A stretch of 64,000 nt of DNA from Pelomyxa schiedti (GCA_020536535.1 JAHLWZ010000450.1:2991-66990); one strand, 5' to 3'. Counted from the stretch's first letter, positions 1 through 64,000 are shown. A program made the numbers and translations. The notes: generated by a model from the sequence alone, not told the origin.

Positions 1-1069
1 TCTATTAACTTCCAAGTAGGGATCAGGAATGTGCTATGATTGCTATGCGGACACAGAGGAAGCAAATCTCTGTCATCGGTGCCAAAGAAACCAAAGAGAA
101 GATAAAGCATGTCACTTCAAGAAATAACCCACTCGATTAACTGTCATTATAACAGAGACATAAATGGTGTCATGAGTGCTTTGCCGAAAGGTTTCTGTGC
201 ATCATTTGCCATACTGCCAAGCGATTGCAAGGCAGCAAAACTTGTTCTTCCTGTGTCCCAGTATGTGGAAACAGGGGAAAAAAGGATAGATCTTAACCTC
301 CAAACAAGGACACAACACTGCGCCCACCCCCAGCAATGAAGGAGCAAAGACTAATACAACAATTCTACAACAGTTGGGTGGATCCAAGGCGCCCCACAGT
401 AATTGGTGTCTACGGTGTATGGAATACCAACTCCCATGTCCGGCACCTCGCCTACAATAAGACACTTCCGCCATCTGCTCGCAAGCCTAAAGTGCACCTG
501 TTGAGGTTGTGGCATGGAACTACCATGCAATGCGACGTTTGGGCAGCAAATAAGGTTTCCAAGATTTTTCCAAAATCGCCAACACATCTGACAGCTTCAT
601 GCAGACTTTATGCACACAACCAACGTGTGCTGTGTGTAACATTGGAAGAACAGGGTTTGATATTAGATTTGCCGCGGCAGGCGAATGGGGGCGCGGCTTG
701 TATTTTGCACACAACGCCAGTAAAGCACATGGCTTTGCCACTGGCAGCATAAAGAATAACATCTGCTGCCTGTTCTTGTGCAAGGTTTTTTTTCACCTTC
801 TATTGCAATCCAGCCCAGTCACTTTCCATTCCAAACTCATCCAACCAAACACAGGTCACTGCCGGTGTCAGCAAAGTGATGCCTCAAAGAGATAGGTCAT
901 TGGCAGCACCACCAAATGGCTTTCATTCAGTTTTGGGAACAGCCAACCCTCTTCCTGAGTTGATTGTCTATGATCGGTAATAGACACCATTCCCACAAAA
1001 AAAGTCACTTACCATACTCATAGTGATGCTGCTTTACCAGCCTGGTTGGTTTTCTACCAGCTTAATTGA
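1..1069 (+). CDS. PARP-like ADP-ribosyltransferase with N-terminal CxxC repeats (5' end outside window; multi-exon)
   Basis: Spliced reading gives LWHGT, then CTQPTCAVCNIGRTGF, WGRGLYFAHNASKA, LFLCKV, FHSVLG and PELIVYD-AALPAWLVFY*, i.e. an H-Y-E ART signature. Upstream exons encode CYDC/CHRC/CHEC/CIIC/CSSC. Stop TGA at 1067-1069. Confidence 0.85.
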
Positions 1070-1167
1070 AGTTCTTAAGCCTCAACAACAGTGCAAATAA
1101 GTACCAGCAAACAAGAAAAAAGAAGTTTCTTTTCCATGTCAACTACGAAGTAATGTGTTTGGTTGTG

Positions 1168-1880
1168 TTATGGTGAGTCCCTTCTGTGTTTGCGTTGGGT
1201 CATTGGAACAAGAGCTTTCTGTGCACCCTGAGTGACATTTGTTGGGATGTTCCATAATCGCTGGTTGCCACTCATTCGGAAAGGTAAAGTGAGTCTCTCT
1301 GGGTTAGAGCAAAGCCACAAGAATTCACTGTCATTGGGGTCACGTTGGTTTTCCTCCGTTGATTGGTACCTCTTTTGGTCAATGCAATCAACTACCTGTG
1401 AGTCAAGTGAAACTGGCGGGATTTCTTTCATTGGCGTGGCTATGGTGGTAATAATTGCCAATCGTTTGTGCACAAACCCAATGCAATAATAATATGTCAT
1501 ACTTCAACTCGCCCAACGAGGGCACCCAGAGGATAGTCTTTGGGGAATTGTAGGTCCTCGTCAGGTGATAGCAGCCTGTATTGTTCCTACAACGCCAATG
1601 AAAAAAAAAAAAAGGACGGTGCAAATAAGTGAGCAGCACAAGGGACTACCTCCAGCGATCGTATCACATCCGGGTCCGGCTGTTTGGATGCAGCGTGTAT
1701 CCACAACTTCCCGCGGTGGTTGGTAGTCCAATTACGCCCCTCGGCGGTCTTGATCCCATACACCAACAGAGATGCCCACGGCTGATGCAACGTGAGAGCC
1801 TTACTTCCACCACCCGGCGACGACGCATTTGTTGCTGTCGCAGTTCCGGAACCTCTTCCTCTCCCTCGCACCGCTGCCAT
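1168..1880 (-). CDS. ASCH (ASC-1 homology, PUA-like) domain protein, 3 exons
   Basis: KALTLHQPWASLLVYGIKTAEGRNWTTNHRGKLWIHAA carries the GxKxxExR ASCH motif; followed by YPLGALVGRVE and VVDC...SGNQRLWNI. Confidence 0.9.
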
Positions 1881-2104
1881 TGCGTGTCTCAAGCTCTGAT
1901 TAATTGCAATCAAATGTCATCAATACGCACAATTCACTGAAGTGACATCTCTGCAGGCAAATGACGTCTCCCTGTCGATTGATCGTTGAAGTCATTTTTT
2001 TAAACAAACAAAAAACGAAACCTCCACACCAACACGGACACTCAAACGAAGGTGTGTTGTTTGGTTGTGTGTGAGGGAACGACTGTAACCGCAAGATCTA
2101 CGAG

Positions 2105-5100
2105 ATGTTTCGACGTTCAGGGAGTGGTGTTAAGCAGAGGTACCGTATCACGTTCGTGGTGGGAACGGGTCTGCCGGCGACAGCGGCATCAGCGGCGGTG
2201 ACGTGGAAGAGAGGCGCCAAGAAGGAGAACCAGGGGACCGGCACACCGCGGCCTGTTGTGAACGGGGCGTGCGAGTGGAATGAAGCAATAAGCATTGTCT
2301 GTACTCTGTTCAAGGACGGCCCAACTTATGTACTTACTGTGTGGGGGATGCGGGCGTTAGTTATATGTTATTTTTCATGAACTTTCTCAGCTAGATATAT
2401 TTTAGGATGCCAAGAACATCATCTTCTGCATAGAAGAAAGAGGGGGAAAGAAAAAACACACCCTGGGTAAGACCACTGTAGACTTGAGTGAATATGCTGA
2501 CCTTGGTGGATCCACAAAGACTGCTACCCTTACCTTGACCAAGAAAGGGAAGGACAAGAGTTCAAAAGACAAAACACCCAAGTCCACAATGGGTCTTGTG
2601 GTATGCAGCCTTCGCTGTACCTTTTTCCTCATTACTTGGTCTTGATAACTTATATATGTATCAGGTGAAGTTTTCTTCTGAGAATATGGGTGCATCATCT
2701 GGGTTAGTAAAAAATTATTTATGGGCACAAACACGAAATTGATGTTTACTGCAGAGAAGATGAAACAGAAATCCTGAAATCAGAAGCTGATGTTTGTGCA
2801 TCTTTTTGTGTTTTTATACTCCTTATTCCCTCCCAGGAGGAAGAAGATGATAACGAAAAGGTAAATTTTGAGACCCTGGCTTCCAGCACTACCACTACTA
2901 CAACCACAGCATCGATATCACCCCCTCCAAAACCTTCCCCGGATATGTCTGTAGTTCAAGGTAAGAAGAACCCAATACCCTTAGCACAACTAATCAGCAG
3001 ATGTTGAAATGATGATGCAACTGAGGCAACAGTTGATTGACCTTGCAAAGGAACGGGAAGAGCTGAAAGAGCAGCTTGAAGAAAAGAAGCACTCAGCAAA
3101 TAAATACAAAAAGAAGGCCACTGAATTACAAACAGCATTGAGGTAGAGTGTTTTCTGAAACATAAAAAATAAATAGTTCAATTCAACAACACCACCATGT
3201 AAGATTGTAGCAACACTTTTGATACCTTTACTTTAAAGTCAACTTTGACAGTGCGAGTATCCCAGCAAGTGAGCAAGAGGATCTCAAAAATCAATTGGCC
3301 ACCCTTACAGCAGAAAAAGAAAAGCTTCTATTGGACAACAAAATCATTGCCGGTAACAAATGGAGCTAAGTTAGAGTATGATTAAATTATGTTAGACACC
3401 GCACAAGAGTTGGAATCCCAACAGGCCAAGACTAAAAGACTGCTTGAAAAATCTGTACGAAACCACACCCTTAACATTGTTTGACCCCACACAGCAAAAA
3501 AAACAGTTGGACCTCACAGAGCAACTGTCTGCCATCCAAAAAGAATTGGAAGCACAACAAAACACAAACCAGGAACTTCAGAAACAGCAGGAAAAATCTA
3601 TTTCTGAAATAACACAATTGCAAGAGCGAAGCCAGGTGCTAGATGTTGAATTGAACAAGAGCAACCTGAGAGCTCAGGATTTTGAATCCAAGTGGAAACT
3701 GTCTGAAGATAACGTTTCACAGCTTCAGCAGAGGGTATCAGAGCTGACAACACAATCCGCAGCGGAAATAGAGCGCCTTAACCAGCAACATGGACTCGAC
3801 CTGAACAAATTGGACCAACAGCTAAAATGTCTGCAAGAAGAAGTTGAAAAGCAAACAACAACTATCGCGTCATTAGGCAATCAGGTGTCTGATGCAAGAC
3901 AACTTGCAGCCGATTTTGAGCAAAAATACAAGGGAAGTGAAATGACTGTCACGCAACTTCAATCAGAGAGGGCTATGCTAAAAAAGGAAAACTGTGGCAT
4001 TCAAGAAGAACTCCAGAAGGTCAGATGCACATCTGAGGCTACAATCACACAACTAAATTCGGAGATCGATTCACTGAGGACTAAAAACGACTCTCTTCTT
4101 CAAACTGCATCCAGTACAAAAGCGGAATTGGAAAATTGTGACAAATTACTAAAGGATTGCGAAAAGGACCTGGAATTACACAAAAATAAGCTCAAGGAGT
4201 GTGAGTGCCAACTGGGCCTTAAGCAGCAGAAATTGGATGAAACTGAAACTCTGCTGCAGCAATCCAAGATGGAGCTGGAGAATTACACAAAGGAAATGGA
4301 GTGCAAGCTTGAAGAGCAGGGCAGACATCAACGCGAAATGGAGGCTGACCATGAAAACGCCCTGAAACAAGTGAACAATGACCTGGAATCACACAAGCAA
4401 CAAGTGAGGGCACTTGAAGACAGCTTGAAGACATGCAAGCAATGCAATGACGCCCAAGAAGTTGAATTGAATCAAAAGCTTGAGCAAATTGGGTCTCTCA
4501 AGGCAGGACTAGCTGAAAGCCAGCAACATGGTGAGAAGTTGGAAAATGAGCTTGAACGTCTAAACACACTTAATTCATCACTTGAACTTAAGCAGCAGTC
4601 CCTTACAGCGCAGCTGGAGGATTTTTCAAGGAAAATCACCTTGCTGGAGGAGCAAATATCCAGTGGAGATAACAAAAACAGGGAACTTGAGTCGGAATTG
4701 AGGAACCTCCTGCAGCACAAGGGAAACCTGGAACTTGATCTCTCATCACACAAGGAGAAAAGCACAGCCCTCGTGGCCCAATTAACTGCAGAGAAAAGCC
4801 AACTGGCATCCCAGATTCAAACAGCCAATGAAGAATTCCTCAACCTGCGGGCAGATTTTGAGAAGGAACAGCGGCACAACAAAGATGTTGAAGAAAAGCT
4901 CCAAAAGAAACGGAACACCTGCAAGTCACTGAAGAAGGATTTGGAAGAGAGGAAAAATTCAATCAGTGCCCTGGAAGAAAAGCTTGCCCAGCACCAGCAG
5001 CAGAACACAGATTTACAGGAAAAGCTTGCAAATATGCAACAGGATAGTGCTTCAGTGAAATTGGAACTGGACAACAAAGCCAAGTATTGCCAAGACTTGG

Positions 5101-8100
5101 AAGCCCAGATATTGATGCACAAAGAGCAATACAAGAGCATTGAAGAAGAGTTAAAGCAAGCTAAATTAAGTTGCAGCCAGTGCTTTGCACGCATCCAAGA
5201 ACTGGAAGCCGGGGCACAGGAAAGCGAGAAACAGATGCAAGCACTCAGAAGTGACCTGAATAACAGTGCGCAAAAGTTCCAGGACCTGGATGTTCAATCC
5301 AAAGCGGAACGGCAGTCCCTGGAATCGCATATAAAGGACATTTCACAGGAAAGCGAAAAGCTGAAGTTGCAGCTTGATGCCAATCAGCACCACAGCCAAC
5401 AGCTGCAAGAACAGCTTGAAAAAGAGACCGCTTCCAAAGCGGCAGTGGAAGCCAATTTTGCTGAACTTAACAAACAAAAAAAAAGTTTGGAGGATGACCT
5501 CAAGGAGCACAAAGAACAGCTTGCCAGCCACTTGCACACAATCGCACAGCTTGAATCGCAACTCAATCTTCAAAGAGAAACTGTGGAGAAAGAGCTCAGG
5601 GATAAAATCGGCGTGCTTGAAGTTGAGCTTTCAGAGCAGAAGAATGCCTATTCTCTGCTGGAGAACAACCTCCAGAACAGCTCCCGGCAACTTCAGAATT
5701 TGACTGACGAACTTGAAATTAAAGTGCAGCAACACAATTCACTGAAAGAAGACATCAACAAAGAGAAGGAACGCAACACACAATTTACACTCATGGTAGA
5801 GGAGTTAAGAGGCCAACTTGCAGAACTAGGTGCCAAGTATGAGGACTGCAAGCAAAGCAACTCTGTGCTTAAATTAGAAGTGGACAAGAACAAAGAAGTC
5901 ATTGCGCAACATGAATCCAATTTGCAACAAAAGAGCGTGGTGATATCCAGTCTGGAAGGGGAAATTGCCCAGATCAATCAAAAGAAAACAGAAATGGAAC
6001 TAAGCTATGAGCGAGCACTGGAAGAACAGAAAATAGCACTGAACAGTGAAAAGCAAAGTGCACTCCAACAACAAGAGGCCGCACTAAACACAGAAAAACG
6101 GAACGCACTCGAGCAACAGGCAAGTGTATATAATGCCGAAAAGCAGAGTGCACTTGATCAACAGGAGGCTGCACTCAACACTGAGAGGCAGAACGCATTG
6201 GAACAGCAAAAGATTGCACTTGAAGCAGAAAAAGAAAACGCACTTAAAGATCAAGCAGCCACACTCAACACTGAGAAGCAAAGTGCACTTGAAGACCAGG
6301 CAACCACACTTGGTGCAGAAAAAGAGAACGCACTTGAAAAACAAGCTGCTGCACTCAACACAGAAAAGCAAAACGCACTTGAAAAACAAGCTACTGAACT
6401 AAACGCTGAAAAGCTTAAGGACCTAGACCAAAAGGAGGCTGCACTCAGGAAAGAGCAGCAGAAGGCACTTGAAGAGCAAGAGATCACACTCAGGAAGGAG
6501 AAGCAGGAGGCACTTGAAGAGCAAGAGGCAACACTCAGGAAGGAAAAGCAGAAGGCACTTGAAGATCAAGAGATTGCACTGAATGCAGACAAACAAAGTG
6601 CACTCGAAAAGCAAGAGATTGCACTGAATGCAGACAAGCAAGGTGCACTCGAAAAGCAAGCCATATCACTGGGTGCAGACAAACAAAGTGCACTTGAAAA
6701 GCAAGCAATTTCACTGGATGCAGAAAAGCAAAGTGCACTGCAGCAGCAAAGAAGCACACTCGAGGAGGAAATGCAAAGTGCCATGAAACAGCAAGCAATG
6801 GCACTGAGCACAGAGAAGCAGAACGCACTTGAGCAGCAGCAAGCTGCACTGAGCACAGAAAAGCGGAACGCGCTCGAGCAGCAGGAGGCCGCGCTCAAGG
6901 CGGAAAAGCAGCAGGCACTTGAGCAGCAGGAAGTCGCACTCAAGGCGGAAAAGCAGCAGGCACTCGAGCAGCAGGCAAGTGCACTGGATTCCGAGAAGCA
7001 AAAGGCTCTTGAACTGCTGGCAGCCACACTCAAGGCAGAAAAGCAGCAGGCACTTGAACAACAGGCAAGTGCACTGGATGCCGAGAAGCAATGCGCCCTG
7101 CAACAGCAAGCAAGTGCACTGGGCGCCGAAAAGCAAGCGGCACTCGAGCAGCAGGCAACCACACTAAACGCAGAAAGGAAGGATGCGCTCGAGCAGCTGC
7201 AATCTTCACTCGACGCAGAGAAGCAGAAGGCACTTGAGCAACAAGCAAGTTCACTGGAAGCCGAAAAGCAAAACGCCTTGCAACAACAGGCAAGTTCACT
7301 GGATGCCGAGAAGCAGAACGCCCTGCAACAACAAGCAGCGGCGCTCAACGCAGAAAGGAAGGATGCACTCGAACAGCAAGCGGCTTCACTCGAGGCAGAG
7401 AAGCAGAGTGCACTGGAACAGCAGGCCAACGCACTGGAGGCACAGAGGCAGAGCGCGCTGGAGGCAGAGAGGCAGTCGGGTGCCGCCAAGTTGGCAGAGC
7501 TCAAAGGGCTCATGGAAAGCTCACTGGAACAGCAAGCCAAAACACTCGAGGCAGATAAGCAGAGCGCACTTGCACAAGAGAGGCAGAACGGCTCTGACAG
7601 GCTTGCAGAGCTCAAGCAGGCCATGGAAAGCCAGCTCGAGGCAGAGAAGAAGTCCAGCTCCGACAAGCTGGCGGAGGCCAAAGAGGGCATGGAGAGGGCA
7701 CTCCAAATGCAGCAGCAGCAACACCAGCAGGAGCAGGAGCAGGCAATCGCGACAACGACTTCACAGCTCCGGCTGGAGGCGGAAAGGGAAAGGGAAACCC
7801 TGAGGAGGGTGCTTGAAGAAGAAGCTGCACGAGTTGAAAAGGAAAGGCGCCTTGAACGCGAGCAACGCGATTCGGCATACGAGCAAGAGCTGGCCAGGCT
7901 TCGTCAGCTTCTGCAAGAAAAGGAACAAGAGCTCAAGGATAAGCTCGAGGCGGAAAGGCAGAGTTGGTCAGCCAAGCTTGCTGACCTCAAGCGTGACATG
8001 GACAATGCACTCGAACGACAGGCAGCTGCACTCAACGCCGAAAAGCAAAGTGCACTCCAACAACAAGAAACCACACTCAACTCAGAGAAGCAGAGTGCAC

Positions 8101-11100
8101 TCGAGCAACAAGAAACCGCACTCAACGCGGAGAAGCAAATCGCGCTCGAGCAGCAAGCAGCATCACTGAACGCGGAAAAGCAAAGTGCACTCGAGAAGCA
8201 GGCGGCATCACTGAACTCGGAAAAGCAAAGTGCACTGGAGCAACAAGAGGCCTCACTCAACACAGCCAAGCAAAGTGCACTGGAGCAACAAGCAGCATCA
8301 CTGAACTCGGAAAAGCAAAGTGCACTGGAGCAACANNNNNNNNNNNNNNNNNNNNNNNNNNNNNNNNNNNNNNNNNNNNNNNNNNNNNNNNNNNNNNNNN
8401 NNNNNNNNNNNNNNNNNNNNNNNNNNNNNNNNNNNCGGAAAAGCAAAGTGCACTGGAGCAACAGGCAACATCGCTTGAGGCGGCAAAGCAGAACGCACTC
8501 AAGCAGCAAGAAACCGCACTCGGCGCGGAAAAGCAAAGTGCACTCGAGCAACAGGCAGCTTCCCTAGAGGCTGAAAAGCAGAACGCACTCAAGCAACAAG
8601 AGGCTGCACTGAGTGCCGAGAAGCGGAACGCTCTTGAAGAGCAGGCAAGTGCACTGAATTCCGAAAAGCAAAGTGCACTCGAGCAGCAAGAATCGGCACT
8701 CAACGCGGAAAAACGGAACGCACTCGAGCAACAGGCAAGTGCACTGGATGCCGAGAAGCAGAACGCACTCAAGCAACAGGAAACAGCACTCAACGCCGAA
8801 AAGCGGAACGCTCTGGAGCAACAAGAAGCTGCACTCGATGCCGAGAAGCAGAACGCCCTTGAACAACAAAAGGTGGCACTTGGCACTGAAAGGCAGAACG
8901 CACTGGAAGAGCAAAAAGCGGCACTGAGTGCTGAAAAGCAAACTGCACTGGAGCATCAAAAGGCAGAACTGAGTGCTGAAAGGCAAACTGCACTGGAAGC
9001 ACAGAAAGCGGCACTGGATTCGGAAAAGCAAAGCGCACTGGAAGATCAAAAGGCGGCACTGAACAGTGAAAAGCAAACCGCGCTGGAAGAACAGAAAACG
9101 GCACTGAATGGTGAAAAGCAAAGCGCACTGGAAGATCAAAAGGCAGAACTGAGTGCTGAAAGGCAAACTGCACTGGAGCATCAAAAGGCAGAACTGAGTG
9201 CTGAAAAGCAAACTGCACTGGAGCACCAAAAGGCAGAACTGAGTGCTGAAAGGCAAACTGCACTGGAAGCACAGAAAGCGGCACTGAACAGTGAAAAGCA
9301 AAGCGCACTGGAAGAACAGAAAACGGCACTGAACAGTGAAAAGCAAACCGCGCTGGAAGAACAGAAAACAGCACTGAACGCCGAAAAGCAAAGTGCACTC
9401 CAACAGCAAGAATCTGCACTCAACGAGGAAAAGCGGAACGCACTCGAGCAACAGGCAAGTGCACTTGATGCCGAAAAGCAAAACGCTCTGCAACAACAGG
9501 CAAGTGCACTTGATGCCGAAAAGCAGAAGGCTCTCAAGCAACAGGAGGATGCACTCAGCACAGAGAGGCAGAACGCCATGGAGCAGCAAAAGATTGCACT
9601 TGAAGCAGAAAGAGAAAACGCACTTGAAAAGCAATCAGCCACACTCAACGCCGAGAAGCAAAGCGCACTCGAAAACCAGGCAGCCGCACTTGGTGCGGAA
9701 AAAGAGAACGCACTTGGAAAGCAAGCTGCTGCACTCGAAACGGAAAAGCAAAGCGCACTTGAACAGCAATCTGTTGCACTCCACACAGAAAAGCAAAACG
9801 CACTTGAAAAGCAATCTTGTGAGCTCAATGCAGAAAAGCAGAACGCACTTGAACAGCAATCTGTTGCACTCAATGCAGAAAAGCAAAATGCACTCGAAAA
9901 GCAAGCTGCTGAGCTCAATGCAGAAAAGCAAAACGCACTTGAACAGCAATCTGTTGTGCTCCACACAGAAAAGCAAAACGCACTTGAAAAGCAATCTTGT
10001 GAGCTCAACACAGAAAAGCAAAACGCACTCGAAAAGCAAGCTGCCGAGCTCAACGCAGAAAGGCTGAAGGACCTAGACCAAAAAGAGGCTGCACTCAGGA
10101 AAGAACAGCAGAAGGCACTTGAAGAGCAAGAGATCACACTCAGGAAGGAGAAGCAGGAGGCACTTGAAGAGCAAGAGGCAACACTCAGGATGGAGAAGCA
10201 GAAGGCACTTGAAGATCAAGAGGTTGCACTGAATGCAGACAAACAAAGTGCACTCGAAAAGCAAGCCATTTCACTCGACGCGGAAAAGCAAAGTGAACTA
10301 CAGCAGCAAAAAAGCACACTTGAGGAGGAAATGAAACAACAAGCATTGACACTCAACACAGAGAAGCAGACTGCACTTGAGCAGCAGGCGGCCACACTGA
10401 ACACAGAAAAGCAGAAAGCACTTGAGCAGCAGGAATTTGCACTCAAGGCAGAAAAGCAACAAGCACTTGAACAGCAGGCCAGTGTGCTGGAGTCTGAGAA
10501 GCAAAAAGCACTCGAGCAGCAGGCAGCCACACTCAATGCAGAGAAGCAGCAGGCACTTGAACAACAAGCAAGTGCACTGGATGTCGAAAAGCAAAGTGCC
10601 CTGCAGCAACAAGAAGCAGAACTCGATGCAGAAAGGAACGGTGCACTTGAACAGCAGGAATTTTCTCTAAGGGATCAAATTCGAACAGTAGAACTAGTCG
10701 TTAAAGACAAAGACTCTGTTATTCAAGCCCTTGAAGGTTCAGTGGAACGACTGCAGAAAGAAACATTTTCTTTGGAAGACCAGAAGAAGCAGATGGCACT
10801 TGAAGTTGAAAGTTTAACTCAAGTTTCTGAGCAGCACTCACACTGTGAGTCCCTCCGTAGGCAACTTGAAGAACAACTACGGAATGAGCTCTCTGCTGTG
10901 GAAAATAAGTTCCAGGAGGTTTGAGAATGCAACAAATTTCTTTTTGTTAACCGTCTTTCAGCAACTTCGATCTTTATCCCATCAATTAGAAGTTGTTGTA
11001 ATTGTTAAGAAGGCATTATATCAGATCGAGTCCCCCGCTTTTGATTCCGAGTTTGTCCCTCGGCCATGTAATATGTTACTTGGGGCCATGAAGGAGTGGG

Positions 11101-12308
11101 ATTGCTTTCATATCCCAGACCAGTTCTTACATGCACACATTATTGAAGCTCTCAATGTTCTTGCACAGGTATGACTCACCAACTGGGTACAAAAAACTTA
11201 ATGTTCTCAGAGTTACTCCAATCTACCATTAATGTGCGGCTATGTTCTTAATATTTGCTGGACGTTGGTCCGCCTTGTTCGTGGTGAACTAAAAACAATC
11301 TGTCCACCTGAGTAGGCTTTGCCACGCCACCCAATTTTATTCTAACAGGTCCCCAGGCTGACTCCCCATGAAGAGATTTTTGTTGTACTGCCTCCAGATT
11401 CTCCCATTTCAGACACGGAACTACACCAATTCTATCATCAATTGCAAGGAGTACTACTTCTAACATACAATACGTTCTTAACGAGATTCAAAAAAGTGCA
11501 TTTTTTTCCCCCTCAGGAACACCTTATTAACTGAGTTTAGGCCATCGAACCCATTCTATTTAATGCTATTTTTGAACAAAATATTGTACCAAGCAAACCA
11601 GGGGGACCTCCAACACCCAGTCGAAGGTTAAGAATTATAGACTTATGTTACACTCAAACAGCTACCCTCACAGAACTCAGCGTGGAAATATCACTGAGGT
11701 TAATGGAACTTTGAATGAGGCCCTGCATTTACTGTCTGAAAACAAATTTCCGAGCAACATAATTGTGCAATTCTTTTCCCAGATGGCCTATTGGATGAAC
11801 AGCCTTCTGTTTAATAAATTACTGTCCAACCCTGAACTATGTATCAACTTCTTCTATTTTTTTTTGTTTGCCTCTCACTCCACAGCAAGGTACAACCGCT
11901 AAAGGACTCGAAATTGGTATAGGACTTTCCCAATTGCAAGAGATTTTCTCCAGGCCACCCTTGTCTCCCGCGAAGTGTGTAATTTCACCACCGATAGCCT
12001 TTTTTTTTGTAACCACACGTTTTTCCAGGGAATACCTCAGCCATATTAAGCAGGCAACAAACTTCCTCGCCATGGACAAATCTGTACTCTTGCACGACGA
12101 AAGCATCACCACCGCCTTTGGTGCACTAAACGCAGTGCAGCTTGGCCATCTCGTGCACAACTACAGGCCCGACCCATCTTCCCCTAAACCTCTAGCAGCA
12201 CCCATTCTCACCAGAATTCCACGGACACCTGAAACCCCTACTCTTAAACTACTCCTGGACCCCAACGCGCACATAGTTCCAACACAACTGCCAGAGAAGA
12301 AGCCCTAG
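2105..12308 (+). CDS. Giant NT-C2 (EEIG1/EHBP1-type) + coiled-coil + 15-aa repeat + C-terminal DIL (dilute) domain protein; spans a scaffold gap
   Basis: N-terminus has VTWKRG..G...VVNGACEWNE.ISIVCTLFKD and LGKTTVDLSEYA (NT-C2). About 2,400 aa of Q/E/K/L-rich coil follow. C-terminus has QFFSQMAYWMNSLLFNKLL, GLEIGIGLSQL, LSHIKQATNFLAMDK and LNAVQLGHLVHNYRPD (DIL). The frame change at 8336-8435 coincides with the N gap. Confidence 0.85.
6020..10660 (+). repeat. Coding tandem array of 45-bp / 15-aa units (consensus LNAEKQSALEQQAAS), roughly 90 units with interruptions
   Basis: Unit visible in the translation; 45-bp spacing seen directly, e.g. aaactgcactg at 8940 and 8985. Confidence 0.95.
8336..8435. 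other. Scaffold gap (100 N) inside the repeat array
   Basis: Run of N. Confidence 1.
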
Positions 12309-12614
12309 ACCCGCCCTCAGCTTCACCTGCACCCACACAACCCACCTTTTTTTCGCACATCACACCGCCATGTAAATGTCACAGCCACAGCATAAACCAC
12401 ATTAGGTAAGTACCTGTATCTGCATCGGATTCCCTCCAATACAGATTTTGTGCACCACCCAACAGACTTTGGGATCCCCAAAATCGAACAAATAACCGGA
12501 AAAAGACGGCAAGCAAAATAACCGAAAACCGCCATTCATAAACCCAACAACTTTCTCTTTGTTGAGCTTTCAAACAACCGAAACAACCAACAAAGAAACA
12601 CCAATACCTAGTAA

Positions 12615-13775
12615 ATGAAAACAGTTGTTGCCTTCTTGCTGTTTGCTGCAGTAGCATCAGCAGTGTACACCAAGTCCGACTTTAGTATCTGGGCCAAGAA
12701 GTACAACAAGGCCTATGCCTCACGTGAAGAGGAAGACATGAGGTTCAAAATTTGGATCAACAACAGGAAGTACTATGACAAGTTCAACACGGAAGGACAC
12801 TCCTGGACTCTTGGTCCCAACCAATTCACTGACTTCACTGCTGATGAATTTGAGGTTCTTTGTTTTTAGTCGTTTTTGTTTCAGCATGCGTGGTCATTGA
12901 ATATACTATTGCTTGTCTCGCGTTTCATAATAAAAATAAAAAGGCACCCATTTCTCACCTGTGTGTTTGAAAAAGGCGAAGTACTTGATGCAATCAAGGG
13001 AGTTTGTGAATGGAACTGCAACAATGCCATCAGCAGTGAGTGATGTGGACTGGACAAGCAGCTGCGCTGCCGTAAAGGATCAAGGAAGCTGTGGCTCCTG
13101 CTGGGCATTCAGCACCACCGGCTCCATAGAACCCTGCAGGAAGATAACCGGAGATGGGCAGCTCATCTCCCTGTCTGAGCAGTACCTTGTTGACTGCTGC
13201 ACCGGAGCGTGCTGCAACGGTTGCAGTGGAGGCACAATAGCCGGTGCTATGAAGTGTGCCGAGAGCGGCCTGCCTTCTGAGAGCTCTTATCCTTACACTG
13301 GCATCAAGAAGACCTGCCAGAAAGCAACGCTTGTCACAAAGATAACCTCATACACTGCAGTCACAAGCGGTGATGTGAATCAGTTGCAGTCACTGCTCAT
13401 GACCCAGCCCGTCTCTGTTACAATTGATGCTCGCCTCCTCTCGTAAGTTTTCCTGTCCACCTGTTGTGAAACAGATATAACTAGCAATAGTAAATGTATT
13501 ATTACTGTTGTTTTCAGATAAGTAAAGTAGTGAGCTGACATTGATTAAACAGGGGCTATACCGGTGGGATATGGTGCCCTTCCACGTGCTCCACCTCTAC
13601 CCTTGACCACGCTGTTGTGCTTGTGGGTCTCAACACAGAAAGCAAGTACTACAAGATTAGGAACAGCTGGGGTGCATCATGGGGTGAGTCTGGCTACTTC
13701 CGCATGTGCTGGGGGACAAATCAATGTGGAATTGCTACTGCTGCCTCTCAACCAAAGGGCTGTGTTGCTGCCTAA
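12615..13775 (+). CDS. Papain-family (C1A) cathepsin-L-like cysteine protease with signal peptide and I29 prodomain, 3 exons
   Basis: Signal peptide [16 protein letters not shown]; ERFNIN-like [20 protein letters not shown] and GPNQFTD; catalytic motifs [18 protein letters not shown] and [16 protein letters not shown]. Confidence 0.95.
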
Positions 13776-13998
13776 AATCTTAGTTTGATTAGCCACTCCA
13801 AGGGACTGCTAACACGAAACCAAAAATGAGAAAAACCAAATAAAGACACAAGTCTCTTGAATTGTTGACCGTAGAATTCTCTTCTTTTTTTTACTTGTAT
13901 AGCATCATCAAGTTTATTGAACTACTGTTATACTCGCCACCGACAGTTCTGGATAGTTAATGGATTCACACGCACACTCACTGATGCATGACCCATAA

Positions 13999-14640
13999 TC
14001 AGTCCCGGAACATCTTGAGCAAGAACTTGGCCTCGGCCATCCACTGCCTCCTGTCCTCGGGTGCCATCTCCATCGGCGTCACCCCGGCGTTGTTCTCGAC
14101 CCACGGGCTGGCGCCCATGGCCAGCAGCGCCCTCGCCGAGTCCCAGCGGCCGGCCGCCACCGCGGCGTGCAGCGCCGTGCGCCCCTCGGGCCCCGCGCGC
14201 CGGTTCATGCCGGCGCCGGCCAGCGCCAGCACGACCACGGCCTCGGTGTTGCCCGCGGCCGCCGCGGCGTGCAGCAGCCCCGGGTGCAGCCACAGCACGA
14301 ACGTGCCGTTCTCCAGGATGTCCTGCATCGTGTGCTTGGCGTCGCGCCCGCCGCGGGCCGCCGCCATCGCGTCGTCGGCGGCCGTCACGTACGCGCCGAA
14401 GTCGCAGAGCAGGCCGAAGAACGCGCAGGCGCCGGAGAAGCCGCGGGCCAGCCACGTGTCGCTCCTGACGCACACCACCACGGCCACGCCGGCGAATACC
14501 GCGAACAGCATGGGCAGGACTCCAATGTAGTGGAAGTGTGGTATGTTCCTGTCCTTGGGCTGCTTCCTCGTCGTCGTCGTCCCTCCTCGTTGTGTTTCAT
14601 TCTTCATCGTCTGCCCCGAGTTCGCCTTGGGCGTGTCCAT
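13999..14640 (-). CDS. Small membrane-anchored ankyrin-repeat protein (intronless, very GC-rich)
   Basis: Hydrophobic segment IGVLPMLFAVFAGVAVVVCV; ankyrin repeats LLHAAAAAGNTEAVVVLALAGA, GRTALHAAVAAGRWDSARALLAMGA and AGVTPMEMA. Confidence 0.8.
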   Translation of the reverse strand: MDTPKANSGQTMKNETQRGGTTTTRKQPKDRNIPHFHYIGVLPMLFAVFAGVAVVVCVRSDTWLARGFSGACAFFGLLCDFGAYVTAADDAMAAARGGRDAKHTMQDILENGTFVLWLHPGLLHAAAAAGNTEAVVVLALAGAGMNRRAGPEGRTALHAAVAAGRWDSARALLAMGASPWVENNAGVTPMEMAPEDRRQWMAEAKFLLKMFRD

Positions 14641-14828
14641 GATCACGGCCAACCGAAAAACCGAAAAAAAAAAGTGTTTGAACAAACGCGAAAATGGACC
14701 GGCCGATTGACGTGTCATTCTCGGTGGCGATAGGGATTGCTGACTCGATCGTGATGTGGAACAGGAATGGAGAGAATTGAGTAAGGTCGTGGGTGCATTC
14801 CTTTTGCTTACAAAATAAACATGGGTAG

Positions 14829-15430
14829 TTACAGCAGTTTCATCTGACGCAACACATCCGGGTGGCCCCAAGCCCTGGCAAGGTCAAACACATTCATTTC
14901 TGCGCTGGGCTCAAATGTGGAGTTGAGGAAGTACCCGGAATCCTTTGTAAGGTCGGGGTGAACAGCAATGACCATTAGGCAAATTTGAGCATTCTTGGCA
15001 AGAAGTGCTTCAGCCAAAGGTGATACACGCCGGACTGACCCGACACCACACCCACCAGCGCATTCTTGGTCTGTAACAAGTACTGGTACCTTTAGCTGGT
15101 TAGTGTATTTGTAAGGCGTGTTCTTTTTTGATACATTGGCAGAGAGAAGTGTGTGAACAATGAGCGGGTCCCCTCTGCGAACTGCTTCTGTAATAGGGTA
15201 CGTAATATCGTTATTGTGAGTTGCCGGCTTCTTTGGGTCAAGTACTCCTAAGGTGGTAGGGGGCCTGGTTAGGTCCTACACAGGGGAAAAAAACACAAGA
15301 AAGTTAAATCAGACCAGATCTTAGGGCCTCGACGATCATCTCTTGGCTACCAAACTTTGCTAATGATACGAAACTACTTTGTAGAGACTTGAAAGTTTGT
15401 AAAGCTCCTTGTAGTTCCGCCACAGCTGTT
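14829..15430 (-). CDS. Small divergent ankyrin-like protein (5' end uncertain, probably ~15600)
   Basis: Open exon after a TGTAG acceptor encodes YPITEAVRRGDPLIVHTLLSA, SPLAEALLAKNAQICLMVI and NVFDLARAWGHPDVLRQM*; an upstream exon lies at ~15320-15430. Confidence 0.5.
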
Positions 15431-15795
15431 AAATTATTTTTTTCCCTATGTTAGTGCCTGCCTAACTTAACGCTGAGTCCAAAGCAATTAATTTACAGTT
15501 CATTATTTGTGTGAAACGACACTAGCAAACCTACTTCGAGAAAAGCTTTCAGGCGTAGATCCGAAGGCGGAAAGAAGGTACTTCAATGCCGTTTGTTTGT
15601 TGGGGTCGTTCTTACCCACCGCCGACACCACAAAGTCACCAAACATCTTCAGATAAAGTATTTTTTTTATGCTTTTTCTCTTTGTAATCAGCTGTTTGAC
15701 ATTTTTAGAAGTGATTGCCCTGCCTTGTTAGAACGGTTTTAGCTTTTCTCTGTTGTCGTTTACGGGGCCTTCGACGAAACATCCAACAAAACGAA

Positions 15796-18700
15796 ATGTG
15801 GAGCTTGGAGCCTGACGACCCCACCCTCAGGGTCGTTCATGTAAAGCCCGGCAAGGAGGTCACACTGGGCAGGAGCAAAAAAAACGGCATCAACGACCGC
15901 TCGGTCAGCAGGCACCAGCTCCTCCTAAGTCTCGTTTCTGTCCCCCCCGTGTCCCCACAGACATCCCCGTGCTCATCAGGCCCCACTTCGCCAGCATCGT
16001 CAACTTCTTCTGAATCAGGAACAGTGAGACTCAGTGTCACGTGCATGGGGGTTTCGCCCTCGGTGATTTCGCGGGGCGAAAGGAAGAGCGGAGGCGAGCG
16101 GGAGGTCGCCGGCACGAATCCCGCTGATCCCAAGTCTGTTGTTACGAATGGCAGCACTGAGACCACTCTCGTGAAGGGATCCTCAGATTTTTTGGACCAC
16201 GGGGATTCTCTGTATCTTATTATGGGCCGGTTCAGATTCACAGTCAAGGCTCCCCCTGGTCTTCCTCTGATAGCGAAAATTGAACCTCCAAAGGAACCCT
16301 CCCCCGTTGTCATACAAAATTCAACTCAAAATACTACTGTACAAACTACACCGCCATCTGTGGCACGTGATAAAATTGTGTCTACAGAGCAAGTTCAAAC
16401 TGTTAACCAGGTTATTGTAACTTTATTTTTTTTTTCGGGTAACCTATTGGTGACTCCACTTTTAGGATACAAGCAGTTCACTGAAACGACCACCTCTCAA
16501 GCAAACCCGCAGTTGTGGGTCACTTAACGAGATAGATGGAATTACAGACTACAATTCTGCAATCCAAGCATCAAATAAGCAAGGCGATTATGTTACTCCT
16601 TCAAATAAACCAGGAGACTCTGCAATCCCCCTCCAACTCCTTCCTCCACGTCAGATACAAGCATCCGAAAATCGCATTCTTCTACAACCAAGCACCATTT
16701 CTCAACCAGAACTACCTCAAAATAAGCCGGTAGCATGCCACTTTGACAAACCACCAACCACATCACCAACTGAAATGCCTGCCTCAAAACCACCACAAAA
16801 TTCACTGGTTCACACACACCCTGTAATTCCCCAAGCGGAACTTCACCTGACTTCTACTCCTATAGTAACACCTCACACAGCAGATATGACGAAAGCACCT
16901 TCACCCCCTCACACTCCTCGTGATGTACCAGTAACTGTCCTCCCCCCTTCGGGAAATTCCACCTCTACTCCATTGTGTAGCCCTATTCCAGTAACTCCTA
17001 CAGCACCCGGAAAAACAGAAAGTGCATGCAGCAGTCCGCCCCCTGTAAGTGCACCTCAGCAACCGGAATCCCCGCCACCATCAGCTGCCATCCCACCTAG
17101 ACCAGAAATTTCCCCTGCCACACCAATGAAAAGTACGATGCAATCTATTGCAGAAGCCCAAGCGCGAGCAATGGCATTTTACAAACAAAAAGCAACTACT
17201 TCTCCATCTTCGAGTGCCTCCAATTTGACAGCTCCTCCAGGTCCACCAAAGTCTCCAATACCACCACCAATGGTAACTCCACCAGCAGAGAAAGCAAAGC
17301 CTGAAACTATAAAGCCTTTACCCCAGAATAACACAAGTGCAGACCCACTGCCCCCAGTGGACTCACACATCGTTATCCCAATTGGAGGTTCAACATCTGG
17401 GGACTCAGATGACATAGTGAAAAAGTCCCGAAATTCCATTTGTATACACGGTTCCAGCACTGGTGTGAGTACAAGCACCACCACGAGCACGTCCGCATTA
17501 ACGACAACGGGCACGAGCACGAATACGAGCACAAGTACAAGTTCAAGCACAACCACAAGCACAAGCACATCTACTTCTCCTTCAAACACAACAGATACCA
17601 ACACCGAAGCAACATTATTGGAACTAAAGGATATGTTTCCAGTGATAAGTATATCGTTTCTACGCCAGAAGTTAGCAGAATCTAAGGGAGATGTATCTGA
17701 GGTTGTATCTATCTTGCTCTCGGATCCCCCAACTTTAGCTGCACCCACACCTTCCAAGTCCCTGCCCCCACCTCCATCTCCATCCCTTACAACCTCAGTG
17801 ACAAAAGGGGAACCCATTCCTCATGATTCCACCGCATCCATGTTGGACACCCCACTGAAAAAGCTTGCTGCAATCTTTCCTACACTGGAACTTTCTCTTT
17901 TGGAATCAGCATTGAAGTCAAGTGGTGGAAATATTGATCAATCCGTTGCGTGGCTTCTGGGGGAAGACAGGAGTGAGCCCACTGTCCCTATGAAACGTCT
18001 ACCAGATCCACCTCCTTCCATGCTGCTTCCACCTCCTTCCATGCTTCCACCTCTACCTTCATTCACAACACTTCCATACAGTCCTCCTCCCATTTATAGT
18101 CCAGTGCCTAAAAGGCCCAGAAGACGCGCCTACCCGGTTACCACCATGAGCCCGTTTATGTTTGGGGGCCACATGTTTCCCAATACAACCCCTGCTCGCC
18201 CCCTAAATATAAAGATAGATTCCAGACCTTGTCAATCTCTGTACAAGCAGACATTTGACCCCGTACAACAGATCTCAAATAGTTTGTAAACCTCTCGATT
18301 ATTTTCCCTTACATTCACTTTGTAGCTCTTCAGATGCTGTCTGATAAAGCACAGTATGTCGGATATTGTGCACAAACAATGATTGAAAGGGGTAAAAGTT
18401 CAATAAATAACCTTACCTACCAAAACGAACCAGAGCCACAATAATAATATAAAGAGCAGGAACACTGGGGTGATTGGTTTGTGTTTTACCACTCTTACTC
18501 GTTTGCTCTGCTATTATACGAGGTTCAAGCAGAACTAGCTAGAGCCATGTATACACTTCCTGATGAGTTTGCTCCGCTACCACGGATACTACACGGACCA
18601 TTTCATGGAAAACCTACCTTAGGTATATTCAGTTCTAGTGTGATCATTGTTTCCCTTTACCACAGATATGCTTCTGGAGGATTTCAAGCACATGACGAGT

Positions 18701-19515
18701 CAAGATCACAATCCAAACTTCCGGGCCCTTGCAATCTCCGTTAGTTGCTCTCTGTTTGCTCCAGGATCTGAGGCGCCACCTCTGAGTTGTTTTTCACAGG
18801 GTTACTCCTGTTCAGACTTGTCATTTCGTGGTCTGCTTACTGGCTTATTACGCACCTGTGGAGTACATGATCCAGACTACTTGGCAGATAAAATCGTTGA
18901 AGTTGGGGAAAAGTACCGCCTTCCAGCAAGCCCATACAAGGCCACCGGCGCTACCGGCATGTTTCCATTCCTTCCCACTGGAATGCTTTCCGCACCACCT
19001 TCGATCAATCGCGACGAGGAATCCCTTGGCGGCGGCTCCATGCTCCAGATATTTATTCACAAAGACACTGTTGACAGTCTCGCCTATGCTTCATATCCCA
19101 TGGGAGTTCCCATTCCTGGTGTCCCTTCACTCGCCGAGCATCTCAAAGACGGGCACACTGAAGGCCAAGCCAGAATCTTCATGCACCCAGGTATTCATAC
19201 TTCTTTTACAATTTATGTTCCTATCTTCCTCCACCCCCCAAAACAAAACAAAACAAAACAAAACAAAACAAAACAAAACAAAACAAAACAAAACAAAACA
19301 AAACAAGGACTCACAAATTCCTAGCGGTGTTCACAGACACAACCAAAGCACATCTGTATCACTATTCCGCAAGCCCGCTTTTATCTGCCATGGATTCCAG
19401 TGTGCCTCTAAGCCGAGGAGCCTTCATCAAGGACCTTAGAAAAACCCTGGAACCCATCCTTGGGGACTACGCTGCCCTGCGGAAGGCATTCCACGCCGTA
19501 GAAGGAAGACCGTAA
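15796..19515 (+). CDS. FHA (PNKP/APTX/APLF-like) + Pro/Ser/Thr-rich linker + two CUE domains + unassigned ~280-aa C-terminal domain
   Basis: FHA motifs VTLGRS..GINDRSVSRHQ, MGVSPS and GDSLYL. CUE motifs LKDMFPVISISFLRQKLAESKGDVSEVVSILL and LAAIFPTLELSLLESALKSSGGNIDQSVAWLL. A spliced globular C-terminus follows. Confidence 0.8.
19239..19306 (+). repeat. (CAAAA)13 microsatellite in an intron
   Basis: Direct reading. Confidence 0.95.
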
Positions 19516-19869
19516 ATTCCATGTGTACTGCCCTGTGCATCTGCGGCCCAGATAGAGACCCGAGAACCGAAACCCATTTTAGGATGGTTGTCGACTTCTC
19601 CTTCTCATCATAGAGCAGGAAAGAAAACGGTTAGGGAAATTTCATCCCGCGAAGTCACGTTACATAAAATACGTTGAGTGTTGTCCAACCGCTTTTACGT
19701 AAAAGCAAACATCAAAACTCGTTTTTTCTTCAAACAGCGTTGTACTTTTTATTCCAATGGATTTGCATTTTTGTTAAACAAACAAACAGCTTCAACAAAC
19801 AAGGCACCTAACTAGGAGAATATAATTCGTGTGGTCCTGGGGCTCTTTGTTGGGAAATTACAATTCCTG

Positions 19870-22800
19870 ATGTCTCTTCGTCTGTGGCTCAGCTATTCTA
19901 TTGTTGTTTGTGTCCTTCTTGGGTCTGTTAGTGCAGGAGGGAGTACGTTTTCTTCTTAATTATTACTTCACTCTTTTTCCTTGTTACCACTGAGTTTTCT
20001 TTTCATTTTTTGTTTTTTTGTTTGTTGTGTTTCTTTTCCCAATCACAATTCCCATTCACTTACTCTTATCCTGTATATATCTTTCAGTACTTGGGCTCAG
20101 TAGTATTTCGTCAGCAACAGAGGCTGCCACTGATGGATCAGAGCAAACTGTTATAAGTGGAGTGCTGTTACCCCTTCTGTCGGGATCATGCACAGTTCAG
20201 ATAGGTGGACAACCTTGCTTTAATGCCCATGGTGACACACTGGGTCTAAGTGTTACTTGCACTCCATCTCCTGGGGTTGGGACTTCTTTACTTGTAAACG
20301 TAGTTGGCTATGCTTCTGCTGCAGTGTTTTCCTACAGAGGTTTTTCCAAACTATCTACCAACTAGTAGTGATCCTTATTCTGTTTACAGCGGCTTCAATT
20401 TCCTCTATTTCTGGGGGAAGCACAAGTGGGAATCAAAGAATTGTAATCTCTGGCTCCAATTTCGGGCCGAGCAGCACTTCAGGTAACCAAAAGCAGTTTT
20501 TGCTTTTTTGATTAGTGATTTCGTTTTGGTAGTCTCTGTAACCGTTGGAAGTGGGGCGTGTGGAGGGATCAATGTTTCTCAGGCTCATCATCAAATTACT
20601 TGCTATCCTCCAGAAGGTGTTGGGTCAGCCACCGTAACCCTTAAAGTGCCCTCAGGTGGTTCTCGTTCCACCACCTTTCAATATGTTTATCCAGGTTTTT
20701 CATATCATCCACCATTTTCAATTGGTGATACCAGTAGGTCCTACTATTAGTACGGCAACTGGTGTTAATACCAATGGCACTTTGACCACCATTTCTGGGA
20801 CTAACTTTGGGCCTCTGGGAACACCTGTAACACTATTGCACCCACTTTCTTTTGGTTCACTTATTGATGCAGGTTTCAGTTACAGTTCATGGGAGTGAGT
20901 GCAAGGGTGCTGCTGTTTCTTTTGCCCACTATGCGATCTCTTGCACTGCTCCTGTTGGTGTCGGAACAAATCACAATGTTACTGTCACAGTTGCAGGAAA
21001 AACAGTCTCAGGCCGCATTCTTTCATACAACAGTATAGACTCATTTTCCGAGTCACTACTAATACTTGTCTCCAAGAGCCACGGATCACTGCTGTGACGA
21101 AATCAGATACCGCTGCATCAAAGTTAATTAATATCACAGGGGAAAATTTTGGGCCCATTGGCACCCCTGTTGAGGTATTAATCGATGGCGTATCCTGTCA
21201 AAATCCATCTGTTATTGTTGCCCACAGATTGGTGTCTTGCAAGCCACCTTCTGGATCAGGTAACAAAACTGGAAGGGCCAATCTTACCATTTTCTAAGGC
21301 TCGAATCACTCCGTGACAATACAAGTCGGTGGGCAATGGTCGGACCCCCAGAATCTCTTCTCCTATTCCTGTACAGCCTCTTTTCGTTTCTTTAGCTCAC
21401 AGAAAATGTAGCACCAATCATTACTTCTGTATCTCCTTCTGCAACATCAGGAGGGAGAATTACCATCGATGGAAACAATTTTGGACCACTTGGAACAAAT
21501 GTTTGGCTTGATTGTTTTGGGATGAACTCATTGTAATAGGTTTCTGTGCTTATTGCTGGAAAACCTTGTTTGGGGGCCTACATTGACGTTGCTCATACCA
21601 GGATATCTTGTACTGTGAATCAAGGAACAGGCACCAGCTATTCCACTTACGTAGAATTACCTGTGGGACAGCATTCCTTAGGGTGCCTTGCTCCAAATTC
21701 TTTTTCCTACCAAGGTTTATTTTCCAAGCTTCCTTCTTCACAACTTTGACCACTTCTAGCCCCTGTCGTACTTGGTTCCACACCTGTTGCAACAGACGGA
21801 ATGGAGAGCACAGTTATTTTTGGGAATAACTTTGGTGCAATGGGAGGGAATTCAATTGTTTATATTAATAGCCAATTGTGCAATCAACCTGCCGTGTTAT
21901 CTCACAATGTATTCTTCTTATTGTTATCTTCAGTTTGGTTACTGTTTCCATAGGCCATATCTTGTCTACCAAAGAAAGGAGTGGGCATGAACCAAACTGT
22001 TGTTGTACAAATTGATGGACAGTCTGGGTCAGCTATGGCATTTAGCTACAAATGTTTTCCACCAACTTCTTTCCCTTTTACCATCAATATTCATTGGTTT
22101 ATTACAGCACCCTCTTTGGCCTCAGCAACTGTTTCCAATAAGACAGCTATCATAACTGGCGATAATTTTGGTCCCCTAGATACTGTTGTTTCTGTTTTTA
22201 TTGGCGATAAGCAGTGCTCTAGTGCCCGCGTATCTGTTGATTCCATTCAAATTCTTTGTACTCCAGCAGCGGGGACTATTGGTATTCCCACACAGTAACG
22301 TGAAGACTAACCACATGTAGGACCAGAAGTTTTTGTTTCACTGAGAAATCCTTCAGGTGGGTTCTGGGTCAATACTTCTGCCAGTATTTTTGTAGCCAAT
22401 GCACCTACAATTAATTCCATCTCCCCCCCTCTCACTACTGCTGGAAACTCTACGGTTTATCTTCTGTGGGAGGCTTCTTTTTCTGACAACCTCTAGGCAA
22501 TACTGTATGGAGATCACCTGGGTGTGACAGGGGCCTCTATAAACATAACAATTGAGGGGGAAGAATGCCAGAATGTTATTGTATTGGAGAATGATACTGC
22601 TGTATCCTGTATTCCACCCGCTTTATGTGGGAAAAACCTCGAACTGGTTATCAAAGTGGTGTCTCCTGGCCAAAGTAATATGACGACTGGGATCTCAAAA
22701 TTGTTCTACTATCCCGGTTTGTCAAAATTTGTTACCCTTCATTTTCATATTTTTTTAAGGTCCAGAAGTATTTTATGTATCTTCTGCAAGTACACAAGGT

Positions 22801-25800
22801 GGTTCAATTTTACTTCATGGGAAGAATTTTGGACCTCTAAATACCACATTGACTGTTCAGATCAACAACGAAGCATGTATTCATGCATCTGTAACAGTTC
22901 CACATACAGAGATCTCGTGTATTGCCCCAGCTGGTGTAGGGGCTCATCTTCCACTCTCTTTATGGGTCCCCGCCAGCGGCTCTCACTCTCAAACGTTCGG
23001 ATCCCCAGTATTCAATTACAGCGGTACCTATCTCGTGTTTTCATTCAGTAGTTCTTTGACAATTGATCAGAGCCTAAAATAATCAATGCTACACAATCGG
23101 ACACTGAAGGCAAAGATCCAACTTACATTAATGGTGAAAATTTTGGCCCTCTTGGTACTCGGGTGTCTGTCTTTATTGGCAATTACACCTGCGCAAATGC
23201 AACTGTCACTGTGGCACATAGACAGATTTCCTGCTACCCTCCACCAGGAATAGGACAACTCCCTCTCAACCTCACCATTCTCTCCAATACTTCACAAAGT
23301 GCTGTTTCGACATTTCGCTATGCAGGTAACTACTTTTCATCCCTGCTCTTTTGAATAGCAGTAGTAAATAACATCTTAGGACCCAGCATTTCCTCTGGTT
23401 CAAGTTTCGCCACAATTTATGGTTTGCAGGCATATATTTATGGTCTCAACTTTGGCCCTCCAACAACAACAGTGTTTGTGACAATAAACAATCAGTCCTG
23501 TACTGGGGCCATGGTGATTTCTCACACAACCATACAATGCACACCTCCCAGCGGGTCAGGCACCAACCTTAGCATAGTGGTATCAGTTGCTGCACAAGGT
23601 ACTAGTGACTTTGTCTCAGATGGGAAGAATGCATTTTCCTACACATGTATGCACTTTGAAGTGCCAAAAATGTTTCTTAAAACTCGCAGATCCAAACATC
23701 ATTTCGTGTGCACCTGTGGACACTGATGGCCAGACAGCTACCAAGATCACAGGTCGTTATTTTGGCCCAATTGGGGGTAATGTTTCGGTGACAATCAACC
23801 ACCTTCCTTGTACCAATGCAAGTGTCATCGAAGCTGATTCAGTAATAAGTTGCTATCCTCCACCTGGGGCCGGAAAGTTCCTGCTTGTAGTTGTTTCCTT
23901 TTTGTACAAGGCAGCTAATACAACAGGAAATGCATCGGTTTTTTCTTACAATGGTGTGGCTTCCCCTTGGTTATACTGTTCTGAAACTCCATAGATCCTA
24001 GTCTTGGGAGTGCTACACATGTTGCAACAACCGGAATCGAGGAATGCATCATAGTTGGAAACAATTTTGGGCCTGTTGGGACTAAGTTGGAAGTTTTCAT
24101 TAATGGGACAAAGTGCCTGAACTCCTCCGTGTTGAATCACACCCATATAAAGTGCTTTCCTCAAGCAGGAGTCGGTGCCAATCTTCCTTTATATGTTTCC
24201 GTGGCTTCGGATGACAACATTCCAGCTACTACATTATCCAACGTGTTCTCCTTTACAAGTAGACGTGATTTTCTTTATCTTTGCTCACAGCCACGATTTC
24301 AGGCCCAACTATTACTTTGGCAACAAGCACTGACTCAAATTCTTCAACCCCAACATTCATCACTGGGAATAACTTTGGTCCCATTGGGTCCCCTCTTTCT
24401 GTATCAATTGGGGGCAAAGAATGTCTGCAGGCAAAGGTGGTTGTCCCTCACACACAGATTGAATGTTACCCGCCACTGGGAGTTGGAAGGAATATCTCCA
24501 TTACCGTTACACTAGTTCCTGGATCGAGTAATGTGATTAGCTGCAGTGCCCCCGTTTTTTCCTACAACTGTACACTGAGATATTTTTTTTTCTGCTTTAA
24601 CAAGCATTTCAGTTCCTCAAGTGTCCACAGCCACCAGTGTAAATACTTATGAATATACAAAAACACGTGTAAGGGCAAATCTTCCTTTTCTACTTCTCAT
24701 TCCCTTAGATTACTGGAAAAAATTTCGGACCTACTGGTACCTCTGTTGAGGTAACCATTGACTCTCTTCCTTGCACAGAAGCTGCTGTTCTATCAGATTC
24801 TGTGGTGGAATGTTATCCCCCTTCCGGGGTTGGTCGCGGTTAGTCTAGAAGTTACTCTCACAATTTCTTACTTTACTATAGCCCTATCTGTTTCTGTTGG
24901 GGTTGCCCGCCCAGGGCAACTCTTTTTCTCAAGCTCGGCCAAAGTGTTTTCTTTCAACTGTAGATTGCCTTATACTTGATTATAATTAAACTATCTCCTA
25001 GCTCCGAGTGCCTATTTTGCTAGCTCATGTGGCACTGAGGGACGAGAGAATATAACAATCTATGGAAGCAACTTTGGCAAGAAAGATCTCAACACCTCTC
25101 TTTATGTGTTGATTGGTGGCAAACCGTGTTCTGATGCATTTGTTTCTATGGACGATTTTCAGATTACTTGTGTTGCTCCAGCAGGTGTAGGGCAGGATGT
25201 TGAACTTGAGATATGGGTGCCCTGGGATCCAGAAAAGAACCAAACTTTTAATTCTTCAATATTTTCTTATACAGGTACTCTCAATCCCATGCAATTCTTT
25301 CTCATTTCAAAAATAGCGCCATCCGTCACTTTTGTTTCCTCAGCAAACACTGATGGCAACCAAGCTCTCTACATCGACGGAAAGAACTTTGGATCATGCA
25401 ACATGTCCTCTAATATTGGGGTGACTATAGGCGAGTCTCCTTGCAGAAACATCAGTCTATTATGTACAACACCAAGGATTATATGCTATCCACCACCTGG
25501 CTTTGGAATTAGACCTTTGAAACTTTCCATTCCTTCAGATCCAGCACACTCACAAGAAGCAACTTCATACTTCTCATACAATCGTAAGAAGTGGGAACTC
25601 TGCATTCAGTGATTAATTCAATGATAGTTCCTGAAATTCACAATGCATCTACAACTGATACTGATCCGCATAATGCAACTCTCATTTACGGAAGAAACTT
25701 TGGAACTGTGGATGCGAATATTAGTGTTATGATTGGTGGAAAAGCCTGCCAAGATGCATTCGTATATTTGGAGCACACTATAATTTCTTGTATTCCTGCC

Positions 25801-28800
25801 CCTGGATCTGGTCGTTTCATTGACGTTGAGGTTGTCATTAGGCAACCAATCCCACTCATCCTAAATAGGTTTGGATTCCAACTGGTTCCTCTCATTACAC
25901 ATCAAAAACAGCGTTTAGCTACAGTGGTATGAAAGACTCTTTCCTTCTATCCTTCCTAATTGTTTTTGAATTACTTCCTTCTTGCAAAAGATCCAATTAT
26001 TGACTTCATAACCCCTTGTTCAACTGCTGGCCAGAGTCCCGTTTTTATCAATGGATCCAACTTTGGCCCACTACTAACTAACGTGTCCGTCAAAATTGGT
26101 GGAGAGCTATGCCAGAATGCTTCTGTTACTATTCCTCATACTCAGATTATGTGTTATCCTCCGCCAGGAGTTGGCGCCAATATTGTTGTTCAACTATCAG
26201 TCCCCAGTAAGAAAACTGACACCAGTTATCCTATTGAGATTTCATCCCCAATTTTTTCCTATTCTCGTAAGCAGCCAAGTCTGCACTTCAGTAAAACTTA
26301 TACCGTGCAGCTCCTTTGCTGTTGTCCACAAAGGGCTCTGGTACAGATGGGAGAAGAGAACTCAAAATTCTTGGTTCTAATCTTGGCCCTTTTGGTACAA
26401 ATGTGTGTTTGCCCCACTGATTCCTTCATTTAGTGATTTGTAACAGATGCTCGTTCTTGTAAATGGAGAGATTTGCGAGTCACCCAGAATAACACAAGAG
26501 CACGTGGAAATTGGGTGTTTTGCCTCTCCAGGCGTTGGAACAAATCTCCCTGTGACTGTTTTCATTCCAGCAACTGTCAGTGAAGCACAAAACTTTTCAG
26601 CCAATATTTTTTCTTATGACCGTAATCTCCTGCACTGCCCCCCCTTTGACACTCACATGTTATTGTAGCTCCATTCATAAGTTACTCAACCCTTGGTGAT
26701 ACCACTGGGCTGGTCCCTGTTTCTATATTTGGCACTGATTTTGGTCCGAACTTGACCATTATAAGTGTTACTATTGATGGAGTAGCCTGCAGTGCCTATG
26801 TCAAAACGCCTCACACAGAAATATCTTTTCTGCCGCCCGTTGGTGTTGGAAGTGATCATAATATCTCAGTTGCAGTTCCCGAAGGAGGTCAAATTGGATT
26901 GGGGATGTTTTCATACAAATGTATGTATTCATTGTGAATTTCCTTATGAAGTTTACTTTCTCTATAGACCCTCACATAAATTCAACAACTCGTGCTTCCA
27001 CAACCGGACTTGAGAGGTATATCCCCTTTTCTCCTTTTCATCTAAGCTCAACAAAGAACGATAATAACTGGGGAAAACTTTGGTCCTTCCATAACACCAG
27101 TATTTGTGACAGTGGGAGGAGCTGAATGCATAAATGCCACAGTAGTTGTGGATCACAAACAAATAGAAGTAGGCCTGTAAAATGACGATACCTTTTGTAC
27201 TAATACTATTAATAGTGCTACCCTCCCCCCGGTGTAGGCTGTGGAAATACAGTTCAGGTATTCGTTCCGACTGGGTCGTCGCAATTCGGTTCCGCCACTT
27301 CTTTTTGTTATTCTGGCTAGTCTCCCTTTGAAAACTTTTTCTTTTTCTGTTAATGCACCATTAGAGCCTGTCATTGACGATATTCCAGCAGTGCAAACAC
27401 TGGGAGAAAGTATTATCATTAGTGTATGCAAGTTCCCATTTAGTCTCGATTTATTTGCATTAGGGTACAAACTTTGGACCTGGTGGTTCATTCTATAAAA
27501 TAAGTGGTTTTGTGGATAACAGCTCTACGTTTATTGCGTCATGGTTAAATCAGAGTGCTATCATGGCTCCAATTCCTGCTGGTACTGGCCTGAACCACTT
27601 CATAAGAGTGCAAGTAAAAAATATTTACTCCAACACTATTAAGCTGAACTATCAAGGTATACCACTTGATTCCCACAACTGTAACGTCCTCCTAGGTCCG
27701 GTCGTTTTATCAGCATCACCAACCAGCACTGCAGGAGATGAGTATACAAGAATTTCTGGTTCTAATTTTGGGCCTCTTGTCACGAATGTAAAACCCCGAG
27801 ATACTGTACAAATACTAACCCATGAAGGTTTCAGTTACTATAAACGGTCAACCTTGTGAGGATGCACATGTCTCGCACCCAGGAGTAGAAATTTCCTGCT
27901 TGCCTTGTATGGGGATTGGTACAGGGAATCTTATTGAGGTATCATTTTGTAACACAAGAAATCAGCTTAGGTATCCACTAGATAATAATCCCAGCCAACT
28001 CAGAGAATTCCCAGTCTGCATCTGCAAATATATTTTCTTACCGGGGTAGGGAAGTTGTCTTATTTTCCATTTCACTTAAGATTCTTAGCGCCGTCTATTG
28101 AGTCAGTAGCAGTAACGAGTTGCACCAGTGGCACATTAAATATTACTGGCTCAAACTTCGGTGCAAATGAATCCGAGATATCCATTTTAATTGGAGGGGA
28201 ACGCTGCAAGGACACAGTTATGACAACATTCCATACTGCATTGTCATGCAAGATTCCTCCAAAAGTGAAATCTGGAGATTCTGTTGTAGTAGTAGTTGCT
28301 TCTCAGGAAAGCAATCATGCCTCTTTGCCTTGTACCAAGAAGCTCAACCTCCCTTTGGTGATAGGAGTTTGTGGGGGTGGTGCTCTCTTACTTGTTTCTT
28401 CGGCAGTTGTGGCTACTGCCTGCATTTGCTTTCGAAAGAGGTTCCAAAAACCACAAATGGTTATGCCTTCTAAAGGAAAGCAGGAGACATTATTTCCCAG
28501 GAGAGGTTCCAATGAATGATCTCTGGACAACAGATGAGTCAAATGAAGACGTCTTTGATGAATCGAAGTCACTGTATACCCCCTTTCTTTCCAGACTTGT
28601 TTGTAATCCCCTGTAGGGCTGTGGAAAATGATGACTTCATTCTTAACGTAAGTTTGCCATACATTCAAACCCCAAATAATCTACATTCAGGTGTCGATTT
28701 CCACTTTATCTTTTGGGCTTGGATCACACCGAGCCCCTGTGGATAAACAATTGGAAGAATCAATTGAATTGACCAACTATACCAAGAAACCCATCATTTA

Positions 28801-30516
28801 TAAGTTCTATCCACCACCATCCAGAAAGATTGCAATGTCCTTTAGTCCCCAGAGCGTTATCCTTGAACCGGTTAGTAATTTGACTCTTCATTTTTGTAAC
28901 TTGGCGAAAAGATGGGTCAAGTTGACGTTCTTGTTACATGCACTATGCTGTGTACGACATCAATATCAGGTTCTGTCACATTGGCTGCTTCATTTGGTTA
29001 GACGTCGAAGTTTTAGTGCCAATCCTTAATTGCACTTGGATATCAGGTCGCAATTTTGGGGAGAAACCATTGCAGCATATTACTATCCCACTCACCTTAG
29101 AATCGAAGCTGTCAACGAAACTGGATCCTGACGAAATTATTTTACATACTCCGGCTATTGGTAGGTACTTTGGGCATGCTATTCTTATTCTAACACCCAA
29201 AAACAGGTGAAGGTATATGTACAATCAAACTTGTAACAAGTTATAATAATTATCAAAGGCTCTTTTGGATTTGTCTATAAGGGGGAGTGGCGTAGTCAAA
29301 CTGTTGCTGTCAAGGTATTCTGAACTTAGATATCTAAATGATACATAAAATGTTTCAGATTCTCAAAAATCAGGAAAGTGCTACACAGGCAATGCATGAC
29401 GAGTTTCTTCAGGAGGTGTGCCTATGATAACCTAGAAACGATCTAAAAATGAATAGATTCAAACATTGGAGTCATTCCGATGCCCACAGGTAATCATCTT
29501 CTGTAACCCGGGTTGGTACCCACGTCCTCTAGATAGTGAATTTCGTTGGTGCAATTCATATTAAGAAGAGGCTTGCCATATTAACAGTATGGATGAACAT
29601 TCATGAAAACCCATTAAGAGAATTAGGAATTTATGGAACTGGGAAGTCTGTCACATGTGATTGAACACAATAAACTCACAATAAAGCAAAAATATAAAAT
29701 TCTTTTGGACTGTGCACGTGGGATGAGCTACCTGCACAAGGTTCTCATTCTCTCATCTTTGTGTTTTTTCTCATTTTTTTAGAGTGGCATTATTCACCGG
29801 TATCATTGAACTATTTTTTCCCCCGGTGTTCATTGTATGCAGAGACCTTAAAGCAGACAACATTCTACTCGCCACACTTGACACAAGTGCGGCAGTGTGT
29901 GCAAAATTAACCGATTTTGGAACAACACGAGATATCACAACCTCAGCTGCCGATCTTCAGATGACCAAGGCAGTTGGGTGAGTAAATTCTATCCAAGTAA
30001 ACAGTGATCTCACACACATTAGAACACCTGCATATATGAGTCCAGGTATATCCTAGGGGTAAGTAAATAAGGGATCTCATTTGATTGCAGAAATTCTACA
30101 AAATGCGCCCTACGACTTCTCCACTGACGTGTACAGTTTCGCCGTATTGTCTTACTTCGTATTCACAGAGAAGGGTACTCCTGTTTTTTTCCTTGTCAGT
30201 GTTCTTACAGCTTTTAGTCCCTTTCAGTGATTCTGAGTTCCGTGGTTCTTCTTGGAGTGAGTCACCCCTCCTTTAAATACAACCACTTAACCACTGTGCA
30301 GAAATTCTAGAGTTTGTAATTTCCGGGAAGGTATTTCTTTTTCTTTACTCTGGCACCAAAAACTAAACCCAACAAAAGAGGTTGACTTTGACAGAGAAAG
30401 TACCCAGTGATGCTGTTCCCTTGATAGGAAGTTGTTGGGCACAAGAACCATCCACAAGGCCAAAGTTTGACTCTGTCGTCTCCGCACTGGAGCCCCTTTT
30501 TGACAGCAGCACCTGA
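19870..30516 (+). CDS. Receptor protein kinase: signal peptide, ~25 IPT/TIG domains, TM helix, juxtamembrane Ig-like segment and TKL kinase (Entamoeba TMK-like intracellular part); very many introns
   Basis: Signal peptide MSLRLWLSYSIVVCVLLGSVSA. The motif ITGxNFG..V.V.IGG..C...I.C.PPPG.G...FSY recurs about every 330 bp from 20090 to 28330. TM segment LPLVIGVCGGGALLLVSSAVVATACICFRKR. Kinase motifs LSTKLDPDEI, IGEGSFGFVYKG, VAVK, HRDLKADN, LTDFG, GTPAYMSPE, DVYSFA and CWAQEPSTRPKF. Confidence 0.92.
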
Positions 30517-30665
30517 TAACAAAGCCACGAAACAAATACAATAGACCAACACTAGAATCAAAACACAAAAAAAAAAGAGTGAGAGACTACCCACGAGGCA
30601 AATGAGAGGAATAAAATAAGCGTTTCATTCTTCTTCAAATTGCTTGTTCTTCATTTGGGTGTATT

Positions 30666-33600
30666 CTATCTACTAACTCCACCATCCACATTCATGCAAA
30701 AGCTCACCCCACATATCACAACAACCTCGGGCACTCTCTGCATACATATAGTAGTCCCGGAAGTACCGCACCTGTTGATTTTTAGCTTACTAGTTTGTCC
30801 GGGAGGTTTGATACATGTGCAGAGATATCCATCCACAGAGTTGTTGGTGGCCGGTACCATATAAGGATTACATGTTTGAGACGGAGTATATCCTGTGCGT
30901 TCTGAGAATGTAGTAATCCTGTATCATTCATACCATAAGGCCTGCCTTTCCCTGACAAATGAGATGTAGGGAGGGAGGCATGTGCGCCATGAAGCTCATT
31001 TCACCAATGTTGAAAACCACAGGGAGACTATTTTCCCACAGGCCATTAATTACTGCAATATTCTCTTGTAAAGGCTGAAGCCATTCCAAAGGGTCACAAG
31101 CAACTACAGTATCAATATTCCTTTTAATGACTGCACACCAAACACCCTCTCCTGGTCGCATGATCTTTGTTTTTTTTTTTTTTTGGCTTAGCAAAAAACT
31201 CAGTGCCTTCCTTTGTAACCTTCAGCCAAGCTTCCCACTGATTACCTACTGCTATAGCCGCCAATCTCCAGTTCCTACACTGCTTATGAATTTTCGATCC
31301 ATGAAAAAGTAGATACCTTATCATACTTGCTTCATTGTCACCATACTTGAGAGCAACCCTAATAAAAAGGTAGTTGAGTTATAGCTGAGACAATTTACTC
31401 TACTTGCTGTATTGCTTTGCTTGCAAAGAAACGTCATACCACTGTTTGCATGTGAGGGCACACGAGTTCAAATCGACAATATCCAAGAAACTAACTTGTT
31501 TATTGGGTTTCCTAAAAACGCAACTACTTTTGGCAAACCTGAAAATAACTTCAAGGCACGCATTGGGTAAAATTTGTTCAACCTGCGCTGTTGCTCTCTC
31601 TAGAACACCGCATGTTGATGCCAAATAATTGGCACACTCAGTAAATTGAGGAACGTGATAAAGAGCCACCTAGAGCCGTTGGAAAAGGAAATGAAAAGGA
31701 ACCTTACTTCATGTGCTGTGAACTCTTTTTTATCAGGTGTGCGCTGTTGAGTGTTTAGTCCTTTCCCAACGAGCATCTTGAGAATGGATGGATCTTTATG
31801 ATGGGCAGCTAAATGCACCAATGAGTATTTTGTGGAAGGGATGTTCCAGTCTATTTTTGCCTCTAATTCAGTAGCTATTCTGGTCACTACAGTCCCATGC
31901 CTAAATGCAAGGTGCAATGCCGTCCAACCAGATCCTGAAACGGCTGTAAGCAATTGAGGCCCAACTCCCCTTTCTGTCTCCCCAGAAACAATCATGTCCA
32001 AAACTTTTAAAGCAACAGTGGTATCTTGGAGACGCAGTGATAAATAAAGTTCATTCCGCCCAAGTATATCTGTATTCCCAAGCTGCACAGAAGGGTTGCT
32101 CAAGAGTGCTAGAGACACTGGAGTCTTATTGTTCATAATAGACCTCATCAGTGGTGTTTCGTTTTTCTTGGATTTGGCATTCACTTGAGCTCCAATAAGA
32201 CACAAAACCTCGACTGCCTCAGGGCTCAGTGCTTTGTGCAAGGGGGTCTCATTATCAGAATCGCGCACTTCCCCGACAGTTTTATGAATACTGGAAATAA
32301 GCTTAAGTAGCTTGATATCATCAATCGACACTACGAAAAAGAGAATTGGCAGAGGATCTGCACCACAACTCAGTAGTTTGAATAGAAGTTCATTATCAAT
32401 GTCTTGATTGGATTTCCGCAAGGTACTACGTAAGGTTAAAAGCCGAGTCAATTGGAAAGGTCTACCATGTCAAAGCACTCTTCCCATCCTGATTAATATG
32501 ATTCAAGTCAATACCTGGAATTTGTAATAGCCACTCTGCCACTGTTCGATTACCAACTATAATAGACTCCATGAGTGGAGTGTTGCCTTCCGAAGATATG
32601 GCATTTATATTCACCCCAACTTTTAATAGGACCTCCCCTGCTTCAACACTACGGATATAGTGGGCAAGCATTTTTCCTGAAGCATTGGGTAAATCTTCGA
32701 TGACTCTGGCGGAAGATACAACAAATTTTAGCATATCCACATTATCAGTTTCAACAATGTCATGGAGGGAACTACTGGGATTGACCCCAGCACGAAGTAG
32801 AACTCCAAATACATTGTAGTAATACTTCTGCATTTCTTCTGAGACCTGCAGCAATGAGTGTGCCCATTTCAGAGTCTTCATCTCAGAGGAAATGTATTGT
32901 AATGTAAGATTTTTTTCTTTGTCACTCACTCGAGTAGAGTTTGTAAGAGCTTCTATTGCAACAAGATTCTTGGTTATAACAGCATATCGGAGGGGTGAGT
33001 TGACATTGAGGTCAATGATAGGCGATTCTATAAAAACTTGGAGCAGATCACTGGAGCAGTGGGCTTTTATGGCATAGTGCAGAGGTGATGCCGCAATCTC
33101 TGTGCTAAAGAGTGCAGGAGCAGCTGCCAGTAGAGTGGAAAGGCAAGGCAGGGATCGAGAACCTGAAATCATATGCTGAACTGGGGTGCGTCCATGCTTG
33201 TCTTCAGAGGTAAAAGCATTTGGTCCCATAAACTTTAAAAGTACTTCAAGGCATTTTGTTGAACCTATCTTTGTTCAATCAACAATGGAAATTCAACTTC
33301 TTAGATACAAGAGAAACTAGGTGAACAAGGTTGTAACCATCTCTATTCTCCGTGAAAATAATCCCCTGTTTGGGCTCGGTACTAAGAAAAAAGGAACATG
33401 GCAAACCTGGGCTTTTTCCATGAGGTACCCTAACAGTTCTGCATTTTCAGATAGACAAGTTAAATGTAGCAAGCTGTTTTGTTTTGCATCTGAAGACTCA
33501 ATTTCAGTTTTGTTGGCCTCTACTTTCATTCTTACAAGAGCAGCGTTTCCTGTAATTGCAGCAAGTTTTGTCTTGAAAAGAAACTTAGTAATCACGAAGC

Positions 33601-34189
33601 AAGCTGTATTAAGAGTATACGTCGGTGCAGGGCAGGCCTGATGCAAGGGCATCGACAATATAGAACATTTCCATTGCATACACTTTCAATACATCCTCTG
33701 GCATCCCAGTTTCCACTTTCTCAACAATCGTACTGCATAAAATTTAGTATATAGATATAAATGGGTGCTAGAGAACCTCATTCTTGTTGCAATGTATTTA
33801 ATGGGTGCAGCAACAGTGGCTTTGGATTTAATAAAGCCAGGTATGCCATCAACTCTGGTCGTTACCTATTGCCAAATGAAAGGTGACCTTTCATAGTAGC
33901 ACACCAATTTCACCAATTTCTCTCTCTCACAAAAAAAACATACTTGCTGAAACAAATCAAGAAGATGGGTTCCTCCCCTGGTAGAAGGTGCAGATGCCAA
34001 TGCACGCGATAACCTCTCAACCAGAGGCCCCGTCAATGAGGTTGCCCTTGGTTTCTGTTTTGTTTGTGGGTCACACGCGTACAGTACACAAAAAAGCAAA
34101 GCCCTTGAAACGGGATTATGGCCCACCGTATTGGTTGGCGTTGCATAGTTTGCTCCGCTTTTACCTTTGGGCTGAAACGACACCCTCAT
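30666..34189 (-). CDS. Multi-ankyrin-repeat protein with F-box-like motif and a C-terminal domain (possibly profilin-like)
   Basis: More than 12 ankyrin-type motifs (NSLLHL, GRTPVQH, SPLHYA, GNTPLMES, ETPLHKA, GWTALHLA, SLVHLAA). F-box-like ILPNACLEVIFRF...DLNSCALTCKQWYDV at ~31430-31570. Start codon tentative. Confidence 0.8.
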
Positions 34190-34654
34190 GCTCCAAAAAA
34201 AAACAAAAAAAAACAAGAAGCGTGTGCACGAGACCAACTTGGAGATGCAGAAGAATCTAAGGACAACTGGCAGAATAAAAAAAACACCAGACCGCCGATC
34301 CTGAGCCACGATAACGAAATGACAGCGTTCCGGTCTGTTGATTATTTTATGCAGCCAACTAACCAAACGGCCACAGCAAGTGTACATAAAATTTTTTAAG
34401 TCCAGACAGAATTTGTTTGTTTGGGTGATGGAGGTACTCCAGCAAGTAGAAACTTGCTTGAGAAAACGGTTGGCATTATTTTAATAAGAGGTCGGACATA
34501 GGATTCCTTTTAGGTATATTTACAGCAATCTGCAAAAAGAAAGTTAGGCAAGCTGAGCGAGGAAATTGCATTTTATTTGGGAGAGTATCCCACACAAACT
34601 CGCTGTTTACATCCACACACGGTACTACAAACATGGACATACACAAGGTATCAT

Positions 34655-35506
34655 CTATAGCAGGTTGCACCCTCCCCCATCCTTTTTGCCTCCTTTCGCC
34701 TTTCCTCCTTTACCAGTGGTAGTGGTACTTTTCTGCAGGCCTGAAACACCACCCGATGGTTTTTTTGCTTTATCGGCAGCATCTTTCCCAGCCACAACCC
34801 GCGTTAGTAGGTCGTTGAAGATTTCATTCACGTTTGTGCCGTTAAGTGCACAAGCCTGCAAAAACCTAAGCAAAAAAAAAAAGTTCTAGACAGGGTCTTA
34901 CCTCGAAATAGGATGCACCGATTTGTGCCGCTGCCTGTTCCGCCTGTTCTCTGGTGACGACTCTCTCCAAATCGGTTTTGTTTCCGACGACGAATACAAC
35001 CTTGTTTTCACTGGCACAGTAGCGTTTGATCTCGTCTCCCCAGTCAACAACTCGCGAGAAGGTTTCTTCGTCGTTGAGATCAAACACGACCATATAACCT
35101 TCGCTTCGTTTGTAGGCGGCCGTTGTAAGATGTCTGAATCTTTCTTCGCCTGAACTGTCCCACGTCTATAGGACAAGGGTTAGGAACTAGGGAAACATTT
35201 GTGTTGTACTACAAGAGTGAAATCATGTACTTTTTTTTTTTGTTGAATTTCATTGTATGGTAATGCTTATGTTTATGTGTTGGTTTAGTGAAGCACAAGT
35301 ACCTTGACGCATATTTTTCGATCAGGTGCATCGATGTTCTTGATGTGGAAACCCTGTGCGTTCGGGGCAGCGGCGACACCAGGGCCTTGCATGTAGCACG
35401 ACACGAAAGTGGTTTTACCACTACCGGCCTCACCGCACATCATTAATTCTATCTCCAGTTTGGGTATGGCAGCGGGAGTGGCTGCGCCTTTGGTCTTCTT
35501 CGACAT
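34655..35506 (-). CDS. Divergent Rab-like small GTPase, 3 exons
   Basis: G1 GEAGSGKT; G3 WDSSGEERFR; G4 GNKTDL; G5 EACAL; C-terminal CaaX CNLL*. Confidence 0.9.
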
Positions 35507-36008
35507 GTTGTCTTGTTCGTTTGTCGCGCTGCGTGTGTGTTTGGTTTTGTGGTTTTTTTTTTTTTTTGTGTTCGTTTTTCGGTTCTTGCCCGGTTACTTT
35601 TTTTTCCTTCACATTTGAAAATAAAATCATTTTTCTGTGGATCATTCTTTACTTGAAAACAGTTGCTTTTATTTTTGCTCTTCACCACTATGGAATGGAA
35701 ATCTCAGGAGCTCCTTTTCTCTTACGGTAAGCACCTTTGTGTCCTGATCCACTTTCCCAATGAGAAAAGTTCCTTCTGATTTGATCCAGACATGTTTTCG
35801 GTCTATGTGAGAAGACCTACCTGCCATTCCCATCCTCATCGAAAAATGCATTATCACCGCAAGGCCCAGCTCTTCTGGAGTGACAGTCTGCAGCCCCTCC
35901 GGCCCACTCAGGTTCCAACCGAAATACCCTTGAATTCTTCGTCAGATTCGCTGGTTTGCTAGCAACAATAAACAATACGTCCAACTCACAACCGAAATAG
36001 AAACAAAA

Positions 36009-37244
36009 ATGGCCAAGGAACTGATCGCCAAAGGTGATGAGGCGTATTTCGACGACCAGTTCGAAAGCGCGCTGGCGTCGTACACCGCGGCGCTGGACCT
36101 CGACAGGTCGAGCACGGACGCCCTCGTGAGGCGCGCGCAGACGCACATCAAGATGTCCAACTTCCTCGACGCCGTCGCCGACGCCAGCGCGGCCATCGCC
36201 CTCGACCCCCGCAACGCCAAGGCCTTCCTGAAGAAGGGGGTCGCGGCCTTTTCCCTCGACGAGTTCGAGACCGCCCTCGAGGCCTTCCACGCCGTGGCTG
36301 AGCTAGATCCTTCTGAGGCGTCTTGCAAGATGTGGATTCGCAAATGCAAGGTCGAGCTGGGAATCACAGAGCCCAATCCCAAATCATCTGCAACTGCAGC
36401 CCCAACGACGCGCACGTCACATGCAACTGCAGCCCCAACGACGCCTTCGTCACATGCAATAACTACTCGGTCAGGACCAATAGGTAGTGAACCGATTGTG
36501 GCCTCAAAGCCGGCCTCAAAGCCTGCAGATACAAATACAAATATTAGTACTAATACTGATCCAAGTTCAAATACACCTGCAAATGGAAATACCACTCCAG
36601 CTCAACCGACAGCACCTTCAGTGGTTACCACTCCAACTCCAACTCCTACCCCTACTCCTGCTCCCGTTTTTAAGCCCATTGCGCCTAAGAAGTATGATTG
36701 GTATCAAAATGCAACGCATGTGGTGATTGAGGTGTTCCAGAAAAAAGTGCAGGAGCGGGATGTAAGTCTGGATGTGACAGAGCGCCACATGGACCTGAAC
36801 ATAAAGCTTCCAGAGGGGCGCGAATTCACCCTTGATATCAACCTGTGGGGCCCAGTGATATCTGGAGACACCACCAGGACTGTCATGCAGACCAAGGTGG
36901 AGATCAAACTGAAGAAGCAAAAAGCGGGGCAGACCTGGGCATCACTGGAGCCAATTACCGCCGCGCCCAAAGCACCGTCTCACCCGGGAACATCCAAGGA
37001 CTGGGATAAGATTGTGAATGAAGGCGAGAAGGACGAGGACAAGCCCACCGGTGACGCGGCACTGCAGGCTGTGTTCCAGCAGATTTTCGCCAACGGCTCG
37101 GAGGAGCAGCGCAGGGCAATGGTCAAGTCTTTCACTGAGAGCGGTGGCACAGTCTTGTCCACGAACTGGGAGGAAGTTGGAAAGGGGCACGTCAAGGGTT
37201 CACCTCCACCCGGACAGGAAATGCACAAGTGGGGTGACGATTGA
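36009..37244 (+). CDS. SGT1: SGT1 Hsp90 co-chaperone (TPR-CS-SGS), intronless
   Basis: N-terminal TPRs; CS domain YDWYQNATHVVIEVF...TKVEIKLKK; SGS domain FQQIFANGSEEQRRAMVKSFTESGGTVLSTNWEEVGK...PPPGQEMHKW. Confidence 0.97.
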   Translation: MAKELIAKGDEAYFDDQFESALASYTAALDLDRSSTDALVRRAQTHIKMSNFLDAVADASAAIALDPRNAKAFLKKGVAAFSLDEFETALEAFHAVAELDPSEASCKMWIRKCKVELGITEPNPKSSATAAPTTRTSHATAAPTTPSSHAITTRSGPIGSEPIVASKPASKPADTNTNISTNTDPSSNTPANGNTTPAQPTAPSVVTTPTPTPTPTPAPVFKPIAPKKYDWYQNATHVVIEVFQKKVQERDVSLDVTERHMDLNIKLPEGREFTLDINLWGPVISGDTTRTVMQTKVEIKLKKQKAGQTWASLEPITAAPKAPSHPGTSKDWDKIVNEGEKDEDKPTGDAALQAVFQQIFANGSEEQRRAMVKSFTESGGTVLSTNWEEVGKGHVKGSPPPGQEMHKWGDD

Positions 37245-37526
37245 AACCACACAATGCCGGAACCAAGTGGTACTACTTACTTGTTCCTCACGGGTTATCC
37301 AAACTAAACTAAACTAACATTACCATTACTTCGCCGTAAATAATACTCAAACCCAACACAAAACTCCAATAGAACTAAGTTCCATTTAGTTAGACTCTGT
37401 TGGCTCACTATGCATCCCACCCAAACGAAATTCCATTCCACCCTGTCACTTGCATTTTTTTGAAAGTTCCAATAAAAACTGTTGATTCCGAATCAGAAAG
37501 CCACAAAAAAACAAAGAAAAGGAAAC

Positions 37527-39585
37527 ATGAAGGGCAGTTTCGGGGGTAGCAGGGGAATGATGAATTCGCAACGGCATGCTACGTACTGCAGTCCTCAATC
37601 TCACACTGCCACATACGGCAGTCAATCTGACCAGCGGCAGTTGCCAATGATGGGACCCACGGCGCCTCCCGTATCTGGAAACACTCGCGGGTGCACCAAT
37701 CCTGAGACGTGCACCACTACCACTTCCAATTCCACTTCCACCTCAACACCGACGTCAGCAGCGGCCACAGCAACGCCCGTAGCCGATGCCAGCAGCACCA
37801 GCAGCACAACGACCAGCAGCACCGATAATGGCGGTGTCGGCAGCCCGACAAGCACTTGTGGGACAGGAGAAGGGAGCCACAGCCGCGGCCACAGGCGCAC
37901 GTACACGGCGGACTGGGCGTCGTTGGACGCGAGGCCCCTGCCAAAGTGGTACGCGGACGCCAAGTTCGGCGTGTTCATCCACTGGGGTGTCTATGCCGTC
38001 CCTGCTTTTGCTGTCCACAAGGTTTGGTTAGAGCCACGTGGTTGCGCAACCACCCAACTTAATTGCTATTTAGTTTTTGGTTTTGGTTTTTTGGGTCTGT
38101 TGGGCTTTTTTTTTAGTTTTGTTTTGTTTTGTTTTGTTTTGTTTTGTTTTGTTTGTTTGTTTGTTTGTTTGGCTGTTTTGGACTTACTTGCATACTTACT
38201 TTGAGTAGAGAGGAGGGGCGGAGTGGTACTTGAGAAAGTTGCAGACACCCAGTAGAGATGACGGTGCAACGCGACAGCACCATTCTGAGATGTACGGACC
38301 AAATTTTCCCTATTCGGAGTTCGCGCCTCAGTTCAATGCTAGTAAGTGGGATCCAAATGAGTGGGCAAGCATTTTCGCTGCCGCTGGAGCTAAATATGTT
38401 GTCCTGGTAGGTGATAGACTTATATATTTTGCTTGCAAGTGCTAACCACAAAGTACAATAGACTTCCAAGCATCATGAAGGATTTTGCCTTTGGGGGAGC
38501 AAAATGCACCCCCAGTGGAACGCAGTTGATGTACCTTCCAACCCCCAAAGAAAACTAAAAAATGATGCACTCACTAATACGTAGGTAGGACCACATAGAG
38601 ACTTGATAAAGGCACTCTCTGAAGCAGTTCGTGCCAAGGGTATGAAATTTGGACTGTACTATTCCCTGCTGGAGTGGTCCTCGGATATATCTGACGGGTA
38701 CATTGCTTCTACTCGCTGAATTTCTAACAATTCCACAGTAAAAACATTGCAAGACCTAATGTGGTTGCCAGTGATCTGAGAGAGTTGGTGCAGACCTACA
38801 AACCAAGTGTTCTATGGTTTGATGGTAATTGGGGAAGAACCGCTGAATTCTGGAGAACCAAGGAATTTCTTGCATGGCTCTACAATGAAAGTGATGTACG
38901 CGACGAAGTTGTCGTTAATGATAGACTTGGTGAAGGCTGCTCTGGATTCCATGGTGACTTTTATAACGGTAGGGATAGATTTATTGCCACTGGCACTCTT
39001 GTTCACAAGTGGGAGTGCTGCATGACAATTGGGAGCAGCTGGGGTCATAATTCCTATCTTAAACCCTCTTACTACAAGAGGAGAGATGAGCTCTTGAGGA
39101 CACTGATAGAAGTTGTGGCAAAAAATGGGAACCTTCTCTTAAATGTTGGACCCACCTCTGAAGGATTGATTGTTGATGAAGAGACAAGCGCACTGCTAGA
39201 CATTGGTTCATGGTTGAATGAACGAGGCTGTGCCATTTTCAGCACTTCCCCATGGCCGCGTGCACACAATGCGGGGTGTGTCAGCTACACAGTGGATGAG
39301 AGGGGCACTGTATATGCTCTGGTAACAAGCCCTTCAGGAGGCTCTTCTTCCACCAAGATTATTCTCCGTGGGATTCCTCGCCCATCAAGGATTGTGTCCA
39401 TTCCCATGGAAGAGATAACAGTGGAGTTTTCCAATGGCGAGAGCGTGGTTCGATTCACACACATGACCCAGTTCCCAGTGGTTCTCCAGCTCCAGTACAA
39501 CGAGGCACCCCCTGGGCCAACAAACAACAACACATCCACCACGCCAACTGCAACCCCACCACCACCAATGACCAACACTTCATAG
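37527..39585 (+). CDS. Alpha-L-fucosidase, GH29 (multi-exon)
   Basis: YTADWASLDARPLPKWYADAKFGVFIHWGVYAVPA, TSKHHEGFCLW, LWFDGNW (nucleophile Asp), VVNDRLG, KWECCMTI and NGNLLLNVGP. Confidence 0.95.
38116..38170 (+). repeat. (GTTTT)7(GTTT)5 microsatellite in fucosidase intron 1
   Basis: Direct reading. Confidence 0.95.
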
Positions 39586-40130
39586 CCAACAAACAACACT
39601 TAAACCAAAGTCCACACAGAAAACGACCCTTCAATCAACAATCCCTTGTTGGGCAATGTTACGTTATACACCGTGTGACCAGAAAAGGCACGCAGTGAGT
39701 TCACTTCCATTGCACGAAAGCACCGACTTGCGATTTTTTCGTAGGGTTGGAAAGACGCGAGAGGTAAATTGTACTTCGGTGAACCCCAAAATTTCGTTGC
39801 CGAGACAGCCAACACGACGAAAATAGAGCCGAGCGAGGTTCTAAATTACAAAAAGAACAACATGTCTTTCAGATTTTTTTTCCCTTTCTACTTCTATTTG
39901 TTTTTTTTGAAAAAACAAAAAAAAAAAAAAACCAACAAGGCACACCGTACTACGCCAGCGCTGTGGTTCTGTTGATAATCACCGCAGTCAAGATCTTCAC
40001 GTGCAAAGGTGACCTACAAGTTTGTTTGTTGGTGAGATCTAAGAGGGCGTAACCGACCGACGACGTCCCGGTTTTCGCGGCGCGAGTGCCAACTCAAACA
40101 GCGTCTTCTTAATTGGCCTCGAATACCCAC

Positions 40131-43100
40131 ATGTCCTCGGCGACAGGGGCGTGGCCTGCGTCTCCGCGCGCGAACGGCGTCCCGTCCCTCGGCCTCAACG
40201 GCGGCGTAAAATCGCCTCGGCAACAATCAGGCCCCATTATTAATGATTACATACAACAGCAGCAGCAACAACAGGTCGGGAGTACCACCTCCCCTCGCTC
40301 TCAGCCACCTCAAGTTACCGTTACGTTCAATGCACAAGCTCCTGCCTACATCCCTCTAAGCGCTAAAACCCAGACACCGAAATGCCCTGTAACCGCCATA
40401 AATACTACCAAACTAGCACACAACAGTGGCACTGCTAGCAGCAATACCACAACACCAGCACCCTCCCTAGGAGGCCTTGGGTCCCCCAGGACTGTGAGTA
40501 TTGTAACTTCCCCTCGAAGTTTGAATATCACTTCCCCTCGAAATCTGCCTATCACTTCCCCAAGAAATGCTACCATCACATCTCCAAGGAACAATACTAT
40601 CACGTCCCCGAGAAGCGTGACTGTGACTTCTCCAAGAAGTATTGGAATCACCTCTCCTAGAGGTATAAGTGCTCCCAGCAATGCCCCTTCATCTAGTTAT
40701 ACGCCGCCGGGTTCTCCTAGTTCCTCTCTTCTTCATTCCCTTATTGCAGCCAGTGACGTTAACAATAATGGAGCCCATCTGAACGGACCTTACTCGGCTT
40801 ATACAATGGCGCAGATGGGACAAATTGAAGATACTGCTACTACTGGCGCGGACAACTGCTATAGAGACCCTGGAGATTATTATGAGGATCAAGTGGGTAA
40901 TGAGCTTGACTATCAAGATTCCCCAAGGAGAATGTATGATTCGTACTCCTATCAAAATGGGTACGATGAAGGGGATATGGAAGACGACGACGGCAGTGAA
41001 GAATACAAGGATAAGGCGTACGACTTCATAAATGGCCCCCATCCTGGTGTTATTTGGGACGAGGCAACGAACCAATTTCGTCCTGATCAGAGTGCAGAAA
41101 AGCTAGCCTTCGAAAAATATTGTACAGAATCTGATTCTCAAATGGAAAGTGGCCTTGAAGCATTGCATCTTCTGGATGACTATGAGTGAGCCTTTTTCCC
41201 ATCCTTTTTTCTCTTTTATTCTTCTTTTCACACTGTGTTTAGGGGTTCTGACGGTTCGTTGAATGACATGAGTTCGATTGACATGGGTCTGTGGGGTTCC
41301 CCCACGACACCCCTTACTCCTGATCCTTCTATTGAGGATTATTCGTTGTACAACCAATCCCTTATACACAAAAGCTCATCCCTACCGTTCATGCCACAAT
41401 CAACAACAGCTTCTTCTGGTAACGCTCTCCGCAAACAGTTGTCATTTCCTGTGCCTATCTATCGTGGCCCAACCCCAACGGCATCTCCTAATATCAATCC
41501 AACTACCTCTAATGTACCTAATCTTCCGATTTCTACCTCACCCCCTCCCCAAACTCTTCCAATCACTTCCCGACTTGCCCAGGAGCAGGAAGTTTGCGGT
41601 TCGAGAATTTCTAGAAGCGTTCCTCCTCCTCAGTTTATTCCTGGCTTTATACTGAACGCCCCCCAAGTTCAAACTACTGAAGAACTACAGGTTCAATGCG
41701 AGTCAGATCAAGGATGGAAAACCGAGCACGACGGAAAAAGGCTACCTGAAAAAGAAGACGCATCCTTTTCGTATTTTCATTTTCCCAGTGGCTTTCAGCC
41801 TACCACCGTAACACCGGCAGTGCTGATGCAACCTCCAGTTCCAAGGTCACATTCAGCAGACCACTTGGAGTCCTCTGGGCCACCGCCTCTTGATGTCGGT
41901 CCCACAACAGGTTTTCCACCCCCTTCACAGTCGCCTGCCTATTCTATGCCACAGCTTAATTTCACATCTCCCAATCCAGTTCTTGGTGGTAAACCGCCAC
42001 AACCTCTTTCACCGAGATCTTTGGAACAACAATCGTTTAAACCACTCTCTCCTCGCTCACAGGAACAAACAACCAAATTCCCACAGAATTCCCCCCGGGG
42101 TGACCAGCCACCCTACAAACTTCCCTTGTCCTCCCCAAGATCCGTTGAACCTTCCACTGGTTACAAACTTCCTGTTTCTCCCAGGTCTGCTGAGTATAAG
42201 TTGTCACCACGTTCTATTGAACAACCGCCCTATAAACCTTTATCCCCTCGCAGTGGTGACCAACAGCCAAGCTACAAAGCTCCACCATTATCCCCTAGAT
42301 CAGCTGAGCAACTGTCTTTGCAACAATCATATAAGGCAATATCCCCAAGAGGAACCGATCCACAGGCCTTCAAAACATCTCCCCGACCTGCTGCAGATCC
42401 ACAACAAATGTACAAACCACTCTCCCCTCGTTCTAACGAGCAACCCTTCAAACTGTCCCCAAGAGGTGACCATGCATATACGAGACAACCTCTTCTCAAC
42501 ACACCAACTGTTCCCTCAATTGCACCAACGACATCTCTCCCAATTTTAAGACCCGATATTCCAAGAAGTATTGGTTACCCACTTGACTTGCCACCTCACT
42601 CCACCTATGATATGCTTTCATCAAATGCACCGTTGCCTCTTCCCCAGGAGTCCCCAAGGCAGTATGCACCACAAGGTAATATCGTTTCTATGGCTTTGAT
42701 TGTTACTCACTGTTTGAAAAGATGGCTCAATTAATGATGACGCTCTCCTGATTCACAACAAAAGGGGAGAATTGGTGGAAAGCCCCAATTCTAGATTATC
42801 TTATAAAATGTTTTACCGGAAGTTTAAACAGACGGAGAAGGATGAGGGACTGAAAGCCGCCGTTAATTTTGCATTGCGCCATCTCTCAATTCTTCCTCAC
42901 AAAGTCCACTGGAGGGTTTACCTTGAGATGGCAGATATGGCTAAACGTGAAAATGTTTTGGAAGAAGCACGAGACTATTATGAAAAAGTTACAGAGTTGC
43001 AACCCTATGCTTGTCAGGGGTGGCTGGAATACGCAAAAATGGAAGAAGAGTATGGGAGAGTTGAAGCGTGCAGGGTACCCTTCCAAACCTCTTCATCTCA

Positions 43101-45086
43101 GTTCTGATCACATAAAGAACATTCTCGCAAGAGGCCTTAATAATTGCTCTTATAATGAAAGTTTAATGTTAAAGGCCATCAAGTTGGAAGAGAAGCTTGG
43201 CAACCTAGATGCAGCTCGATCTTTGCTATCCCGAGTAAAGTGTGTAATAACGCAATTTAGTTACATCCTAACCACCCTCCAGACACTTCCCGGTTGAAAA
43301 GACTTGGAAGACCATGCTTGAGGGTGCTTTATTGGAGGCCAGAAATGGCAATATTACCCTTGCACGGCACATTTTTAGGGTTTGGCCATTCTCAATCTGG
43401 AAGTGCTATTAACAACTTGGCCACAGTATTTGATCCGACATGCACCCTGGTTTGGCCCTATTTACCAAGAAGCATATCGCTTTGAGGAAAAATATGAATT
43501 TTATGACAAAGCTGTTACTATAGTGGAGACTGGCTTGAAGCAGTGCACACGGTAGGTAAAATTCTTAATCCATGAACCTTAAACATGTTTAGTTATGGTC
43601 CACTGTGGTTTTCTGCCCTACGGATCCATGAGAAAATTTCCAAAGGAAATTTAGAAAAAACGCGCCTGATAGTTGAGAGAGCTGTACAACAAATTTCCAA
43701 GGTACACATACCGACGTTGTGAAACCTACTGAGCCATGTAGGAGCTGGTTTGGAAAATTTATTTTGAAGCTGCGCAAATAGAAGATAGGGCAGGTAACTG
43801 CGAAAAAGCTAGGGATATGTACGTTCATGCTGTTTTCAGTTGCCCTGAAAATTTGTTGTGGAAAATCTGGCTTGGAGGTAACACAACTCAGCAGGAGCTC
43901 TTTTCTTACCAAAAACTAGGAGCAAGAACAGAGCTTGGGGCTGACGAAATTCTTGTCGGACGAATGCTTGTGAGACGTGCTCTACAGGAAGTACCCTTAA
44001 AAATGAGGCCAACAGTACTGCTCGACAAGTCCAGGCTTGAAGAGTACGCAGGTGACATTGAAGCTGCAAGAAACATACTTTCCAGTGCAAGAAAAGAATA
44101 TTCATACGAGTGGAAGGTAATAAAATTCATACCTCGCAAGTTTTAGACACCATCCCAGGTGTATCTCGAAAGTGTACTTCTGGAAATTCGCGCTGGAAAT
44201 ATCCCAGGTGCCCTTGCAGCAGTGAAAGAAGCACTCAAAGTAAGTTTGTAAGCTATTGTCTCGAACCTGAATCTCTATAGATACACACATCCACTGGTCG
44301 CTTGTGGGCAGTCTTTATACAATTGAAACAATCAAGTGGAACTGAAGCCCAAATGAAAGTGTTCCAGAAAGCACTCCGAGAGGTAATCTAAAGCACTAAG
44401 TACGGGAGTAACCTTCTCAAGGTACCCAAGTCAGGGGAAGTGTGGTGTGAAGGTGCTCGAATTTATCTTTACCAAAACGACTTCAAAGAGGCCAAAAAGT
44501 GTGCTCCCCGACTCAACATGTGCATTAATTAATATGGTTGCTCAAGAGCTTTGAAGTTTGCTATACAGTTCACCCCTCAGTATGGGGACTCCTTTATCGA
44601 GTGCCTTCACAGAAAAATCTTATGTAAGGGTATTTCCTGTGATACCGATAATATTGAACAGGTAAGTGAGAACGTCCACTCTGGCGTTTGTGTTTAACAT
44701 TTAAACAGCGGTGCATAAATGCAGAACCTAACTATGGGCCAATGTGGTTGCACTGTAAAACACACCCACTTGATTCATCCAGGCAGGTTCTTCGTACAGC
44801 TAAACAACTTCTTATCAAGGCACTTGCTGATAAGTGCCCTGTTGGTGCTGGTAGTGCCGGCAACCACAGTACTATTACCGCCCTTTCCCTGCCACCTGCC
44901 AACCAGCCAGGCGAGGTACCCCCAAACACTTCTTCCGCTTCAGCTCCTAGCAGCCCGAAGGACCAGCCGGATGACGAAGCAACTAACTCTCTATTTAACC
45001 TCAATGCCATGCATCAGTGCCATGCTGGTGTGATACCAGCTGAGCGCCGCAAACTCATTTTTGGATCAGACCAGATCAAGCCGTGA
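40131..45086 (+). CDS. HAT/TPR-repeat protein (Prp6/crooked-neck-like C-terminal half) with a long SPR-rich disordered N-terminus
   Basis: Repeated W-x-E-x-A HAT helices (HWRVYLEMADMAKRE, QGWLEYAKMEEE, VWKIYFEAAQIE, PKSGEVWCEGAR), plus AIQFTPQYGDSFIE and CINAEPNYGPMWLHCK. Confidence 0.85.
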
Positions 45087-45599
45087 TTAAAGCCGTCACT
45101 TTAACAAGTAAACTCCGTCATTGCCCGCAATGATACATACCAACCCTACCTAGGTGAACAGAGCCCCCTGTTTCATACTTCCCAACAACAGCTGGAACTA
45201 TGTAACAATATTTTTGTTGGTGGAGGGCGTAGCGGGATGTGGATAACACCCCATCCCAAAAACAATGTAAAACTTTTGTGTAAGCCACGTTTTTGCATTG
45301 CCAGCCAGAAAGAAGCCTTTTTGCTTATTTTTTTACCCTGTCTTCCCAGTACCACATTCCTCTTCAATGAAGCCACTTCGCCCGTCTGGAGATTTTCGAT
45401 GAAACGGTTTTTCCAAGCCGAGAATCCTCAGCTTTTTTCCAAAAGAAAGCCTTTTCCTTTCCCCCGGGCTGTACCTCCCGGGAACGAAATCTTATCTGTG
45501 GTTTGTCTAAAGAACCAAGTTTTTCGTGGCGTTGTCTTGGAGATAGTTGACATTTAAAAAAAAAAACAAACCACTATTGACAACCTGCAGCAGCAGTTT

Positions 45600-46932
45600 A
45601 TGCACAAGGCAGCTGCCTTTTTTTTACTGTCCAAGATCCGCCCGTCACAAACACATAATGCCTCATCTTGCTCTGTGTCATCATCAGAAACACCAGAAAC
45701 CACAACAAACCGCTGTTATGAAGGGGACTTGGAGGCCCTGAGCGCCGTTGCTGCCGAAGAAGCCATGTTGCAGCCTGTCGACATGACGTCGTCAGTGGGG
45801 ATGTTGAGCTGCCGACCGCTGCCTGATTTGTTCGCCAGGTTGGGTCTTATATCTCTTTTTTTCTTATTGTCTCTTAATCATTGCGTAGTTTGGCTGCGGA
45901 TATGTCACTGCCTCATTCTGTTGTCATCGTGGCTTGTATTTTGGCTCAGAGATGTTGTCAAAGGCTTCCGCTCACACTCGAAAACGTTCGAGAAATAGCT
46001 TTGGCATGTCTAGTCATCTCCTCTAAGTATGCTCACTAGTTGTGGATGCCTATTTCTTTGCTTATCTAGTTTCCAGGATATTATTAGACGATTTCTTACA
46101 TTCAGCCCCTTTTCCTGCTTATGCAATATTCGCTAGGGCTGCTGGAGTAAGCTCAAATAAACTAGCGTCCTCTGAAAAGTTCGTATTATCCTCTGGGCTC
46201 AGGTTCAACTTATGTGTGGACCAAACGGAATACCCTGCATTTGCCTCAATGCTGGGTACTATGTCCCAGAACATTCCAGCCTCAATCTTTGGTGCGCGTC
46301 CTATTTTCGGCCACTGCGTCGCTTCACCTGTACCGACCAAAGAGTCACCAAAACAGAAGAGCGAAGTTTCACCCCCAATTTCTGCGCGAAGCACAACTGG
46401 GGGTGCAACGAGGATCGGGCCTCACCAAGTCACATCTCCGCGCGTAGTACCAAAGCCAAAAAGTGAGTCACTCACCACATCAACTTCTGTGCTGTCTCCT
46501 GACTCTCTCCGGGCTCAAAAGCAAAATCTAAGCCTCAGTGATGTTACACCACTCCCCTTGCAGAAGATTGACTTCCGTCGCACTGCCAGCGACAATAACC
46601 TGTACTCTCGGGTAAATTTGAATTCGTGTGAACTGCCACAAGTGCACCACAGTCACCACGTAACCACCTCCCTCAGAGCCTCAGGCACCACTCAGCACAG
46701 ACACACAACAAACACAGAGGCCAGCCCGCAACTTCACTCACGCACCCCGCCCTCTGCAACAACCACAACCACAACCGCAACAGCAGCAACCACAACAACT
46801 TCTTCCTCCTCGCTGCCTCCACTTGCACCCAGCAACAAACCCCACACAGTATCGCCAAACCAGCACAGGCACCAATCACCCAGCACCAATCACAGGCCCT
46901 TCTCGCCTCTCCCGCCCATATCACACACCTGA
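45600..46932 (+). CDS. PHO80/cyclin-P/Y-like cyclin with low-complexity C-terminal tail, 3 exons
   Basis: Spliced cyclin box VVIVACILAQR..LPLTLENVREIALACLVISSK|ILLDD...FARAAGVSSNKLASSEKFVL..LRFNLCV. Confidence 0.8.
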
Positions 46933-47240
46933 ATCATAGCAATCACCTGTCACAGCACTACCCCCTCAACACCCCAACCCACCCTTGTACTTGTACTTAT
47001 GGCTTTTTGTTGTTTGTACTTCTAAAAATTGCTGATAAGGCCAAGTGACGTCCCATCATCGATGATGATGAACACTCCCATCAAACATTCCGTTCCGAGT
47101 TCGGTTTTTTTTCCACTTGTGCTAGTGTTCCTTCGTGCAACTCCTGGCCACCCATTTATAAGTGCGGCTAGCGCCATCACAAAAACCAAACACAAAACAA
47201 ACAGCCAGGGCGCCGAAGCGTTGCGACCAACAACAACGCC

Positions 47241-50200
47241 ATGCAGGGTACAGGGAAAGGGACAGGCAAGGCCCGCAAGGCCGCTACTGCAGCAGCAGCG
47301 CCACCTCCACCACCACCAGCAGCCAACAACCCGCCGACGAGCGCAGCCAAGGGCAAGTCGGCGCCGTCGGGGGCGACCACGGCCACGGCCACTGGGGGAG
47401 GGAGCAAGAAGAAGAAGCCCGCGGCTACGACTTCGACAGCGACTGCGACCGCGACCAAAGCGGTAGTGGCTACTGCTGCTGCCTTGTCTGAACCTACGCC
47501 CGCGGCCCCGGCCCCAGCCCCGGCTCCCACAACCCCTGTTGCTGTTGTTGGAGGCGCCTCCACGACGACGGCAACGGCAACGACCGACCCAGCACCCACA
47601 AGTGCCACCAACAAGAAGAAAAAGAACAAGAACAAAAAACCCAGCGGCGGTGATACTCAGGCCCAGGCGCAGGCTCAGGCTCAGCCTCCAGCTCTGAATC
47701 AACCACCCGAGCCCAGCACCAGCACCACCACCAGTGCTACTGTTATTGTTGCTGCTACTGTTGCTGTTAGTGATAAACAAGGGGCAACTAACGCTAAATC
47801 CAACGCCAATGGCAGCAGTGGCAAGGCGAAAAGTAAAAAGGGCGGTGCCACCTCTACCGCCGGTGCTTCTGGTTCTACTGCTGCTGCACAGCAGACACCA
47901 GCTACCTCGACTGGTGCTACTGCGGCACAGAAGAAACAAACTGCTACTGATGCGCAGGGCACAAAGTCGGCGGATTCTACTGCTAAAGCGGCAAAGGCCT
48001 CTGCCGACTCTTCTGCAGTTCCTGTTTCTTCTGTCAGTGCTGCAACTTCCGCCAGCAGTGGTTCCGGCACTACTGCAACTAGTACTACTACTAGTACTGC
48101 TAGTTCTGAAGCCAAGCCTCGAGATAACTTGCAGGACCAAGGAGTGAAAACAGCCTCTACTTCGGCAAGTGGCACGACACCTCCTGGAAGTCAAGTTAGT
48201 GCAACTGGGACCACTTCAAAGAAGAAGAAAAAAGGGAAGAAAGCCAAGCCAACTTCATTTGCTGCACATGAGGAGCTTGCATATATTGCTTCTTTTCTTT
48301 CTGGCGCCCAGCCGGCTTCTGCAGTCCAAACCACTTCCACAACCTCTACTGCAACCAGCACCGCTGTTCCTAGTTGCTATGTCAATTGTGGTATACCAGC
48401 TACCCTTTTCGTTGATGAGCATATCCTCATAACAGCTGCTAATACTGCTGAGGTACTTTTTTTTTCCCTCTGTCCTCCATACTTACATTTTGGTAGATCG
48501 AAGTGGTGGCAGATTTGAAATCTCCCATGACAGTTTCAGTGCCTGGAAAAGATGAGATTAACGTTACTGGTATGATTGTGTAGTTCGATTTTGTGCCCTA
48601 ATTTCGCGTAGTTTCCCATCTACCTCCATTGACTTTGAGAGTGGAAGTATGTTGCCAAATAATTGTTTGCTTTGCGTAACCAAATTCAGCTTCCTACTAC
48701 ATATCCCTCAGACGATCCACCTTTGTTTTGTCTCAGGTATACCTTCTTTCTATCAAAATCGGGAGTCGTTTGACTGGTATTAGTTCTTGTTGGCTCACCC
48801 TGAGTCAACTTGCAACCTCCTGTCAGCATTTTGATAGACTGTGGAGCGAGCACCAAAACGAATTTATAATATTAAGGCATGTATATCGGAGAGTCAATTA
48901 CGTTGACTCACATATTTTTGTGTTTTGTAGGTGGATGCAATGGCTGAAAACAGAACTCATTGCTTCTTTGGGAATCAAGAGTGTGAATTTGTCCACTGAC
49001 GAAGTAGCGACTGAAATTGGTTTTTTCTTACTGCGTTGATCTTGTGTGTAACTCTTTTTAGAGGATGCTCGTGCAGTTGTAGAAACTGTGAATGATCAAG
49101 CGTTTGGGGTTGATGTTATGCCATATTTGATAGAATACAACAAGTAACGAACTTCCCTCTTGCAACCCTTTCCGAATCTTAAAAAAAAAAACAAGGAAAC
49201 AAGCAACAGTGGTTTTCCGGCGCAGTGCACATACTTGCTCTATATGCCTTACCGACTTCCCTGGGACTGAGTTTTCAGAACTGGGTGACTGTGGGCACAT
49301 GTTTTGCAATGATTGCATGCGCACATTCTGGTATTACAGTGACTCTGTATCTTTGGCTTTTCTAACTCCTTCATAGTGCAACCCATATCACCAGTGGTGA
49401 AATCGAGTTGTTACATTGCCCTCAGACAGGATGCAACAAAGATATAGATCCGAATGTAATACGGAGCTTAGTATCTCCAGAACAATATGCGAGGTTCTTG
49501 AATGAAAGTTCAGTTGTCCATGTTTATTCTTTGCAGATACGAACACTTTTTGATTACCAAATCAATGGAGGGAAGACCCGATGTTACTTGGTGTCCTCGC
49601 TGTCAGCACACAGGTTGGTTTGTTGTTGAGTATACAACCTTATCCAATGTGTTGTAGTTATTGGAGATCTTCACCTCCAGCTTGGGCCTTGCTTATACTG
49701 TCATTACAGTTTTTGTTTGAAATGCAGATCTGGATGGTTCCTATCTTCCTCACTTCTTCCTTTCTCACAACAGTAAAGGCATGCCAAAACACCATGTGTA
49801 AGAGTGGAAGGTACAAATATTCACCCGTGCAGCTTTTTTTTGTTTGTAAAAACCGCTTACAGAACGCCTTGCAAAAATCATTGCACAGGAGCGCCTTGCT
49901 ACTACAAAAGAGATGGCAGCCAAGTTAGCAAAGTACCCAAGGGAAAAAAATGCATTTCCTCTCCACTTAAGGTAAATAGGAGACGAAAGGAAGTAGAACT
50001 TGAAATCAAAGACTTGGACTGGATCAAGGCCAATACCAAAGTCTGTCCACACTGTCACATTGCCATTGAAAAGACCTCTGGCTGTATGGCTTGAGGTAAA
50101 CAGCGTGGAGTTGCTCACGGTGTAAACTAGGTAACCACATGTACTGCCAACATTGTGGAAAAGAGTTCTGCTACCACTGCTGCGCCAAGATTGTGGGCTA

Positions 50201-50924
50201 TTCTCATTTCTCAGAAAGCAACTGTTTTCTATTCCACTACCCTGAAACGGAAGTTGTATGTGTTCCCATAATTAGGGGTTACCCGTATTGATGGTGTTGT
50301 CTAAATTACATTGTAGCTTCGCCCCCGCTTTGCTCCACCACCAAGGCGTGAGAACCCAAAAATGCGAGAGAAGCTCCAGACACTCCCCAGCGGCCATCCC
50401 GACCTATACTCATGCCCAAGGTGCAAGTACCGCCATGCCAAAGTAGAGCCCAACAACCAGGTTTCTTGCATGAACTGCAAGCTCATGTTCTGCTTCCTAT
50501 GTCTGCAGGTCTGTTACTGTCAATCTCCACTCAAAACAAAGACTAATCTAATGGCGAACTACCAAACAACAACCAATTGAATTTACAACAACAAACAACA
50601 CACCAAGCACAAAAAACAAGCGCTGCTTATGATCACACACATTCGCAAAAAAAAAAAAAGATTGGAAGTTTTATTGTATCATCACTTATGCGCCTGTCAA
50701 TTCCTTCCGTTTTCTGCTGTTATATAAGAGTGTCATTTCCCTATAACTTCCACAACGTTCTAATTGCGTTGGCTTTTGGTCTTGCCTTCACAGTCTCCTT
50801 ACTGGAAGTTCCAATATGCTTCATCACCATGAAAATGTACTTCGACCCCAATTCTCCCAGTTTTGATTTTTCTCATTTTAACCCAGATTATCTGGTTCCT
50901 TTGTGTATATTTCCTTTGCCCTGA
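47241..50924 (+). CDS. RBR E3 ubiquitin ligase, RNF14/ARA54-like (RWD-RING1-IBR-RING2 plus an extra partial IBR) with Ala/Thr/Lys-rich N-terminus; last exon uncertain
   Basis: RWD EELAYIASF, HLPPLTL..LPTTYPSDDPPLF; RING1 CSIC..CGHMFCNDC..CPQTGC; IBR WCPRC..CLYCHYSFCLKC..WH; RING2 [32 protein letters not shown]; extra CPRC..CMNC.LMFCFLC. Confidence 0.88.
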
Positions 50925-51230
50925 TTATCATTGGGGCACTTCCCTATCTCCTTCCTGCCTACTTGTTTATAAGCCTAGAGCTAAGGGCCCGTCAACTCCA
51001 ACGTCCAATGCTACCCTAAAATAGCACCCAACACCACACCCACTTGTGAAAAACCAAAAATTCAGAAAACAATAAATTTTTAAATTGAAAAATCAAAACA
51101 AAAGAGAGGAAGGCACAACTCTGTGTGCTCTGATAGATGAATTAGAAACTTTCTCATCTGTTGTTTTTCAACTGGGGCAATTAGAGCCAAGGGAAGCACC
51201 CTTTACAGCGTCAAAAGGGTGGAGTCTACA

Positions 51231-53716
51231 TCACCAGCCCCAGCGAGCCAGTTGCCTCTTTTCCTTCTTGATGCAAACCTCGTCCTCAAGGTCGTCGGCG
51301 TCCTCGTCCCACTCCGCATCCACGTCCTCGATGTACTGTGCGGATTCGAGCTTGGGCGGGGGCGCGACGGGGCCGCGCTGAGCTTCCTCGGCGATGTACT
51401 CCTCGTCGTCGGGCTTGAGGACGACCTTCTTGGCAGCCCCCCAGTGTTGCTGGGACGCCAGCCGGAAGACCGCGGGGGCCTTGGCCCTGGTCACGGGTGT
51501 CCCAAGGGGTGTGTGCTGCTTACAGCCCCCTTTGATGTTGAAGTGATCCCGGGTAGCCGCAATTGGCTGTGAAAAAAGAATGTTAGCGGGGACGGGGGCG
51601 GGGGAGGGGTTTTTTTTTTTTTTTTTGAATTGATTAAAGAGATGGCGAAAAGGCAAATTTGGAAAGAAACCTGCAAAGGAAGGTAGGAGACAAGAATGAA
51701 AATACACCAAATAGTGAAAAGACAAGTGGTAAAAAGGAAAAGCATCTGTAAGGTCATAAGCTGTACCAAGAACATAGAAAAAATAAATACAAACGAGGAG
51801 AGGAATGTGGTCAACAGTCCATCTTTATGTTGGGACAATGAATTTTTTTTATAATTTCTGGGAATGGAAACCCATAAAATGGCAGTAAAATAATCCCACT
51901 TTGATTGAGGATTGTAAATAGCGTAAGCATTGAGTTATCTTGAGCACCCATATCTGGAAAGAAAAAAAAAACTTGAGTGTCCCACAAGCTATCCATTTCC
52001 TACCTAAAAGAATCAGAGGTGCCATCCCAGAAAACACCACAACGAGGAGGTATCCAACACTTATATAGATCAATCCAAGAACGTACCGAGGACTCCATGC
52101 AAGAGATAGGATGGTCCGGAACCTAGACTGCTACACATATTTTAGAAGGTACAGCAACCCAAGTAATGCCGACCTGAGGGGGTATAGAGCTCAGTGAAGC
52201 AGAAGCGGAATCATTCATGGGACCTTCCAAGGGCACGAACCCAAGGGTATTCTTGGCGCAAATTGATTTGATTTTATCCATCATTTGGCGAAATTCAAAC
52301 CCAATAGTGGCGTAATCACCTGGCACGTGGCACTTTTTGGTTGATCAATATTCTTGTGTGTAATTTGGGTCTCCCATTCCCCAGAAGTAACAAAAGTCAT
52401 ACCGTACCGTTGATGGGAAAAACAATGTCACGCCAATAGACCAGACAACAATTGACAGTATTGTGTAACTGCCAAACAATACATGGGTGCTCACACCAAG
52501 TTGAAAGTACAGTATCTGCATCAGGTCAAATCATAAAAACTAAGAGAAACATGTGCACCTGCATAATTAAAAAACCAAAACTTCTCCTGGTGAGTGTATC
52601 ACTCTTCTGATAGATATGAAGAGGTACCTTCCCATGGAAAAAGCTGAACAAATCAAACTTATTGCAATATTGGGCCGACAAAATATATTTCCCATGTGTA
52701 AGGAGGCCATGAAAAAGCCTGCCCCGCCTTCGACACAATGAGAAGTGAAGTATGGTGGCCATTCCTTACATACCGAATGCAATGAAGAAGAAAGCTGCCC
52801 CATAAGCATTAAATACTTGGTAATCAGCAAAAGTCCATAATATGGCGCCCAGACTGTGAAACTGAGCATGATAAGAGAAGTTCAGCATGGAAACGTCGTT
52901 TACCAATCCACTTATAAGGCACACGAATTTTGGTCCACAGTTATCTACAGCCCATGCACAACTGAAAAATGACAGTGCAGTTCCTACGTGTAGTCCGTCA
53001 CCAACGGTAACTTCAAATGAAACCAGTCAGCATACCAAGAACTGCAAAAGCATAGAGGTAGCTCAGGTCAATTTCCTGCTGCACACATGTCCCATTCTCA
53101 AACACACACCCATCAGAAAAAACGCCACTATCTTTTTGGATAACGAAAAAAAAATGAGCAACTCTTTAAAAAACAAAGACGAGGATATACCTTTGAGAAT
53201 CAGATACAACGAGGGCATGCCAAAAACATACCCGCTGAGCAACCCCACCGCCCCCACGTGGAAAAGTAGCGACACGGAATCACTTGTGGGAGGGCACCGG
53301 CAAACCCTGGCCCCGGACAACTTGGTCGCCGCCCTCCCTCCCCTGCCCCCTCCCCGTCCCATAATCCCGGCGCCGCCGCCGCCCCCTGCCCCTCCGCCAC
53401 CGACGCCCTCCATCAAAGAGAACGCCGAGGGCAACGACGGCGACGAGGACGAGGCCGAGGCGCCGAGCGAGACGGAGGAGCCGCCCGCGGCGGCGTCGGC
53501 GAGCGCCATCGCCACCCCCACGTCGGCGGCGGACTTCTGCGCGTGGGTCCTGGGGCCTCGGCGCCACTCGCGCTCTATTCGGCGCTTCTCGTCGCGGCGC
53601 TTGCTCTCGAGCCCTATGGCCTTGAGAGCGGCCAGGGTCTCCTGACGATCGCGTGCGTCGCCGACGTGCTCCACGCAGCACGCGTCGTTGAGCGCGTCCG
53701 CGGTTTCGGCTGACAT
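51231..53716 (-). CDS. MFS transporter, SLC43 (LAT3/LAT4)/Fmp42-like, multi-exon
   Basis: Spliced GYVFGMPSLYLILKDSGVFSDGC...CVQQEIDLSYLY and AVDNCGPKFV (MFS motif A-like); many hydrophobic segments; acidic C-terminal tail. Confidence 0.75.
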
Positions 53717-54106
53717 GAAAGTCGGTGCTGGCCTTGTTTTTTTTTCTGTTGGTGATTTGTAAAAACGCCAAACGAGATTTGAAAGGAAAACGGAAGAAGG
53801 TTGTTGGATTTGGGATACAGATTGCTGCCAGCTGTTGAAAAGATGCTCAACGAGGTGAATTCCTGCGACAGCGACCAGCCACTTCGGCATTGCCACCTCG
53901 CACTTCGAACTGGCAATCTCATCACCAGGGCTCAACTTCTCACTCACTTTGACAATCACCAGCGATGACAGGTCGTTCTTCGCACTCACAAACCACTTGC
54001 CATTTGCTCTGGCTTACCCATGGCTGCGCGACCCTCAGTCATGCAGTGGCCAGTATCTGGGCTCCTGAGAGTGTACGAAAGTGGGAGCCGCTGTACAGCC
54101 TCCACG

Positions 54107-54331
54107 TGTAAGACAAGCCCTTGTGGGTGTCCGAAGCGAAAGTCGGCAAGCGAACAAAAAGTGTTCTCTCTTATATTTCTATAACTATTCTAATCCTTTA
54201 GGATAGTTCTAAACAGTGACTGTGTGTGTGGTGATGTCACTGGCGACTGCTGATTGAACTATAGCCGATCTGGTCCGGTTTGGGTGGGTGTGATTTAGGT
54301 CTGCTGGATGTGGGTTCTGAAACGGCCTACA
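54107..54331 (-). repeat. 3' LTR (225 bp)
   Basis: ~96% identical to 57116-57339; TGTA...TACA ends. Confidence 0.95.
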
Positions 54332-54346
54332 CGTTCCCTCCCTTTC
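54332..54346 (-). promoter_or_regulatory. Polypurine tract
   Basis: Minus-strand GAAAGGGAGGGAACG abuts the 3' LTR. Confidence 0.85.
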
Positions 54347-54372
54347 AAACCCGGCGCGTGGGTGGGCTACGG

Positions 54373-56567
54373 CTATCCCTCATTGGCGTGAATGAGCCCT
54401 TTCCTGGCGGGCCCTGGCTTTGTACTCCTTGATGAGTGCCCCACACCCTGTACAATCCTCTTCGTACTGCCATGTGTTGTGCTCATCACCCAGGCCCTTC
54501 CACTGAACGAGGAACTGCCTGCCATGGCTCTTCCACCTTTCTCCAACGATGGCCTCCATCTCCTTCTGCCCTGGGCTCGCGTGTGTATAGTGTCATCCCC
54601 CTGCGGTGGGGACCTTTTGGGGTCGAGGTCGTGCTGGGTGTCTGGTGGATCCTCCGTTTCGGCATCGTCTCCTCGTTCGTGCTGCGTTTGGTCGTCGGCT
54701 TGTGACCTCCAGTCGTCTCTCTGTTCGGGGGTCTCATTGTGGCTTGTGTGCACCTCACCCCCCGCCCTTTCCGGCCCCTCCTCGGGTATTGCGTGGCACT
54801 TGCATAGATGCCCCAAGTTTACCAGTTTCGGGGACTTCTGGCCGTCCATAGTCTCGAGCCTGGCAGCCCAATTCACGGGGAGACTTGTGATGCGGTACGG
54901 GCCCTTCCACTTGTTGGCCAGTTTGCCTAGCTCCCTGTCCTTGTGTCCGCCTGTCCGTAGGACATACACTAGATCCCCTACCCTGAACTTCCTTTCTGTG
55001 GCTGTTGTGGCTTTGGTGCGCTCGTCATCCCATGCCTGCCATATGAGCTCTGCTGTCCGTTGCGCCAGCCGCCACGCTTCCCGTACCTTCTTGGTCACCC
55101 TTTCGGCTTGCCCGCCAACCAAGACCTCCTCACCCGTCCCAGCCATCGCCCCTGGAGTCCGGGCATCCCTCCCATGCTCGAGGTAGAAAGGTGAAAATCC
55201 TGTTGCTCTGCTAGTTGCCGTGCGGTACGCAAATGTCATCATTGGCAGGAGCTCATCCCAATTGTCCTTATCCTTGCCAGCGTGTATACGCAGCATTTCC
55301 ACCAGTATGTGGTTGTACCGCTCAGTTTTCCCATCGGCCTGAGGGTGATACGCCGTCGTCTTCCTCTGTTCGATGTGTAGTGCCGTGCATAGCCCTTCCA
55401 TGATCCGGGTCACAAAGTGGGAGCCCGATCACTAATGATCACACGTGGGACACCCCTTTGGCACACCCAATTCCTTAGCACTGCCCGTACTGCTGACTCG
55501 GCGTCCGGGTGTTTTGTGGCCTTCAATTCCACGTCTCCTGTCAAGTGGTCGATCATCACGAGGATATACGCATTCCCTCGTCTGGTGGATCTCAGTGGTC
55601 CGATGAAGTCCATACTCATGACCTCCCCAGGTTCACCTGGCACCGCCATTGGGAAGCCCACAGCTGCCCCTTTCCGGGCCGGCACCTTGGCCACCTTGCA
55701 CTCGTGACAGCTGTTGCAGTGGCGAGTAATGTCTGCCCCCATGTTTGGCCACCAGAAATGGCCTTTGATGCGGTCCAACGTATATGCTTCGGAAAGATGA
55801 CCCGCGAAGATGCTGGCGTGGTTATCCTGCATTACCTGTCCCCTCATGATCGTTGGAACAACCACCGAGCGGTAGATCAGTTTCCTCCGGTGGTTCGCCT
55901 CCTTGTGGTGCAGTATTCCTTCGCAGACCTCAAAGTCCGCCCTTTCCAGGTCTAAGTGGTGCAGGTCCTTTGGCAAGGGTGATCCCCCTAGCCATGCTGA
56001 TAGCGCTTGGCAGTCGGTGTCTGTTGCTTGCGCCTCCTTCCACCCAACCAAGTTGTCCCCCAACGCCGCAACAACAAACACTCGTGGCATCCTGCTGATT
56101 GTGTCCACATCCCCCGACTGCTTTCCCGGCCTAAATTCCACTACAGCCCCATAATCATCCAGCAGTATTTGCCAGTGGGCAACCCTGGCACACGGGTGTT
56201 CCTGGTTCTGCATCCAGGTTAGGGCTTTGTTGTCTGTCTTGACAACACATCCGACTCCGTGTATATAGCTGCGGAATTTCTTAAGTGCCCACACGACTGC
56301 CGCCGCCTCTAGCTCACACACGGTATCGTACTTCTTTTCGTGGGGCGTGGTGACCCTGCTTGCAAGCTCGATAATGCGTTCCGCTCCCTTCGCGTCCATT
56401 TGTACCAGCGCGGCCCCCATTCCCACCTTGCTAGCGTCCGTGTGAATTTCCAGCCTGAACTCTGAGCTGTAATCTGGGTACTCAAGCAGGAGTTTCTCGG
56501 CAATTAGGTGCTTAATGTGTGTGAACGCTTCCTCGCAGCGCTCATCCCACACCCATGGTGCCGCCAC
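54373..56567 (-). pseudogene. pol remnant: RNase H and integrase, frameshifted at ~55413
   Basis: RNase H IHTDASKVGMGAAL, ELEAAAVVWAL, KTDNKAL; HHCC zinc finger (HASIFAGH..CHEC); catalytic MDF, SDRAP, YHPQADGKTERYN; C-terminal KWKGPY motif. Confidence 0.92.
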
Positions 56568-56780
56568 CCTTTTATCGAGCTACGAAACAGTTGATTAGTC
56601 CGCTCAGTCGTCAGCCGCCTCATTGAACTGTTGCATGAGTGACGAGTCGGCTGCGTCGCGCGTTGTAACCTCGACTGTACGGTCCCCTTCCTTGTGGGTG
56701 GTTGGTGTGGCCCCCAGAGGATGTCGCACCTCCTTGGAAACACTGCTTGTGCTGGGTGTTTTCTCTTGTGTGGCCTGCAC

Positions 56781-57100
56781 TAATCGATCCCTGTTATGCC
56801 TATTACACCCAAGAACCACAGCGGGAACGCCCGCACTAACGTGGCAGAGAGCAGCAAAGCAGCGGCAAGGGTATCCAACACGACCACAAGACTGGGAGTG
56901 GGCCAAGAAAAAGAAGAGCCGCCACAATGTTCTCGGTGCGGTGTCGTCTGCCCTGGCACCTGTTTCCATTACGGCCCCCCCACTCCCAGTCTTGTGGCCA
57001 TGTTGGATACCCTTGCCGCTGCTTTGCTGCTCTCTGCCACGTTAGTGCGGGTGTTCCTGCTGTGGTTCTTGGGTGTAATAGGCATAACAGGGATCGATTA
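56781..57100. repeat. 122-bp inverted repeat (56781-56902 / 56979-57100, 4 mismatches, 76-bp loop)
   Basis: Arms are reverse complements (taatcgatccctgttatgcc... / ...ggcataacagggatcgatta). Confidence 0.95.
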
Positions 57101-57102
57101 AA

Positions 57103-57113
57103 GCACTCCACCA
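57103..57113 (-). promoter_or_regulatory. Primer-binding site, probably for tRNA-Ala
   Basis: TGGTGGAGTGC lies 2 nt from the 5' LTR and is complementary to ...GCACUCCA-CCA, which fits the U70-C-C-A73 acceptor of tRNA-Ala. Confidence 0.7.
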
Positions 57114-57115
57114 CG

Positions 57116-57339
57116 TGTAAGACAAGCCCTTGTGGGTGTCCGAAGCGAAAGTCGGCAAGTGAATAAAAAGTGTTCTCTCTTATTTTCTATAACTATTCTA
57201 ATCCTTTAGGATAGTTCTAAACAGTGACTGTGTGTGTGGTGATGTCACTGGCGACTGCTGATAGAACTATAGACGATCTGGTCTGGTTTGGGTGAGTGTG
57301 ATTTAGGTCTGCTGGATGTGGGTTCCGAAACAGCCTACA
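57116..57339 (-). repeat. 5' LTR (224 bp)
   Basis: Matches 54107-54331. Confidence 0.95.
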
Positions 57340-57543
57340 CACCAAGCAGTGATTGTTTCTCGCCAACAAGTAGAAGCCGGGCTGCTTGAGTGAACTCCAA
57401 CATCACCCATTGCATATCTGGGTCAATGGGCAGAAGTTTTTTACCTATCAAAAAGTACATACTTCCACCCCAACAAAAACTTCCGCCCAGGTGGAGGTAT
57501 GCACTTTTTGGTCTGAGAAAAAGTTTTTAAGTTTTAAGCCAAC

Positions 57544-59400
57544 TCAATATTTATTTAACAGTGCTGACAAGGTTGTCAAAGCCACAATTTGTTGTAACAA
57601 ACACTCCCAAGTGTTGTGTGGGTCAGATGAAGAAAGTCTACCACGGCAACAAACTTCCTTCAGATGTTTATGCCATTTGTTCATAGCTTCAGCTAGTTCT
57701 TGTTTGAGAATACTTGGGGGACCAAAAAATTTAGCATCTGACCATGAATGCTCACACCAATAGTGAACAGAGGGTTGAGCTTTTGGCTAAACAAGGAGTA
57801 TAAAGCTAACATGTTATTCCTAGTTGTGGTCCACCTTGAATGAATATCATCAGTCAACTTCTCACAATGTAACCACTCATAAGCAAAATTCAAGACAGAC
57901 ACTAAGTCATTCAAAATATTTCTCAAAGATCTGTTTTGAACATCATTTGGCCTCCAGAGAACATAAACTTTTTGGCTCAACTCAGTTTGAACCCTGGTAG
58001 AAGCAGAATCCCAAAGATGGTCCAAACAATGAGATTCCATCACTGCTTTGGCTGTGTTTGCTTGAAAAGTTTTTTTTGGCCAATGAGAGGCACATGTGTT
58101 GATAGCAACCTTTAGAGTTGTGGCCAAAGCTTTATAGCCCTGAGACTTCAACCAGTCATAACAAGATAATAAAAGATTCAACATCACATTGGCAAAACAG
58201 TGCAAAGGGTCATACACCAACCTTTGCAATATTGGTTTAAGCAGAGAAAAAAGGCAATGTTGACATGTCTGCATGAGCACAGTGATTGGGCCCATATTAC
58301 ACCACTACAACCACCATTGAATGGAGCATTTCTCTCTTGTCCAGCAATGTTTTCTTTTCTAGTGAAACATGCTTCTTCTCACAGACTGTGGCATCTGCAT
58401 GGTTTAGGCCACATCCTTGTGAAAGGTTTCATTGATGGTTGGCAACTGTGGGGAAAAAATCTCTTTGAGGATTGATGTCTTCATGAATTTCTTCAATGTC
58501 TGTTGCTGCAACAGATGTAGTCTTCCCAACATCTCTTTGTGTAAGAAGAGCTTTATGTGGCAGCTTCTTTGCTGCACTTGCCTTGATGAGTGTGATGCAA
58601 AAATTACCCCAGCTGTCTGGAATCAAGTGGTTGTTGCTATCTCTCTTTTGATTTTGAAAGATTCTGACAACATATTGTGGAGACACAACACCCCACACAT
58701 TCACTAATTGCCCCACAGTGAGAAAAACAAGGTCTGGGGGGTTCTGTCTCTCCACTTTCACCTCTTCCCACCACTTCACTCCACTTTTCGCCACACTGTG
58801 AACTGGTTTCTCCCCACTCCAACAGTACCCTTTTTTGGGGGTGTATAAGCACACCTCATCTTTTTCTTTCTTGTTCTTCTTTTCCTCAATCTTCATCCCC
58901 TCTTTTCTTTCCATTTTTTTGGCTTCAATTACTTCCTTCAATGCCACCACAAACTTTTCTCCTTTCTTCCATTTGACTTCCCCATTTTTGTTGAGACACA
59001 AAGATAAGAGGCGATCAAATTCTGAGGCAGCACACTTGGCTTCTCTCATTTTCGGTATCCAATTCATATCAGGTTTTGTATTGAAGTCAATACAGTGTTT
59101 AATGCTTTGGTACCATACTAAAATCAAAATTAGTTGTTTTGGTAGTATCCGTTTCTTTTACCAGAAGATGTTGCTTGAGTTTCAGATGATGTGGTAGTGG
59201 ATGAACTTTGTTCATTTGTGTTGCTTGAACAAGGATGCTCTTGGCATACAGACTCACTTGTATTATTAAAACAAGGAATCTCATCATTACAAATCTCCTG
59301 AGGCACATCAACCTCCACCACCTGGCTCAAATTTAAAACAAAATTGGAAGAGTTTCATCATTGGAATCAGATCCAGCATTTTGAAGTGATGATACTGACT
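57544..59400 (-). pseudogene. Decayed DDE transposase of the Transib/RAG1-CMC clade
   Basis: LVYDPLHCFANV (D-x-L-H). After a frameshift near 57775, PSVHYWCEH...GPPSILKQELAEAMNKWHK (H-x4-H, then E-x-x-E-x-x-N-K). Several stops and frameshifts; 5' part ends at the gap. Confidence 0.65.
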
Positions 59401-59465
59401 GGGTATGCCTGGATCGGTCACGAAGAGAATGGGAATGCTTGAGTCGCTTAGGTTTTGGAGGAGTT

Positions 59466-59565
59466 NNNNNNNNNNNNNNNNNNNNNNNNNNNNNNNNNNN
59501 NNNNNNNNNNNNNNNNNNNNNNNNNNNNNNNNNNNNNNNNNNNNNNNNNNNNNNNNNNNNNNNNN
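59466..59565. other. Scaffold gap (100 N)
   Basis: Run of N. Confidence 1.
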
Positions 59566-62500
59566 TCTGAGAAGCAAAAAGCACTCGAGCAGCAGGCAGC
59601 CACACTCAATGCAGAGAAGCAGCAGGCACTTGAACAACAAGCAAGTGCACTGGATGTCGAAAAGCAAAGTGCCCTGCAGCAACAAGCAAGTGCACTGGGT
59701 GCTGAAAAACAAGAAGCACTTGAGCAGCAGGCAGCCGCACTCAACACAGAGAAGCAGAATGCACTTGAACAGCAGGCGGCCACACTGAACACAGAAAAGC
59801 AGAATGCACTTGTACAGCAAAAAAATGCACTGGATGCTGAGAAGCAAACTGCCCTGCAACAGCAAGCAAGTGCACTGGGTGCTGAAAAACAAGAAGCACT
59901 GGAGCAGCAGGCAGCCACATTCAACACAGAGAAGCGGAATGCACTTGAGCAACAAGCAAGTGCACTGGATGTTGAAAAGCAAAGTGCCCTGCAGCAACAA
60001 GCAGCAGTACTCGATGCAGAAAGGAAGGGTGCACTTGAGCAGCAGGCGGCTTCACTGAATGCAGAAAAGCAGAGTGCACTGGAGGCAGAGAGGCAGAGAG
60101 CCTCAGCTAGGTTGTGTGAACTGAAGGAGGACATGGAGAGGGCACTGGAGGCAGAGAAGCAGTCCAGCGCGGCACAACTGGCAGAGCTCAAAGCGTTCAT
60201 GGAACAGCAAGCTAAAACACTCGAGGCAGACAAGCAGAGTGCACTTGCACAAGAGAAGCAGAACAGCTCGGACAGACTTGCAGAGTTAAAACAGGCCATG
60301 GAAAACCAGCTTGAAGCAGAAAAGAAGGCTAGCTCCAACAGGATGGCAGAGGCCAAAGAGGACATGGAGAGGGCACTCCACCTACAGCAGCAGCAACACC
60401 AACAGGAGCAGGAGCAGGCAATTGCAGCAACAACTGCACAGCTCCGGCTGGAGGCAGAAAGGGAAAGAGAAACACTGAGGAGGGCGCTGGAAGAAGAAGC
60501 TGCACAAGTGGAAAAGCAAAGGCACCTTGAATGTGAGCGATGTGAATCAGCCTATCAGCAAGAACTGGCCAGGCTTCATCAGCTTCTGCAAGAAAAGGAA
60601 CAAGAGCTCAAAGATAAGCTCGAGGCAGAAAGACAGAGTTGGTCAACAAAGCTTGCTGACCTCAAGCGCGACATGGACAATTCACTTGAACAACAGGCTC
60701 TTGCTCTTAACGCCGAAAAGAAAAGTGCACTCCAACAGCAAGAAGCTGTGCTCAATGCAGAGATGCAGAGTGCACTTGAGAAGCAAGCAGCATCACTCAA
60801 CACAGAGAAGCAAAGTGCACTCGAGCAACAGGCAACTTTGCTTGATGCAGCAAAGCAGAATGCCCTCAACCAGCAAGAAACTGTGCTCAGTGCCGAAAAA
60901 CAAAGTGCCCTTGAGCAACAAGCAGCTTCCCTTGAGGCCGAAAAGCAGACCATACTCAGGCAGCAAGAGGCTGCTATGTCAAAGCAATCAGAGCTCATTA
61001 AACATTGTGAAGACAAGCTTGCACACCGCAAACAAAAAATCAGAGACTTCAAGTCTGAGGTGGAGAAGTATAGTCACCAGAACAAGCAGCTGGAAGCTGA
61101 ACTCCTGCAATGTCAGCAGCACTGCAAAGCTCTTGAAGAAGAGGCTCAAAAGAGTTACCAGCACAACAAATGTCTGGAAGAAGATCTGAGCATATGCAAA
61201 AAGAAAAATGAGGCACTACATGATGAAATTGAGCAATGCACACAATTAGCCAAAGTTGCTGACGAGAAATTGGGAAGCTTAACACAACACAACGCAACCC
61301 TTTCAACTGAAATAGACCAGCAAAAACGATGTGCTGAGGGACTTGCCAACAAACTTGGCCAGGTAAATCTCTTTTTATATTTCTATTATTTATATATATG
61401 TATATATAAATGTGGTCACGCCACTTAACCACACAAACTACGTCAGATCAGCAACCAGCTTGATGCGCAAATACAGGAAAATGCAAAGCTCACCTCAGAA
61501 ATTGAGGAACAAGCCAAAGCTGTTTTGGGTCTTGAGAGGCAACTCACAGATGGGAGAGATCTAAATCAAATGCTTACAACTCAAGTTCAGAATTTGAATT
61601 TACATGTGCACCAGCAGGAAGAACAGCTGATTCTGGTGCGGGAGCAACTCTTAAAATCACAGACGGAACTGGAGCAATGCAAGAGTGAACTGCACGATTC
61701 ATCTGGACAAAATTCCTCTCTCTCTCTGCAACTACAAAAGCGTGATGAACTGATAGAGGAACTTCATGCACAATGCAACAAACTAGAGGAGCAAGTCAAG
61801 AACCTGGAAGGGACAAAGATAGACCTCGAACACAAGATTGATGAAAGCCAAGTGTCCAGTTCCAACTTGGAAACGGAAACCAGAAGACTTCAAGATTACA
61901 TTCAAGAGCAAGCTAGTACTATATGTACATTTGGAGAATCCATTAAGAAATTTGAAGCCAGTTCAGATAGTTTTAAACAGCGTACAGAGATGCTGGATTC
62001 ACAACTTTCACATAGTCAAAAAGACATCACAATTTTGCAAGAAAGAGTTGAGGCCCTGAGCAAGGAAAAAGCCAAGCTGGAAGAGGATCTCAGCAAACAA
62101 AGCCAGACTGTCAAGAACCTTGAAGATGACATTCTTCAACACAAATCCCATGAGGAAGCCCAAGACAGAGAAATTGGTACTCACAAAACCAAAATCGGTG
62201 ATATGGAAGCTGAAGTAGAGCGACAAGCAGGGGTCATCAACCACCTGACTTCAGAGAACGAATCACGCAATCAAAGAATCGCGGACCTTTCCAGTGAAAT
62301 CGAAAAGCACAACCAACTTTCCAAATCACAACAGGAAGAGCTCAGTAAACGGCAAGGAAGGATAACCTCTTTGGAAAACGACCTGCAACAAATGACATTA
62401 CTTGAGACAGAGCTTAAGCAACGCAATCTCGCCTCACAGGAGGAACTTTGTGCAATGCAACAGGAAAACACAAAACTGAAAGAAAGCATTGAGCAATTGC

Positions 62501-64000
62501 ACACCACCCTTTCAGGCCATGTCCAGCAATCCGAGGAAAAAGTGCTTGTTTTAGAGCAAACTATTTCCCAAAAGGGGTTGAGCATCACCAACCTAGAACA
62601 GGAGCTCTTACAATGCAAAGAAGTTATTGGAAAACAGCAGTTGGAACTTGAAAAATATTCAGCAGAAGTAGAACGATACAAGTTGCATGTTGAAGAACTC
62701 CAGAATGAGATACTGAGCAAGACACAGATTTCAGAGCAACGTGCAGTTGAGATGGAGCAAACCAAAGCAGACTACCACAGTCTGCAAGACCGTTTTTCAC
62801 ATGCTGAACTAGAAACGAAGACTCTACAGGAAAACCTGGTCAAGTCAAAAGAGCACATTAGACAGCAGCAAGAAGATCTTGACAAATGTGCCAAGGCTTA
62901 TGAAGCGCAAAAAGAGGAAATCAATGTGCACATCCAAGAACTGTCCAAGAGTGAGCACCAGAACCAGGAATACACTAAGGAAATTGCTCTTAAAGTTCAG
63001 GAAAATCAAAAGTTACAGCTTTACCTTGACAGTGCAATAAAAACCAACTCCGATATGAAATCTGTCACTGAGCAATTAACGTCACAAGTAGCCAGGCTTG
63101 AAGCGGAGTTGGCAAATATGACTCAAATGCACATTAATACAGAAGCAGCGCACCTGGAGCAAGAGGGAAAAGCCAATGAAGAGATTAGCAGCCTGAAGCA
63201 AGCACAAGCAAGTCTTGAAGAGGTTCTGAGAAATCAACAAGAATCTCAGAAGAACCTCGAAATTAGCCTTGCACAGATGAAAGAGTGCAATGGTATTCAA
63301 GCTAATGAACTGGATGAATGCAAGCAACAAAGTGAAGCCATCAAAGAGAAAAATAGCCAGCTTGAAGATAAAATTAAAAAAAAGAAGTGCAAAATTGAGG
63401 CACTGAAGAATGATTCCGTGCAACAAATACTTAAAATTAAAGCACTGGAAGGAGAAATTGCCGGCAATCAAGAGCACATCCAAAACCTCAACCGTGAAGT
63501 GGAAGATGCAGCAAAAAATAATTGCTCCCTCACTGCCGATAGCACTGTACTGCATAAACAAATCGAGGGACTCAATGGGGAACTCACTCAAAGCAACCAC
63601 CAGCTAAAAGAATTGGATTTTGCACTGAAGCAGCAAACACAATGTTGCAAAGATCTGGAAAGCAAAGTAACAACACTCCACAGTGACATCACAGCTGCTC
63701 AGTCCGATCTGTCTGCATTAAGGGAGGAAAACTTGACCCTGAACACAGAAATCGACCTTCAAAAGCACAAGGTTGCAGCTCTCGAAACAGAGCTCAGCAC
63801 ACACAAGCAACAGAGTGAGAATGAAATCTCGAAGTACCAGATGAAGTGTACTTCACTTGAAACTGAGTTGCAAGCATCTCAAGAGCGAAGCCAGGTGCTA
63901 GATGTTGAATTGAACAAGAGCAACCTGAGAGCTCAGGATTTTGAATCCAAGTGGAAACTGTCTGAAGATAACGTTTCACAGCTTCAGCAGAGGGTATCAG
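59566..64000 (+). CDS. Internal fragment of the giant coiled-coil gene (15-aa repeats then heptad coil; intron 61363-61446), open at both ends
   Basis: 59566-59686 is identical to 10493-10613 and 63880-64000 is identical to 3621-3741, both in frame. No stop seen from 61447 to the window end. Confidence 0.88.

Follow-up and report, generated by a model that had tools for sequence, protein, structure and literature searches.

The window analyzed here, a stretch of 64,000 nucleotides from contig C450 of the archamoeba Pelomyxa schiedti (C450:2991-66990), contains between position 57413 and at least position 59465 what we take, at a probability of roughly 85%, to be one copy, dead and rearranged, of a family of cut-and-paste DNA transposons in this species. 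The family is present in many copies and has terminal inverted repeats (TIRs), defined ends, and deletion derivatives, and we read it as a new lineage, recognized by no Pfam model and not assignable to Transib proper, of the CACTA/EnSpm-Mirage-Chapaev-Transib (CMCT) clade. Transib-type transposons, known chiefly from animals, gave rise to RAG1, the enzyme responsible for assembling antibody and T-cell receptor genes. The central claim of the original prediction, a fossil transposase with RAG1- and Transib-like features in an amoebozoan, holds, and no report on Transib or on the Pelomyxa family in Amoebozoa or Pelomyxa was found in the literature (Repbase aside).

Six-frame translation of window positions 57400 to 59400 placed YDPLHCFANV on the minus strand at 58214-58185, within an open segment extending from 58304 to 57696, and HYWCEH (57765-57748) together with QELAEAMNKWHK (57702-57667) in another frame, both within the open segment 57786-57547. 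The predicted occurrence of these minus-strand motif blocks in different frames was thereby confirmed, and the one-base frameshift proposed between them corresponds to a 1-bp deletion, the sole one in the window copy relative to the open 467-aa open reading frame (ORF) of the C276 copy. The same deletion is present in the C1317 copy, which is 97.8% identical over this part in a global alignment. Judged from the C276, C791, and C1317 copies, the minus strand from 58247 to 57547 codes for family residues about 254 to 486, while residues 120 to 253, including the second catalytic Asp and the Cys pair, are missing. The motif of the first catalytic Asp, FIDGW, lies at 58428-58442 on the plus strand, opposite to the remainder of the gene; in both C276 and C1317, the corresponding piece (residues 42 to 119) and the remaining gene are oriented alike. 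The earlier candidate for a catalytic Asp, LLDKREM near 58340, is an antisense reading of this plus-strand piece and is ruled out. Further upstream, the DNA at 58591-59331 and that preceding the core ORF of C276 are homologous (73% over 749 bp, E 3e-117), and on the protein level the upstream region weakly resembles the N-terminal parts of Pelo_16774 and the C791 copy. A Pfam scan of the coding pieces in the window gave no match. The parts of the copy are compiled in Table 1.

Table 1. Features of the transposon copy in the window and location of the distantly related P0009 element (approximate positions are marked with a tilde).
Feature	Position	Strand	Basis or remark
3' TIR, outer end at 57413	57413..57445	+	sole terminal-motif match in the window
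3' subterminal non-coding region with short inverted motifs of the CTTCCGCCCAGGTGGAGG type	57446..57546	-	sequence
C-terminal coding piece, family residues about 407-486, HYWCEH and QELAEAMNKWHK with catalytic Glu	57547..57786	-	translation, comparison of copies
1-bp deletion, frame shift between the two C-terminal coding pieces	~57774	-	global alignment to C276
Coding piece, residues about 254-410, alpha-helical insertion domain, YDPLHCFANV	57696..58247	-	comparison of copies
Transposase core piece in inverted orientation (family residues 42-119), FIDGW	58239..58472	+	comparison of copies
Upstream N-terminal region, open segment 59157-58432 and beyond, up to the assembly gap	58473..59465	-	DNA homology
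Scaffold gap, run of 100 N	59466..59565	.	5' end of the window copy, if present, unassembled
P0009 element copies	2018-5762 (first) and 2846-6583 (second), contig excerpts		two metagenome contigs

Without the second Asp and the Cys pair, frameshifted, with the first-Asp piece in inverted orientation, and showing one TIR only, the window copy cannot work; it is an inert fossil without function. The inversion could be an artifact of assembly or amplification, since the contigs of the fragmented Pelomyxa assembly include palindromes such as C3792. This 713-bp contig consists of exact reverse-complement flanks around an 87-bp foldback of a transposon terminus (C3792:380-680) and is probably itself a product of amplification or assembly, which calls for caution with structural calls in this assembly. 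Several contigs start about 90 to 120 bp inside a transposon terminus (e.g., C1007:91-120, C1314:92-121, and C1716:91-120), where a subterminal hairpin seems to break the assembly. With respect to the neighborhood of the copy, a 385-aa ORF resembling the pol of LTR retrotransposons, with RNase H and integrase region and an H..H..C..C zinc motif, adjoins the 3' end of the transposon (window 55410-56567, minus strand). On the other side, a long coiled-coil ORF with repeats of the EKQSALEQQA type (59455-61428, plus strand) starts directly past the N gap, and due to this intervening gap its true adjacency to the transposon is uncertain.

The Pelomyxa schiedti assembly (52 Mb, 5337 contigs) yielded 31 matches to a 203-aa segment of the window, with non-identical copies down to E 1e-83, and 67 matches to a fuller query, many of the copies being truncated or internally deleted. 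The search for intact copies that had been suggested was successful, i.e., open core ORFs of 488 aa (C791) and 467 aa (C276) were found. The more complete copies have a length of about 4.1 kb, and their inverted repeats begin with 5'-CATAWCTGGRTCA, followed by subterminal regions filled with short inverted motifs, which at the position equivalent to that in the window measure 15 to 25 nt in other subfamilies. Eight copies stop being homologous at one identical base, which in the window is exactly position 57413, and their flanks are unrelated. Read inward from this base, the 3' TIR of the window copy is CATATCTGGGTCAATGGGC..., and its terminus belongs to a third variant, CATATCTGGGTCA, that it shares with C1317. 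The terminus of one subfamily, CATATCTGGATCA(G/A)TGGGCGGTGA..., was detected 69 times in the genome and that of a second subfamily, CATAACTGGATCATGGGCGAAGG, 20 times, in both cases versus 0 for the control pattern. Seven Pelomyxa units with two TIRs were found, with lengths of 88, 1318 (two loci), 1672, 1790, 1994, and 4095 bp; the longest is the full-length element C791:90181-94275, which contains the 488-aa core ORF.

Pelomyxa TIRs start with CATATC or CATAAC, and the elements have CAT...ATG ends in three subfamilies. A relative with 25% identity, P0009, is located inside a 3745-bp element of a eukaryote from metagenome assemblies. The TIRs of this element, CACATCTGG, begin with CACATCTGGCTCC, hence with CACATC, and its ends are CAC...GTG. 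It occurs at two loci with 99.8% identity and different flanks, on two contigs that come from different metagenome assemblies. Across the family, from the Pelomyxa elements to the P0009 element, the terminal motif CAYAWCTGG is kept, and both fit the 5'-CA..TG-3' termini that are a trait of the CMCT clade (PMC12730594). The P0009 element also carries several ORFs on the opposite strand without a Pfam match; the divergent second ORFs of distant elements likewise lacked a Pfam match and had no detectable relationship to each other. The genes beside the P0009 element include F-box, histone, and membrane-transporter genes.

A chance resemblance of the motifs, or an ordinary host gene family that is not mobile at all, would be in line with the lack of a Pfam domain and with the NCBI annotation of the Pelomyxa members, which are named "hypothetical protein Pelo_..." only, the sequences being so diverged that they are invisible to Pfam models. 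This explanation is very improbable, as it is already contradicted by the TIR and copy number data, i.e., by sharp common inverted-repeat ends between unrelated flanks and by the many truncated and internally deleted copies, and it is at odds with a high-confidence structural model with a full-length RAG1-like fold (see below). With 31 genome matches and 68 profile relatives, the motif match is far beyond chance.

On the protein level, a word-based search retrieved five relatives only, and its repetition with a 72-sequence profile added none, whereas an exhaustive HMMER profile search recovered 68 proteins at E<=1e-3 among 1.84 billion (1.84e9) representatives, most of them metagenomic or Logan proteins. 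Pfam scans of the intact ORFs, of ten distant relatives, and of all 72 aligned members revealed no transposase family. Among fifteen near-full-length members with identities down to 17 to 25%, the residues D107, D192, W193, C221, C226, H269, R396, H415, and E440 are invariant. In the 72-sequence alignment, the putative catalytic triad is conserved in 35/36 (D107), 42/47 (D192), and 50/53 (E440) of the sequences, the Cys pair in 49/49 (C221) and 40/40 (C226), and the remaining positions in 39/42 (H269), 51/58 (H415), 49/53 (H420), and 49/52 (E437). The D-x-x-H, H-x4-H, and E-x-x-E motifs recognized beforehand in the window are thus conserved features of the family. Most members have a Cys pair spaced as C-x2-C, the Pelomyxa clade one spaced as C-x4-C, and the distance from H415 to E440 is 25 residues, as it is from H937 to E962 in RAG1. 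The combination of D-D-E, two Cys, and three His residues represents the signature that Kojima (2025) gave for the CMCT clade (PMC12730594). The order and spacing of the motifs had been regarded as fitting Transib/RAG1 best, in preference to CACTA, Mirage, and Chapaev, and this part of the prediction was not sustained, because the CMCT clade as a whole, RAG1 included, is defined by the D-D-E triad, the "two Cys and three His," C(2)C, and H(3-4)H (PMC12730594).

The predicted structure of the core leads to a similar picture. The AlphaFold2 model based on the 72-sequence alignment (pLDDT 93.9, pTM 0.90) was used for all comparisons, the pLDDT having been 48.6 with 8 sequences. It displays the order beta1-beta2-beta3-alpha-beta4 with the Glu in a later helix; D107 is placed at the end of strand 1 and D192 after strand 4, residues about 248 to 430 form a helical insertion, and E440 is located in the next helix. 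The proposed Foldseek comparison with RAG1 and HzTransib turned out as anticipated, in that RAG1, BbRAGL, and HzTransib ranked above all other solved structures and the model contains a predicted RNase-H-like DDE core. All 49 matches at E<=1e-3 belonged to these three proteins, followed by the P element at E 6e-3; the resemblance to the three proteins spans model residues 6 to 488. VIA-align, with 395 to 419 aligned residues for these three, gave a Z score of 20.0 for RAG1 (419 residues aligned, rmsd 4.6, model residues 6-487 versus residues 459-1005 of mouse RAG1), 19.3 for HzTransib, 18.6 for BbRAGL, 13.1 for the P element, 9.3 for ISCth4, and 8.6 for Hermes, and an exhaustive scan of 48,161 chains left the order of the structure matches unchanged. 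The Drosophila P element transposase shares the RNase-H-like DDE core and a large insertion domain with the family and is the next best solved structure, with 339 aligned residues and a clearly weaker match. We know of no CACTA, Mirage, or Chapaev structure in the PDB, so the ranking among solved structures cannot separate Transib from those groups.

Predicted structures provide such a comparison. In the ESM Atlas, the TM scores by query were 0.74 to 0.75 for unnamed cnidarian clusters, 0.73 for Plavaka, 0.70 to 0.71 for Transposase_21 (CACTA), and 0.68 to 0.69 for RAG1. The similar values across Plavaka, CACTA, and RAG1 indicate that the fold is common to the entire clade, and the preference for Transib/RAG1 as the best fit was not borne out in this respect either. 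Language-model features lean toward RAG1 clusters (0.95, with 176 to 181 of 256 features shared), ahead of Transposase_21 (0.89, 123 to 129 shared) and Plavaka (0.87), which is a lead and not a test. On the level of sequence, significant similarity to any named transposase was not found: phmmer and a 15-sequence profile retrieved nothing relevant among the PDB sequences, and the 72-sequence profile placed RAG1 in nine of the ten top positions with non-significant E values of 0.13 to 0.22. The best of these weak matches (E 0.13) aligns HY..NH with H937/H942 and E..E with E959/E962 of RAG1. The Pfam models for RAG1 (PF12940) in the family proteins and the Pelomyxa genome, and for Transposase_21 (PF02992) and Plavaka (PF18759) in the 72 members and the genome, gave no match, and as the controls in the genome were also silent, the genome results are weak negatives. 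A similar situation has been described for ESTA, whose tie to a named family is visible only via RAG1-based structure comparison (PMC12730594).

Target site duplications (TSDs) were sought as k-mers shared between the 15 bp on each side of six pairs, with alternative boundary offsets also tried, and no direct repeats of 2 to 10 bp were seen flanking the seven complete Pelomyxa copies and the two P0009 copies (long-read). A duplication hidden inside the TIR is ruled out by the orientation of the two ends, which form reverse complements and not direct repeats, and searches for empty-site patterns of two insertions found none. The sole regularity of the flanks is that most Pelomyxa copies have a G in front and a C behind, a G being found also at 57412 just outside the TIR of the window copy, and that the P0009 element has a T and an A at these places. 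This absence at nine complete copies contrasts with the 2 to 5 bp of every described CMCT lineage. Chimeric joins in the short-read assembly could have blurred the TSDs of the longer Pelomyxa copies and are unlikely to be the cause of the missing TSD at the 88-bp element. As to the expectation of CAC-starting TIRs with 5-bp TSDs, TIRs are present, but they start with CAT in Pelomyxa and with CAC only in the P0009 element, and a 5-bp TSD, as in Transib, was seen at none of the nine complete copies. The 2- to 4-bp TSD that together with CACTA-type termini would mark the CACTA/Mirage/Chapaev side was not seen at these copies either, their termini being CAYAWCTGG, and the proposed distinction of the two sides by TSD length finds neither length to work with. 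The apparent lack of TSDs, if real, would represent a mechanistic novelty.

What can be said about the mechanism is derived from the more complete copies, which would contain one spliced gene whose C-terminal core of roughly 490 aa is a putative DDE transposase. The core would have the RAG1/Transib architecture, in which a long alpha-helical insertion interrupts the RNase-H-like catalytic domain, and the Cys pair and the His residues of the core are predicted to be positioned like the zinc site of RAG1. The enzyme may bind the CAY termini as a dimer, and the DNA would be cut and rejoined by the D-D-E site, as in RAG1, Transib, and CACTA-type enzymes. For the Pelomyxa family, catalysis, zinc binding, and mobility are presumed by analogy with these systems.

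The position of the family relative to known systems has to be weighed against this background. Its predicted full-length fold resembles that of the RAG1 core, BbRAGL (ProtoRAG), and HzTransib (Z 18.6 to 20.0), including the D-D-E order, the alpha-helical insertion that separates the Glu from the second Asp, the Cys pair after the second Asp, and the H-x4-H located 25 residues before the catalytic Glu. The family differs from RAG1 and Transib in an identity of only about 12 to 14% without a significant HMM match, in the lack of a visible 5-bp TSD, in the CAT start of the Pelomyxa TIRs, and in an N-terminal region of roughly 400 aa in which no Pfam or otherwise recognized domain was found; a RAG2-like partner gene was not identified for the Pelomyxa family. 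C(2)C, H(3-4)H, and 5'-CA..TG-3' termini are held in common with the CMCT lineages CACTA, Plavaka, ESTA, and Lanisha (Kojima 2025; PMC12730594). The predicted structures of CACTA/EnSpm (Transposase_21) and Plavaka match the family equally or slightly better than RAG1 (TM 0.70 to 0.73), whereas HMM matches, CACTA termini, and a 2- to 4-bp or TA TSD were not seen, and the host is an archamoeba and not a plant, fungus, or animal as for CACTA, Plavaka, ESTA, and Lanisha.

A true membership in the Transib superfamily as a direct sister of RAG1, i.e., an amoebozoan Transib diverged beyond sequence recognition, would account for the full-length matches to RAG1, BbRAGL, and HzTransib as the best solved structures, the RAG1 clusters as nearest language-model neighbors, the identical spacing of 25 residues, and the CACA start of the P0009 TIR. 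In favor of this view, some recently described Transib relatives likewise lack canonical termini and a 5-bp TSD (bioRxiv 10.64898/2026.08.26.747230). However, the PDB ranking is uninformative for the reason given above, the Atlas scores of Plavaka and Transposase_21 exceed that of RAG1, the Pfam RAG1 model is without a match in the genome (a weak negative), and a 5-bp TSD was not seen. Moreover, Transib termini are reported to be invariably CAC and the TIR is composed of heptamer, spacer, and A-rich nonamer (PMC1131882), whereas position 3 of the Pelomyxa TIR is a T in place of the perfectly conserved C, and neither the heptamer-spacer-nonamer layout nor any second, nonamer-like block conserved across the Pelomyxa subfamilies was seen. 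We therefore regard the assignment to Transib as unlikely.

Even less probable in our view is a divergent member of the CACTA/EnSpm-Mirage-Chapaev side, Plavaka-like elements included. Subterminal repeats are typical of CACTA elements, and the short inverted subterminal motifs of the Pelomyxa elements, their 5'-CA..TG-3' termini, and the slightly higher Atlas scores of Plavaka (0.73) and Transposase_21 (0.70 to 0.71) are compatible with such a placement. It is opposed by the Transposase_21 and Plavaka HMMs, which match neither the 72 members nor the genome (the latter a weak negative), by a language-model similarity below that to RAG1, and by the lack of both CACTA termini and a 2- to 4-bp TSD.

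An independent lineage within the CMCT clade is the placement that we favor, at close to even odds. A more far-reaching version of it is tentative and rather doubtful, namely, an independent deep lineage of RAG1-fold transposons in Archamoebae and environmental eukaryotes, characterized by CAYAWCTGG and integrating without TSD at G|C-type steps. If true, such TSD-free integration would amount to a target-joining geometry undescribed for any DDE cut-and-paste superfamily, and a RAG1-like architecture would exist outside animals and fungi that is distinct from both Transib and CACTA. Independent of this version, the model suggests that the whole-protein architecture of RAG1 with its D-D-E/Cys/His signature is present in an anaerobic amoeba and in environmental eukaryotes, and the family constitutes a new outgroup for rooting the RAG1/Transib/CACTA clade.

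With respect to expression, the C791 element showed two joints in contigs from single-cell RNA libraries, which skip 46 and 48 bp and are absent from the DNA runs. Both have GT..AG ends on the coding strand, which argues for spliced transcripts, with the caveat that RNA libraries can contain DNA. At positions 8142/8143 of the excerpt with the full-length C791 element, contigs of the DNA runs carry 66 to 67 letters more than the assembly, reflecting either a variant copy or a small omission in the assembly. In a further contig from the RNA libraries, from which P0001 stems, 129 bp are skipped in frame (C791 excerpt 7098-7228), whereby the region of the Cys pair is removed; the ends of this skip are not GT..AG, and the contig is probably the transcript of a deletion-derivative copy and not the result of splicing.
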